The translations under genes and the position numbers were made by a program. Under the pieces are notes generated by a model. It searched no databases. It worked only from the letters and a program-made list of their open reading frames with translations, and had not been told where the DNA came from. A stretch of DNA of 64,000 bases, taken from the NCBI GenBank assembly GCA_963810305.1, contig CAWEMY010000017.1, positions 350,219-414,218 of the forward strand, given 5' to 3'. This document shows positions 1-64,000 of this stretch, one piece after another. Every line of letters starts with the position of its first letter. Within the stretch, counting starts at the first letter, position 1. Source of the stretch: an uncultured Acidobacteriota bacterium (GTDB taxonomy: Bacteria > Acidobacteriota > Vicinamibacteria > Vicinamibacterales > 2-12-FULL-66-21).

Positions 1-2828
1 AGACCGAGGAGTGCCAGACCGGTGCCGCGCGGGCTGCCCACCTCCTCGCTCGTCTGCACTCCCAGGCGAAAGGAGCGTTGCGCCGCAAGCGGATCGCCAG
101 CGACAAGCGCAGTCCAACCCATCTCGCAATGCACGCGGGCGACCTCCGGCTGATCGCCGATCGCGGCGAGTGATTCGAGCGCCTGGCTGTAGAGGGCGAG
201 CGCCCGCGCATGATCCCCCTTGGCGAAGGACATTTGAGCCAGGAAGCTGAGTGCTATACCGCCGCCTTCGCGGTCGTTCATCCGTTCCTGGATCCGGCGC
301 GCCTCCTCGACCAATGCGATGCCTGATGCCAGGTCACCGGTCACGAATAGCAGCATCCCTTTCATCGTCATCCCGAGCGCCTGCACGAAATCCGAGACGC
401 CACCCGCGCTCCGCGCGATTGCTTCGTCGAGCGCCGCACCCGCCTTCTCCATCCGCCCGAGGCTCAGGCAGCAGTAGCCGACACCCATTTGCCCTTCGGC
501 TGCTACTTCCGCATCGCCGATGGCCTTGCCATCCTCGTAACCTCCGGCCCACTCGCCTACCGAACGCTCCCATTCGCCGGTCGTGGTGGAGACCATTCCG
601 GCCGCCAGCTGGGCGAGCGCCCGGCCACGGCTCGGCGGAGCATTCGCAGCGAGCGCCAGCAGCGGGTCGAGGAGTACGCGCGCAGTGAAATGCTGCCCGC
701 CGATGTGCCAGAACCAGTTCAAGTGGCCGCAGAGGAGCAGTCCCTTCTCGAGCGCAGCCTTGTCGCCGGCGCTGGCGCAGCCGGTGAGCCACTGGATGGC
801 GGCTTGCGTGTTCGCGTTCTCGTTGCGGGCGCGCCGCAGGACGTCGAGCTGCTCCGTGCCGCGGATGCCGGCAGCGACGCCTGCTGCAAACCGCAGGTAG
901 TAATCCGCATGCGCATTCCGGGTGGCGTCCACTCCGCCGCCGGCGTGGAGCTGTTCGGACGAAAATGCGCGGATCGTCTCGAGCAGCGCATAACGTTCGC
1001 CCGAGCCGACCACGCGCACCAGACCCTTTTCGACCAGCGAGTTCAGCTCGTCCAGCGCGCGGTGGCGTTCGTCGTCGGCGTAGCAGACGTGTTCCATCGC
1101 TTCGAACGTCCAGCCTTCGTGGAAGCACGAGAGCCGGCGCAGCAGCTGCTGTTCGGCTGCGTCGAGCAGCGAGTAGCTCCAGCTGATCGTCGCCCGCAGT
1201 GTGCGCTGGCGCAGCGGGAGGTCCCGGTCGCCCGACGTCAGCAGGTCGAGGGCGTGGTCGAGCCGTCGCAGTAGTGCGGCGGGTTCAAGCACGCGCACTC
1301 GCGCCGCGGCGAGCTCCAGCGCCAGAGGCAGGCCGTCGAGCCGCCGGCAGATCGCCGCGACCACCGCTGAATTCGCTTCGGTGAGGGCGAAGTCCTGCTT
1401 GACCTTCAGGCCGCGCTGGAGGAACAGTGCGACCGAGGGGTTCTTCCTGAGCGCGTCGAGCGACGTCAGGCCCGCCGCCGGCAACTCGAGCGGCGGCAGG
1501 ACGAACTCGGTCTCGGCGCCGATCTTGAGCGGCGCACGGCTCGTCGCGATAACCTGAAGAGCCGGGCATCGTTCGACGAGTGCCGCGATCTCTTCGGCAA
1601 CGTCGATCACCTGCTCGAGGTTGTCGAGCACCATCAGCATCCGTCGCTGTCCGATCACGGTGGCGAGAGCATCGAGAGCCGACCGGCCGTGCGCCTCGGG
1701 GATCTCCAGGGCGCTGCCGACCGCCGGCAATACCGCCGACGCCGACGTCACCGACGCGAGTGACACGAATGCCGCGCCGCCGGGATACTCCGGTGCCAGC
1801 CGCCGGAATAGCTCGATGGAAAAGCGCGTTTTGCCCGTGCCACCGTATCCCGTAACGGTGAGAAGCCGCGCGCCTTCACGCACCCGCTGAACCGCCGCGT
1901 CCAGCGTTTGCTCACGGCCGAGCAAGGGCGTAGACGGCGTCGGCGGCGCCTTGAGGATCGTCGCGGCATCCCGAATCGTCCCGACGCGCCGCAGTTCGCT
2001 GCCCACATCGCGTGCGGTCTGGAAACGCGCGCCGGGCTCCTTTTCCAGACAGCGCGTGACAATGCGCTGGAGATCGGCGGGAGCGTCGGCCCGTATTCCT
2101 GACAGCGAAGTGGGGGTGTCGCGGAGAATCGCGCTGCTGATCAGACCGACGGTTGCCCCCTCGAACGGCCGGCGCCCGGTCGCCAGCTCGTAGAGGACGA
2201 TGCCGAGGGCGAACAGGTCCGTACGGCTGTCGACCGCCTCGCCACGCAACTGCTCGGGCGCCATGTACGGCACGGTGCCGACGACCTGACCGGTCGCCGA
2301 CAGTGGTGCGACCGTCGCCGCCTGTGCGGCCGCGAGATCGGCGTTCGAGTCTGCCAACTTGGCGAGCCCGAAGTCGAGCACCTTCACTCGCCCGTCGCTG
2401 GTGAGCATGACATTCGCGGGCTTCAGATCGCGATGGACCACGCCCTTATCGTGCGCTGCCGCCAGCGCATCGGCGATGGCGATGCCAAGCTCCACGACAC
2501 GTGCGACCGGGAGGCCGCCCGGTGTCACCTGTCGATCGAGCCCCTCCCCCTCGACCAGCTCCATCGTCAGGAACCGGACGCCGTCCTCATCCTCGACCGA
2601 ATAGAGCGTGACGATATTGGGATGGTTGAGGCCGGCGACAGTGCGCGCCTCGTGTTCGAATCGCGCCAGGCGGTCGGCGTTCGCGGCCATGCCGGCAGGC
2701 AGTACCTTGAGCGCGACGTCCCGTCCGAGCCGGCTATCCCGCGCCCGGTACACCTCTCCCATGCCGCCCGCGCCGATCGGGGCGACGATCTGGTACTTAC
2801 CGAGTTGCGTGCCGGCGGAAATGAGCAT
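1..2828 (-). CDS. Ser/Thr protein kinase fused to STAND-type ATPase with probable C-terminal helical repeats (3' end runs off window)
   Basis: Read manually (absent from the ORF track because it has no stop in the window): [45 protein letters not shown], then Walker A TGYGGTGKT (~1830-1860), Walker B MVLDNLEQ and LDGLPLALELAAAR. Confidence 0.9.
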   Translation of the reverse strand, partial: MLISAGTQLGKYQIVAPIGAGGMGEVYRARDSRLGRDVALKVLPAGMAANADRLARFEHEARTVAGLNHPNIVTLYSVEDEDGVRFLTMELVEGEGLDRQVTPGGLPVARVVELGIAIADALAAAHDKGVVHRDLKPANVMLTSDGRVKVLDFGLAKLADSNADLAAAQAATVAPLSATGQVVGTVPYMAPEQLRGEAVDSRTDLFALGIVLYELATGRRPFEGATVGLISSAILRDTPTSLSGIRADAPADLQRIVTRCLEKEPGARFQTARDVGSELRRVGTIRDAATILKAPPTPSTPLLGREQTLDAAVQRVREGARLLTVTGYGGTGKTRFSIELFRRLAPEYPGGAAFVSLASVTSASAVLPAVGSALEIPEAHGRSALDALATVIGQRRMLMVLDNLEQVIDVAEEIAALVERCPALQVIATSRAPLKIGAETEFVLPPLELPAAGLTSLDALRKNPSVALFLQRGLKVKQDFALTEANSAVVAAICRRLDGLPLALELAAARVRVLEPAALLRRLDHALDLLTSGDRDLPLRQRTLRATISWSYSLLDAAEQQLLRRLSCFHEGWTFEAMEHVCYADDERHRALDELNSLVEKGLVRVVGSGERYALLETIRAFSSEQLHAGGGVDATRNAHADYYLRFAAGVAAGIRGTEQLDVLRRARNENANTQAAIQWLTGCASAGDKAALEKGLLLCGHLNWFWHIGGQHFTARVLLDPLLALAANAPPSRGRALAQLAAGMVSTTTGEWERSVGEWAGGYEDGKAIGDAEVAAEGQMGVGYCCLSLGRMEKAGAALDEAIARSAGGVSDFVQALGMTMKGMLLFVTGDLASGIALVEEARRIQERMNDREGGGIALSFLAQMSFAKGDHARALALYSQALESLAAIGDQPEVARVHCEMGWTALVAGDPLAAQRSFRLGVQTSEEVGSPRGTGLALLG

Positions 2829-2832
2829 AGGA

Positions 2833-2959
2833 GTTCGCAGTTCGCAGTTCGCGGTGCGCGGGGCGCGGGGCGCGGGTCGCGGTGCGCAGTTCGCGTTCGC
2901 GGTTCGCGGTTCGCAGTTCGCAGTTAGTTTAGTAGTTAGTAGTTAGAAGTTAGAAGTTA
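2833..2959. repeat. Bipartite heptamer tandem tract (GTTCGCR/GGGCGCG, then GTTAGWA)
   Basis: gttcgcagttcgcagttcgcgg...gttcgcggttcgcggttcgcagttcgcagttag...gttagtagttagaagttagaagtta; the stop codon of the 2957-5083 gene lies in the last unit. Confidence 0.9.
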
Positions 2960-5083
2960 TCGCTTCTGCACTCTTAGATAATCGATCGCTGCGGCAAGGG
3001 GACGTGGGTCCCCACCCAGACCGACGTCGGCGGGCCGCGTGGCGCGGGCGAATTGTAACCTCACGCGGTTGATGCCGGCGCGCCAGGGCCGTTCTTCCGT
3101 GACGAACTCGATCGTCGTCCATTCCGGTGGAGCGTTGAGGCCGGAGGCGACCAGTGTTTCGTTCACGTAGACACTCAGCGATTGTGGCGGCGCTCCGGCA
3201 TAGTTGAAGGCCTGCGCGCGGACCTGCACGGCCAGGCTCGCGGCATGGTCGAGCGGGACCAACAGTGTTGCGGGCGTGGCAACCCAGCGGAACGTGATGG
3301 AGCCGTCACGTTCGGGCTGGTGCCACCCTTCTCCCAGAAGGAGCTCATCACCGCTGCCGATATCGACGCGTCCGTAGGGGCGGGTTGGATCCCCGAGAAA
3401 GCGGTTTGCGGCGAGCAGGTCGTACGATCCGATCGGCAGTCCGTTGCGCGCCGCGAACACGAGGCTCGCGGGATACGTGAACGGATTGCCGAACCAGCCG
3501 TGGACCACACGCGCCTGGTAGGCGCCCGCTTCGCCGAACGACACCGGTTCGCCGATTCGTACCTGGCCGTCCTGGGCGACTTTCATCAGCGAGACGTTCC
3601 ATAGCGCGAGGAGCGCGCACGCGGCGACGACGACGGTGCCGGGGCGCCGGCTGGTCCAGCGGATCGCCCGTTCACCGAGCGCAGCGGCGCCGAGAGCGAA
3701 TAGCGGAATCGTCCCGTCGAACCGGCGTCCACCGAACCCGGCGCTGCCCCACCAGTCCTGAATCGACGCGTTGAAATAGACCATTACGCCGAGGCAGAGA
3801 AGCACTGCGAGACCGACGGGTGGACGCATCCACGCAAAGATGAACAGGCCGATCGCTCCGAGATAGAGCGCGGGCGACCAGCTGAGAAGTCCATTGCGCG
3901 AGGACCACAGGATGTCGACGAGTTGCGGATCCCAAAGGCGAATCTGCGGCCCGACCGGGGACACGGCCAGGAACTTGCCATAAATTGCGCGCCAGGCGAG
4001 CATCTGCGGGAGGAAACCGACGATCGCGCAGGCGGTGAACGCGACCCCTGCGATCAGCGTTTCGCGAACGCGCTGATTGTCCTTCCGGCGATAGCCGTCC
4101 AGCGAGCAGTGATCGAGCGCGTCGCACATCGGGAGCAGGGCGAAAAGGACGTTCTGCCAGCGGATCAGTCCGATGAATCCGGCCAGCGCGCCGAGCAGCG
4201 CCCATTGCCGCAGGGTCCGGTTCTCGCGCGTCGCCGCCCACATCCAGATGAACGCCGCCGCCCCCGCCATCGACGGCGCGTGCGTCATGCTCGGCTCTTT
4301 GACGATGTACCAGAGCATGAAGGAACCGATGACGACGAAAGCAGTCGCCATGGCCGCGAGCCCGCGAGCGAAATAGAGCGACACCAGCCGCCATGTGAAC
4401 CAGCAGCCAAGCAGGCCATACACCAGGCCTGCGATACATAGCGCCTGTCGGTAGGGAAAGGAAACGCCGTTGGTGCTGACGTCCGGGTTTCGTGCGCCGA
4501 GCCCTTTGGCGACGGCATGGCCGCCGATGAAGAACGGCGCCCAGACGAACGCAGGACCGATCGTCCACGCAGACTGCGCGTAGCCGGTCGGCGTCGGATT
4601 GAACAGGTGCGCCTTGTCGCCAAGGCCGAGCATCTTGTAGTCGTTGGTGAAATTCACGTCCTGGTCGAAGGCGAGCGATCGCAGGTAGGCGTAGTAGTAG
4701 AAGCCATCGCTCTGCAGCCGCGCCCCGAGTTGAAGCTGCAGCGCGACACCGAGGGTGAACAGGACGGCGAAGAGAACCGGCGTCTTCGTAGAGGCCGCCT
4801 TCAGGCGGCCGGTGTCGGGCCGGCTGCCTTCGACTGCGCTCAGGCCAGGAAAGCCGGCCCCTACCGACAATACGATCGCCCCCACAACCGCCACCGCGAC
4901 CATCGTCCAGACAGAAAAGTTCCCGCCCGAGATCCCGGCAACGATCGACTTTCGAGCGACTTCACGCGAGACGAGCTCGAGCGCCGCGAGGCCGATGAGG
5001 GCCCATCCCGCACCCCGCATCCCGCGTTCCGCATCCCGCATCCCGCGTTCCGCATCCCGCATTCCGCGTCCCGCATCCCGCAT
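2957..5083 (-). CDS. Multi-TM GT-C-like glycosyltransferase with C-terminal extracytoplasmic beta-rich domain
   Basis: 708 aa, many TM helices, loop motif LQSDGFYYYAYLRSLAFDQD, late WWGSAGFGGRRF motif; ATG directly follows the TAA of the upstream gene. Confidence 0.75.
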   Translation of the reverse strand: MRDAGRGMRDAERGMRDAERGMRGAGWALIGLAALELVSREVARKSIVAGISGGNFSVWTMVAVAVVGAIVLSVGAGFPGLSAVEGSRPDTGRLKAASTKTPVLFAVLFTLGVALQLQLGARLQSDGFYYYAYLRSLAFDQDVNFTNDYKMLGLGDKAHLFNPTPTGYAQSAWTIGPAFVWAPFFIGGHAVAKGLGARNPDVSTNGVSFPYRQALCIAGLVYGLLGCWFTWRLVSLYFARGLAAMATAFVVIGSFMLWYIVKEPSMTHAPSMAGAAAFIWMWAATRENRTLRQWALLGALAGFIGLIRWQNVLFALLPMCDALDHCSLDGYRRKDNQRVRETLIAGVAFTACAIVGFLPQMLAWRAIYGKFLAVSPVGPQIRLWDPQLVDILWSSRNGLLSWSPALYLGAIGLFIFAWMRPPVGLAVLLCLGVMVYFNASIQDWWGSAGFGGRRFDGTIPLFALGAAALGERAIRWTSRRPGTVVVAACALLALWNVSLMKVAQDGQVRIGEPVSFGEAGAYQARVVHGWFGNPFTYPASLVFAARNGLPIGSYDLLAANRFLGDPTRPYGRVDIGSGDELLLGEGWHQPERDGSITFRWVATPATLLVPLDHAASLAVQVRAQAFNYAGAPPQSLSVYVNETLVASGLNAPPEWTTIEFVTEERPWRAGINRVRLQFARATRPADVGLGGDPRPLAAAIDYLRVQKR
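4788..4864. repeat. Inverted pair of GTAG-type REP palindromes inside a CDS, one with a nested CCTGAGCGCAGTCGAAGG insert
   Basis: GTAGAGGCCGCCTTCAGGCGGCC on +; GTAGGGGCCGGCTTT[cctggcctgagcgcagtcgaagg]CAGCCGGCCC on -. Confidence 0.75.
5006..5083. repeat. Heptamer tract (CCGCATC/CCGCGTT) forming a 21-nt higher-order repeat
   Basis: cccgcaccccgcatcccgcgttccgcatcccgcatcccgcgttccgcatccc...; translates MRDAGRG-MRDAERG-MRDAERG-MRGAG. Confidence 0.9.
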
Positions 5084-6616
5084 TTACGGTTCCACCTTGT
5101 AGATGATCATCTCGGGCCATGGATACCCGCGGGGAGGTGTGAAGCGCGCAACTTCGCGCATCCGGGAAAACAACGCGCGGTACTCTCCGTATTCGCGCGG
5201 GAACTTCTGTGGAGACTCGAAGTACGGGCCGTAGCATTGCGACGAGGCGACGATGTAGTCGACACCCTGGGCGACGTAGTCCTGATACGTCAGATCGCGA
5301 AGCTGCCGGACGTTCGTGCCTTTGAACGATCGCGTCGGCGCCACAAGATTTCTCGCCTCGATCACTACCGTGTCATCTCCCGGGACGTTCGACATGATCC
5401 ATTGGTAGGTGTGCCGCACAGTGGCAGCCCCATGGGTACGGTTGAAGCCGATTGCCTGAATACCGGGTGGAACAATCACGCCGACGGCCAACGCGACAAT
5501 CAGAGCCGTCCGCACCACCCGCGGGATTGAAAACCGGCGCAGGAGATTCACTCCGGCAACAACCGCGACGGCGGCGAAGATGCAGAGGAATGGGACCAGC
5601 GGTAATACGTAGCGTCCGAAGACCATCGCCTGGCGCGAAATGAACCAGAAGAAGATGAGCGGAAACACGACTGCCAGCGTCCAGCGAACCCGGCCCGGTC
5701 CATTGATGGCCCGGACGGCACCAAAGATCAGACCGCCGATGATGGCGAGCATCCCCGGCCACCAGAAGGCGTTCAACAGATGCTTGAGATACGTGATGGC
5801 CGGGGCATCCGGTGGATGCTTGCCAGCGTAGCTCCTCATCAGTACGGCATACCCGTTGAGAAACCCTGGCAGGTCGAGCACCGTGTACGGCGCCGCCAGA
5901 AGAAAAGCCCCCGCGGCACCACCGACTGCGGCGAGCGCACCGGCGAGACGCGATGGCCGCACGCCGTGCGTCATCCAGGCGGCGATCAGCGGCAGCAACA
6001 GCACGAGGGCACCTGTGTACTTCGTGGCTGCGGCAAGGCCAGCGGCAGCACCGGCCAGCAGAAACGCCATGGCGCGCGCCTGTTCATGGGCGCGTAACGC
6101 AAGCAAGAAGGCCAGGGTCACGAAAAACGTCACCGGCACGTCGGTGAGGACGTAATGCGACTCCCGAACGTGCAGCGGCATCACCGCCATCAAACTCGCG
6201 GCGACGAGTGCGTAGCGCGTCCCCCAGCGCAGGCCGATGAAGTACACCAGCGCGACGGTTGCGGTGCCCAGCGTGGCGGTGACGGCGCGGGCCCACAGGT
6301 AGAACTGTTCAGGACGCGCATCCGCCAGGGTGTACCACTCGCCTCCCATTGCTCCGCTCAGAAACCGCAGGCACGCGACCGCGAGCTGGACGTAGATGTA
6401 GAAAGCGGGGTAGTCATAGAACCGGGGGTTGAAATCGCCGGAGCGCATCATCCCAAGCGCGCGGTCCATGATCTCCGGTTCGTCGACGCTCAGCGAATAG
6501 GGAAGGCCAGCCCCGAGGGACCAGAAACGCAACACCGCCGCCGCCACCACGATTGTCGCGAACGTTGCGGTCGATTTCCGCATGTCGCTCGCTTCGCGCC
6601 ACTCGCGCTCAGTCAT
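5084..6616 (-). CDS. ArnT/PMT (GT39/GT83-like) membrane glycosyltransferase
   Basis: 510 aa, DEP motif after the first TM (SVDEPEIM), DFNPRFYDYP, SHYVLTDVP, AATKY, ~11 TM helices. Confidence 0.85.
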   Translation of the reverse strand: MTEREWREASDMRKSTATFATIVVAAAVLRFWSLGAGLPYSLSVDEPEIMDRALGMMRSGDFNPRFYDYPAFYIYVQLAVACLRFLSGAMGGEWYTLADARPEQFYLWARAVTATLGTATVALVYFIGLRWGTRYALVAASLMAVMPLHVRESHYVLTDVPVTFFVTLAFLLALRAHEQARAMAFLLAGAAAGLAAATKYTGALVLLLPLIAAWMTHGVRPSRLAGALAAVGGAAGAFLLAAPYTVLDLPGFLNGYAVLMRSYAGKHPPDAPAITYLKHLLNAFWWPGMLAIIGGLIFGAVRAINGPGRVRWTLAVVFPLIFFWFISRQAMVFGRYVLPLVPFLCIFAAVAVVAGVNLLRRFSIPRVVRTALIVALAVGVIVPPGIQAIGFNRTHGAATVRHTYQWIMSNVPGDDTVVIEARNLVAPTRSFKGTNVRQLRDLTYQDYVAQGVDYIVASSQCYGPYFESPQKFPREYGEYRALFSRMREVARFTPPRGYPWPEMIIYKVEP

Positions 6617-6650
6617 TCACAACTCTTCTCGTCATCGTCCTCTCGTCTGC

Positions 6651-6879
6651 GTAGTCCAGCCCTTCAGGGCTGCCCCATCGGAAGAGCGTCCAGCCCTTCA
6701 GGGCTGTCCCATCGGAAGAGCGTCCAGCCCTTCAGGGCTGCTTCGTTAACGCGGCCCGTGAACACGGCAGCCCTAAAGGGCTGGACTACGACAGCACCCT
6801 AAAGGGCTGGACGCCCTTCGATGGTCAGCCCTAAAGGGCTGGACGCCCTTCGATGGTCAGCCCTAAAGGGCTGGACTAC
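6651..6879. repeat. REP/BIME-like cluster of seven CAGCCC-TTYA-GGGCTG palindromes (3 forward, 4 reverse)
   Basis: Starts GTAGTCCAGCCCTTCAGGGCTG and ends CAGCCCTAAAGGGCTGGACTAC; 34-nt and ~32-nt periods with near-identical linkers; lies between divergent genes. Confidence 0.9.
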
Positions 6880-6907
6880 GGGATAAAATTTCCCAGCACA
6901 ACCGTAC

Positions 6908-7661
6908 ATGGACCGTCTTTTAGAAGCAACGCGCCGCGCGGAACAACGCCATTTCTGGTTTCGCGGTTTTCGCGCCTTCGTCCGCCCACTCATTGCCGAC
7001 GCGGTCGCCGGCCTGCCATCGGCGAGGATCCTCGACTGCGGATGCGGCACCGGCGCGAATCTTGTCATGCTTGGCGAATACGGCCGCTCCTACGGTTTCG
7101 ACATCAGCTGGGACGGGCTTCAATTCGCACGCGATTACGGTCAGGCCGCGATCGCGCACGCGTCGATCACCCACATCCCGTTCCGCGACGCCAGTTTCGA
7201 CGTCGTGACAGCGTTCGACGTGTTGTACTCCCTCTCGGAAGAACAGGAAGTGGCGGCCGTCGAGGAAGATCTTCCGCGTTCTCCGTCCTGGCGGTTCCCT
7301 CATCGTCAACGTCGCCGCTCTGAAGATCCTTCGCGGCAGTCATTCGGTCTTCGGCGCCGAGCTCCGCCGCTCCACGCGTCGCCGGTTGCGCGCGCTTCTC
7401 TCTGGGCACGGCTTCGACGTCCAGCGACTCACGTATACCAACTTTGCGCTTTTCCCTCTGATGCTTGCCGTGCGCACCGGCCAACGCGTCATGGGTCTCG
7501 CGACGCCGGAAGAGAGTGGAGGAGACATCGTCGTGCCGGCGACGGTATTGAACGAGACCCTTTCTGCGATGCTGGAGCTCGAAGCGACGGCATTACGGCG
7601 TATCGACATGCCGATCGGCAGCTCCCTCCTGTGCGTCGCGCGCCGCCCGCCAGCGGGTTAG
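6908..7661 (+). CDS. Class I SAM-dependent methyltransferase (frameshift near 7262)
   Basis: HFWFRG, motif I ILDCGCGTG, IPFRDASFDVVTAFDVL; continues in a second frame (ORF 7386-7661, ending MPIGSSLLCVARR). Confidence 0.85.
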
Positions 7662-8099
7662 GAGCGGCGCCGTGACGAAGTAGGCGGCGATCCCCAGGAC
7701 GATCGCGCCCGCGATGGACCCCACGAGAAAACTCCAGAAGAACGGTGCGACCAGGTCGAACGCCTGCGATCGGAACTCCCTGCTGTAGAACGACAACTCC
7801 ATCAGCGCGTCGAACCTCCGGCCGAAGTCAGCAGCAATCGGCCGATTCAGCATCAATCCGCCGGCGATCGTCGTCAGCGTGTACCACGGCACAATGATCC
7901 ATGGCAGGTTCACGCACAGGCCGATGAACACTGCCGGACGGTTCAATCTGAGGAGAAACGCGGCGGTCATGCCGACCAGGATCTGCAGTCCGAGGAACGG
8001 GGAGAAACTGAGAAATACTCCGAGGGCAAAGGCGGCCGCCGTCCGTCGCGGCGACTCCGAGCTCCCCGCCAGCTTCTCGACGACAGCACGCCAGTTCAT
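7593..8099 (-). CDS. DUF2062-family membrane protein
   Basis: ESPRRTAAAFALGVFLSFSPFLGLQ...VNLPWIIVPWY...FLVGS; ATG overlaps the upstream GT4 stop. Confidence 0.8.
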   Translation of the reverse strand: MNWRAVVEKLAGSSESPRRTAAAFALGVFLSFSPFLGLQILVGMTAAFLLRLNRPAVFIGLCVNLPWIIVPWYTLTTIAGGLMLNRPIAADFGRRFDALMELSFYSREFRSQAFDLVAPFFWSFLVGSIAGAIVLGIAAYFVTAPLLTRWRAARDAQEGAADRHVDTP

Positions 8100-9331
8100 C
8101 GAGCGGCTGCTCCTCGAGCGAGCAGTTCGGCGTAGAGCGAGAGCGTTTTGTCTGCCGCGGACGTCCACGAGAACTCGGCTTCGACGATCTCCCGACCCGC
8201 GTTCCCCATTTCTGCGAGACGCTGAGGATCCTCGAGCGCGCCACTGATTGCGGCCGCGAGCGAGGATGCGTCTCCTGCCGCGACGACCCAGCCGTTGATG
8301 CCGTTTTTCACCTTGTCAGGCAGGCCTCCAGCATTGGTGACGACGCAGGCGCGACGGTGAGCCATGGCCTCGAGCGTGACGAGCGAGCTGCCCTCGTACA
8401 GCGTCGGGTGGACGAAGAGGTCCGCCGCCTCGTACCACGCGTGCAGCTCTCGATCCTCCAGACGACCCGCAAGGATCACGTTCTGGGTGAGCCCGGCGTC
8501 GCTGACAATCTTTTCGAGCCGGGCGCGAAAAGGTCCGGCGCCGACAATCACCCAGCGCCATGGTTCTCGCGCGATACGGCCCGAGTGCTCCTTCAGAGCG
8601 GCGAGAGCGGCGGCAAGGATGTGAAATCCCTTGTTCTCTTCGAGCCGTCCGACGCTCAGGAGCGTTATCGCTCCGGTCTTCAGAGGCGCACCGTCGGCGG
8701 GGCCCGCCAACGCATCGACCTGCATCAGATCCAGCGCGTTCGGGATCGTATGGATCTTCTCGTCCGGAATGCCCAGATGCGCGCGCACCGCCGGCTCCAG
8801 TGCGCGGTCGGTGGCGATGACGGCATCCGCTCGGCGCGCGCAGGCGATAACGGCGCGGCGCAGCGGCAGGTAGCCGAGGCGCTTGAGCGGCGCCCTCGAA
8901 GGATCCGTCGCGCCAAACTCTTCGAGCCCCTGCGGATTCAAGACCAGCGGCGCCGGCAATGAACGCCGCCGGCGCGCGTAGCCGAGGACGCTCGCGCCGA
9001 AGCCATGGACGATGTCCGCCTCGCCGCGTTCGACCATTTCGGCCGAAAGGGCGCCGGCGCGAAGACCGAACAGCGGATACGCCGTGCTCCGATCGATGAC
9101 CGTCGTGCCACGGCGTCCTGCGCCAGGGAACGTCCGGTACGGCACGAACCGAACCGCAACCCGCGGATGGATCGCATCAGCCGCGACCTCATGGAGCGGT
9201 GTGCGCGTGATGACCGTGACCTGCGCATCCCGCATCGCCAGATGCCGCGCCAGGTCGTAGACGCTGCGCTCGAGGCCCCCCAGGCCGTGGATCGGAAACA
9301 CCGAGCGCGCGACGACAACGACGCGGATCAT
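8096..9331 (-). CDS. Glycosyltransferase family 4 (GT-B)
   Basis: GGLERSV, SVGRLEENKG, EGSSLVTLEAMA (EX7E). Confidence 0.92.
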   Translation of the reverse strand: MIRVVVVARSVFPIHGLGGLERSVYDLARHLAMRDAQVTVITRTPLHEVAADAIHPRVAVRFVPYRTFPGAGRRGTTVIDRSTAYPLFGLRAGALSAEMVERGEADIVHGFGASVLGYARRRRSLPAPLVLNPQGLEEFGATDPSRAPLKRLGYLPLRRAVIACARRADAVIATDRALEPAVRAHLGIPDEKIHTIPNALDLMQVDALAGPADGAPLKTGAITLLSVGRLEENKGFHILAAALAALKEHSGRIAREPWRWVIVGAGPFRARLEKIVSDAGLTQNVILAGRLEDRELHAWYEAADLFVHPTLYEGSSLVTLEAMAHRRACVVTNAGGLPDKVKNGINGWVVAAGDASSLAAAISGALEDPQRLAEMGNAGREIVEAEFSWTSAADKTLSLYAELLARGAAAR

Positions 9332-10660
9332 CTATTTATCGCCGGGGCCCCCTGCACCCCGGCTGGCTCGCTCCGTTACGCGGGACCCGCCGCCCGCTCC
9401 ACTCCGCTCGCTTGGCGTCAGCAGTTCCGCGTACAAAGCGTCTACGCGAGCCGCCACCGATGAAGCTTCGAATTTCTCACCGGCGCGCTGGGCCGCGGCC
9501 ATTCCGAGCCGCGTTCGCAGCTCGGCGTCGCTCCTCAGGCGCCTGACATCCGTCGCAAGTTCTTCCGGCGAATCCGACAACAGACCGGTGACTTCGTCCT
9601 CGATGATGTCGGGCGTGCCTCCGGTGTTCATCGCCGCGATTGGAATGCCGAGCGCGCTTGCCTCGATGAGGACGCGGCTCAGGGATTCGGGGCCGGACGA
9701 TGGGAAAACCAGCATGGTCGCGTGCGCCAGCCATGTCGCTGTTTCGGACGGATCGAGCCAGCCGAGAAGACGAATGTCTTTGCCGCTGTGCGCGGCCTGG
9801 CGTTCGAACCGAACGCGGTCCGGTCCGTCTCCGACGATGATGAGCGGCCAGTCGAGGTCGGCGCGTTTGACGACGTCGGTGAGGTAGGCCGTCCCCTTGT
9901 TCGGGGCCAACTTGCCGACATACAGGGCGTACGGTCCGATCATCGGTGGCGCCGCGGCGGCCCGGTCGCGTACGGCGTTGGTGTCTACGGGATTCGGGAT
10001 GACCTCGATGCGCGCCCGCTCGAGGACGGGTGCACGCGCCTTGAGATCCGCGGCGATCCTGGAACTGACGGCAATCACCGCGTTCGCGTGCAGGAGCGCA
10101 TTCTGCTTTCGCCGCAGGTTGGCTTCCAGATAGGTGCGCACCACCGAGGTTGCGAGGCCCGTCACCCCGATGCGAGGCCGCCCGCGGTGAATGCCCGCGA
10201 CGCGTGAGCAGCCGGGGCACAGCGCAAGATCTCGCGGGCCGTGAATGAGATCCGACCGATAGCACACCGGCCAGTAGTCGCGGACGGTGCAGACAGAAGG
10301 GATGCCGGTCTTTTGTGCCGCTTCGACCGCGGGGACCGACGACATGACGTGTTGCCCGTGGACGATGGCGATCCGCTCATCGGCGATCAGCTTCACCAGT
10401 CGCTTGCCAACGATGCGGTAGGCGCGTTCGTTCTTCAGGTAGTTCCGAATCCCTGGAACCGGCGGGGCGAAGACCTGATAGTCGATCACCCGAAATCCGT
10501 CGTAGTTCGCCTCCCGCTCGACACCGCGCTTCGCCGCGCTGACTTTCACGACGAGCACCTGGTGCCCGCGGTTACGCATCGCGCGCGCGAGCTCGTACGT
10601 GCTCCACCCGCTGCCGCCGCACTTCGGCGGAAACGAGTCAGTGACCAGGAGTAGATTCAT
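9332..10660 (-). CDS. Glycosyltransferase family 4
   Basis: FPPKCGGSG, TVRDYWPVC...CPGC insert, YVGKLAPNKG, ESLSRVLIEA. Confidence 0.92.
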   Translation of the reverse strand: MNLLLVTDSFPPKCGGSGWSTYELARAMRNRGHQVLVVKVSAAKRGVEREANYDGFRVIDYQVFAPPVPGIRNYLKNERAYRIVGKRLVKLIADERIAIVHGQHVMSSVPAVEAAQKTGIPSVCTVRDYWPVCYRSDLIHGPRDLALCPGCSRVAGIHRGRPRIGVTGLATSVVRTYLEANLRRKQNALLHANAVIAVSSRIAADLKARAPVLERARIEVIPNPVDTNAVRDRAAAAPPMIGPYALYVGKLAPNKGTAYLTDVVKRADLDWPLIIVGDGPDRVRFERQAAHSGKDIRLLGWLDPSETATWLAHATMLVFPSSGPESLSRVLIEASALGIPIAAMNTGGTPDIIEDEVTGLLSDSPEELATDVRRLRSDAELRTRLGMAAAQRAGEKFEASSVAARVDALYAELLTPSERSGAGGGSRVTERASRGAGGPGDK

Positions 10661-10676
10661 TCAGCGCTTGTCGTTC

Positions 10677-10827
10677 ACCACAGAGGCACAGAGGCACAGA
10701 GAAAATTAATGTAAAGGCAGAGAACACCAATCAGCAGTTCACCACCAAGGCAGAGCGACACAGATTGTTTTCATTTGTCTTTCTTGCCTTTCCAATAAAT
10801 GTCTCTGTGCCTCTGTGTCTCTGTGGT
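10677..10827. repeat. Palindromic MITE-like element with arms built of tandem CACAGAGR octamers
   Basis: Left arm accacagaggcacagaggcacagaga (10677-10702) and right arm tctctgtgcctctgtgtctctgtggt (10802-10827) are 25/26 reverse-complementary; AT-rich spacer. Confidence 0.85.
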
Positions 10828-11968
10828 TTGAATTCCGCGATGGCGGATCCAGCGCTTCGCAGTGTGCGCGCCAGCTGTAGTCGCGGACGGCGCGTTCGCG
10901 CGCGGCGGCGCCTAGTCTCGCGCGCAGTGTCGCATCGGTCAGTCGCTCCAGCGCATCGGCCAGACCCGTAACCGGCGACGCCGGCTGATAGAGCAGGCCT
11001 TCGACGCCCCCTTCGACGAGCCTCGGGATCCGGTCGGCGGCAGGGGCGACGATCGGCAGCCCCGATGCCATGTACTCGAAAATCTTCAGCGGCGACCAGT
11101 AGAAGCCGAGCGCCAGGGGCTTGTGCGCGGAGAGATCGAACGGCGCCACGCCGATGTCAGCCGCGGCGAGGCACGCGGGCATCCGCTCGTGCGGCACAGG
11201 CCCAGTGAAGATCACGTTCTTCGAACCGGCGGCTTCGGTCCTGACGCGTGGAAGCTCCGGCCCGTCGCCGATGAAGAGCGCACCGACGTTTGAGCGCCCA
11301 CGCTTCTCGAGCTCCTTGATTGCGAGCGCCAGATTCACTGCCCCATGCCAGCTGCGAAAGGCCCCCGCAAACACCGCGAGCACACCGGGTGGTCGTGTGA
11401 AGGGCAGCGGTCCCTCGGCTCCCGGGTGAAAACGATCCGTATCCGCTCCCCATTCGAGCTCGATCACTTTGTCGCGCGGCGTGCCCGGAGGCAGGATGGC
11501 AGCACTCGGTGTCACGATCAGATCGGATGCGGCGCAGATGCGCTCCCGCCGCCGCTGCATTGGTTTGACGACCAGGGCGCGATCGACCAGCGCTTTCGGC
11601 GAGCCCGGATGATCGATGACGGGTGCGTTCACTTCGAGGACCGCCCGTGCCCCGATCTCGCGGGCAGTCAGAATCCCTTCGCCGCCGAAGTTGTAGTACC
11701 GCTCCATGATGACATCCGGCCGAAGGCGTGCCGCAATCTCGCGCACCGCGCCACGGCGCAGCCAGCGCAGCTTCGAGGACCCGAGCGGCGGCGACATCGC
11801 AATCCATTGAATGCCGGTTCTCTCCGGCATCGGCCCGTCGCCTGGAGTCACCAGCACATGGACCTCATGCCCCAGCGCCCCGAGCCCTTCGGCGACAGCA
11901 GTGACATGAACCGATCCCCCCTTGGTGCCAGGCACCGTCTGGTCGATGGCGCAGTACAGGATTTTCAT
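10739..11968 (-). CDS. Glycosyltransferase family 4
   Basis: Starts MKILYCAIDQTVPGTKGGSVH; FAGAFRSWHG, SPLKIFEYMASG; C-terminus reads into the palindromic element, so the true stop is uncertain. Confidence 0.9.
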   Translation of the reverse strand: MKILYCAIDQTVPGTKGGSVHVTAVAEGLGALGHEVHVLVTPGDGPMPERTGIQWIAMSPPLGSSKLRWLRRGAVREIAARLRPDVIMERYYNFGGEGILTAREIGARAVLEVNAPVIDHPGSPKALVDRALVVKPMQRRRERICAASDLIVTPSAAILPPGTPRDKVIELEWGADTDRFHPGAEGPLPFTRPPGVLAVFAGAFRSWHGAVNLALAIKELEKRGRSNVGALFIGDGPELPRVRTEAAGSKNVIFTGPVPHERMPACLAAADIGVAPFDLSAHKPLALGFYWSPLKIFEYMASGLPIVAPAADRIPRLVEGGVEGLLYQPASPVTGLADALERLTDATLRARLGAAARERAVRDYSWRAHCEALDPPSRNSNHRDTEAQRHLLERQERQMKTICVALPWW

Positions 11969-12010
11969 GGCCCGAACACTGCACGCGGCGCGGCCGACGC
12001 CTTCGGCAAC

Positions 12011-12087
12011 GCACGAAGCCACGGAGGCACGAAGCACGCGAACCAATTTTGTTCTTTCGTGTCTTCGGGTCTTCGAACCCTTCGTGC
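12011..12087. repeat. Palindromic element with CACGAAG-unit arms
   Basis: gcacgaagccacggaggcacgaag...tttcgtgtcttcgggtcttcgaacccttcgtgc around an AT-rich core. Confidence 0.7.
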
Positions 12088-12113
12088 CGGCCGCAGGCCA
12101 ATCGTCTCAGCGG

Positions 12114-13154
12114 TCACCTTTTCACCAACAGCGCAAAGAAAGGCCCCGACGTAATTCTCCCGAATAGCAGCAGGTCCAGCTTCATTGCCAGCGACAGCCC
12201 ACGCAAAGCAGCGTACGTCGTCGGACTGCTGGCGATACGTTGTTTGGCGGAGGTCCGCGCCTCGCGGACGGCGGCGGCATCCACGTCTGCGTTCGCTGTC
12301 GTGCCGGACGCGGTGATCCGTTTGGCGGCGCGCCGCGCCATCGCGCGTTCGGCCATCCGCATCAGGATGTTCTCGACGAAACCGCCGACGATCGGCGTGT
12401 AGAAGCGGATCTTCGCGATGCGGAACCCGGTCGCGGCCGCGACACTCTCGAGATGCGGAATATCTCGCAACGGATTGAGATGATCGGACTTGCGCAGGTG
12501 TTCCTGCCGCAGGTCGATCAGATCCCAGCGCTCGAGTTGCTTTGCGGCGCGGTTGATCCATTTCAGCCCGGCCGCGATCGGCGCGTTCTTGCGGACGTGG
12601 GTGTAGACAAACAGCCCGCCGCCGGGCTTGAGCACGCGGTTCGCTTCGGCCAGCATCCCCTGCAGGGCCTCGGGCGACAGATGCTCGAGGACGTCGAGCG
12701 ACCACGCCTTGTCGAACGTGTTGTCGGCAAACGGCAGCTTGCGGAGATCGGCGAGGAGAAGATCGATGTCCCGCCGCGCATCCCGCGAAAAAAACGGAGC
12801 GATATCGATCCCCATCATTGTCGCGCCAAGATCGCGGTTCCACAGCAGCGCGCGGCCGCTGCCGCATCCCAGGTCGACGACCAGCTCACCGGCGCGCGGC
12901 GCCAGGAATTCGCGCAGCATGTCGTTTCGGATCTTCGACCCGAGCAGTGGCGGTGAGACTCGCTCGTGCCTGGCGTCGACGTGCAGCGCCTCGTCCAGGT
13001 ATTTCGTCTGCTCGGCGAACTGCTCGCGCGGACGCATGTCGAGATAGTCAGGCGGACTCTCATAGCTCCGGCCGCAGCCGGTGCAGACGAAGTCGCGTAG
13101 CTCGGAGCGGCAGTCCGGGCAGCGCACGATCGAGAGCAGCGCGCTGGAGATCAT
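12114..13154 (-). CDS. Class I SAM methyltransferase with N-terminal Trm112-like Zn ribbon
   Basis: RCPDCR...CTGCG, VVDLGCGSG, LPFADNTFD, LDVLEHL, RVLKPGG. Confidence 0.9.
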   Translation of the reverse strand: MISSALLSIVRCPDCRSELRDFVCTGCGRSYESPPDYLDMRPREQFAEQTKYLDEALHVDARHERVSPPLLGSKIRNDMLREFLAPRAGELVVDLGCGSGRALLWNRDLGATMMGIDIAPFFSRDARRDIDLLLADLRKLPFADNTFDKAWSLDVLEHLSPEALQGMLAEANRVLKPGGGLFVYTHVRKNAPIAAGLKWINRAAKQLERWDLIDLRQEHLRKSDHLNPLRDIPHLESVAAATGFRIAKIRFYTPIVGGFVENILMRMAERAMARRAAKRITASGTTANADVDAAAVREARTSAKQRIASSPTTYAALRGLSLAMKLDLLLFGRITSGPFFALLVKR

Positions 13155-14332
13155 GCCGGGCGCGTCACTTGTGAAAACAGATCCTCGAGCCGCTCGGCCC
13201 GTCGTGCCCAGGTGTACTGGGGTGCCGCCTTGTACGCCGCCTCCGCCAGCCGCTCGGCCAGCAACTGATCTCGCAGAAGGCGAGCGATCGCTTCCCCCAT
13301 CGCGGTCGCATCACCTGGCTCCACGAGGAGTGCATTCACCTCGTCGCGAAGCACTTCCCTGATCGCCGGCAGACTGGTCGCGACGATCGGACGACGAGCC
13401 GCCATGTACTCGAAGAGCTTCAACGGTGAGGTGAATCGCGTGGAGATGGCGGATGCCGGATTAGGAAGAACCAGCACGCGTGCCTCCGCAAGCCGCGCAT
13501 CAACATCACGCGGCGGAACGTGCCCGGTGAACGTCACACGATCGGCAATCCCGAGCTCGGCGGCCAGTGCCTTCACGCGTCCGAGATCCGATTCCTTTTC
13601 ATGCCCGCCAATGATCAGTCCACGGGCCTCCGGGACGCGCACGAGCGACTGCAGCAGCGCGTCCACGCCCTTCCACGCATAGAGATGACCTGCGTATGCG
13701 ACGATCGGCTCCGCAGGCACCGGGCCTGGATCTCGATCTGGTAGTCGAACGCCGTCGGGGACGATGGCGAGTCGCTCGCGTGTCCCGAACCGCTCGACGA
13801 GCTCACTGGCCAGCCCCGTCGTGATCGTCACGTAGCCATCGGCATTTCGCCACACCGCTGCCTCGCGATCCGCGAGACGTTTGAGCTTCCCGGCGCTGGG
13901 ACGCTGCGCGGTGGAGATCAGATCGGGCAGCGCGGCTGTGACATCCGGCGCGTAGCCGTGGGATTCGTAGACGAGCGGCGCACGCGAACCGGAGGGCATT
14001 CTCAGAAGCGCCGCCGCAACGCCGAGGTCCCGCGTGAGGATGACATCCGCGCGCCCTTTGCCGAAGGCGCGTCCGAACACGAACGACATGTAGCCGACCC
14101 GCTGGAGGATCCCCGCCCCGGAAGGTGTGTTCGCCCGCTCGACGACCAGGGACGCAAGCTTCGGCAGTCCATAGAACTCGAACGGATCTCGCGCCGGTGT
14201 GTGCGTATCCGGCTTGACCACGAGGCGCACATCGTGTCCCCGCTCCGCCAGCGCATAACACGTCTCCATCGTCTGGATCCCGTTGGCGCGCTCGAGTGGA
14301 AAGCGGATGTCCGCGAAATACAGGAGACGCAT
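13151..14332 (-). CDS. Glycosyltransferase family 4
   Basis: FPLERANGIQ, YAGHLYAWKG, SPLKLFEYMA. Confidence 0.92.
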   Translation of the reverse strand: MRLLYFADIRFPLERANGIQTMETCYALAERGHDVRLVVKPDTHTPARDPFEFYGLPKLASLVVERANTPSGAGILQRVGYMSFVFGRAFGKGRADVILTRDLGVAAALLRMPSGSRAPLVYESHGYAPDVTAALPDLISTAQRPSAGKLKRLADREAAVWRNADGYVTITTGLASELVERFGTRERLAIVPDGVRLPDRDPGPVPAEPIVAYAGHLYAWKGVDALLQSLVRVPEARGLIIGGHEKESDLGRVKALAAELGIADRVTFTGHVPPRDVDARLAEARVLVLPNPASAISTRFTSPLKLFEYMAARRPIVATSLPAIREVLRDEVNALLVEPGDATAMGEAIARLLRDQLLAERLAEAAYKAAPQYTWARRAERLEDLFSQVTRPA

Positions 14333-14335
14333 TCG

Positions 14336-15675
14336 TCAGGGCAGCGGCGTGCGCACGGCATCACGCGTGAAGAGGGTGAAGTTCTGCGGGCTCGAGCCCG
14401 CCTGCCAGGTGCGCACGATCTGATTGTCGCGCCACTCCCATAGCCGGTCGTGGGCGCGGTCGACGTCGACCGGGTCCGAGTTCCAGCGGCCGTGCGGATA
14501 GCAGACGGCGCCGAGCCCTGTAATCGCAACGGAGCAGACGAGTAACAGCGCGGCCACTGAGGGAGCGAGCCATCCAGTGAACGTAGTGGACGCAACCACG
14601 CGCGAGCGGAACCAGCAGCGGCAGGACGTCGAGCATGTAACGCGGTCCGTATGTGTGCCCGCCCCACCAGACCGAATAACTTGCGTAGAGCAGGAACTGC
14701 ACCGCTGCCGCGGCGAGGCACAGCGCCGCCGGCGAACGCCATCCTTCTTTCATTGCCGGGCGGAGACCGAGCGCCAGCGAGTGCGACAACCGGGCTGAAG
14801 ATCAGCAGGCCGCGGTTCGGAGAGAACAGCAACCCCGCGGCGCCTTCCCATTGCAGATGGAAGGTCTGCGATGTCCCGTGGATCGACGGGTGCAACGCTT
14901 CGAGCAGCGGTGCGGCCCCGAGCACGGTGCCGAACCAGCGGACGTTGGCGAGCACGAGCGGCACAATGAACACCGAAGCAAGTGCGGCTGCAAGGATGCC
15001 GACTCTCGCTCCCCTGAGCCACGTTGCTGCTGCGAGGAGCACGAATACCGCCGGCACCAGCTGCAGCCGGCTGCTCGCCGCCAGGCCCAGGCCGGCCCCG
15101 ATCGCGACCGCAGAAACGCGTCCCGTCCCCGTGAGCCCGAACACCGCGATCATCAACCCGAAGAGTGCTGTTTCGTGCTGCCAGAGAGTCTGGCTGACCG
15201 TGCTCCAGAGACCCGTGCCCAGACCGAGCGCCACTGCGATGAAGAGTGCACGCGCGCGGTCGACGCGCCGGCGCGCGATCAGATACGCGAGACCGACGGT
15301 CAGCGACGCGAGCAGCGAGCTCGAAAGTTTCGCCATCAGGCCAGGTGCGCGCGGTGCGCGGATATCGATGATCCCAGTCTTCCAGAATGGCCAGGCGATC
15401 ACTGCGGTGACGATCGCCGGCGCCGGGGAGTAGGCCGAGCGGTAACGGCCATCCCGCGCGAGCTGGAACCCGGATCGCTCGAGAAGCTGCGGCGTGAACC
15501 CGACCACGTAGTTGAGGGACGTGGTACCGCGCAGCAGCAGTTCGCGCGCGGCGAGCTTCGTCGGTTGGGAATCGTAGCTCGCGATCTCGCGTCCGTTGGC
15601 GTTGTAGACGACGAACATGGCGGCGATGGTGCCGGCGGCGATGGCGACGTCCTTCCGCGATCGTCCGGTCGTCAC
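14336..15675 (-). CDS. Multi-TM GT-C-like glycosyltransferase (two apparent frameshifts)
   Basis: Three frames join: SYDSQP, SQTLWQHE, LLFSPNRGLLIFSP / WWGGHTYGPRYMLD / WNSDPVDVD..RLWEW. Confidence 0.7.
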
Positions 15676-17110
15676 TTGATGGCCTTCGGCGGCGGCGGCC
15701 GATAGAACGACTCACGGTCAGTCAGATACCGATAGATCAGTGAAGGGGTCTCGAGAGGCAGGCGAACGAACGCGTTGTAGGCGTTCTTTCCAGGCTCGAG
15801 ACGCTGCCGGTCCATCATGCCGGTGGCAAACTGCGCCATCAGCGCAATGTTCCACCACACGCAGGCAATCACGGCGGCGGTCAAGGCCATATCGTAGGCC
15901 GGCCGCCGCGGCCGTGCGTGCCACAGAGCCGCGAGCCCGATCACCAGCACCGGCGTCAGGCACACGAACCGCCGCTGCCCGAACGCACCCGCGACCGTCC
16001 ACGATTCAACGGATCCCGCGACGTAGACCTGCGAGGCAATCATGATGAGCGCGCAGATCGCGATCCGCTGTGTATCGGGCCGGTTTTCGGGCCCGGCTAA
16101 AGCCGGCCCCCACCGATTCGGTAGAGGCCGGCTCGGTAGAGGCCGGCTTTAGCCGGCCTGCCGCCATCGCGATCAAACCAGCGATCGCCAGAATCGCCAG
16201 CGGCGTCCAGAAGAAGAATCCATGCTCCGGCGACAACAGCACCTGCAACCCATGCGGCGCATACCAGTACATCTTCCGCTGGACGTGCTGTGCCGGGCCT
16301 GGATACCCGTTCAGCCCGTTGTAGGCAATCAGCTGCGGCAGATAACCAAGGAAGAAACCCCCGAGCCCCGCCCCCGCCGTCGCAAGCCACCGTGTCTTTT
16401 TAGGAGTTAGGCGTTGGAAGTTAGGAGTTAGCAGAGCGAGGGCGAAATCGAAGAGAGGCCCGAGCGCTATGAAAATGTCCTGCTCTCTGATCATCGCGAG
16501 CAGGGCCGCGCAGATTCCGAGCAAGAAGGTGCCGCTAACGCTCCACTCCCGCCGGACGTGCAGCCATACGGCGACAAACAGCGCCACACCAAATGCCGAC
16601 ACCGCGTGCGAGAACGGCGGCGCCACGTACATGTAAAAAAGCAGCGGAGTTCCGAGCCAAACCCCCAGGCCGGCGAGGAATCCTGAGTGCTCGGATGCGT
16701 TCACCACGATTCGTGCAGCGCGGATAGAGAGCAGGACGGCGAGCAAGCCGTAGAACGCCGATCCGTAAGCCACCGCGCGGATGTATGGCGGTGAGAATCC
16801 ATCGGTGACACCGCCGGTGATACGCGTCCACAGATGGGCGATGCCGTAGAACGGCGACCAGAGCAGCGCGCACCCGATCGTCGCCGTAGTTGACGCGCCG
16901 GCCGGCGCCTGTTTCGCGGACGAGGAACGTTTCGTAATACCCGCCCGACTGCGCGATGTTGTGGTCGTAGAAGTAGCGGTACTCGTTCTCGAACGACACG
17001 TCGCGGTCGAACCAGATCGAGCGCAGATACGAGAAGTACTGGACCTCGTCGGACGAGTACAGCCGCGCCGTAACCGCAGGCAGCGACAGTAGAAAGAGCA
17101 CCGCGAGCAC
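15672..17110 (-). CDS. Multi-TM GT-C-like glycosyltransferase, paralog of 2957-5083 (frameshifted; start uncertain)
   Basis: LYSSDEVQYFSYLRSIWFDRD, LSPEHGFFFWTP, AGAFGQRRF; split over ORFs 16535-17110, 16006-16773 and 15672-16043. Confidence 0.72.
16089..16158. repeat. GTAG-type REP copies inside a CDS
   Basis: gggcccggctaaagccggcccccac + gtagaggccggctc + gtagaggccggctttagccggcc; translated GRLKPASTEPASTESVGAGFSRA. Confidence 0.8.
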
Positions 17111-17175
17111 CAGGAACTCGCGACGGGAAAGCAGGAAGAAGCGGCAGATCTTGTCGAGAAGGGCGATGAGGAATG

Positions 17176-17997
17176 TTACCTCAGCGGAACCCGCATGCCG
17201 GCCGATGTCAGCAGCGTGAGCTCCTTCATTGCCGAGAGCCGTTTTGTCATGTCGGCCGCGTCGGACGGCGGCAGGTGCATGCCGAGGATCCGCCGCGGGC
17301 CGATGGACGAGGACACGAATCGGCGGTTGCTGCCGTCCATGACGTACCAGAATGGCAGCAGGGCGGTATCGACCGGCGGCAGCGAGCGCAGCAGGTTGAA
17401 GTTATCCGCCGCAGGATCAGCGTCGCCGGTGTGAAGCACCGTGCGGCAACCTTCGACGAGAAAGCCGACGTGCTGCTCCGGTAGTCGCCGCGTCGGGTTG
17501 TGCCGGATGCGGAGCACGTGCACCGGCACCCCGGATCCCGTCGCGCGTTCCGAGGCACCCGGTTCCGGCGTCACCGCATTGAACTGTGCCGCTGGAACCG
17601 CAGGTCCCGCCACCGCCTTCACCCGCTGGACGACTTCTGTCGACGACACCAGCCGCGTCGATGGACTGTTTCGCAGGTGTGCCGCGACTGCCTCCGCGCT
17701 GAAATGATCCTCGTGCCAGTGCGTGATCAGGATCGCCGTGACGTTATCGAACGGCGCCGTCGCCGACTCGAGACTCCGCCGCTGCTCCATCGTCGGAGTC
17801 GCATACGGTGAAATCCCCTCGCGAATCGGCGCGTCGAACAGGAATTTCTGTCCGTCCGTTTCGAACAGGACGCCGGCATTCGCAACATACGTGATCGCGC
17901 ACGCCCCTCCACCTTGTGCTGGCGTTTGCCCCCAACCGCCCAAAGCCAGCGACATCAGCAGTACGAGCACCCCCGGCACCCTTGGCACTCTTAGCAC
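17176..17997 (-). CDS. Exported MBL-fold metallo-hydrolase (start uncertain)
   Basis: ITYVANAGV, LITHWHEDH, HVGFLV, HTGD, GMH; hydrophobic N-terminus. Confidence 0.85.
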   Translation of the reverse strand: MLRVPRVPGVLVLLMSLALGGWGQTPAQGGGACAITYVANAGVLFETDGQKFLFDAPIREGISPYATPTMEQRRSLESATAPFDNVTAILITHWHEDHFSAEAVAAHLRNSPSTRLVSSTEVVQRVKAVAGPAVPAAQFNAVTPEPGASERATGSGVPVHVLRIRHNPTRRLPEQHVGFLVEGCRTVLHTGDADPAADNFNLLRSLPPVDTALLPFWYVMDGSNRRFVSSSIGPRRILGMHLPPSDAADMTKRLSAMKELTLLTSAGMRVPLR

Positions 17998-18070
17998 CCC
18001 CGGCACCCTTTCGCACTCCCCCGCACCCTCCCGCACCCCTTTACGCACCCCCGGCACTCTTGAGCACCAC
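17967..18070. repeat. Degenerate nonamer tract (GCACCCCCG-like)
   Basis: gcacccccggcacccttggcactcttagcacccccggcaccctttcgcactcccccgcaccctcccgcacc; spans the junction of two genes. Confidence 0.8.
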
Positions 18071-18808
18071 CGTTTTGACCACCTGCGCGAGATTGAATCC
18101 CGCGTGACTGACCATCGGGGCGATGACGCTCCGGCGTCGCAGGTACACCAACCCCCAGAGAAGGCCGAGGAACGCGGTGATGACCGAGGCATCCCAGCCC
18201 TGCTCGAAATGCCCGAGCCCGAAGATAAGGCTGTATAAAACGACGCCGACGAGCCCGCCGCCCAGAAACCCCTCGAATCGATGGACGATGAAGCCGCGCT
18301 GGACTTCTTCACGCACGCCGCCGGCGATCATGACCACGACGCCAAAGAGGATGGCGTCCAGGCGGTTGCGGATCATGTCTTCGAGCGGATTGCGTGGCAC
18401 ATTCCGCAGCGACGGCGCATAGGTGAGAACGAGGACCATCACCGCGATCACGACCAGAAAGACCAGCGGGATCAACCCGAAGCCGACCAGTACTTCCCGG
18501 CGGACACGTCCGCGCCCGATCAGCACGTCGCGAATCGACTCCCCCCGCGCGCGCAGCAGCATTGTCACCATCGCGACGACGAGCACGGCATCGACGAGCG
18601 AGACAGTGAAGACGAATGGCGGAGACATCCCGCCGTCCGCCGTGCGCATGGCCATCCCGAAGCTGAGCAGCGCTGAGATCAGCACGATCTGTGTCGGGAT
18701 TCCGGAGATCAGAAAGATTTCAAGAAGGGCAAAAAGACGTTCGCTCGGAAGGATCCGGCGTTCCGCAACAGGCTGAAGCAGCTCCGGCGCCGGAGCGGGC
18801 TCATACAC
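18041..18808 (-). CDS. CPBP (CAAX/Abi) intramembrane glutamic endopeptidase
   Basis: GGVREEVQRG, FGLGH, SHAGFN motifs, multiple TMs. Confidence 0.9.
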   Translation of the reverse strand: MYEPAPAPELLQPVAERRILPSERLFALLEIFLISGIPTQIVLISALLSFGMAMRTADGGMSPPFVFTVSLVDAVLVVAMVTMLLRARGESIRDVLIGRGRVRREVLVGFGLIPLVFLVVIAVMVLVLTYAPSLRNVPRNPLEDMIRNRLDAILFGVVVMIAGGVREEVQRGFIVHRFEGFLGGGLVGVVLYSLIFGLGHFEQGWDASVITAFLGLLWGLVYLRRRSVIAPMVSHAGFNLAQVVKTVVLKSAGGA

Positions 18809-18824
18809 TCAGGGATTATGGCAG

Positions 18825-19430
18825 CTACTTCGGCACTCGCACCTTCAGCGCCTGCGACAAGCGGACCGACAGCGGGGTACCCGCGGCCATGCGCACTTCC
18901 TTGCCGCGCGTGGCGAGGACGACGCCGGTGCCACCGGCTCCGCCGATCGCGGCACCTTTCGCCGCGCCGTCACCGCCCCCGACGATGCCGCCAACGATCG
19001 CGCCGCCAACCGCGCCGGCACCGATCTTCGCGGCGTCCTGTTTCTTCGTCCCGGGCGCGATGCGCGAAATAGTGCCGGTGCGGATCGTCGCCGAGTCATC
19101 CGGGCCAGGCGGGTCGATGCGCGTGAAGCGGAAGGCGATCTGCGCCCGTCCCTTGACGCGCGCCGAACGCGTCGCGTCGGTCACATATCCGCTCAGCGCC
19201 GTCCCTGCCGGTAAGGCGGTAACGCCGCGAATGATGACCGGCGACCGTAGAGTTCCGCGGATCGGGTCCTCAACCCGGCTGGTGTCCGAAGCGACGCCGG
19301 TGTTGAGATTCACCTTGAGGATCGTCCCCGCCGGAATCGTCACCTCACGCCATTCAGCCTGTTGCTCGGCCCCGAGGTCCGCTGTCGTCAATGCGACGAC
19401 GAAAAAGGCTGCGGCACAGATGTTTTTCAT
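18825..19430 (-). CDS. Exported protein with beta-rich domain and glycine-zipper segment
   Basis: Signal peptide; VTIPAGTILKV; GAGAVGGAIVGGIVGGGDGAAKGAAIGG. Confidence 0.75.
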   Translation of the reverse strand: MKNICAAAFFVVALTTADLGAEQQAEWREVTIPAGTILKVNLNTGVASDTSRVEDPIRGTLRSPVIIRGVTALPAGTALSGYVTDATRSARVKGRAQIAFRFTRIDPPGPDDSATIRTGTISRIAPGTKKQDAAKIGAGAVGGAIVGGIVGGGDGAAKGAAIGGAGGTGVVLATRGKEVRMAAGTPLSVRLSQALKVRVPK

Positions 19431-19470
19431 GATGTTCCACCCGCTCGTTTTCTTCGCTTATGGCCGATTG

Positions 19471-19487
19471 TGCAATGGAGGTACCGA
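19471..19487 (-). promoter_or_regulatory. Putative sigma54 -24/-12 promoter for 18825-19430
   Basis: Minus strand TCGGTACCTCCATTGCA = GG-N10-GC with TTGC; divergent from a sigma54 activator gene. Confidence 0.6.
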
Positions 19488-19549
19488 AAAAAGGCACCTC
19501 GACAGGTAATTTTTACCCTTTTGACCCGCAGGAATGTAAAAATGACGCC

Positions 19550-20944
<1,395 letters not shown>

Positions 20945-20961
20945 CGCTGCCAGGAGCTGAC

Positions 20962-21168
20962 GCAGAGAGTGCGAGGAGCGCGAGGGGTGCGACGAGTGCG
21001 GACGCGGGATTGGCAGGCGGGCTCGGGGCTCGGGGCTCGGGGCTCGGGGCTGCGGGGCTCGGGGCTCGGGGCTCGGGGCTCGGGGCTCGGGGCTCGGGGC
21101 TCGGAACTGATTACTCATCACTGAACAATTGATAACAGTCAACTGCTAACTGACAACTGCTAACTGAC
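20962..21168. repeat. Composite tract: nonamers, then ~12 GGGGCTC heptamers, then AACTGMY heptamers
   Basis: gagtgcgaggagcgcgaggggtgcgacgagtgcg; (ggggctc)n at 21019-21103; aactgctaactgacaactgctaactgac. Confidence 0.92.
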
Positions 21169-21170
21169 GC

Positions 21171-23045
21171 GTGTCAATCAAGGCTAAGCAGGTCGCCGGC
21201 GTCACGACGCTCGTGGTTGCTATCGTGGCGATCATGAGTGCCTACCATTTGGCGACGCTGGCGCGCATGAGTCTCGAAGAGACGCAGCTGCGCGGCGAGA
21301 TGCTTACCCGCGCCATCTACCACCGCGCCCGCGCCGTCGTCCCCCCCGTCGGCGTCGATCTGGCGACCGCGCTGCGCAATGACGGCGGGGTTCGTTCCAT
21401 CCTTGAATCCGCGCAGGGCTACACGCCGAATGTCACTTACGCTGCGATCGTCGATGCCCACGGCGTGGTGATCGCGCACGGGTTTCCCACGCAGGAAGGG
21501 CAGCCGCTACCCGACCAGGATCTGCTCGGGCCGGTGATCGACCGTGGCCCAGTCTCGCAGCTCGAGGCGGTGTACTCGGAGCAGACCTACGAAGTCCGCC
21601 AGGCGCTGCTGGCGGGTGACGAGCAGTTCGGCGCGATCCGGATCGGCATCTCCACGATTCTGATCAAAGAGGAGTTCGAGACCGCCCTCAACACCGCGCT
21701 CGGCACCATCGTCGTCGCGCTGCTGCTCGCGACGTTCGTCGCGGTCATGCTCTCGCAGTGGATGCTGCGGCCGATCCACGTCATTCAAAGCGGACTCACC
21801 CGACTTGGACGCGGCGAGCTCGACGTGACGCTCGAACTTCCCGGTGAAGAGTTCCGCGATCTGGGCAGCTCGTTCGAAGCAGTGAGTGCGCAGTTGTCCG
21901 CCGTCCGGACGAAGCCCTTGCCTGCTGCGGCAACCGACCTCGAGTCGGTCATGGAGAATCTCGAGGACGCCGTTGCGCTCTTCTCGCCATCAGGTGAAGT
22001 GATCTTCACCAACACGGCGATGAAGGCCCTGCTCGCCGAGCACAGTGAGCATCCCGCGATGCGCCAGTTGATCGAAAAGACGCTCGCCGGACGCAAGTCG
22101 CTCGGGCCTGTCCCCATCACGGCCGCCGGGCCGGTGGGGGCCGGGGATCAGACGCGGCCAGACGTCCCCGAACGGCTGCTGGTCACGCACGCCATCGAGG
22201 ACGGCACCGGCCGCTTCCTCGGCGCGATGCTGGTTGCGCGCAACCTCGGCTACCTGAGTCACGTCCACTCGACGCTCAACTACTCGCGCAAGCTGGCCGC
22301 GCTCGGCCGGCTGATGGCGGGAGTTGCTCACGAAGTGAAGAATCCGCTCAACGCGATGACCATTCACCTGGAGCTGGTGAAGCGCAAGCTGTCGATGCGA
22401 CAACCGGTGGGTGCCGGAGTCGGTGCCAGTGCCAGTGTGGGGGGTGCGGGGAGTGCGGGGAGTGCCGGGAGTGCGCCCGGCCAAGGCACCCCGCCGACCG
22501 TCGATATAGAAAAGCATCTGAACACCATCGGCCAGGAGATCCGGCGGCTCGATGAGGTGGTGGTCGGGTTTCTGAAATTCGCGCGTCCCGACGAGCTCAA
22601 GCTGCAGCCGATGAACCTCGTGGAGCTCGTGTCCGACGTTGCCACCAGCGTGGCGCCGGAGGCGGAGCGACTCAATGTCACTATGAAGGTCGAATGCCAG
22701 CCGGATCTGCCGCGCATCAATGCGGATCCCGGGATGCTGCGGCAGGCGCTGCTCAATCTCGCGCTCAATGCGTGTCAGGCGATGCCCAATGGCGGCGGGC
22801 TGCGCATCAACTGTCGCGCCGCGCCGCGCAAGCGCGTCGAGATCGAGGTGCAGGACACCGGCATGGGTATCCCGCCGGAGAATTTGAACAAGATTTTCGA
22901 TCTGTATTTCACGACGAAGGAGAAGGGGTCCGGCATCGGCCTGTCGATGGTCTACCGGATCGTGCAGCTCCACGACGGTGAAGTAGAGGTCCAGTCGACA
23001 CCAGGTCACGGAACGACGTTTAAACTGGTGTTTCCGCAGGCGTAA
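21171..23045 (+). CDS. Membrane sensor histidine kinase (HAMP, PAS-like, HisKA, HATPase)
   Basis: Two TMs, GVAHEVKNPL, LLNLALNA, DTGMG, FTTK, GSGIGL. Confidence 0.95.
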   Translation: MSIKAKQVAGVTTLVVAIVAIMSAYHLATLARMSLEETQLRGEMLTRAIYHRARAVVPPVGVDLATALRNDGGVRSILESAQGYTPNVTYAAIVDAHGVVIAHGFPTQEGQPLPDQDLLGPVIDRGPVSQLEAVYSEQTYEVRQALLAGDEQFGAIRIGISTILIKEEFETALNTALGTIVVALLLATFVAVMLSQWMLRPIHVIQSGLTRLGRGELDVTLELPGEEFRDLGSSFEAVSAQLSAVRTKPLPAAATDLESVMENLEDAVALFSPSGEVIFTNTAMKALLAEHSEHPAMRQLIEKTLAGRKSLGPVPITAAGPVGAGDQTRPDVPERLLVTHAIEDGTGRFLGAMLVARNLGYLSHVHSTLNYSRKLAALGRLMAGVAHEVKNPLNAMTIHLELVKRKLSMRQPVGAGVGASASVGGAGSAGSAGSAPGQGTPPTVDIEKHLNTIGQEIRRLDEVVVGFLKFARPDELKLQPMNLVELVSDVATSVAPEAERLNVTMKVECQPDLPRINADPGMLRQALLNLALNACQAMPNGGGLRINCRAAPRKRVEIEVQDTGMGIPPENLNKIFDLYFTTKEKGSGIGLSMVYRIVQLHDGEVEVQSTPGHGTTFKLVFPQA

Positions 23046-23061
23046 GATTGAGGTACGGGAA

Positions 23062-23655
23062 ATGAGCAAGACACACGTACCCACTGTCGGCCGCAGGCTT
23101 GGCGTCGCCGCGTTCGCCGCGATACTCGCATCGGGGGCTTGTGTCACAACCACCGGCGAGCCCGTCGTTCAGCGTCCGCCTTTGGAGGTGCCTCCCGCCC
23201 CGCCGCGGGTAATCACTCCGTTGCCGCTGCCGGAGCCGCCGCCAGTCGAAATGCCACCGGAAGACACGGGGGCAGCGACAAAACCACCCGCTCCAGCGAG
23301 GCCAAGACCGCCGGCCAATAACAAACCCGAAGCGAAGCCGCCCGAACCGCCGCCGGTCGAGCCTCCGCCGGTGACGCCGCCGCCCCCGACTCCGCCCGCA
23401 CCGACGCTGAGCACGCCCCCCCAGGGGGACGCCAATGCCGTGTCACGCCAGATCCGCGACAGCGTCGAGCGCACGCGCCGCGCGCTCGACAGGATCGATT
23501 ACCAACCGCTCACCCGAGAGCGGAAGAAGGCGTACGACGATGCGAAGCTGTTCGCGACGCAGGCGGAGGAGGCGATCAACGCCGCCAACCTGGTGTTTGC
23601 GAAAGAGCTGGCGGATAAGGCCGAGCGCCTCGCGAAAGAGCTCCAGGGCCGCTGA
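23062..23655 (+). CDS. Proline-rich lipoprotein with C-terminal helical domain
   Basis: Lipobox-like LASGAC, long Pro-rich linker, helical C-terminus. Confidence 0.7.
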   Translation: MSKTHVPTVGRRLGVAAFAAILASGACVTTTGEPVVQRPPLEVPPAPPRVITPLPLPEPPPVEMPPEDTGAATKPPAPARPRPPANNKPEAKPPEPPPVEPPPVTPPPPTPPAPTLSTPPQGDANAVSRQIRDSVERTRRALDRIDYQPLTRERKKAYDDAKLFATQAEEAINAANLVFAKELADKAERLAKELQGR

Positions 23656-23730
23656 ACCGCTGAACGAGCCGGCAACTGGCTCGACCATTTAATAGGTCAC
23701 TCGAAAAAATCCCGCGCCATTTTGACCATT

Positions 23731-23778
23731 TGTCAATATCTAGCGCCCTGCCTCAAAATCAGACACAATATGTGGTGG
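23731..23778. promoter_or_regulatory. Tandem NrdR boxes
   Basis: tgtCAATATCTAGcgc (23731-23746) and acaCAATATGTGGtgg (23763-23778), 32 bp apart, match the acaCwAtATaTwGtgt consensus upstream of an RNR gene. Confidence 0.85.
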
Positions 23779-23786
23779 AATCCCGC

Positions 23787-23815
23787 TTGACAAGCATGTA
23801 ACGCGGGCGCATATT
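23787..23815 (+). promoter_or_regulatory. Sigma70-type promoter of nrdJ
   Basis: TTGACA-N17-CATATT just downstream of the NrdR boxes. Confidence 0.7.
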
Positions 23816-23937
23816 TACAAACCGCGGCGGATCATCGGGCAGCTTTCCCAGCCTCCCGGCGTCGCGGCAAAATACTCAAAAGCAACTGATTATGGGTCAC
23901 TGCCGGGGGCGGGCAGACGACTCACGTATTCGGAGGG

Positions 23938-26772
<2,835 letters not shown>

Positions 26773-26953
26773 CCGACAGTTGCGGTGCTCTTGTAACTAA
26801 CCGCCCTCCAATAGGCCCGGGGCGGGTTCGAATCACACCTCGCCCGCTTGCAGTCTGCCATGAACCCGGTCAGCAGGTTCTGGACGACCATAGCCATCAC
26901 CCAAATCTCAAATCGTTGAAGAGGTTTTCATAGCTGGTGCTGAAACCGTCCCA

Positions 26954-27694
26954 TTGACTGGGGGTTCGATGTCGCTGTCTACGTCCGCCTCGCTCCTCGA
27001 GCAGATTCCCTCGGATCTCGTCGAGACCGAACAGTGTCGATCGCTCTGCTGGACGAAGTGGCAAATCACGTTCAAAGACAATCTCTGGGACGAGATCTGC
27101 TCGGAGTTCGACGCCAGGCGGCTGGCCGAGCACATACGGGCCGCGCGACTGCCGCTGTCCGGCGAGTTCCGTCGTTTCTCGGAAAGCTGGCTGCGTGACG
27201 AGAATCAGCACTATCTGGGATTCCGCCGGCTCTACTCGACCATGTATCACGTTCCACCCGACGAAGTCGCATCGCGCGTAGAGGGACGGTCCTCGGCGTT
27301 CGCTGCGCTCACCCCGTTCCTGGTGGACGAATTCCACCTGTGCGTGTTGCTTGCGTACGACGAAATTGTGACGGCGAAGGTGTACGCGAGCGACTTCGAT
27401 ATGTACGACGCGCTAGGCGACCGTCATCTCTCGGCGTGGATTAGGCAGGTGTGCCGGGATGAATCCAATCATTTCTGCGGCGCCATGGAGCTTATGAAAC
27501 GCCTCCACGGGAACCGACTCGTTGACGTCCCCACCGTGCTGGACGAGCTCATTCGATTCAACGCCGGCTCGTCGAAGTACAGCGGTTCGTTCGTGCTGGA
27601 TCACCAGTCCTACGGGTCCGAGCTGATCGAACGCGGGCGCCAAGCCGTTCTGGCATTGTGCCGCACGCCCGCGGCCGGTTCGTCGATCACCTGA
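26954..27694 (+). CDS. Ferritin-like diiron-carboxylate protein
   Basis: Ligand pattern E (CSEFDA)...DENQH...E (AYDEIV)...DESNH; start may be ATG 26969. Confidence 0.7.
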   Translation: MTGGSMSLSTSASLLEQIPSDLVETEQCRSLCWTKWQITFKDNLWDEICSEFDARRLAEHIRAARLPLSGEFRRFSESWLRDENQHYLGFRRLYSTMYHVPPDEVASRVEGRSSAFAALTPFLVDEFHLCVLLAYDEIVTAKVYASDFDMYDALGDRHLSAWIRQVCRDESNHFCGAMELMKRLHGNRLVDVPTVLDELIRFNAGSSKYSGSFVLDHQSYGSELIERGRQAVLALCRTPAAGSSIT

Positions 27695-27702
27695 TCATCT
27701 CG

Positions 27703-28974
27703 TCAGATCGTAAACGCCACCCGAAACCCGTGCTGCCGGTCGGGTATCGTGACGTCATGATCGCAGCGGACGGCCGATCGATTGTCCTTCGATCCGTAGC
27801 TGAAGGAACCGCCGCGCACAACTCGCCTGGACAAGTCGGCATCGGAGAGCCAGGCACTGCCGTCGTCGGGAGCACCGACGTAGGTCTCGTGATACGGATC
27901 CTCGACGTGCTCCCACACGTTCCCGAGAAGGTCGTACAAGCCCCAGGGGTTCGCCGGGTACGACCCGACCTCGCTCGTTCTTCCGTGCTCGTGGTCGTAG
28001 TTCGCGTGCTTGACGCTGATAGAGTCGCCGCGGAACGTGCGGGTCGTAGTACCTGCTCTGCAGGCGTACTCCCATTCGGCCTCGGTAGGCAATCGGTAGG
28101 GGCGTTTCGTTTTGCTCGAGAGCCAGGCGACGAAGGCCTGAGCATCGTTCCAGCTGACGTTGATCACGGGGAAGCGTCCGCGCGACCAGCCCTCGTCGCC
28201 CGGTGGCTGCCGCGAGCTCGCAGCGCAGAACGCTTCGAACTCGGTGAAGGTCACGAGGTAGCGCCCCAGCGCGAAGCGGTAGTCGATCGTCACCAGGTGC
28301 TGGGGCGATTCCTCCGGGTACGCATCCGGTTCACCTTCGACAGATCCCATCATGAAGCGCCCGGAGCGGATGACGACCATTTCGGGACACCATGGCGCAT
28401 CGACATCCTTGAAGACGGCGCCGGTCTCGAGTGTCGCCGGGTCCACACCGATCAGCAGGCCGCGCGACGATCCCGACGTGCCCGAGAGCCGCTTTTTCGC
28501 GAATGCGTTGAACGCTTTTAGCACCCCTTCGCGGAGCTCGGAAATCGACGTGAAAACCGCTGCGCGCTGGTCGGTGTTCGCAGCCGACCTGAACCCTTCG
28601 ATCCGCTCGGAGGGATGCTCCTTCGACTTGGCATCCGTCTGCGTGTACGGGATGACGTTCTCGTCCTTCAGAAACATCAGACGCGGTATGTCATTCTCTT
28701 TCGCATGTCGGTATTCGAGCTCGGTGATCGAGAGCCCGTTTTCGTTGACAATGCCGCTCGTCGGGATGAATCCATAACGGAGACCGACGATGCCGATGTA
28801 GAGATCGCAGTCGGCGACATCCTGAAGGCAGCTGAGCGCGACCGAGTCTTCGCTCGCTCGATAGCTGTGCGTGACCACGCACTGGTCTCGGAGCGCGTCC
28901 TCGACAGCCTTGCGTTCCTCCACCAGGTCCTTGAGCGTAGACGACAGATAGACTTTGAAAAGCAATGTGGCCAC
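27703..28974 (-). CDS. DUF4062 domain fused to FGE-sulfatase (SUMF1-like) domain
   Basis: VYLSSTLKDLVEER, CDLYIGIVGLRYG, SITELEY; then FMMGS, PVINVSWNDA, YRLPTEAEWEYACRAG, GLYDLLGNVWE, VVRGGSF, GFRV. Confidence 0.9.
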   Translation of the reverse strand: MATLLFKVYLSSTLKDLVEERKAVEDALRDQCVVTHSYRASEDSVALSCLQDVADCDLYIGIVGLRYGFIPTSGIVNENGLSITELEYRHAKENDIPRLMFLKDENVIPYTQTDAKSKEHPSERIEGFRSAANTDQRAAVFTSISELREGVLKAFNAFAKKRLSGTSGSSRGLLIGVDPATLETGAVFKDVDAPWCPEMVVIRSGRFMMGSVEGEPDAYPEESPQHLVTIDYRFALGRYLVTFTEFEAFCAASSRQPPGDEGWSRGRFPVINVSWNDAQAFVAWLSSKTKRPYRLPTEAEWEYACRAGTTTRTFRGDSISVKHANYDHEHGRTSEVGSYPANPWGLYDLLGNVWEHVEDPYHETYVGAPDDGSAWLSDADLSRRVVRGGSFSYGSKDNRSAVRCDHDVTIPDRQHGFRVAFTI

Positions 28975-29165
28975 AGCTTACCCGAAAAAACTTCGGTGGT
29001 TCGTCTGCAAGAATGACGGTGTCTTGATGTTTCTTCCCGCGGCGTTATTCGCTTCGTTGTGCCGACCGTGCTTGCCATTTCTGCCGAGCATGCCCTGCTC
29101 GTAAGCGAGCTTTGTCGACGCGTGATGAAACGTCCGCAACGCACATCGCAGGAACTTCAGACGAA

Positions 29166-29288
29166 TCGTTCACCCACGGCGGCGTGCATTTCGTGGAACT
29201 CGTTCAGTGGACATCGCCGATCTCTGCTACTACGGGAACCTGGACGACGTTCAGGTGGAGTGGCCATAGGCGGATCTCTCGCACCTGC
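29166..29288 (+). pseudogene. Isolated ~120-bp degenerate fragment of a metallophosphoesterase paralogous to 55215-55338
   Basis: ttcacccacggcggcgtgcatttcgtgg...tcgccgatctctg.tactacggg...tggacgacgt aligns with 55215-55338; has a 1-nt deletion and a TAG. Confidence 0.85.
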
Positions 29289-29604
29289 AACCCCAGTCGA
29301 TCGCCGTTGCCCGGTTCATGCCTGAGGCGAGGGCATCGTCTTCAGCTCCGCACTGACCGGCAACGTCGTCCAGTTGTCGAGATTCGATCGGGCACCGTAG
29401 AAGCCCGGCGCACGACGTTCCAACGACGCACCTCGGTAGGGCCGTGTAGAATCTGCTGAGCTAGGGCAGCCTCCGATTTTCGATCCGAAATTTGGTGATT
29501 GGTTCAAGGCATTTGTTCCCGCCAGTGGACGGGGACTTGCGCTCGCTTCCCTTGGCAGCACCCTGACGCATTCCACGAAATGCCTGACGACGGAGGTCCC
29601 TGCC

Positions 29605-32161
29605 GTGGACTCGAACGACTCGCCTGACGAAGCTGGAACGCCCTTTCATCCCGACACTGCAGCCAGCACGATGACGGGCGGCGCCTCCGCCTCGATGAGC
29701 GCGGGTCAGATCGGACCGTACCGGCTGCTGCGTGTGCTCGGCGAAGGGGGGATGGGGCAGGTGTGGCTGGCGGAGCAGAAGACGCCGATTCAGCGCACCG
29801 TTGCGTTGAAGGTGATCAAGGCAGGCATGGACACGAGGGCCGTCGTGGCGCGGTTCGAGTCCGAACGCCAGGCGCTCGCCCTGATGGATCACCCGAACAT
29901 CGCGCAGGTGTTCGAGGCCAGCTCGACGCCCGAGGGCCGCCCGTATTTCGTCATGGAGTACGTTCAGGGGCTGCCGATCACCGAATATTGCGACAAGCAC
30001 CGCTTGTCGATGAAAGACCGCCTGCAACTCTTCATGCAGGTCTGCGAGGGGGTGCAGCACGCGCATCAAAAGGCGATCATTCATCGAGACTTGAAGCCAT
30101 CGAATGTCCTGGTGGTGCAGCAGAACGACAAGGCGATTCCCAAGATCATCGATTTCGGCCTCGCGAAGGCGATGGCGCAGCGGCTGACCGCGAACACGGT
30201 CATTACCGAGCTTGGCGTACTGGTGGGGACACCTGAGGTACATGAGCCCCGAGCAGACCGATCTGCGCGTCCAGGACATCGACACCCGCACCGATGTGTA
30301 TTCGCTCGGCGTGATTCTGTACGAACTGCTCGTCGGCGCGCTTCCGTTCGATACCCGAGCGCTGCGTACCGCGGGTCTCGAGGCGATTCTCCGCACGATC
30401 CGGGAAGAGACACCACCAAAGCCGAGTACCAAGGTCCGGCTGATGGGCGCGAGCTCCGCGGTGTCCGCAGGGAAACGTAACGAGGAGCCGCGCACGCTGG
30501 CGAGGCGTCTGCAAGGCGATCTGGATTGGATCACTCTGAAAGCGCTGGAGAAAGACCGCGGACGACGCTATGCCACGGCTTCAGAATTCGCCGCCGACCT
30601 TCAACGGTACTTGCGCAACGAAGCCGTCGTCGCCGGCCCTGCCTCCGCCACATATCGCCTGCGGAAATACGCGGTGCGCCATCGGTTCGGACTCGGCGCC
30701 GCCGCGCTGGTGGCGATCCTGCTGATTGCTTTCGCCGCGACCCAGACAATTCAGCTGCGCCGCATTCAGAGGGAGCGCGACCGGGCCAATCGTGTAACGG
30801 ACTTCATGACGCAGATGTTCAAGGTTGTGGACCCGAATGAGGCGCGAGGGAACACGATCACCGCGCGCGAGGTGCTCGACAAGGCGTCCAGGGACATCGA
30901 CGCCGGGCTCGCGCAGGACCCGGAGCTCCAGGCGCAATTGCTCCATACGATGGGGAACGTGCACATGAGCCTCGGGCTGTTCTCCATCGCGGAGAAACAG
31001 TTCAATCGCACGATCGACATTCGGCGGAGCGTCCTCGGCGCCAACCACATCGACACCCTGAAGTCGATGGAAAGGCTGGCGCTGACGCTGTATCGCCGCG
31101 GTAAATACGCGGACGCCGAGGCCCTCGCGCGCGAGACCCTCGATGCCGCGCGGCGACTATCCGGGACGGATGATCCTACGACGCTGGCGGCTCAGACCGG
31201 TCTCGGGTTGATTCTGCTGGCGCAAGGAAAGCGCGACGAGGCCGAGCGCGTGGATCGAGAGGTCATCGCGATCGAGCAGCGTGTCTTCGGACACGATGCG
31301 CCGCAGACGCTGGCGGCGACGAACAACCTGGCGATGGTGTTGCGGCTGCGCGGGCGCTATCCAGAAGCGGAGCAGGCATTCCGCCAGGTGTACGAGGCTC
31401 GCAAGCGGGTGCTGGGAGCGGATGATCCGGACACTTTAACGGCGGGAGTGAACCTGGCGCTCGTTCTGGCCGACCAGGGGCGCTTTCCGGACGCAGAGGC
31501 GCTGAACCGTGAGACGCTGCAGCAACTCATTCGCGTACTCGGACCGGAGCATCCCTTTACGCTGAACACGATGAACAACCTCGCCGACGTCCTGATCAGC
31601 GAGGGGAAATATCCCGAGGCGGAAAAACTGAACCGGGACGCCCTGGCGAGCCGCGAACGGCTGCTGGGCCCGGAGCATGCCGACACGATCATTTCGATGG
31701 CCAACCTCGGTCGGCTGCTGGCGAGTGACGGCCGCACGGGCGAGGCGGAAGAGCTGATTGCGCGCGTGCTGGAGAAGCGGAAGAAGGTGCTTGGGCCTGA
31801 GCACCCGGATACGATCACGACGATGGCCGATTTGGCCGCGGTGCTCGGAATGGAGAAGAAGTACGCGGAGGCGGAAAAAGTCGGGCGGGACGCGTTGGCG
31901 ATCGGCCGGCGCGTCCTCGGCGACAAGGATCCCACCATGGGGATTCTTCTCTACAACCTCGGTGCGGTTGCCGGGATTCGAAATCGGACGGACGAAGCGA
32001 TCACGCTGTTGAATCAAGCCATCGATGCGGGGTTACCTCCCGGGGCCGCAGAGAACATCGAGCGGGACCCCGATCTCACACCACTGCGGGGCAACCCCCG
32101 GTTTCCCGCACTCGTGGCTCACGGACGCGAAGTCGCCAAGGCGAACAACAAAGGTGGATAG
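29605..32161 (+). CDS. Ser/Thr kinase with TM and kinesin-light-chain-like TPR repeats (frameshift ~30230)
   Basis: [29 protein letters not shown], repeated LGPEHPxTL..MNNLA. Confidence 0.92.
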
Positions 32162-32240
32162 GCAGTTTCTGCCATCTTGACCGGCCGCGAAGGACGATGC
32201 CATCGTCGTCCTGATGGACGCCGGGTGTTATCCTCACGGC

Positions 32241-32801
32241 ATGGCGCCTCCTGCGCGCAGGCCAGCGACCTTCGAAGATCTGGTGGCAGTGCCGGAGCAT
32301 CTCGTCGCGGAGATCATCGATGGCGAGCTTTACACGTCGCCGCGGCCAGCTCCGCGTCATGCGCTCGCGGCGAGCAGACTCCTCGGCTTGCTGCAGGGGC
32401 CGTTCGATCTCGGACGTGGCGGACCCGGCGGGTGGCGCATCCTCTTCGAGCCCGAACTGCACTTCGCGGCTGACGTGCTCGTTCCCGACGTCGCTGCCTG
32501 GCGCCGCGAGCGGCTGCCGCATCTGCCTGAAGAGGCGCATTTCTCGCTCGCGCCCGACTGGGTGTGCGAGGTGCAATCGCCGTCAACGGCGGCGCTCGAT
32601 CGCGGAAAAAAGCTGCGCGTCTACGCTCGCGAAGGCGTGAGGCACGCATGGATGCTCGATCCGCTTGCCGAGACGCTCGAGGTCCTGCGACTGGACGGCG
32701 CACATTGGACGATCGTCTCTACCTACGTGGAGAGAAGCGTGATCCATCCGGAACCATTTCACGCGCTTGGTCTCGAGCTGACGTTGCTGTGGGAGACCTG
32801 A
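32241..32801 (+). CDS. Uma2/DUF820 family PD-(D/E)XK-like endonuclease
   Basis: AEIIDGELYTSPRP, LVPDVAAWR, PDWVCEVQSPST..DRGKKL. Confidence 0.92.
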   Translation: MAPPARRPATFEDLVAVPEHLVAEIIDGELYTSPRPAPRHALAASRLLGLLQGPFDLGRGGPGGWRILFEPELHFAADVLVPDVAAWRRERLPHLPEEAHFSLAPDWVCEVQSPSTAALDRGKKLRVYAREGVRHAWMLDPLAETLEVLRLDGAHWTIVSTYVERSVIHPEPFHALGLELTLLWET

Positions 32802-32809
32802 GCGTCCCT

Positions 32810-33196
32810 ATGACATTTCCTCCTGCGGTCCCGGAGATCCCGGTCGCCAACATCGACAGAGCCGCTGCCTACTACGTCGACAATCTGGGCTTCACGCTGG
32901 ACTGGGGCGGCGAAGAGGGCGGCATTGCCGGCATCTCGCGAGAGGACTGCAGACTGTTCATCACCAATCGTGAGTTCCGACAGGAATACGGCAACACCGG
33001 GCCGATCCTGTTCTGGCTCAATCTCGGGAGCAAGGCTGAGGTGGACGAACTGTTCGCCGAGTGGAAGTCCGCGGGCGCGACGATCGTGTCCGAACCCGAG
33101 GACAAACCCTGGAATCTGCGTGAGTTCACCGCCGCCGATCCCGACGGCAACCACATTCGTGTTTTCTACGATTTCCGCTGGGAATTGGACTCGTAG
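32810..33196 (+). CDS. VOC/glyoxalase-bleomycin resistance family protein
   Basis: PEIPVANIDRAAAYYVDNLGF, PEDKPWNLREF..ADPDGN. Confidence 0.9.
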   Translation: MTFPPAVPEIPVANIDRAAAYYVDNLGFTLDWGGEEGGIAGISREDCRLFITNREFRQEYGNTGPILFWLNLGSKAEVDELFAEWKSAGATIVSEPEDKPWNLREFTAADPDGNHIRVFYDFRWELDS

Positions 33197-33315
33197 GGAG
33201 TCGCACGGTCGGGTGACCGCGGCGCGACACGCCTTCGTCACATCGTGTTCACACGGATGTGACTTCGCTTAGGTAGGATGCCCTTCTCTGTCGGTTGCCC
33301 TATGGTGGAGGGTTC

Positions 33316-33597
33316 ATGCCCAAAGCGAAACCGTACACGTCAGGTCGGGACACGTGCAAAGACGTGGGAACGCTATGGTCGATGCGGCGGAACAGACGCA
33401 GCGCGCGCTGCGCACTGATAGCGTGGCCGGACACCTTCGAACTCCGCGTCCTCGTCGACGGCCAGTCCTTGCTCAGTGAGCGGTGTAATGGAGCAGCCGA
33501 AGCCTTCACGCTTGCTGAAGCATGGAAGCGCCGGATGATGGATAAGGGCTGGCATCAGGTGATTCCAGCCGGCACAGCGGTCGCAGCCACCGGGTAA
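33316..33597 (+). CDS. Small hypothetical protein
   Basis: GGAGG RBS; globular-looking LWSMR..SARCAL..ELRVLVDG..AEAWKRRM..KGW. Confidence 0.6.
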   Translation: MPKAKPYTSGRDTCKDVGTLWSMRRNRRSARCALIAWPDTFELRVLVDGQSLLSERCNGAAEAFTLAEAWKRRMMDKGWHQVIPAGTAVAATG

Positions 33598-33787
33598 AGC
33601 CCCGAGGAAGCTGGATCCCCCGACGATTGGGAAGCACCTGCACCAACCCGGGCGGCCGGCCTCGCTGGAAATAGCTTTCAGGGCTCCAGCGCTCTTAGTG
33701 ATCACTCCGTCGCCGCAAGTTGACAGCTCGTCCGGCGAGACGCATTCGGGACCCTCCTCTAAGAAGCGTCGCGCTTGTCATGCGCGT

Positions 33788-33802
33788 TGGCGTCGATATT
33801 GC
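33788..33802 (+). promoter_or_regulatory. Putative sigma54 promoter
   Basis: TGGCGTCGATATTGC (GG-N10-GC, TTGC) 50 nt upstream of the NlpC/P60 ATG. Confidence 0.45.
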
Positions 33803-33851
33803 CCTCGCACCTGCCGCCTCGCCATAGCCTGCCGGAAACGCGAGTCTTCCC

Positions 33852-34361
33852 ATGCTCCTGCGAGCCGTGTGTACGGTCAGCATCGCGATCCTCTTATTCG
33901 TCGAACCCGCCCCGGCGTCCGACGTCGTCGATCTAGCGGCGAGCCTGATCGGCCGGCCGTATGTCTGGGGAGCTGAAGGTCCCGACGCGTTCGACTGCTC
34001 GGGGCTCACTCAATATGTGTTTCGGGAATTCGCGCTGGATCTGCCGCGGCGCGCTATCAGCCAGTCGAAGGTCGGCGATCGGATCGGCGCTGGGCTCGAG
34101 CGGGGCGATCTTCTGTTCTTTTCAAGCGACGCCGGCGGATCCCTGGTCACGCATGTCGGCATCTATGAAGGGCGCGGTCGCATGATCGAAGCCAGCAAGC
34201 GATCTGGCCGCGTGCGCCGGAGCGAGTTCGATGATGCTTACCTGGTCCAACGGTTCTTGTTCGCGAGGCGCGTTCTCGGCAACCCGCAGCTGGCGCGTGG
34301 AGGCAGCGACGGACGAGATGAAGAAGTGAGGGTCCCACCGCAGCGCAGAGAGAGAGCGTAA
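33852..34361 (+). CDS. NlpC/P60 (C40) cell-wall peptidase
   Basis: Signal peptide, GRPYVWGA, FDCSGL, GDLLFF, HVGIY. Confidence 0.93.
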   Translation: MLLRAVCTVSIAILLFVEPAPASDVVDLAASLIGRPYVWGAEGPDAFDCSGLTQYVFREFALDLPRRAISQSKVGDRIGAGLERGDLLFFSSDAGGSLVTHVGIYEGRGRMIEASKRSGRVRRSEFDDAYLVQRFLFARRVLGNPQLARGGSDGRDEEVRVPPQRRERA

Positions 34362-34535
34362 AAGCGTGGTGCGGACGGCAGCCGCTCGAGCGCTCGAGGA
34401 GTTCGCAGGGATTCTGCTTCGGCGTCCTCGTCGGTGAGTAATGTCGTCCCCTGCGCTATTGATTCCCGTCAGCGAAGCGGGCTCGCCACCCCCGGCATCA
34501 TATGCGACCGGCGTAAGGTCGGGCGAAAGCGCCGA

Positions 34536-34563
34536 GAACAGCGCCATTCCGTCGCTCGTCTAA
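34536..34563 (+). promoter_or_regulatory. Putative ECF-sigma promoter (copy 1)
   Basis: GAAC-N17-CGTCTAA, 6 nt before GTG 34570; same geometry at 37182-37209. Confidence 0.5.
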
Positions 34564-34569
34564 CTGGGA

Positions 34570-37097
34570 GTGCGGACAATGGACCGTCTGAAGGCTGTGG
34601 ACCGTGGACTGTGGACCGGCTGGCTCGAGCCGCTGTGGCAGGACGTCAAGTATGGCTGCCGCATGCTCGCGAGCTCCCCGGCATTCACCATCGTCTCAGT
34701 CCTCTCGCTGGCGATCGGTATCGGCGCGAACAGCGCGATTTTCAGCTTCGCGGACGCGCTGCTCTTGCGGCCGCTCCCGGTCGCGCGACCCGGCGAGGTT
34801 GTCACCGTGGGCTCGACCGCATCTCTCGAATCGCTCGGGGCCAGCTCCCTGGTGTCCTCGTATCCCGATTACGTCGACATCCGCGACAACAGCAAGAGCT
34901 TCGAAGGACTCGCCGCGTTCTCATATGTCACCGCCGGCTTCACCAGCGATCCAAAGGCGCCGCCAAAACTGAAGATGGGAATGCTGGTCAGCGACAACCT
35001 GTTCTCGCTGATGGGCGTCGAGCCGACCATCGGACGCGCATTCACGCCCGACGAGCATCGTGTCCCCGGCCGCGACGCCGTCGTCATTCTCGGCCGCACG
35101 ATGTGGGAGCAGGACTTCGGATCGGAAAGCGCCGTGCTCGGCCGCCCCGTGCGCATCAATGGTCACGACTTCACGGTCATTGGTGTGGCGCCGCCGTCAT
35201 TTACCGGCATGAATCAGTACGTGCGCAGTGATTTCTTCGTGCCGTTGATGATGTCGGCGCGGCTTCTCGCCGATCCGAAGACGGCATCGCTCCAGGCACG
35301 CGACGCGAGAAACCTGACGCTCAAAGGCCGCTTGAGCGCCGGGGTGTCGCAGGCGCAGGCGCAGACCGAGCTGACGTCGATCGCGGCGAATCTCGCGCGG
35401 GAGCATCCGGACACGAACAAGAATCGTGGTCTCGCCGTACGCACCGAGCTGCAAGCGCGGATGTCGGAGAGTCCGCCGGACGCGATGCTCATCGCGATGC
35501 TCTCGACGCTCGCCTTCGCGGTGTTGTTCGTCGCGTGCGCGAACGTCGCCGGGCTCCTCACCAGTCGCGCCCCGGTCCGCGCGCGCGAGATGGCGCTGCG
35601 GCTCGCCATCGGCGCCAGACGCGGACGGTTGGTGGGTCAGCTCGTGACCGAGAGTCTGCTCATCTCCGTGCTGGGCGGCGTGCTCGGTCTGGGGATCGGC
35701 TATGCGGGCATGACGCTGTTTCGGCAGATTCAGCTGCCAACCGATCTCCCGATTACACTCTCGTTCCAGCTGGATCAGCGGGCGCTCATCTTCAGCCTCA
35801 TCGTCGCGGTGACCAGCGCGGTGCTGTTCGGCCTCGTGCCGGCTATCCAGGCAACGCGCACGGATCTCACGGCGGTGATGAAGGCGGGCGACGCCGTGGC
35901 GCCCAAGCGCCGCCGCCGCTGGGGACGCGCGGTCCTCGTCGTCGGTCAGGTGGCAGTGTCGGTGGTCCTGCTCGTCGTCGCGATGTTCATGTATCGCGGC
36001 TTCCGCGAGCAGATCGTCAGCGGTCCTGGCTATCGCACCGATCACCTGCTGATGATGGGATTCGACACGACGCTCGTGCGCTACTCGGAGCCGCAGTCGG
36101 AGCAGTTCTTCCAGCAACTCGCGGAACGTGCGCGCGCGCTCCCGGGCGTCATCACCGTCACGCTGACGACGGCCATCCCGATGTCGACCGACTCGCAAGA
36201 GTTCGTGACGATTGCACCTGAGGGCTTTCAGTTCCCGGAGGGCAGGGAGAACGTCACGGTGCTCTCATCGGGAATTGACGAGCACTATTTCGACACCCTG
36301 GCGATTCCGCTCGTGCAGGGCCGCAACTTCACCGAGGATGACGATCTCGGCGCGCCGCGCGTGGGAATCGTGAATCAGCAGCTCGCGCAGCACTACTGGC
36401 CGAATCAGGATCCGATCGGCAAGCGGATTCGCATGAACGACGAGGAGAAGTCCTGGGTCCAGATCGTCGGCGTGGCGAAGACGGCCAAATACCTCTTTAT
36501 CGCCGAACCGCCGTCGGACTTCGTCTATCTGCCGTACCGCCAGCGCAAGCCGCAACGGATGATCATGGTCACGCAGTCTGCCGGCGATCCGGCATCGCTC
36601 GCGGCCCCCTTGCGCGAGGTCGTCCGGGGCCTCGACGTCAATCAGCCGATCTTCAACGTGAGGACGATGGCGGAGCTCTACCGGATGCGGGCGGTGAGCG
36701 TCTTCAACGTGCTGATCACGATGGTCGGCTCGATGGGCCTGATGGGTCTGGGCCTCGCCATCGTCGGACTCTACGGCCTCGTCGCATACGCGGCGACCAG
36801 GAGGACAGAGAGATCGGGATCCGCATGGCGATCGGGGCCAACCGGACGACGGTGTTGCGGATGGTGCTGAGGCAGGGGATCGTGCTGGCGCTCGTGGGAC
36901 TCGTCATGGGCCTGGTGGCGAGCGTGGGCGCGGGAGAGTTGCTGGCGGCGGCGTTTCCGCAGGGGAACGATCAGAGGGACGTGCTTGCGCTGGTCCTGGT
37001 CACCCCGATCGTGCTGGCGGTGACCTTGCTGGCGGTGTACATCCCGGCGAGGAGGGCCTCGAGGGTCAATCCGATGCAGGCATTGAGGTATGACTAA
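34570..37097 (+). CDS. ADOP-type duplicated ABC permease (MacB/FtsX domains), copy 1; 1-nt deletion near 36808
   Basis: WQDVKYG, LAIGIGANSAIFS, ACANVAGLL, REMALRLAIGA, PARRASRVNPMQALRYD; acagag here vs acgagag in copy 2. Confidence 0.92.
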
Positions 37098-37181
37098 GAC
37101 GTGTCGGAGATTCGTCAGAAGCGCGCTCGTTGTCCCCCGGCATCATACGCGACCGGCGTAAGGTCGGGCGAAAGCGGCCGA

Positions 37182-37209
37182 GAACAGCGCCATCACGTCG
37201 CTCGTCTAA
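37182..37209 (+). promoter_or_regulatory. Putative ECF-sigma promoter (copy 2)
   Basis: GAAC-N17-CGTCTAA, 6 nt before ATG 37216. Confidence 0.5.
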
Positions 37210-37215
37210 CACGGA

Positions 37216-39744
37216 ATGCAGACAATGGACCGTCTGAAGACCGTGGACCGTGGACTGTGGACCGGCTGGCTCGAGCGGCTGTGGCAGGACGTCAAGTATG
37301 GCTGCCGCATGCTCGCGAGCACCCCGGCATTCACCATCGTCTCCGTCCTCTCGCTGGCGATCGGCATCGGCGCGAACTGCGCGATTTTCAGCTTCGCGGA
37401 CGCGCTGCTCCTGCGGCCGCTCCCGGTCGCGCGACCCGGCGAGGTCGTCACCGTGGGCTCGACCGCATCCCTCGAATCGCTCAGGGCCAGCTCGCTGGTG
37501 TCCTCGTATCCCGATTACGTCGACATCCGCGACAACAGCAAGAGCTTCGAAGGACTCGCCGCGTTCTCATATGTCACCGCCGGCTTCACCAGCGATCCAA
37601 AGGCGCCGCCAAAACTGAAGATGGGAATGCTGGTCAGCGACAACCTGTTCTCGCTGATGGGCGTCGAGCCGACCATCGGACGCGCATTCACGCCCGACGA
37701 GCATCGTGTCCCCGGCCGCGACGCCGTCGTCATTCTCGGCCGCACGATGTGGGAGCAGGACTTCGGATCCGACAGCGCCGTGCTCGGCCGCACCGTGCGC
37801 ATCAACGGTCACGACTTCACGGTGATTGGCGTGGCGCCGCCGTCGTTCACCGGCATGAATCAGTACGTGCGCAGTGATTTCTTCGTGCCGTTGATGATGT
37901 CGGCGCGGCTGCTCGCCGATCCGAAGACGGCATCGCTCCAGGCGCGCGACGCGAGAAACCTGACGCTCAAAGGCCGCTTGAGCGCCGGGGTGTCGCAGGC
38001 GCAGGCGCAGACCGAGCTGACGTCGATCGCGGCGAATCTCGCGCGCGAGCATCCGGACACCAACAAGAATCGCGGTCTCGTCGTGCGCACCGAGCTGCAG
38101 GCGCGGATGTCGCAGAGCCCGCCGGACGCGATGCTCATCGCGATGCTCTCGACGCTCGCCTTCGCGGTGCTCTTCGTCGCGTGCGCGAACGTCGCCGGGC
38201 TCCTCACCAGTCGCGCCCCGGTCCGCGCGCGCGAGATGGCGCTGCGGCTCGCCATCGGCGCCAAACGCGGACGGCTGGTGGCGCAACTCGTGACCGAGAG
38301 CCTGCTCATCTCGGTGCTGGGCGGCGTGCTCGGCCTCGGGATCGGCTATGCGGGCATGAGGCTGTTTCGGCAGATTCAGCTGCCCACCGATCTCCCGATC
38401 ACACTCTCGTTCCAGCTGGATCAGCGGGCGCTCATCTTCAGCCTCATCGTCGCGGTGACGAGCGCGGTGCTGTTCGGCCTCGTGCCGGCGATCCAGGCAA
38501 CGCGCACGGATCTCACCGCGGTGATGAAGGCGGGCGACGCCGTGGCGCCCAGGCGCCGCCGCCGCTGGGGACGCGCGGTCCTCGTCGGCGGTCAGGTGGC
38601 AGTGTCGGTGGTCCTGCTCGTCGTCGCGATGTTCATGTATCGCGGCTTCCGCGAGCAGATCGTCAGCGGTCCGGGCTATCGCACCGATCACCTGCTGATG
38701 ATGGGATTCGACACGACGCTGGTGCGCTACTCGGAGCCGCAGTCGGAGCAGTTCTTCCAGCAACTCGCGGAACGTGCGCGCGCGCTCCCGGGCGTCATCA
38801 ACGTCACGATGACGACGGCCATCCCGATGTCGACCGACTCGCAGGATTTCGTGACGATTGCGCCTGAGGGCTTTCAGTTCCCGGAGGGCAGGGAGAACGT
38901 CACGGTGCTCTCATCGGGAATCGACGAGCACTATTTCGACACGCTGGCGATTCCGCTCGTGCAGGGCCGCAACTTCACCGAGGACGACGATCTCGACGCG
39001 CCGCGCGTGGGAATCGTGAATCAGCAGCTCGCGCAGCACTACTGGCCGAATCAGGATCCGATCGGCAAGCGGATTCGCCTGAACGACGAGGAGAAGACGT
39101 GGGTCCAGATCGTCGGCGTGGCGAAGACGGCCAAATACCTCTTCATCGCCGAACCGCCGTCGGACTTCGTCTATCTGCCGTACCGCCAGCGCAAGCCGCA
39201 GCGGATGATCATGGTCACGCAGTCTGCCGGCGATCCGGCATCGCTCGCGGCCCCCTTGCGCGAGGTCGTCCGCGGCCTCGACGTCAATCAGCCGATCTTC
39301 AACGTGAGGACGATGGAGGAGCTCTACCGGATGCGGGCGGTGAGCGTCTTCAACGTGCTGATCACGATGGTCGGCTCGATGGGCCTGATGGGTCTGGGCC
39401 TCGCCATCGTCGGACTCTACGGCCTCGTCGCCTACGCCGCGACCAGGAGGACGAGAGAGATCGGGATCCGCATGGCGATCGGGGCCAACCGGACGACGGT
39501 GTTGCGGATGGTGCTGCGACAGGGGATCGTGCTGGCGCTCGTGGGACTCGTCGTGGGCCTGGTGGCGAGCGTGGGCGCGGGAGAGTTGCTGGCGGCGGCG
39601 TTTCCGCAGGGGAACGATCAGAGGGACGTGCTCGCGCTGGTCCTGGTCACCCCGATCGTGCTGGCGGTGACCTTCCTGGCGGCGTACATCCCGGCGAGGA
39701 GGGCGTCGAGGGTGAATCCGATGCAGGCCTTGAGGTATGACTAA
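37216..39744 (+). CDS. ADOP-type duplicated ABC permease, copy 2 (intact)
   Basis: 842 aa, near-identical to copy 1; no ABC ATPase gene nearby. Confidence 0.94.
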   Translation: MQTMDRLKTVDRGLWTGWLERLWQDVKYGCRMLASTPAFTIVSVLSLAIGIGANCAIFSFADALLLRPLPVARPGEVVTVGSTASLESLRASSLVSSYPDYVDIRDNSKSFEGLAAFSYVTAGFTSDPKAPPKLKMGMLVSDNLFSLMGVEPTIGRAFTPDEHRVPGRDAVVILGRTMWEQDFGSDSAVLGRTVRINGHDFTVIGVAPPSFTGMNQYVRSDFFVPLMMSARLLADPKTASLQARDARNLTLKGRLSAGVSQAQAQTELTSIAANLAREHPDTNKNRGLVVRTELQARMSQSPPDAMLIAMLSTLAFAVLFVACANVAGLLTSRAPVRAREMALRLAIGAKRGRLVAQLVTESLLISVLGGVLGLGIGYAGMRLFRQIQLPTDLPITLSFQLDQRALIFSLIVAVTSAVLFGLVPAIQATRTDLTAVMKAGDAVAPRRRRRWGRAVLVGGQVAVSVVLLVVAMFMYRGFREQIVSGPGYRTDHLLMMGFDTTLVRYSEPQSEQFFQQLAERARALPGVINVTMTTAIPMSTDSQDFVTIAPEGFQFPEGRENVTVLSSGIDEHYFDTLAIPLVQGRNFTEDDDLDAPRVGIVNQQLAQHYWPNQDPIGKRIRLNDEEKTWVQIVGVAKTAKYLFIAEPPSDFVYLPYRQRKPQRMIMVTQSAGDPASLAAPLREVVRGLDVNQPIFNVRTMEELYRMRAVSVFNVLITMVGSMGLMGLGLAIVGLYGLVAYAATRRTREIGIRMAIGANRTTVLRMVLRQGIVLALVGLVVGLVASVGAGELLAAAFPQGNDQRDVLALVLVTPIVLAVTFLAAYIPARRASRVNPMQALRYD

Positions 39745-39839
39745 GACCTGACGCTTTGCCCCGCCGCCAGCAGGTGCGCTCATAGCACTGCTGTAAACGG
39801 CCGGCAGTGACGGCAACCATTTGTCCAACCGCCACGTCT

Positions 39840-39865
39840 ATTGAAAATTATTATAATTATTCAAT
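39840..39865. promoter_or_regulatory. AT-rich inverted-repeat operator overlapping the -10 and start codon
   Basis: ATTGAAAATTATTATAATTATTCAAT near-palindrome containing TATAAT (39852-57), 6 nt before ATG 39864. Confidence 0.65.
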
Positions 39866-40472
39866 GAGACGGCCCTCAAAACCGTTCTATATCAAAGAGG
39901 CGCGGAGGGTCCGAGCGGTCGCCACTCCCGTCCGCGCCGCCATGATCGATACCCTCGAAGTGCTGGGTCCGGCGACGATCCTCCAGGTCGCCACGGCGCT
40001 TGGCTATCCGCCTGACGGCCTCTACTACCACTTCGCCGTATTGGAGCGGCACGGGTTGGTGCTGCGTGTCGAGCCGGATCGGCCCACGGGTGCGGCGCGG
40101 TACGACGTGCCCGGGCGGCCGATGACGCTCAGCTATCGCCTGGGCGACCGCGCACAGCGCCGCGAGACCGCCAAAGTCGTCGCCGCGATGTTACGGAGCG
40201 CCGAGCGCAGTTTCGGCCGTGCGTTCGCACCCGGGCTGGCGACGGTTGACGGGCCACACCGGAATCTGCGAGCCGGTCGTCGAACCGCGTGGCTCACCGA
40301 TGCGGAACTGGCGCGCTTGAACCGCTACATCGAACGGATTCATGCGCTCTTTGCGCGCCGGCATCCACGCACGACCCGGGCACGACTTCACGAATTCACG
40401 TATGTGCTCGCGCCGATCGTCCAGAAAGGCCGCCGCCGGGGCGTGGCCCGGCCGAAAGGAGTTCGTTCATGA
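39864..40472 (+). CDS. ArsR-like winged-helix transcriptional regulator
   Basis: ATPVRAAMIDTL..GPATILQVATALG..GLYYHFAVLERHGLV; stop overlaps next ATG (ATGA). Confidence 0.8.
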   Translation: MRRPSKPFYIKEARRVRAVATPVRAAMIDTLEVLGPATILQVATALGYPPDGLYYHFAVLERHGLVLRVEPDRPTGAARYDVPGRPMTLSYRLGDRAQRRETAKVVAAMLRSAERSFGRAFAPGLATVDGPHRNLRAGRRTAWLTDAELARLNRYIERIHALFARRHPRTTRARLHEFTYVLAPIVQKGRRRGVARPKGVRS

Positions 40473-41681
40473 CACGGGCGTCCCTTACGTGCGTTCTGCT
40501 GATCGCGCTCGCCGCGACGCAGACGGGGAGCATCGTCGCGCTGCAGCCGGCGCCGGCGACGACGATTCCATTCGAAGTGGCGAACCGGCACATCGTCGTT
40601 CAGGTCAAAGTGAACAACTCGCGGCCTCTGTCGTTCGTGCTGGATACCGGTGCCAACAGGGCGATCGTTCGGCTCGAGCACGGCCAGGGAGCTCGGGCTG
40701 ACTCTCCACGGAGACGTGAGAACCGGCGGGGCAGGATCAGGAACCGCAGTCCGGGCAGCTTGTGAAGGGGGGGACCTGGTCACTGGTTGGACTCGACGGT
40801 TTCTCTCAGCCGCTCGCGTTCGCGCTGCCGATGCCGCTGCTCTCAGCTGGTCTCGGCCGCAAGATCGACGGCATCATCGGCGGCGAGTTCATCAAGCAGT
40901 TCGTCCTGGAGCTCGACTACCAGGCACGCTCGATCAGGCTGCACGATCGACAGACGTTCCGGTATGCCGGTCCGGGCGAGACGCTCCCGATCGAATTCAC
41001 GCCCGACGGGCACCCGATTGTCGCGGCCACGCTCACGCCGCTCGGCGGAACACCGATCCAGCATCGGTTCCTGCTCGACGTGGGCTCGGGTCTCGCGCTG
41101 GTGATCCACAGCCCGTTCGTGGCCCAACACAACCTCCTCGGGCGCCGACGTCCGCACGATCAGAGCCATCGGCACGGCAGGTGCGGGTGGGGTGTCGGTC
41201 GGGCGCCTCGGACGAGTGGCCGCGTTGCAGATCGGCTCATTCAAGATCGACAACCCGATCGCGCTCTTTTCCCGACGACAAGGCCGGCGCCTTCGCCAAC
41301 GCCTCGCTCGCCGGCAACATCGGCGCGCAGATCGCCAGCAGGTTCCGGATCATCCTCGACTACGGTCGGAACCGCATGATCCTCGAACCGTCGCCCGCGT
41401 TCGCCGAACCGTTCGACCGCGCGATGAGCGGATTGGTCTTGCGAGCCGAAGGCCCGGACTACCGCACCTACCGGGTCAAGGAAGTCCTCGAGGACTCACC
41501 GGCGACCGAAGCGGATATCGCTGAGGGAGACGTGATCGTCTCGATCGACGGAACGGACGCGACGAGTCTGACGTTGACGGCCATCAACGAGTCGCTGGAG
41601 AAGGCGGTGACTCGTGAGGTGACGATCCGCCGCGGCGAGCAGGTCATCAAGCGGACGCTGACGCCCAGGCGTCTGATCTAA
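40469..41681 (+). CDS. Exported tandem retropepsin-like aspartyl protease with C-terminal PDZ (frameshifted)
   Basis: Signal peptide, FVLDTGA, DGIIG, FLLDVGS, AGNIG, DSPATEADIAEGDVIVSIDG. Confidence 0.85.
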
Positions 41682-41693
41682 CTGGAGATCGAC

Positions 41694-42876
41694 GTGCAGT
41701 CCCTTTTGCGAGCCGTGGTGTTTACGACGCTGGCAATGGCTTCCGCGTTCGCTGAGCGCTCGGTTCCAGCGCAGCAGCAACCGGTCGTCTTGAAGGCGCG
41801 AGGCATGATCGACGTCGACGCCGGGCGGCTTATCGAAAACGCCACGGTCGTCATCCAGGGCGACCGGATCGTCGCCGCTGGACGGACTCCCGATGTGCAG
41901 GTACCCGCAAACGCGTCGATCGTGGATCTGCCGTCCATGATCCTGCTGCCGGGACTGATCGACGCTCACGTTCACCTCACGCTGGGAGGAAATCCCGCGG
42001 CGAATGCGCGCGCGACGCTGGATGCAGGATTCACGACAGTGCAGGATCTCGGCGCCGCGGCTTACGGCAACGTGCGTCTCCGGGATGCGATCAAGGAAGG
42101 TCGCGTTCAGGGGCCGCGGGTGGTTGCCTCCGGTCCGTGGCTTGGCATTTCGGGTGGCATCTGCGACTTCAACGGCATCGGCGTCCGCGGCGAGGAGGCG
42201 TTCCGGCAGCGGGTGCGTGACGATGTCGAGCACGGCGCCGATCTGATCAAAGTGTGTGTGACCGGCTGGCTAGCCGAGGCCGTTGAAAGCCCGTCGAAGT
42301 ACGAGATCAGCGATGCCGAGCTGAGCGCCGCCATTGGCGAGGCCCACAGGCATGGCAAGCGCGTCGCCGTTCACGCGTTGAGCGAAGCGGGCATCGGTGC
42401 CGCCGTGCGTCTCGGTGCGGATCTGGTCGTTCACGCGGGGTTCCCCTCGCGCGCGACAGTTGACGCCATGAAAGCGCAGCGGGGTCTGGCAGCTTCCGAC
42501 GCTGTACTCGTTCTCCACCGCGAAGCCGCAGCATCTCGCGGCCGTCGTCACTCACATGCGCCAGGCAGTTGCCGCGGGCCTCCCGGTGGCGGTTGGAACC
42601 GATGCAGGCGTCATTCCGCACGGCGAGAACGCGCGAGAGCTCGAGCGCTACGCGTCCATCGGTCTCGACGCCCCGGCCGCGCTTCGCGCCGCAACGGTGT
42701 GGGCGGCGAGCGCCGTGGGGATGTCCGGCCAGATCGGCGCACTGTCGTCAGGACGCCTGGCGGACGTCATCGGCGTCGAAGGCAATCCTCTCGAAGACCT
42801 CCGGCTTCTGCAGAACGTCCGCTTCGTGATGAAGGAAGGTCGAATCATCAAGTCCGCATCGCCAGCGCCGCGGTAG
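41694..42876 (+). CDS. Amidohydrolase family protein (frameshift ~42482)
   Basis: [43 protein letters not shown]. Confidence 0.9.
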
Positions 42877-42910
42877 CACGCCGACACGTCCGCGGAGAGG
42901 ATCCGTCGCC

Positions 42911-43655
42911 TCACCGGCGCGCCGGCGGCGCGCTGCCGATCGCAAAGATCCGCACCAGCACGACGCCGGCGATGAACCCGCCGATGTGCGCCATGAAGGC
43001 GACGCCGCCGCCCGACTGCGGCCCCTGCCCGATCACGCCGAAGGCGCTGATCAACTGGAGGACGAACCACAGGCCGACGGCCACGTAGCCCGGCACGTCG
43101 GTCAGCATCCGCAACATGAGCACGCGCACGCGCCGGTGCGGGTGCAGCACGAGATAGCCGCCCATCACGCCGGAGATCGCGCCCGACGCGCCGAGGCTCG
43201 GGATGAACGGGTTGTCGCCGAACGCGAAGGTCGAGACGACGTGCGCCAGCGAGGCGAGCACGCCGGTCGCGAGATAGAACGCGAGGTAGCGGCCGTGCGC
43301 CGAGGTCGTCCTCGATGTTGTCGCCGAAGATCCAGAGAAACAGCATGTTGCCGAGCAGGTGCATCAGGCTGCCGTGCATGAACATCGACACCAGCAGCGT
43401 GAGATACACGCGAGCCGGGCGTCGGCTGCAGCGGAATGGTGGCGGACTCGTCGCCGACCTCGATCCGCACGGGCCGCGCGACGTCCTCGCCGGTGCGGAT
43501 CTCCTGCGGCACGGTCGAGAACGTGTACGTGAACTGCTCGTTGGTGCCCATGCCCTGCAGGAACACGAACACCAGCACGTTGAGCGCGATCAGCAGGTAG
43601 GTGACGTACGGCGTCCGACGCCGTCCGTGTTGTCGTCGCCGATCGGAAATACCAT
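42911..43655 (-). CDS. Rhomboid intramembrane serine protease (frameshifted)
   Basis: [41 protein letters not shown]. Confidence 0.9.
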
Positions 43656-43833
43656 CTAGCGACGAGAATACTCCAACGCGGATCGCGGGTCGCGGGGCGC
43701 GGGGCGCGTTCGCCGAGCGCCAGACGATGGTATCGTCGTCGGCTCGAACTGTCTCAGGGCACGGTTCTCGCCAGACACGCCGGAAGACTCGTCCCGCACG
43801 ACATGCGCGACGGGTCTACTGGAGTGATGATCG

Positions 43834-44214
43834 ATGCCCGCCCAAACCCTTGAATCGAGAGTAGAACGCCTGGAGAAGGTCGTGAGCAGACTGGAGCAGC
43901 TTCCGGAACGAATGACGGCACTCGAGTCGCAGATTGTCCAACTTCGGACAGGAATGCGCGATGAGTTTTCTGCCATCCGGCAGGAGGTGCGTGCGGGAGA
44001 CGATGAAACGCGGACGCTGATGCGTCGCTTCGAACGCGGCCGGGCCTCGGTTCGCGAGATGGCTGGTGGAACGATAGCGGAAACCGCGGCGGTGAAATGT
44101 GATTCACCGCGCACGGCCCGGACGACAATGTCCGTGAAACCATCGATCCAGAAGCCTTCCATGGCCGCACCGTATGCCGCGGTGGCTTTGGCCGGCGACG
44201 AACAGGGCCAGTGA
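43834..44214 (+). CDS. Coiled-coil hypothetical protein; 3' part probably chimeric
   Basis: Heptad pattern TLESRVERLEKVVSRLEQLPERMTALESQIVQLR; after ~44025 it reads antisense to the creatininase tail. Confidence 0.55.
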   Translation: MPAQTLESRVERLEKVVSRLEQLPERMTALESQIVQLRTGMRDEFSAIRQEVRAGDDETRTLMRRFERGRASVREMAGGTIAETAAVKCDSPRTARTTMSVKPSIQKPSMAAPYAAVALAGDEQGQ

Positions 44215-44917
44215 CGGCGAGCATCCCCGACGTTTCGCCCACGCCGGCATGCGCGTCGATGCCGAACGACGAGAGTTCAGCAGCGGAGAAGTGCTGAGCG
44301 GCGATCTTCTGTCCGCGCGCCTGCAGTGCCGGATCGGCGCGGAACAGCGCCGTCACGTGCAGCATCGTCACGCCGAACGTTTCGCTGACGAAATCGCACG
44401 CGTCGTTGATCGAAATGTTGTGGCCCGGACCGCTGTGTCCGTTGAGGACGAATATCCACTTGAAACCGTTCTGGGCGGCCTGTCCGCCGATATCGGCGAT
44501 GAGCGAACGCAGTGTAGATCGCCGGATTTCATACGTACCCGGATGTACGAACATGCGGCCGATGTGGTTGGCTCCACTGTTCCCGTAATTCAGCGAGGGC
44601 ATCAACACCACATTCCAGTCGGGCAGTGTTCGGCCGACACGGGCTGCTGCGCCGTTGGCCTCGTGCATCAGACCAAATGTGTCGGCGCCGAGCGGCAGGT
44701 GAGGACCGTGTTCGTGGACGGATCCCACCGGCAGCAGGAACATCGTCTTCTGACGGTCGAGCGCGGTAACGTCCGGATAGGTGAGCTCTTCGAGCTTGAA
44801 GACATTCGGCGTCGATTGGGCACGCCTGCCGCTCTGAGCCGTAGTCGTGTCGCTGGCGGAGAAAGACGCGATGAAAGACACGAGCAGGACAAATACTGCG
44901 CGACCCGGAACGGCCAT
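44020..44917 (-). CDS. Creatininase family protein (frameshifted/damaged C-terminus)
   Basis: Signal peptide, LPVGSVHEHGPHLPLGAD, LNGHSG, DAHAGVGETS; tail SSPAKATAAYGAAMEGFWIDG lies in another frame. Confidence 0.8.
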
Positions 44918-44944
44918 GGATCACCTCGCTCTCGGATGCCGTGC

Positions 44945-47900
44945 TTACTCGGACGTCGCGTTCGCGACCCCCTGCAGTGTAAATCCACCGACGACCGTGC
45001 CATCGTCTGCCCGCTGAATGATCGAGCCGTATCGCTTGCGCGGCTGCGGATCAATGAGCATGACGATCGGCTCGACGCCATTTGCTTTCAGGCGAATGTT
45101 TTCGAGCCACGCGCCGGCTTGCGGCCGGTAGGCGCGCGTCGTGTCGAGTTGACGTTTCAGCCGCCGGTCGGCGGCAGTGAGCTTCGCGAGTTCATCCTTG
45201 TCTTCGATGCGAAGCCGCACTGACTTCAGCCGCGCCTTTTTCGCCAGGGCCGACAGCCGCTTGCTGAGCACGATGCCACGGATCATGGAGGCGGACGCGC
45301 GATCCAGCTCCAATGCCCAGCTTTTCACGCCCGGCGTGGCGCCGACATCGAGCGGCACCGAGCGCACCAGCGGTCCGGCCGCCGGCTGCGGATTGACGAT
45401 CGACATGTTCTTCAGCCCACATTTCTTGCTGCCCGTCACCAGCGATCCGATGTTCAGCTCGGTGCTGGAAATCGAGTCGTTGTCAGCCGTGATCACCGCG
45501 AGCAGGCTGACGTTTGCGGGCGCCGTGCCTGGCACGGTCCAGTCGAACGGAATGATTCGCGCGCTGCCCGGTTCGATACGCGCCACGACCTTGTGGGCGC
45601 CGATCTGCTGCCAGGAGGAAGTGCCGGGCACGACGTTGTTCGGGAAGCCGCTCCAGAATCCTGTCGGCAAATCGGGAAGTGTCACCGCCGAGGCCGCGAA
45701 GAAGACCTTCACGGCAACGTTCACGGCGGCGTGAATTCCACGGTTGTGGACCTGCACAAAAACACGGACGGTGCGGTTCCGTTGAGCGTTCTCGTGCGTC
45801 AATCCGGCGGCGAAGACTCCGTGATCGTCTTCGAAAAACTCGAAGTCGACGTCCGCCGCGACCGGCTTCTGGAACGTGGGAGCATCGACCTTGATGTCCT
45901 GGCACTGCCACCAGAACGTCTGCGAGCCGAACGTGAACGGGTCCGGAACGCCGGATGGGGATGGTGACATGCGGCCCGAATCCACCGTGCTGTCCCGCAG
46001 GTAGACGTCCACCGCCGGCATCGTTGCCTGGTCGACGTGGGTCTCCCAGACCCCGCGGCTTTGTGTGGCCGCGCGCAGCAGCCGTGAAGGCGCGTGGAAG
46101 AGCAAGTCCTTCACTAGCGCGTTCGGAAGTCCGTTGCTGAATGCCGTCCACACCAGGCCGGCGTTTGGCGAGCGAAACACCCCGACGTCGGCGGCCACGA
46201 ACACGGTATCGGTGTCCGCGGGATCGAGCTCGATCGCATTGAGGGCGATGCTCGGCAGGCCCGCGCCGACATCCTGCCAGCTCGCGCCGGCGTTGTCCGA
46301 ACGGAAGACGCGGCCGCCCATGACGCCGGCAGCGACGCTGGAGTAGGTGACCCAGAGTCGATTTGGATTGCTCGGGTCCGCGAGCAGGTCGCTCACGTAT
46401 CCCGAGGCCGGACGTCCGACCAGGCTCGGAGCCGACCATGAACCGCCGGCGAGGCTGATCCGGTAGATTCGACCGTTCTCGGTGCCGACGTAGATGCGGC
46501 TGCTCGTCGCCACCGACAGCGCCGAGGCGAAGCCTGCGGCGGCGGGCAGGGAGACGGTCGTCCAGTTTGTTCCGGAGTCGCTGGAGATGTAGACGGTCTT
46601 TCCCGCCTGGACGACCACGGCGCCGTTGACATCCAGCGGAGGATAGAACAGCGCGCCGTTGGGATAGTTGTCCGCCGGCGGCACGTCGGGGCCGATCCAG
46701 GTCCAGGTCCCCCACGCTCCGCCGCGCGTGGACCGCTCCATCCCCATGCCGTAGAAGGTGTGGTAACACGTGTATGGGGATGAGGCGTTCGCACCGCAAT
46801 CACCGCCGTCGCCGTCCTCGACGTGAAACCACACTTCCTCACCCTCGTACCGCAGCGTGCCGTTATCCTGCGTGCCTCCGAGGAGCCAGGTCTCGAACTG
46901 CGGGTGCTGCGCGAGGAATTCGAACTCGGTGATGTTGAGCCCTTTGTTCAGCGACTGCCACGTCACGCCGGCATCGGCCGATCGGTAAACGCCGCCATCA
47001 TTGCCGACGATCAGCGCATTCGGATCAATCGGGCTGAACGCGATCGCGTGCTGGTCCGGGTGGATCGAATCGCCGGAGCCTTTGGCGCCGATGTTCGTCC
47101 ACGTCCATGTTCCGCCGGCTGATCGCACGCCGCGATGGACGTTGATGCCGCCGAGGTACAGCACATCGGGATTGTTCGGCGCGACCGCGGCGAACCAGTC
47201 GTACCAAGCCTGGCCTGTCTGCGCGTCCGGCGGCGTCGCCTGCGCGGTAAAGCCTCCGCCGAGAACGCTGCGGCGCCACAGGTACGGCGTCGGCATGTGC
47301 ACCGGGTCACCCGGACTCGAGTCGACAGGATCCAGAATCTGCGGATTACCGGCGCCCCAGACGTAGACCACATGACCGTCGGATGGAGCGTGGCGCACTT
47401 CGAGTCGCTGGAGACCGGACGGCATGCCGGGGAGCGACACGTGGCTCCACGACGTGCCGCCGTTGGTCGAGCGGAACAGCCCATCGCGGCACGCCGCAAA
47501 CACCTCTGTTGTCGAATTCGCATCGCCGCTGACCACAGGATGCATCGAGATGTCCCACGTGATCTGTGCTCGGCGTTGGGTCCAGAGAAGACCGCCGTCC
47601 TTGGATTCGAAGAGCCCGACTGTGGTTGCCGCCAGGAGGTGATTGCCATTCAGCGGATCGACGATCAGCTCATAGAACCCGATCCCTTCGAATGGAGCAG
47701 TCGCATGGAGCGTCCACGTGGTTCCGCCGTCGGTTGAACGCAGAAGGCCCACGCCGAGCAGTGACTGAGAATCCCCTTCTCCGGTCCCGGCGTACGCGAT
47801 CAGTGGATTGGTGGGATCGAAGACGACCGCACCGATCGACAGCGACGGCTGATCGTCGGTTCTCGGCTGCCACGTTTTTCCAGTGTCTTTGCTTTCCCAA

Positions 47901-48404
47901 ACGCCGCCTCCGGCGGCGCCGATCAGTACGTGGTCCGCATTACCCGGGTCGATCGCGACAGCAACGACGCGTCCGGCAACCGGAGGCCTGCTGCCTGCAC
48001 CGTGGCCGTAGGTCTGGCCGTGCGGGATGCTGAAAGGGCCCAGCGGTCGCCATGCCTGTTCGACCGGTGCAGCAGGCGCTGTCCTGGCGAGGTGCGATTT
48101 TTCCGCGAACGCAGTCAGGTACGGCGACTCGGCGCCACCCCGAGTGCCGCGCCTGCCCACTGATCGCGTCGAACCAGCCGGGACCACTGCCACCGCGGGA
48201 GTGGCCTTGTGAGCGACATCAGACTCGCCGGTCTGGCGCTGGCGCTCGAAGAAGTTGAGTCTCGCCAGCGCTTTGCCACCGCGGACACGCGGCAGTCGTC
48301 GCCGTGGCTTTTTGGCGCGGCGCGTCAGCTCGTCGGGTTCCAGCTTTCTTGACCCGCCGTCGTGGCGTCGGCGTTTCGGATTTGCGTTGAAACGGTTCTT
48401 TCAT
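44945..48404 (-). CDS. Large BNR/Asp-box beta-propeller (VPS10/GH74-like) protein with C-terminal beta-sandwich domains
   Basis: WRPLGP..AGRV, many SxDxGxTW boxes, HPDQH, GGTQDNG, GDGG, ATQSRG; frame open to 48400, and ATG 48404 fits if one A is removed. Confidence 0.8.
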
Positions 48405-48416
48405 GGCCTCTGCTCG

Positions 48417-48638
48417 TCAGCATTTGTCCTTCGCCGATGGTGCACCAGAATCGGAGCTACCGCCCCCGCGCTTGACGCCCCGCTGCTTTTCAAACTGCTG
48501 CTGCCGCGCGCGCGCGCCTCCGCCTTCGGTCTTGGCCGGGAGTGTCCGTCCTTTCTTTTCGATTTGTCTGCGTTTGGATGCGGCAGTTTCATGGCCCACC
48601 TCCGTAGAACTGCCGGCAGTTTCATGGCGCACCTCCAT
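48417..48638 (-). CDS. Small basic protein upstream of the BNR protein (start uncertain)
   Basis: Ends 12 nt before the next ATG; contains LPAKTEGGGARARQQQFEKQRG; duplicated GGAGGT-N5-ATGAAACTGCCG in its 5' region. Confidence 0.55.
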   Translation of the reverse strand: MEVRHETAGSSTEVGHETAASKRRQIEKKGRTLPAKTEGGGARARQQQFEKQRGVKRGGGSSDSGAPSAKDKC

Positions 48639-48734
48639 GGAGCTCAGCGCGGGTCGGGACCGACATCATACTCGTCTGTCGCGGCATCCCGCCTCGTACC
48701 GACTTCAGGGGACGTATAATTCCGCTCTCTCCGC

Positions 48735-51400
48735 ATGGTCGTCCAGGCCGGCTCGCGCATCGGGGCGTACGAGATCGTCGCTGCTCTCGGCCGGGGCGGC
48801 ATGGGCGAGGTTTATCGCGCGCGCGATACCAAACTGCGGCGCGAAGTCGCGATCAAGATCCTCCCGCACAACTTCGCCCACGATCCGGACCGAGTCGCCA
48901 GGTTCCAGCGCGAAGCGCAGGTCCTCGCGTCGCTGAATCATCCGAACATCGCCCAGATCTACGGGCTGGACGACAGCGCGGGGCTGCACGCGCTCGTCCT
49001 CGAGTTGGTGGAGGGGCCGACGCTGGAGGACCGCATCGCGCGCGGACCGCTCAACTGGACCGACGCGCTGCCGATCGCGCGGCAGATTGCCGAGGCGCTG
49101 GAAGCAGCGCACGAGCACGGCATCATCCACCGCGATCTGAAGCCCGCGAACGTGAAGGTCACGCCGGAAGGCCGTGTGAAGGTGCTCGACTTCGGACTCG
49201 CGAAACTGGCCGCGCCGGCCGACGCGCAAGGCGCAGTCGATGATCTGTTGAGCTCGCCGACGATGACGGGGTCGGCAACCGAGGCCGGCATGATCCTCGG
49301 GACCGCCAGCTACATGGCGCCGGAGCAGGCAAGCGGCAAGACCGTCGACAAGCGCGCCGATATCTGGGCGTTCGGCGTCCTGCTCTACGAGATGTTGACC
49401 GGCCGGCGACCGTTCCCTGGTTCTTCCACGACCGAGGTGCTGGCCGGCGTCATCAAGGACGCGCCGGACTGGACGGCGCTTCCAGACGATGCGCCTGTGG
49501 CGCTGCGGCGCCTGGTGGCGCGATGCCTCGCGAAGAATCCGACGCAGCGATTGCGCGACATCGGGGACGTGCGCCTCGAACTGGATCAAGTCAGTGCGGG
49601 TGGCGACGTTCCGGTTGCGCAGCCGCGCGGGCGCACACTGCCACTGTGGGTGATGTTGTCCGCGCTGCTTGCGGCCGCCCTTGCCGGCGCTCTTATCAGT
49701 GTGGCCATTCGCAAGGCACCGCTCATGGCGAGCGGTACTTCGCGCCGCGCTACCATCGCGACGACCAATCTAGGCGACGTGCGGGGGACCACGTTTCCTG
49801 TGGCGGTGTCAGCGGACGGGTCGCTGCTCGTGTACGCGACCGATACCGCCACGGGGGCATCGCTGCATGCGCGACGGCTCTTCTCTCTCGAGGCGCAACC
49901 GATCGAGGGAACGATCGGTGCTGTCGGCCCCTTCCTTTCGCGCGATGGGCGCGTGGTTGGCTTTCAGCGCGAAGGACAGATCTTCAGCGTTCCGGTGGCA
50001 GGCGGCCCCGTCGTCCACGCTCATGGGTCCGCGCACCTGGCGGAAGGGCTTCCGGCGTGGATGCCGGATGGTCGAATCGTCTACACCGGCCCGAAGGGCG
50101 GGCTGGTATCGATGAATGCCGACGGCTCGTCGCCTGAAACGCTGACGACGCCAGAGAGCGGCGAACGGCACTTGTCGCCGCACCCGCTGCCCGACGGGCG
50201 GACCGTTCTCTTCACAGCCGTGGGCGGTGACGCCAGCCATGCGCGAATCGAGGCGCTTTCGCTCGCGGACCGGCGCGTGTCGACACTCATTACCGGCGGC
50301 GCGGTCACCGCGCAGTACGCGGATGGCCACCTCGTGTACGGCGTGCCGGATCGACAGCTGGTCGCAGTGCCCTTCGACCCGGTGGGCGTCGCGCTCGCCG
50401 GCACGCCGCAGGCGACTGCCCGACCGGGCGAGCCGCAGCCGGTTTGGCGTCGCCCACTTCGCGGTGGCGCAGGGCGTGATGGTCTATTTGCCGCTGCCCG
50501 CCACCCACCTCGTGGAGATCGATCGATCCGGCCGCCGCGAGACGCTCGATCCGGTGCCGCGTCTCTGGCATCACCCGCGGTATTCGCCGGACGGATCGCA
50601 GATCGTCCTGGACGTGACCGATGCCGCCGGGGAGCGTGACGTCTGGACGTTCGATCGCTCGCTCAAAACGCTGTCGCGGGTGACTCACATCGGCGATGCG
50701 CACGATCCCTCGTGGCTGCCTGACGGCCGGTCCGTCTCGTTCCTGAGCTTCAAGTCGCGCGGCGGCCCGCTGATGATTGCTCCGGCCGACGGCGCAACGA
50801 ACCCCGAGCCGCTGCCGCTCGGCTCCGAATTCACCGCCGGCGGATCTCATCAATCCTGGCGGGTGGCTTCCCGACGGCTCGGCGTATCTCGGCGGCGTTG
50901 CCGATCGTGGAGGCCCGAGCGATCTCTGGCGCATCCCGCGCGCCGGAGGTCGTCCGGTGAAGATTGTCGGCACGCCGGCAGAGGAAGCCGCGCCGATGGG
51001 CAGCGCTGATGGCAAGTTGGTGGCGTACCAGAGCAACGAGACCGGACGGGTCGAGATTTATGTTCGTGGACTCGAGGGCCTCGGTGGCCGCGTGCAGGTG
51101 TCGAATCTGGGCGGCAGCGAACCGCTTTGGGACCGGAAAAGCAATCTCTTGCACTACATGGAGTTTGACGGCGATCGCCTGCGCCTGATCGCTGCCGCGT
51201 TACGCACGACGCCGACGCTTGGAGTGCTCGGCCGGACGGTGGTGTTTTCGGACTGGCGACCTGAACGATCGGAGAACCACGCGAACTTCGACATTCATCC
51301 TGACGGCAGCCGCTTCGTCATCCCCGAAGCCGGTGCACGAGGAAACCTCGTCGCAGTGTTCGACTGGTCGAAATCGCTATCGGGGAGCAGGGCAAGGTAG
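48735..51400 (+). CDS. Ser/Thr kinase with TM and TolB-like (PD40) beta-propeller (frameshifted)
   Basis: [37 protein letters not shown] repeats; upstream TATAAT. Confidence 0.92.
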
Positions 51401-51474
51401 CCGAGGCCGCGCGCATCGTTCGCGGGCCCCTGTGACTCTCGAAAGCAGCGCGCTGATGTCGCGCTGCGCGCCTG

Positions 51475-52014
51475 CTACCTCCCGCTCGCCATCTCGAGCA
51501 GCGTCGTTACCGTGCGCCAGTTACGCGCCGTCGCATCGACTCCCAGGAGCCGCTCGGCTCGCGCGGCCAGCTTTGAAGTGCCGAAGCCGTCAGGAGTGTG
51601 CAGGTAGAAGATCCGTCCTTTCAACGCAAAGCGCTCGGTCTCTGTTTTCAACGCTTCGAGCGCCTTCACGTCCGCCTTCGGCGGAGGCTCGGCGAGAAAA
51701 AACAAGTGCACGCTCTTGGGATTGGCGTCAGCCTCGGGAAAAGGATTGCCCGCGGCGGCGCGTTCGAGCTCATCGCGCGTGAGCAGAAGGACACGCGGCG
51801 GGAAGCCATGACTCTTCGACACCGCCGCCGTCAGTTGCTTCGCCAGCCGCGCCGCGTCAGACACCTTGCTGCGCAGGATCACGTTGCCGCTCTGAATGTA
51901 GGTCTGAACATCGGTGCAGCCATTCTTCTCGAGCACCACCTTGAGTTCCTTCATCGGCAGAAGGTGGTTGCCGCCGACGTTGATACCGCGAAAAAGAGCG
52001 ATGTAGCTATTCAT
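51475..52014 (-). CDS. DUF1697 family protein
   Basis: YIALFRGINVGG, VQTYIQSGNV, NPFP, TARNWRT. Confidence 0.92.
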   Translation of the reverse strand: MNSYIALFRGINVGGNHLLPMKELKVVLEKNGCTDVQTYIQSGNVILRSKVSDAARLAKQLTAAVSKSHGFPPRVLLLTRDELERAAAGNPFPEADANPKSVHLFFLAEPPPKADVKALEALKTETERFALKGRIFYLHTPDGFGTSKLAARAERLLGVDATARNWRTVTTLLEMASGR

Positions 52015-52990
52015 CAGCGGTGTGTCCGGAGGATCTGTTCCCCGATCTGGCGATGAATGCTCTGGAGCTGGGGATAGAACCGCGTGCCGCCCGGCGGGCC
52101 GTAGCTGAACATCAGAATCGCAGTGACTCGCGGATCATCGTGCGCGTGCAGGTAGACCGGCAGCTGCAGGGTCGCGAGCGTGTCGGGATTCGTCCAGCTG
52201 CCGTTTCGATCGTACGCCATCATGATCAGCACGATCTGCTTGTCGGACGGAATCCGGCGCTTCGCCTGCTCCAGAAAGCGGTTCAGATCGGTGACGCTGC
52301 CGGGCAGGCTCGCGAGTGGATGATCCACCGGTACCCAGCCGCTGCAGTCGGTAGTCGGCACGAATGCGGGTCCGGGCGATGGCGCCGCCGGGCGTGCTGA
52401 GCACGTTGTCGCATCGTTTACGGCAGGCGGATCGACGTACGCTTCAATCGCCACCCACCTGACGCTCGGCGCACGCATGCCGTCGCCGGTGAGCGACTGA
52501 CCGCGGGTGTAGGTGAGGCCGAACGGCTTCGGCGGCAGACCTCGCGCGTCGAGCGCCTGCGTCAATGAACGGATCCTCTCGTCCACGGCCTGCGGAGTGA
52601 GATCTTCCTCATGCGCCGCTTCGATCAACACAACGTTGTCCCAGTAAGGCTTCGCGATGGCGAGGACGGCGTCGATCGTGACCGGGACCCGGCGGCGAAG
52701 ATCGTCTCCCAGGATGAGCATCACTGCCTTGTCGTTGTCAAAGGCGCGCTGCATCGAGCTTTGGAACAGGGGCCGCCAGTCGAGCGAGGTGTCGTATCCG
52801 CCGGGAATCGCAATATAGAGATTCGTATAGGACCAGACCGCATCGGTGAAATCACCCCAGCGGCCGTCCGCGTAGTAATAGCCGAAGTAGAGCGGGTGGC
52901 CGGGGTCGTGGGTTTTCGGTGGCTGCCGCCGCCTGCAGACCCAGCACAACCGCTGCTGCTATCGTTGTCCAGAACGCCGAGGGCTTTTTT
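52014..52990 (-). CDS. Exported hypothetical protein, possibly TIM-barrel (frameshift after signal peptide)
   Basis: Signal-like KKPSAFWTTIAAAVVLGLQAAAA in one frame, then LYFGYYY...AAHEE...AIEAY...MAYDRNG; stop overlaps DUF1697 start. Confidence 0.6.
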
Positions 52991-53895
52991 CCGCCAATAT
53001 CGAGCTCTCCCGTCCGCTCTTGTCGCAAGAATGGGGCCGGCCCGCCTTTTCCCGGCCGCGCCCCGCGCGGCGCGACGAACCGGAACGCGTCATCGCCGAA
53101 GGTCGGCTGGGTGGTGTGCAGGTCGTACACGCCGCGCATCTCGACCGTGAAGTCGCGGCCGTTCTCCGGATGCTTCCCGCGCGCGCTCGTCGCAAGTCCG
53201 CGCAGCAGGTGCGACGCCGCGTCGAGATAGTAGCGCTGCTCGATCGCGAACGGCAGCGCCCCGCCCTGCGTTGTGAGACGAAGGACGTTGACCTGCGCAT
53301 CCCCCAGCTTCTCCGGACCCGTCAGCGTCAGCCCAGCGCCCTGCGCGGCGAGAGACTTTGTCGGCGATGGCGCCCGCGCGTCAGCCAGCAGGTCCCACTC
53401 GGCGATGCTCTCTTCTTCCCAGGTGTTGTCGATCGCGAAACCGATGACGGTGTCCGGGAGCAATCCCGCGATACCCGACAGAGCGTAGCCGGCGCCGTGC
53501 TTCTGGATGAACGAGTTGGTTGCACTTCTCCAGTAGGTGAGCGTGGTCCCGTCGGAAACGACCATATAGCTCGATTGCTTGCCGTCGCGTTTCGAGGCTG
53601 CCGAGAGGTAGAACTTGTTCGGCCGCTCCATCCGCAACTCGAGCGAGTCGGGTCCGGGCAGAGGAAAATCATCGGCCGACATGCCGCCGCTGTACCTGGC
53701 CGACCACCGCACTTTGATGTGCAGCGCCGGGAGCGTCTTGTAGGCGGCCTCCATCCGGGCGAGCGCAGTCTCGGCGGCTGCGTTCGTGGCTGGCTGCTGC
53801 GCGTGCAGCAATACCACAGTACCCATCGACGCCGCGACGATCGCGCAACAGGCGACCGCCGCCAGGGATCGGCGCGTCCAGCAATGCAGCATCAT
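52852..53895 (-). CDS. LolA-like/DUF2092 periplasmic protein
   Basis: GAGGAGG RBS, signal peptide, LARMEAAYK, MERPNKF, VSDGTTL, FRFVAP; last ~45 codons probably belong to the next gene. Confidence 0.7.
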   Translation of the reverse strand: MMLHCWTRRSLAAVACCAIVAASMGTVVLLHAQQPATNAAAETALARMEAAYKTLPALHIKVRWSARYSGGMSADDFPLPGPDSLELRMERPNKFYLSAASKRDGKQSSYMVVSDGTTLTYWRSATNSFIQKHGAGYALSGIAGLLPDTVIGFAIDNTWEEESIAEWDLLADARAPSPTKSLAAQGAGLTLTGPEKLGDAQVNVLRLTTQGGALPFAIEQRYYLDAASHLLRGLATSARGKHPENGRDFTVEMRGVYDLHTTQPTFGDDAFRFVAPRGARPGKGGPAPFLRQERTGELDIGGKKPSAFWTTIAAAVVLGLQAAAATENPRPRPPALLRLLLRGRPLG

Positions 53896-54009
53896 CGGCC
53901 GCCTCCTCGGGAGCCAGGGCGATAGTGGACCCATTCCGGCGAAAAGTCGTGAGCGAAGGCTGAAGAACACTGAAATCGCGCCAGTGTACCGTTCAGCTTC
54001 AGACTTCGG

Positions 54010-54399
54010 TTATGTGCCGACCCGATAGAAGTCGCGTACAGTGGGCGGCAAGCCGCTCAACGGCTTCCAGGGGTGTTCAAGAAGAGCGGCTTTGTCGCCG
54101 CGCACCACCGCCTGCCAGATGCGAACCAACTGCGCATCCGGGATGTCTCGCAGGTGCATGTTTTCGGGCAAGTCGGATTGCTCACCTTCAAGCAGATCCA
54201 TGTTGTCGAACGTAATCAGACCGCTGACCTGTGCGGTGACCGACCAATGCTCGTTGCCCACCGCAACCTGCGTGTGCTCGTCGTCTGGTTCGTCAAACTG
54301 CTCGCTTCGCAATTCGGCGATGAGCTTCCGGGTGATCCACGGATCGTCCGGATCGCTGACCTGCTGCGAGTACCCGTATCGCGTCTTGATCCTTGCCAT
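54010..54399 (-). CDS. Small acidic hypothetical protein (immunity-protein-like)
   Basis: 129 aa, DDEHTQVAV..HWSVTAQVSGLITFDN..HLRDI..IWQAVVRG..PW; lower GC than neighbours. Confidence 0.65.
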   Translation of the reverse strand: MARIKTRYGYSQQVSDPDDPWITRKLIAELRSEQFDEPDDEHTQVAVGNEHWSVTAQVSGLITFDNMDLLEGEQSDLPENMHLRDIPDAQLVRIWQAVVRGDKAALLEHPWKPLSGLPPTVRDFYRVGT

Positions 54400-54534
54400 A
54401 GGAGCAACTGCCTTTCTGGAGCGAATCGTCGTGCTGGTCGTCTGCCGCGAAGCGGATTAGCAGTCGCCGGCCGACTTCGCCGGACGATGGTATCGTCGTC
54501 CCGGACTGTTTCGAGGCACGGTTCTCGCTGCGCA

Positions 54535-55712
54535 ATGAACATCCGACCAGGGATCGCTGCCGCCCTTCTGTCCGCCGCCGCGGCCATCACGCAGGCACAA
54601 GCGCCAGCACCTGTCGCCGGCGTCGTCTTCGAGGACGCGAATCGCAACGGGCAGCGCGATGCCGGCGAACGCGGTCTCAGCGGCGTTGCGGTGTCGAATC
54701 AGCGCGAGGTCGTCCGAGACCGCTGCGCGACGGCAGCTATTCGCTTCCGCGCCCAGCCTACGGGATCGTCTTCGTAAGCCTGCCCGATGGCTACGCGGCA
54801 GTCGGGAACTTCTGGCGCTCCGTGTCTCCATCGTCAAACAGCCCTGTCGACTTCGCACTGACGGCGCGCGCGTCTTCCGGGACGTTCACCTTCATCCACG
54901 CGTCCGACACGCACGTCAGCGCGCAAACGCTCGGTCGGCTGCAGCAGCTGCGGGCGATCGCTGAAAAACACCGTCCGGATTTCGTGCTGGTGACGGGGGA
55001 CCTTGTCCGCGACGCGCTTCGTGTCGGGGAGGAAGAAGCGCGCGGGTATTACGATCTCTACACACAGGAGGTGCCGCGCTTTCCGATGCCCGTCTGGAGC
55101 GTACCGGGCAACCACGAGATCTTTGGGATCGAACGGCATCTCTCGCTGGTCAGCCCCAAACATCCGCTCTACGGCAAAGGGATGTACCGTCAGCGCCTCG
55201 GCCCGAACTACTACTCCTTCACCCACGGCGGCGTGCATTTCGTGGGACTCGACTCAGTGGACGTCGCCGATCTCTGGTACTACGGGCATGTGGACGACGT
55301 CCAGCTCGCGTGGCTGAAGGCGGACCTGTCGCACGTGCCCGCTGACACGCCGGTCGTCACCTTCAATCACATTCCGTTTGCGACTGCGATCGATGGTGTG
55401 GGGGGTTATCAAGACGACGGGCCGGCACCCACGCTGATCAAAGTGGGCGGACGGACGGTGTTCAGGCATATCGTGTCGAACGTCAGCGACGTGCTCGCTG
55501 CGATCGGATCACGAGAATGGCCGCTGGCGCTCGGAGGCCATATGCACACCCGCGAGTCGATCAGCTTTGGATCCGCGGTGCGCACGCGGTTTCATCAGGC
55601 GGCGGCAGTTGTCGGTCCGACCGACAACGCGATCCCGGCGATTTCCGGCGTAACGCTGTATCGTGTGAAGAACCGCGTGATCGACGATGGTGAATTCATT
55701 CCGCTGCGATAA
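54535..55712 (+). CDS. Exported calcineurin-like metallophosphoesterase with N-terminal SdrD-B-like domain (frameshift ~54720)
   Basis: GVVFEDANRNGQRD, SDTH, TGD, PGNHE, FNHIP, GHMH. Confidence 0.9.
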
Positions 55713-55828
55713 ATGAGCCATCGGGAGTGGAATCGAATGCGGTGCCCGCGGGTTCTTTCTAAGGGGCGGCGCGGGCCGCCGTATTCGCATCAGGAAGGTT
55801 CGACATGATCTCGAAGCCCGGAGCGGAC

Positions 55829-56530
55829 GTGAAGATGAAGGTACTGCGACTAGTTGCCGTCTCTCTCGCCATTGGAGTGGTCGCGGTGGGTCTGGGTCGT
55901 GCCGCGCCTGACGACAAGGCGCGAGTCGTCGCTCCACCCGTGATGGACGAACAGGTTTCAAACAGTACACGGGCGGTTGCGGTCGTCGCGGGCGGCTGCT
56001 TCTGGGGTGTGCAGGGAGTGTTTCAGCACGTCAAAGGCGTGACCGGCGCGATCTCCGGCTATGCCGGCGGCCCGCAGGGCGGCGCCAAATACGATCTGGT
56101 GAGCGGCGGCGCCACCGGCCACGCGGAGTCGGTGCAGGTGACCTACGACCCGCGACAGATCACGTTCGGCCGGCTATTGCAGGTGTATTTCTCGGTTGCT
56201 CACGATCCCACCGAGCGCAATCGTCAAGGGCCGGATGTCGGGCCGCAGTACCGCTCGACGATCTTTCCACTCGACGACGAGCAGGCGCGCATCGCCAAGG
56301 CGTACATCGAGCAACTGAACGCGGCGCGCGCATTTTCGAAACCAATCGTCACCACGATCGAGTCCGGCAAGACGTTTTATCCGGCCGAGGACTATCACCA
56401 GGACTACCTGACGCGTCATCCACGCGAGCCTTACATCGCGATCAACGACCTGCCAAAGATCGATGACCTGAAGCGCCTGTTTCCCGAGTTGTATCGGGTG
56501 GACCCGGTGCTCGTCTCATCCCGACGCTAG
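55829..56530 (+). CDS. msrA: Exported peptide-methionine (S)-sulfoxide reductase, copy 1
   Basis: GGCFWG, SGYAGG, GHAESV, QGPDVGPQYRS, AEDYHQDY; GTG start conserved in both copies. Confidence 0.96.
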   Translation: MKMKVLRLVAVSLAIGVVAVGLGRAAPDDKARVVAPPVMDEQVSNSTRAVAVVAGGCFWGVQGVFQHVKGVTGAISGYAGGPQGGAKYDLVSGGATGHAESVQVTYDPRQITFGRLLQVYFSVAHDPTERNRQGPDVGPQYRSTIFPLDDEQARIAKAYIEQLNAARAFSKPIVTTIESGKTFYPAEDYHQDYLTRHPREPYIAINDLPKIDDLKRLFPELYRVDPVLVSSRR

Positions 56531-56551
56531 GATTCCACCTGGAGGCTGCCG

Positions 56552-57058
56552 TTGCGCAAACGCCTTGTCGCCGCCGCTCTGGCGCTCGTTTCCGTCCCCG
56601 CCGCGAGGGCGCTCATCTTGGTGGGCGCGACGGTTCCAGCGCTGACGTCGCAGCGGATGAAGCCGACGGAACCCGGTACGCCCGGTGATCCCAGGTGGCA
56701 AGGGCAGGTTCGCCTGAAAGATGGACGTACGTTCGTCACCGACGGGGGACTCGCCATCGATGCGGCGCTCGCCAGGCCTGACCCGCTCCCCGCCAGGGTC
56801 CTGGCCGCGAAGGTGCTGGAGGACTACCTGGCGGCCAAACCGAAAGACGAATTCAGCGTCAACGACCTCAAGAAGGCGGCGAACGGCCGTACCTACACCG
56901 CGCCAACCGGCGTCGTCCTGAACGCAACCTATATCGATTATCTGCGCCGTATCCTGCCGGCGGCATCGCTGCGCATCCGGGTGGAAGGGGATCTCAAACC
57001 CGTGGTGGTCGTCTCGAAAGGGGTTGCCGTCGGCGTGCTGATGCCGGTGGCGCGCTAG
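56552..57058 (+). CDS. Exported hypothetical protein
   Basis: GGAGG RBS, signal peptide, DGRTFVTDGGLAIDA..VGVLMPV. Confidence 0.6.
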   Translation: MRKRLVAAALALVSVPAARALILVGATVPALTSQRMKPTEPGTPGDPRWQGQVRLKDGRTFVTDGGLAIDAALARPDPLPARVLAAKVLEDYLAAKPKDEFSVNDLKKAANGRTYTAPTGVVLNATYIDYLRRILPAASLRIRVEGDLKPVVVVSKGVAVGVLMPVAR

Positions 57059-57060
57059 CT

Positions 57061-57090
57061 GGGTCCTTGGGTCCTTGGGTCCGTAGGTCC
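57061..57090. repeat. Short octamer tract (GGGTCCTT)
   Basis: gggtccttgggtccttgggtccgtaggtcc. Confidence 0.7.
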
Positions 57091-57153
57091 GAAGCGTTCG
57101 TTGACGCTACGTCAGCCGTGACTTAGAATCGCGCATCCCCTCGCTGCTGCCCG

Positions 57154-59570
57154 GTGATCAACGAATCAATCTCGCACTATCGCGTCCTCCGCAAACTTGG
57201 CGGCGGGGGAATGGGCGTCGTCTACGACGCCGAGGACCTGAGTCTCGGCCGGCACGTCGCGCTCAAGTTCCTGCCTGAGGATCTCGCCCGCGACCACGGC
57301 GCGGTGGAGCGCTTCCATCGCGAGGCCCGCGCGGCGTCGGCGCTCAATCATCCGCACATCTGCACGATCCACGAGATCGGCGAGCACGACGGCAAGTCCT
57401 TCATCGCGATGGAGTCTGCTCGAGGGGAAGACGCTCAAGCATGCGATCGGCGGCGCGCCGCTCGCGATCGAGACCGTGCTCGAACTGGCGGTCCAGATCG
57501 CGGATGCGCTCGAGGCGGCGCATGTCAAGGGGATCGTCCATCGCGACATCAAGCCGGCCAACATCTTCGTCACCGATCGCGGCCAGGCGAAGGTGCTGGA
57601 TTTCGGGCTGGCCAAGATGGTCAAGCCGGCGACGCAGGCGTCGGACGCCACGATCAGCGAGGCGGGTCGACCTGACCGGCGTCGGCGCGACGATCGGGAC
57701 GGTGGCGTACATGTCGCCGGAACAGGCGCTCGGTCGGGAGCTCGATGCGCGCTCGGATCTCTTCAGCTTCGGGATCGTGCTCTACGAGATGGCGACCGGC
57801 GTGCTGCCGTTCCCGGGCGACACGTCCGGCGCCATCACCAACGCGATCATCAACGCGACGCCCGCTCTCCCGGTCCGGCTCAACCCGCGGATTCCGGCCG
57901 AACTCGAGCGCATCATCGGCAAAGCCCTCGAGAAGAAGCCGGAGCTGCGCTATCAGAGCGCGGCGGAGATGCGCGTCGATCTCACGCGGCTGCTGCGAGA
58001 GACGCAGACGAGCCCAGTGACTGCCGTCGGCGCGGCTTCGCAGAGCTCGACTCAACATCCAGGCGCTGCGCCTCCAGGAACTGGAAGATGCGTCGGCGCT
58101 GTAGGCGCGCTGGCGGCAGTCCTCACGCTCGGCGCTGGCCTCTACTGCGCTGCGCGGTCGCAGCTCTCCGGCGCCGCCAACGCCGGCGCCCGAACAGCCC
58201 TCGATCGCCGTGCTGCCGTTCGCCGACATGAGCGCGCAGAAGGATCAGGAGTACTTCTCCGACGGCCTCGCCGAGGAGCTGCTCAACAGCCTGGCGAAGA
58301 TCCCGGGCCTGCGCGTCGCGGCGCGGACGTCGTCGTTCCAGTTCAAGGGGAAGAACGAGGACCTGCGCACCATCGGCGAGAAGCTGAACGTGAGCACGAT
58401 CCTCGAGGGCAGCGTGCGCAAGCAGGGGGAGCGGGTGCGGATCACCGCGCAGTTGATCAAAGCGTCCGACGGCTTTCAGTCTCTGGTCGGAAACCTACGA
58501 TCGCCGCGAGCAGACGCGACGTCTTCGCGGTGCAGGATGACATCGCGCGAGCGGTCGCGGGGTCGCTGCAGGTCGCGCTGCTCGGGGGCGGCAAGGCAGC
58601 GCCCTCCGCGGAAGGGCACGAACGTCGAGGCCTACAACGCGGTTCTTCAGGGACGCTACTTCCTGAGCCGGCGAAGCAAGGAGAACCACGAGAGGGCCTT
58701 GGGGTATTTCGAACAAGCCATCAAGCTGGATCCGACACTGCGCTCCGCATGGGCCGGTCTGGCAGGCGCCCGACATGGGGCAGGCGGATGCGGCTGACGT
58801 CCCGGTTCACGAGGGCTACGGGAACAGCGCGCGAAGGCGGCGGAACGTGCGCTTGGCGCTGGATGAGAAACTGGCAGAGGCCCATTCGGCGGTCGGATGG
58901 ATCAAGTGGAGCTACGACTGGGACTGGTCGGGCGCGAATGCCGTCGATTCAGCGCGCGCTGGCGCTGGAACCGGGGAACGCCGGGCTCTCGACAGGGCTG
59001 GCGTCCTGGCTTGTTCCCTGGGCCGCTTCGACGAGGCGTTGCAGCTGGGTCGCCGCGCGGCAGCGCTGGATCCGCTGCGGTCGGCGACCTTGGGGAATCT
59101 TGGGGACTGTGCCACTCGTGCCGACAAGTGGGAGGAGTCCGCCGCGGCGTTCAGCGAAAGCGCTCGAACTGAACCCAGGGCGCCCAGGATATGCCACGCG
59201 TTTCTGGGGCGAATACCTTCTCGCACAGTCGCGTCCGCAGGACGCCCTGATCGAGGTGCGAGCAGGAGTGGATCGCCCTCTGGCGGATGCAAGGACTGGC
59301 CCTTGGCTACCACGCGCTGAGTCGTAAGAAGGAAGCGGACGACGGCGCTTGCCGAGTTCATTGCGAAGTATCAGGCGGATGCGCGCCTTCCAGGTCGCCG
59401 AGGTTTACGCATTCCGCGGCGACGCCGACCGCGCCTTCGAATGGCTGGAGCGTGCCTACGCGCAGCGCGACGCCGGGCTTGCCGGGATCAAAGGCGACGT
59501 TTCGCTGAAGAACCTCGAGCACGATCCGCGATACGTCGCGTTCCTGAAGAAGATGCGCCTGCCCGTTTGA
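57154..59570 (+). CDS. Ser/Thr kinase with TolB-N-like domain and TPRs (many frameshifts)
   Basis: [63 protein letters not shown]. Confidence 0.88.
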
Positions 59571-59657
59571 TCAGGACACAGCAACGGTCGAGCTTGCCGC
59601 GGCGTGACGCCTCGTCGTCCCGCGGTAGTATCGGGCGTCATCCTTATTGGAGGGTCC

Positions 59658-60486
59658 ATGCGCAGACGATTATTTGCCGCCGCTCTAGCTCTCGTTGCCG
59701 TCCCCGCCGCGTCACTGCTGGCAATCACGTACGGCTTCGTCGATACGAACGGCACCTATTCCAACACCGGCGCCTTCATCGTGAAGTCTCCGACAACAGG
59801 TGCAAATCTTTCCGATCTGCAGCGGGACGTTGATCGCTCCTGACGTCTTTCTGACCGCGAGTCACTGCACCCTCTTTTTCGAGCAGGACCTCGAGCCACT
59901 GGGCTTCACCGCGTACGTCAGCTTCGATAGTCCGATCGGGTACGGCACTCAGACCAATCCGGCGACACAGTTGATCGAGGTCCAGCAGGTCGTCAGCAAT
60001 CCCGCCTACACACAGGCCCAGAATGATCCCAACGACGTCGCCGTGTTGCTCCTGGATCCGACGGACACCGCCGGCATCGAGCCCGCGAACCTGCCACCCG
60101 CAGGGCTGCTGGAAGAAATTGCCAGAAGCCGCGGCTTCAATGGTGCGTTTGTGACCAATGTCGGGTACGGCGTGCAGAATCGAGTCGTCGGTGGCGGCGT
60201 GCCGTTCTTCCAGGACGTGAACCCGATACCTCGGATGTACTCCTTCTCCAGCTTCAACGCGTTGAACAAGGGATACATCCGTTACTCGCAGAACCCCGCT
60301 ACAGGCGGCGGTGGCGCGTGCTTCGGTGATTCGGGAGGGCCGCAGTTCTTCAGGTATCAAGGCACGACCTACATCGTGTCAATCACGATTACCGGGGACA
60401 GCGTGTGCCGCGCCACGAACGTGGCATACCGCCTCGACATCGAGAGTGCACGATCGTTCCTCGCGGCGTATGTGACGCTGCCCTAA
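59658..60486 (+). CDS. Secreted trypsin-like (S1) serine protease (frameshift ~59803)
   Basis: Signal peptide, CSGTLI, TASHC, NDVAV, CFGDSGGP. Confidence 0.92.
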
Positions 60487-60527
60487 AAGAACCGCCGCGA
60501 CGCTTGATCTCGAAGCCCGGAGCGGAC

Positions 60528-61231
60528 GTGAAGACGAAGGTATTGCGACTAGTGGCCATCTCTCTCGCCATCGGGGTGGTCGCAGCGGGCCTGGGTGGCG
60601 CCGCGCCTGACGAGAAGGCGCGCGTCGTCCCGCCACCCGTGATGGACGAACAGCGGTCCCGGAGAGTACATCGGCGGTAGCGGTCGTCGCGGGCGGCTGC
60701 TTCTGGGGTGTGCAGGGAGTGTTTCAGCACCTCAAAGGCGTGACGGGCGCGATCTCCGGGTATGCCGGCGGCCCGCAGGGCGGCGCCAAATACGACCTGG
60801 TGAGCGGCGGCGCCACCGGCCACGCGGAGTCGGTGCAGATCACCTACGATCCGCGACAGATCACGTTCGGTCGGCTGTTGCAGGTGTATTTCTCTGTCGG
60901 GCACGATCCCACCGAGCGCAATCGTCAAGGGCCGGATGTCGGGCCGCAGTACCGCTCGACGATCTTTCCACTCGACGACGAGCAGGCGCGCATCGCCAAG
61001 GCGTATATCGAGCAGCTGAACGCGGCGCGCGCATTTTCGAAACCAATCGTCACCACGATCGAGCCCGGCAAGACGTTTTATCCGGCCGAGGACTATCACC
61101 AGGACTACCTGACCCGTCATCCACGCGAGCCTTATATCGTGATCAACGACCTGCCAAAGATCGATGACCTGAAGCGCCTGTTTCCCGAGCTGTATCGGGC
61201 GGACCCGGTGCTCGTCTCATCCCGGCGCTAG
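60528..61231 (+). CDS. msrA: Peptide-methionine (S)-sulfoxide reductase, copy 2 (frameshift ~60660)
   Basis: Near-identical to 55829-56530, including GGCFWG. Confidence 0.93.
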
Positions 61232-61281
61232 GTCGACGTCACGATCGACGCCAATCAGGTCTACGATTTCCACCACGACGG

Positions 61282-63921
61282 CTAACGCCCGCGCGGGCCG
61301 TCGGACCAGTTGAGGATGACGTTGAGCTGCCGCGGCGCCGATCCGGGATCGCGCTGAATCATCAGGATCCGCTTGCCGTCGGGCGACACGCTGTAACTCT
61401 GAAACCGGTCGTTGACCAGAAAGTTCGCGCGGTCGGTGAGCCGTCGCGGCACGCTGAAGGTTCCGTTCGGCTGGACCGCGACTGACACGAAGGCGTCACC
61501 GGTCACAAAGAAGAGGTCCTTGCCGTCGGGCGACCATATCGGCCGCGCGCCACCTCCCGTCGAGACCGGCACGCGATGCTCACCGCCAGGGTACGACTGC
61601 ACGTAGATCTCGGGTCGCCCGGATTCATCTGACGTATACGCGATCCATCGTGCCCCGTCCGGCGAGAACTGCGCCGCATATTCATTGGATCCGGTGACTC
61701 GCAAGGGGGACGCTTTCCCCTCCGGCGACAGCGTCCACAGATCACGGCCGGTCCTCGGCCCGATCTCCGTGAAGAGCAGCGTCCCGTCGGGCGCGAACGA
61801 GTACGGAAACTGGTCGGACGGCCGCTTGAGGAGCACTTCGGCCGCGCGCGATCCGTCGGCAGGCTGCGAGTAGATGTCCCAGTCGCCGCCGCGATTCGAG
61901 GCGAACAGGATCCGCCGGCCGTCAGGGCTCCAGACCGGAAGAATGTTGCTGTCGGTGCCTGAGGTCAGCGGGGTGCTGGTCCCGCGTTGCAGGTCATGGA
62001 TCCACAGGTTCAGGCCAACGCGAACGACCGCCTTCGTCCCATCCGGCGAAATCCTGACTTCGCGATAGACGTCCTGCTTCCTGCCCGACGGTTCAATCTT
62101 GCCGTCGAGGCTGACCCACACCAGCGATGTCTTCGCGGGATTGCCGGCCGCGTAGACGGCCGTCCCGCCAGCCGACACCGCCAGCCATCCCTGGCCCTCG
62201 GTTTCGATGTTGTGGTAGACGTTGTCGAGCACGGTCGCGTCCGCACTGGTGAGGGCCGGCCGTTGGGGATCGAACGGCGCGGATCGAATGCCCGCGCTTT
62301 CGTCGACGATCAGGAGACGGCCTGACGGACCGGACGACGGGTCGTACATCGCCGAGGCAAACGTCGTCGCCGGCAGGACCGTCTGCCACTTGCCGGTCTC
62401 CAGCGACAGCACCGCAGTTCCCTTGTTCTGCCCCCAGATCGTGAACAACAGACTGCGTCCTCCGGGGAGCGCCTGCGGAAATACGTGGGCGTAGCCGTTG
62501 GCAGCGCCATCAGGTTTGGAGATCGATGTACTGGTCCCACCGCTGGCGGGAATCTGCAGCAGTCCGGAGCTTAGTGAGGCCGCGTAGATGATCTTGTTGT
62601 CCTCGGTCCATGTTCCGCCGAATGGGTACGCCGCTTCGACCAGACGGATAGGGGCACCGCCGTTCACCTCGGTCTTCTGCAAGAATCCCTGGGCGAAGAA
62701 CGCCACCCATTTACCGTCCGGCGAAAAAAACGGCTGACGGGCGCCGCTTGCCCCGGCAACCGCGCGCGCCTCGAACGAATTGAGATCTCGCAGGTAGAGC
62801 TGCGAGTCTTCCGTCCCTTGTTGCGCGACGTAGGCCACCGTCCGGCCGTCGGGCGTGATGGCCGGATACGAGGTGAGTTCAGAACCGGCGGGAAGCGGGA
62901 TCGTCAGACGCGCTGACGTCTGCGGAGCAACCTCCGGCCTGCTCCACAGCGCAAAGGCGGCGACCGCGAGCGAGACGACGGCGATCGCGGCCGATGCCCA
63001 TACGAACGGCCGGCCTGACTGGCGCGCCGGCACTGTCCCCGTTGTCTGAGCTGCGGCCGTCTCGAACGCGCCTTCCAATGCCAGGCGCATCGTCGCCATG
63101 TCGGGAATGCGCTGCTTCGGATCCTTCTGCAGGCAGCGTCGTAGACAAATACCGAGCGTCGGAGGCAGGTTCGGCGGCAGCAGCGTCCAGTCTGGCTCGC
63201 CACGGACGACGGCGGCGAGCGTGTCGGTCAGGTCGTCGCCTGGAAAGGCGCGCGTGCCGGTGAGCATCTCGTAGAGGACGGCGCCAAAGGCCCAGATGTC
63301 GGCGCGCCTGTCGGTCGCCTTGCCGCGCGCCTGCTCGGGCGCCATGTAGGCGGCGGTGCCGAGGATCATCCCCACCGCCGTCGCCCGCGCTGTGAGCGTG
63401 GGCGAATTCATGATGTTCCCGGAGCTGGACGCGCCGGCCGGATCCATCGCTTTGGCCAGACCGAAGTCGAGCACCTTCACCGTGCCGTCGTCGCGGACCT
63501 TCACATTCGCCGGCTTGAGATCTCGATGGATGATGCCCTGCTCGTGCGCGGCCTCGAGCGCCGCCGCGATCTGCAGCGCGATCGGCACCGCGTCGGTCAG
63601 TGCGATCGGGCCGCGCGCGACGTGCGCGGACAGATCCTCGCCCTCGACGAGCTCCATGACGAGTGCGACGATTCCGTCGCGCTCCTCGAGGCCGTGGATG
63701 TGCGCGATGTTCGGATGGTTCAGCGCCGCCAGCGTCCTGGCTTCGCGGTCGAAGCGCGCGCGCCGGTCGGCGTCGAAGGCGAAGGTCTCGGGCAGGATCT
63801 TGATCGCGACGTCCCGACCCAGTTTCGAGTCCGTTGCGCGATAGACCTCGCCCATTCCGCCGGCGCCAAGAGGCGCCCCGACTGCATAAGGGCCCAGGCG
63901 CGTGCCCGCGGCAAGTGTCAT
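61282..63921 (-). CDS. Ser/Thr kinase with TM and TolB-like (PD40) beta-propeller
   Basis: 879-aa intact ORF; [23 protein letters not shown], repeated SPDG; upstream TATACT. Confidence 0.95.
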   Translation of the reverse strand: MTLAAGTRLGPYAVGAPLGAGGMGEVYRATDSKLGRDVAIKILPETFAFDADRRARFDREARTLAALNHPNIAHIHGLEERDGIVALVMELVEGEDLSAHVARGPIALTDAVPIALQIAAALEAAHEQGIIHRDLKPANVKVRDDGTVKVLDFGLAKAMDPAGASSSGNIMNSPTLTARATAVGMILGTAAYMAPEQARGKATDRRADIWAFGAVLYEMLTGTRAFPGDDLTDTLAAVVRGEPDWTLLPPNLPPTLGICLRRCLQKDPKQRIPDMATMRLALEGAFETAAAQTTGTVPARQSGRPFVWASAAIAVVSLAVAAFALWSRPEVAPQTSARLTIPLPAGSELTSYPAITPDGRTVAYVAQQGTEDSQLYLRDLNSFEARAVAGASGARQPFFSPDGKWVAFFAQGFLQKTEVNGGAPIRLVEAAYPFGGTWTEDNKIIYAASLSSGLLQIPASGGTSTSISKPDGAANGYAHVFPQALPGGRSLLFTIWGQNKGTAVLSLETGKWQTVLPATTFASAMYDPSSGPSGRLLIVDESAGIRSAPFDPQRPALTSADATVLDNVYHNIETEGQGWLAVSAGGTAVYAAGNPAKTSLVWVSLDGKIEPSGRKQDVYREVRISPDGTKAVVRVGLNLWIHDLQRGTSTPLTSGTDSNILPVWSPDGRRILFASNRGGDWDIYSQPADGSRAAEVLLKRPSDQFPYSFAPDGTLLFTEIGPRTGRDLWTLSPEGKASPLRVTGSNEYAAQFSPDGARWIAYTSDESGRPEIYVQSYPGGEHRVPVSTGGGARPIWSPDGKDLFFVTGDAFVSVAVQPNGTFSVPRRLTDRANFLVNDRFQSYSVSPDGKRILMIQRDPGSAPRQLNVILNWSDGPRGR

Positions 63922-64000
63922 GAGGGATGGCGTGAGTATACTTCTCGCCCCATTCGTACGGCGATCTCGATCGTCGCCTCGACGTCGGCCAGCGTCGTAT

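Follow-up and report, generated by a model that had tools for sequence, protein, structure and literature searches.

Introduction

Sortilin is a eukaryotic membrane receptor that has a single ten-bladed propeller, with cysteine-rich 10CC modules after it, and a propeptide that is cut by furin. Free-standing homologues of propeptides regulate cognate enzymes, as in the subtilisin-propeptide-like I9 inhibitors and the cathepsin-propeptide-like I29 proteins. EPYC1 is a sticker-and-linker scaffold with a shared Rubisco-binding motif.

Here, we analysed a 64,000-nt stretch of DNA from an uncultured Acidobacteriota bacterium (the window), in which a small gene precedes a gene for a very large propeller protein and both carry the same peptide motif. 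We found with high confidence that the gene pair of the window is one instance of a two-gene module that is widespread and self-contained. Across the module, the product of gene 1 has ~50-100 residues with a short M-[K/R]-x-P N-terminus and one 13-residue amphipathic helix, and the products of gene 2 have 840-1200 residues, with disordered linkers on either side of the motif helix and a second helix before the propeller. As judged from its conservation, the gene pair is real, and we tentatively propose a function for it. Literature searches, with subscription journals outside their coverage, found no description of the pair, as had been stated in the original prediction. In the databases, the large family appears under generic names only and the small partner has neither name nor family: all small proteins are 'hypothetical', and no Pfam, NCBIfam or PADLOC family was found for them.

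The module resembles each of these systems in part. Sortilin/VPS10 proteins (PMC6331531, PMC9356209) offer the likeness of an Asp-box propeller combined with an N-terminal peptide that could fill the propeller's own binding site. With the I9 and I29 proteins, the module has in common a small independent protein that is paralogous to the N-terminal part of a larger one and possibly acts on it in trans; however, I9 and I29 are folded domains that inhibit proteases, whereas here a 13-residue helix lies in a disordered protein and the partner is a propeller. With EPYC1 and the pyrenoid Rubisco-binding motif (10.1101/2020.08.16.252858), the likeness is a short helix in disorder that is present in one or several copies and recurs in proteins of the same assembly. 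EPYC1 has no sequence likeness to the module, and here the folded partner itself bears the motif, with a copy number in the small protein of usually one (1-3). For the module, condensates of the EPYC1 type and inhibition of the I9 and I29 type are only hypothetical.

The conserved pairing of a tiny protein with a neighbour whose front end it repeats gives a clear, testable hint to the control or assembly of the large protein, and it offers a concrete handle, namely one 13-residue helix with four conserved residues.

Results and Discussion

The gene pair in the window

The following features were assigned (positions are those of the window).

44945..48404, minus strand: large gene; start ATG 48404-48402, stop 44945-44947; relatives up to 72% identity
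48233..48301, minus strand: motif copy of the large protein, RRLPRVRGGKALARLNFFERQRQ; predicted helix core ~48236-48280
48319..48320, no strand: extra base in a GC run; because of it, the conserved start ATG 48404 and the remaining large gene stand in different frames
48405..48416, minus strand: spacer of 12 nt from the small-gene stop to the large-gene start ATG 48404
48417..48592, minus strand: small gene in the relatives' form; start M-K-L-P at ATG 48592-48590, stop TGA 48419-48417
48417..48638, minus strand: small ORF as assembled and as first reported, 73 aa; from the ORF list
48477..48548, minus strand: motif copy of the small protein, RTLPAKTEGGGARARQQQFEKQRG; top genome-wide match of the small-ORF HMM, E=2.6e-4
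48581..48644, minus strand: 31-nt direct repeat in two copies (48581-48611 and 48614-48644), 33 nt apart and 87% identical

The original prediction had placed a motif peptide in each gene and the genes 12 nt apart, and we found both peptides and the spacing as described; neither protein has a hydrophobic signal peptide that is visible by eye, again as reported. Because the extra base at 48319/48320 breaks the large gene as assembled, ORF finders call GTG 48193. The frame of the large gene is open up to TGA 48403-48401, and the large proteins of relatives begin with M-[R/K]-[G/E]-P, matching ATG 48404. We take ATG 48404 to be the true start and GTG 48193 to be wrong.

For the small gene, an MKLP start was seen in the small proteins of the relatives L021, L022, L024 and L025. 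Its ribosome-binding site and gene start are doubled by the 31-nt direct repeat, and ATG 48638 of the 73-aa ORF comes from the upstream copy of that repeat. Tandem Repeats Finder reported no repeat on 48100-48800, and the 31-nt pair was detected by a separate direct-repeat search. The start and motif of the small gene are out of frame with each other because one base is missing at 48580 in the assembly. These results also correct gene calls: in this family, a misplaced start readily cuts off the N-terminal extension, and the small gene is readily overlooked.

Pairwise BLASTP of the small against the large segment gave 14/30 identities (E=1e-4 for a single comparison). We then took 57 large proteins, all from other organisms, built an HMM from their N-termini alone and ran it on all six frames of the 4.6-Mb genome (90,407 fragments); the top two matches were the large and small sites (E=5e-7 and E=0.027), and the next had E=0.46. 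The match over the large-protein motif extends over 48319-48212, with E=2.5e-7 in the set of loci and 5e-7 over the whole genome. A second HMM was built only from the upstream small ORFs of other loci, the window sequence not being used, and returned the small ORF of the window as the top genome-wide match (E=2.6e-4, 23.3 bits; next E=0.14); for its training loci, the scores of this HMM are partly circular because it was refined on its own matches. There was no other strong motif carrier in the genome of the window or in four isolate genomes (five genomes searched). The small-protein profile also gave no match at E<=0.01 to longer proteins (206-2000 aa) in a word-indexed database, which is weak as evidence.

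The pair recurs across phyla

The N-terminal motif was present in the large ORF of 60 homologous loci. Of the 59 loci for which 150 nt or more of upstream sequence was available, 47 had a same-strand small ORF upstream with the same helix (match of at least 20 bits within 800 nt), representing at least nine phyla by record titles. In the controls, the opposite strand of the same regions reached a maximum of 16.6 bits at one locus and at most 5.5 bits elsewhere, and downstream regions reached a maximum of 11.1 bits. A scan with the HMM trained on large-protein N-termini alone gave a second upstream match with i-E<0.01 in 18 loci. The two-gene arrangement proposed originally is confirmed by these counts, and an upstream motif ORF is found at homologous loci, the lack of which had been named as evidence against it. 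The small ORF was not detectable in 12 of the 59 loci and is therefore dispensable in some lineages.

In relatives, cultured isolates included, the two genes have separate frames, stops and variable spacing; the distance from the small to the large gene ranges from -29 to +120 nt, with many overlaps of 1, 4 or 20 nt. There are no conserved neighbours, as no recurrent family was found among 150 flanking ORFs from 34 loci. An exhaustive HMM search of 1.84 billion representatives yielded 361 matches at E<=0.001, and among the 150 of these that were listed, nearly all were 50-130 aa long and aligned from residue 1. The large family comprises at least 2045 sequence clusters at E<=1e-30 among 8000 candidates scored and is common in soil and freshwater bacteria. 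Cultured carriers, by record title, include Larkinella, Hymenobacter lucidus, Fibrivirga algicola and several Streptomyces, so tests would be ordinary bench work.

Between close relatives, substitutions in the small ORF concentrate at the third codon position (e.g. 229 vs 123 and 78 at positions 1 and 2). We also considered the small ORF of the window as a decaying partial duplication of the 5' end of the gene; this was dropped on account of the second upstream matches, the 47 of 59 loci and the third-position bias.

Two classes of copies with one helix face

The copies fall into two separate classes, small and large ('AAERL' vs 'ALARL'), and the nearest neighbour is a copy of the same class from another locus for 27/32 small and 28/32 large copies. 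Common to both classes is a basic/aromatic stripe, [K/R]-x3-R-x3-F-x3-R. Its first R is conserved in 32/32 copies of both classes, its F in 29/32 small and 23/32 large copies, and its second R in 32/32 and 26/32, respectively. In the large-protein copy, GGK..R keeps both its K and its R in 49/49 relatives (alignment A1).

At the DNA level, the 72-nt cores of the small and large copies within a locus have a median identity of 46% (range 31-76%, 45 other loci), in agreement with the original view that the DNA of the two segments has diverged while the motif is held at the protein level. Core identity was 0.36 within a locus vs 0.32 between loci (permutation p ~3e-4), and L026, L028 and L030 have 67-76% nucleotide identity between their own two copies. 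This excess of within-locus similarity is small and could stem from shared composition or occasional gene conversion. The small protein is an old paralogue of the first ~40 residues of the large protein.

Predicted structures and the fold of the large protein

AlphaFold2 predicted an isolated helix at residues 58-70 of the large protein (pLDDT 71-86) between segments with pLDDT <50, and a helix at residues 12-24 of the small protein (pLDDT ~80) with disorder on both sides. Segments that fold upon binding typically show up in this way, as a confidently predicted helix amid disorder. The tail of the small protein is variable, charged and predicted to be unstructured, with a low-complexity composition rich in E, D, K, P and T. 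An ESM Atlas look-up with the L021 small protein gave top scores of 0.77-0.79, which lie inside the chance range given by the Atlas tool.

The AlphaFold2 model of the L021 large protein, which is 72% identical to that of the window, had a pLDDT of 81, and its top 25 Foldseek matches were all GH74 chains (E ~1e-28, TM-score 0.63 on target, ~780 aligned columns). The original prediction had drawn on VPS10-type propellers for comparison; by the top structural matches, the fold is closest to that of the GH74 tandem propellers, the assignment of tandem seven-bladed Asp-box propellers being made from the model and its Foldseek matches. From its N-terminus on, the large protein comprises a disordered region that includes the motif helix, then a second helix, the GH74-like double beta-propeller and C-terminal domains, which are a beta-sandwich and an alpha/beta domain. 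The motif in the large frame is the conserved N-terminal helix of a large, unnamed GH74-like double beta-propeller family.

The tandem Asp-box beta-propeller fold is common to the large protein and the GH74 xyloglucanases (5fkt, 6p2l, 4lgn, 2cn3), and profile-to-sequence matches reach E=6.5e-24, yet identity is 17-20%. The D of D-I-G-G, which is the first catalytic Asp of GH74 and the position where the 2cn2 and 2cn3 chains differ, has no counterpart: of 49 relatives, 41 have Ala and 8 have Gly there. Its column corresponds to L021 position 187 (profile alignment to 6p2m, 2cn2 and 2cn3), and there is no Asp at 186-188. Invariant polar residues are nevertheless many in the propeller and include H-P-D-x-H, D-G-D-G-G-D and T-Q-D-N-G. 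Unlike GH74, the large protein lacks an evident signal peptide or carbohydrate-binding module, and it has a disordered N-terminal extension with a helix as well as a partner small gene. Scores for the F510_1955 family glycosylhydrolase (NCBIfam NF045728) were below the 175-bit cut-off (143.7 for the window, 149.5 for L021 and 139.9 for L049), and these matches are split into 4-5 repeat-like stretches each.

With Pfam Sortilin-Vps10, the large protein scored 83 bits vs a cut-off of 33, spread over five partial stretches, and the matches of the large family to sortilin chain sequences cover ~110 residues only (E ~1e-5). The single ten-bladed propeller of sortilin differs from the two-propeller GH74 structures matched by the large-protein model. 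Moreover, the sortilin propeptide is cleaved, whereas here the second, free copy of the helix is a separate gene and cleavage of the large protein is only hypothetical.

Possible roles of the helix

We tentatively propose that the cognate propeller has a site to which the helix binds as a peptide ligand; the large protein would present this ligand on a tether, and the small protein would present it free. The helix on the flexible tether of the large protein would bind the propeller in cis or on another copy, and the small protein would provide the same peptide in free form, which may compete with, cap or cross-link the tethered copy. The free helix would thereby set the accessibility or assembly state of the propeller. 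Coupled translation is suggested by the gene overlaps and would tie the amounts of the small and large proteins together. For the explanation as a whole, our confidence of about 0.45 blends a high confidence in the module with a lower one in this proposed mechanism. The small protein may also be a propeptide mimic, a decoy ligand or a co-assembly peptide, as put forward in the original prediction.

Points for this reading are the isolated predicted helix in disorder, the restriction of the motif to the module, and fused forms: in the cluster representatives P0180 and P0182, a small-type and a large-type helix stand in one reading frame before the propeller. Some small proteins have 2-3 motif copies (L072, P0181 and P0183); these, like the fused forms, are more easily reconciled with a multivalent or co-operating role than with simple competition. 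Nucleic acid, membrane or a third protein would be equally possible binding partners of the K/R/F/R face. A complex prediction for L049 (Larkinella), with the full-length large protein of 858 aa (alignment A3) and the small protein of 57 aa (alignment A2), gave scores of 0.71, 0.05 and 0.01; the median of 0.05, against a mark of 0.32, comes from a run without controls and gives no verdict either way.

An unlikely explanation is that both proteins bear the helix as a tag by which they dock at the same place, on a third component from outside the module; a chaperone, a scaffold, a machine for export or targeting, the membrane or nucleic acid would be candidates. In both proteins the helix lies near the N-terminus, after a similar M-[K/R]-x-P start and before a flexible linker, a layout that resembles known N-terminal targeting peptides, and the residues of its conserved face are basic and aromatic. 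An evident signal peptide is absent from both proteins, though the solved relatives of the fold are secreted enzymes. However, no conserved neighbour offers itself as the partner, and no encapsulin or microcompartment shell family was found among the 150 flanking ORFs of 34 loci. Cargo tags mark several proteins, whereas no other strong carrier was seen in the five genomes, in which the motif is restricted to the module. Cell envelopes differ greatly among the phyla that have the module, so one specialised secretion system would not suit them all, and the small within-locus covariation is not expected with a universal hub.

A bolder form of the binding mechanism, which we regard as quite unlikely, is that the module is a self-assembling one-sticker system in which large copies link head-to-tail into chains or a condensate. 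Each large protein would have a binding site on its propellers and a matching helix on a long flexible tether. The small protein would regulate, one helix acting as a monovalent cap and two or three as a cross-linker. If so, the module would be a portable two-gene device with which cells construct and adjust a protein assembly in the cytoplasm, and gene transfer would have spread it across phyla.

It is improbable that the two proteins are an enzyme and its substrate, with the small protein recognised by a leader-like helix, its variable tail modified or cut, and the helix of the enzyme serving as a cis activator or placeholder. Ribosomal peptide precursors follow a leader-and-core pattern, and the small proteins likewise combine a conserved N-terminal recognition element with a hypervariable C-terminal tail; the invariant polar residues of the propeller suggest an active or metal site. 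Yet the tails are of low complexity (E, D, K, P, T) without a recurrent modifiable pattern, the first GH74 catalytic Asp is missing in 49/49 relatives and tandem copies of the helix are atypical of precursors. No known peptide-recognition or modifying domain, including those of RiPP type, was found, as Pfam and NCBIfam gave only propeller families and a weak CARDB match. With anti-phage defence or toxin-antitoxin pairs, the likeness is in form only (a small upstream gene, overlap and no fixed neighbours); three large and two small proteins had no PADLOC match at E<=0.01, and no toxin-type Pfam domain was found.

The close or overlapping genes and a paralogy that spans the start region as well as the helix would also be expected if the small ORF acted mainly in cis, as an upstream frame through which translation of the large gene is coupled or tuned, and if its likeness to the large N-terminus were a by-product of an old duplication of the 5' end. 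We consider this highly improbable, since the helix face is kept at the amino-acid level in at least nine phyla while the DNA of the copies falls to a median of 46%, substitutions show the third-position bias, and small proteins with 2-3 copies and fused forms occur, all of which indicates that the peptide itself is under selection, beyond the mere act of being translated. That there is no real pair, but a chance or compositional likeness of segments rich in R, K, Q, G and A or one gene split by sequencing errors (the assembly has frame breaks here, apparently in neighbouring genes too, and fused forms exist elsewhere), is already contradicted by the genome-wide HMM ranks, the 47/59 loci against clean controls, and the separate frames, stops and variable spacing in relatives.

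Frame breaks in the window

Evidence on the frame breaks came from single low-depth contigs per run that derive from relatives in soil metagenomes, not from the window's own sample; habitat labels were disregarded for runs whose word share was small. At 48319/48320, one contig each of the runs X1, X3 and X5 (three studies) has one base fewer; these contigs have a depth of 2.3-3 and 3-5 other differences per 151-296 nt. After 48580, an X3 contig carries one inserted base, and an X13 RNA-library contig skips 48579-48610 and is thus without 32 nt of the duplication. No contig covers both genes; the X13 RNA-library contigs lie on 48413-48560, 48611-48695 and 47961-48160, which gives position only and is not proof of transcription.

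The three lesions of the window, i.e. the extra base at 48319/48320, the missing base at 48580 and the 32-nt duplication, are all absent from the contigs of near relatives. Because these relatives are unbroken, we read the frame breaks of both genes as assembly errors or a strain-private lesion. Programmed frameshifting was rejected, as the two breaks require opposite shifts and relatives' contigs lack them. Of the extra A that had been suspected at 48401-48404 there is no sign, and the break of the large gene is the extra base at 48319/48320. The fusion of the two ORFs into one gene, which had been raised as the outcome of corrected reads, is not seen here: the relatives' contig variants keep TGA 48417-48419 between the genes.

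The shared motif and the start of the large gene

The original prediction held that a small ORF carries the same motif as the N-terminus of the neighbouring giant propeller, and because both peptides were located and BLASTP of the two stretches gave 14/30 identities (E=1e-4, a single comparison), this observation is correct as written. The features concerned are the following.

GTG 48193 to stop 44945-44947, minus strand: large ORF as called by the ORF finder, 1082 aa, BNR/Sortilin-type
48233-48301: large-frame motif, RRLPRVRGGKALARLNFFERQRQ
TGA 48403-48401: upstream limit of the open large frame
48417..48638, minus strand: small ORF as called by the ORF finder, 73 aa
48477-48548: small-ORF motif, RTLPAKTEGGGARARQQQFEKQRG
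48581-48611 and 48614-48644: two copies of a 31-nt direct repeat

A scan restricted to one genome for each species turned up 79 loci; in 67 the identity to the large protein of the window is 44-72%. Large ORFs of these relatives start with M-[R/K]-[G/E]-P, followed by a variable linker and then P-G-G-K-A-L-A-R-L-x-x-F-x-x-x-R-G; an alignment of 49 full-length relatives shows no variation at the M, at the lysine of GGK or at the R four positions further on. The large-frame motif is coding and is the conserved N-terminus of the family. The small-ORF stop is followed after 12 bases by ATG 48404, which is off by one base relative to the large ORF. Because this ATG would yield MKEPF, and MREPF or MKEPF starts occur in four homologous loci (L021, L025, L035 and L036), the true start of the large gene is, judged from the aligned sequences, ATG 48404, which in turn places a one-base frame break in the assembly between ATG and motif. 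A 23-nt direct repeat (83% identical) lies just after the large-protein motif (48211-48233) and upstream of the small gene (48658-48680), and may be a remnant of an old duplication or chance.

Frame breaks in the assembly

We compared contigs of four public sequencing runs with positions 47900-48900 of the window. One contig each of runs X1, X3 and X5, from three studies, has one base fewer at 48319/48320, which restores a common frame for ATG 48404 and the remainder of the large gene. The small gene of relatives starts with MKLP; the window has ATG-AAA-CTG-CCG at 48592, in a frame different from that of the small-gene motif. In an X3 contig an extra base behind 48580 puts start and motif in one frame. 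A contig of a fourth run, X13, has no counterpart of 48579-48610; this takes out one of the two 31-nt repeat copies and likewise joins the two frames. Both frame breaks are thus private to the assembly of the window, as read from one low-depth contig per run for each variant, the contigs being relatives 96-99% identical and from samples other than the window's own; no single contig covered both genes. Under all these variants TGA 48419-48417 stays between the two genes, and the variants do not fuse them into one gene.

Neighbouring genes also look frame-broken: PD40 repeats are present in a Ser/Thr kinase ORF (48735-50639, plus strand) as well as in an ORF that overlaps it in a different frame (50227-51009), and a creatininase match ends at profile position 174/238 inside a 387-aa ORF (43754-44917, minus strand). 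Indel errors are thereby suggested for the contig more widely, and because of this we favour assembly indels for the breaks in both module genes, although a strain with both genes disabled may be the explanation instead.

Conservation of the small gene

A first HMM, built from 57 large-protein N-termini only, found a second same-strand match 150-400 nt upstream (i-E<0.01) in 18 loci. A second HMM, built from small ORFs, scored at least 20 bits in 47 of the 59 loci whose upstream sequence was long enough. Because this HMM was refined on upstream regions, the loci included in it have partly circular scores; the controls and the first scan are independent of that refinement. Read on the opposite strand, these regions gave 16.6 bits in a single locus and no more than 5.5 in any other, and the highest score downstream of the large gene was 11.1 bits. 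An upstream motif-bearing ORF is thus present in most homologous loci, as anticipated. The 12 loci without a small-ORF match include a cyanobacterial/Nitrospirales group, three Gaiellaceae, a Planctomycetaceae MAG and one Streptomyces, and one of the 12 extends only 187 nt upstream.

The record titles place the 47 loci in Acidobacteriota, Chloroflexota, Verrucomicrobiota, Actinomycetota, Gemmatimonadota, Bacteroidota, Pseudomonadota, Desulfobacterota and Binatia. The small proteins have 51-188 aa (median 66), and their genes stop anywhere from 29 nt into the large gene to 120 nt ahead of it, with frequent overlaps of 1, 4 or 20 nt. When 1.84 billion representatives were searched exhaustively with a profile, 361 proteins reached E<=0.001, nearly all of them 50-130 aa long. 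Where the sources give a name, it is always 'hypothetical protein', and none of the proteins has a Pfam domain. Simple-repeat tails in some of them, (N-D-E-S)n in L039:2206-2556 and (A-E-T-D-E)n in L059:2288-2587, underline that conservation is limited to the helix region.

Two classes of one helix

In 27 of 32 dereplicated loci the small copy has its nearest neighbour in the small copy of another locus, and in 28 the large copy is nearest to another large copy. Because nearest neighbours are mostly of the same class across loci, the copies form two old classes, inherited or transferred together, the small mostly A-A-E-R-L and the large mostly A-L-A-R-L. In both classes [K/R], R, F and R are retained at i, i+4, i+8 and i+12, which is one helix face, and the common helix is under selection. 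Core identity was 0.36 within a locus versus 0.32 between loci (permutation p about 3e-4), a slight excess for which co-evolution, composition or occasional conversion could be responsible; core DNA identity within a locus had a median of 46% and reached 67-76% in three loci.

The helices also occur in other arrangements. Natural fused forms are known from two cluster representatives, P0180 and P0182, both of them contig-end fragments: each carries a helix of either type, small and large, in a single frame with the propeller after them. In two related metagenome contigs (L100:1155-1643 and L101:1765-2253) a small-type start is fused directly to a large-type helix, and it looks as if the stretch between two repeats was lost by recombination between them. 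Tandem small-type helices with acidic linkers are found in L072 (429-992) and P0181, with two each, and in P0183, with three. Because the small protein of L046 (2336-2629, 98 aa) also copies the second conserved helix of the large protein (A-x-x-Y-x-x-A-x-x-x-L type), a longer stretch was duplicated in that lineage. A repeat protein of 613 aa, P0188, matches the small-protein profile weakly at six places; R-L-G-D-F-L-x-x-R-G-L-P-G-D is part of its repeat unit, and the resemblance of this TPR-like repeat is probably accidental.

Structure and interpretation

AlphaFold2 modelled the large protein of L021 (1172 aa, 49-row alignment, mean pLDDT 81) with disorder at 6-46, a helix at 58-70 (pLDDT 71-86), disorder at 78-113, a second helix at 117-131, propellers to about 815 and C-terminal domains at 900-1170. 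The small-protein model has one helix (residues 12-24, pLDDT about 80) and is otherwise unstructured. We file the small protein as a free paralogue of the large protein's own candidate N-terminal regulatory peptide. The helix would be a ligand of the cognate propeller, tethered in the large protein and free in the small protein, a tentative reading to which we assign a probability of roughly 35-40%.

The shared helix face would equally be kept if both proteins bound a common third partner, which we consider possible at clearly lower odds. The bolder reading that the module self-assembles, to which the tandem helices could be fitted, is somewhat more doubtful still. An enzyme-substrate pair is improbable: GH74 xyloglucanases top the Foldseek ranking for the large protein (E about 1e-28, TM 0.63, 17-20% identity), but despite the same fold it lacks a defining catalytic residue of theirs, the first catalytic Asp being Ala or Gly in 49/49 relatives. 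Least likely of these readings is a cis-acting upstream frame, which the position of the small ORF would suit; differences among close relatives collect at its third codon positions.

The large protein passes the Pfam Sortilin-Vps10 cut-off through repeat-like partial matches alone, is under the cut-off of NCBIfam F510_1955 and has no match in PADLOC. The sortilin propeptide embodies a similar idea to that of a tethered ligand, but its propeller differs from that of the large protein. Free-standing propeptide homologues are among the closest known things, as are EPYC1-type motif-based scaffolds. Literature searches found no description of the small/large gene pair.

Distribution and genomic neighbourhood

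In a six-frame search of the window's genome, the large-motif HMM had its two best matches at the window's own two motif sites (E=5e-7 and 0.027), and the best match of the small-ORF HMM was the window small ORF (E=2.6e-4). Each of four isolate genomes gave one strong match to the small-protein profile, the small gene of the module, and in two of the four the next-best match was the N-terminus of the large gene; a fifth, a Streptomyces without a detectable small ORF, gave none below E=0.03. A Pfam scan of 150 flanking ORFs at 34 loci found no recurrent neighbour family. The pair is a conserved, portable two-gene module that stands alone. Because the large gene has no close relative in 12 same-genus genomes (G001-G012), where the best matches (E 1e-17 to 1e-26) are distant paralogues, its distribution is patchy; copies 69-72% identical occur in MAGs titled Acidobacteria and Pyrinomonadaceae. 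Such a pattern is compatible with the pair having been spread by gene transfer.

Immediately upstream of the module, the window has a gene for a Ser/Thr protein kinase (48735-50639, plus strand), as have two of the 34 flank-scanned loci (L035:438-2042, minus strand; L040:2-1273, plus strand), with PD40 repeats in the kinases of the window and L040. Because such kinases are common in these phyla, this adjacency may be chance.
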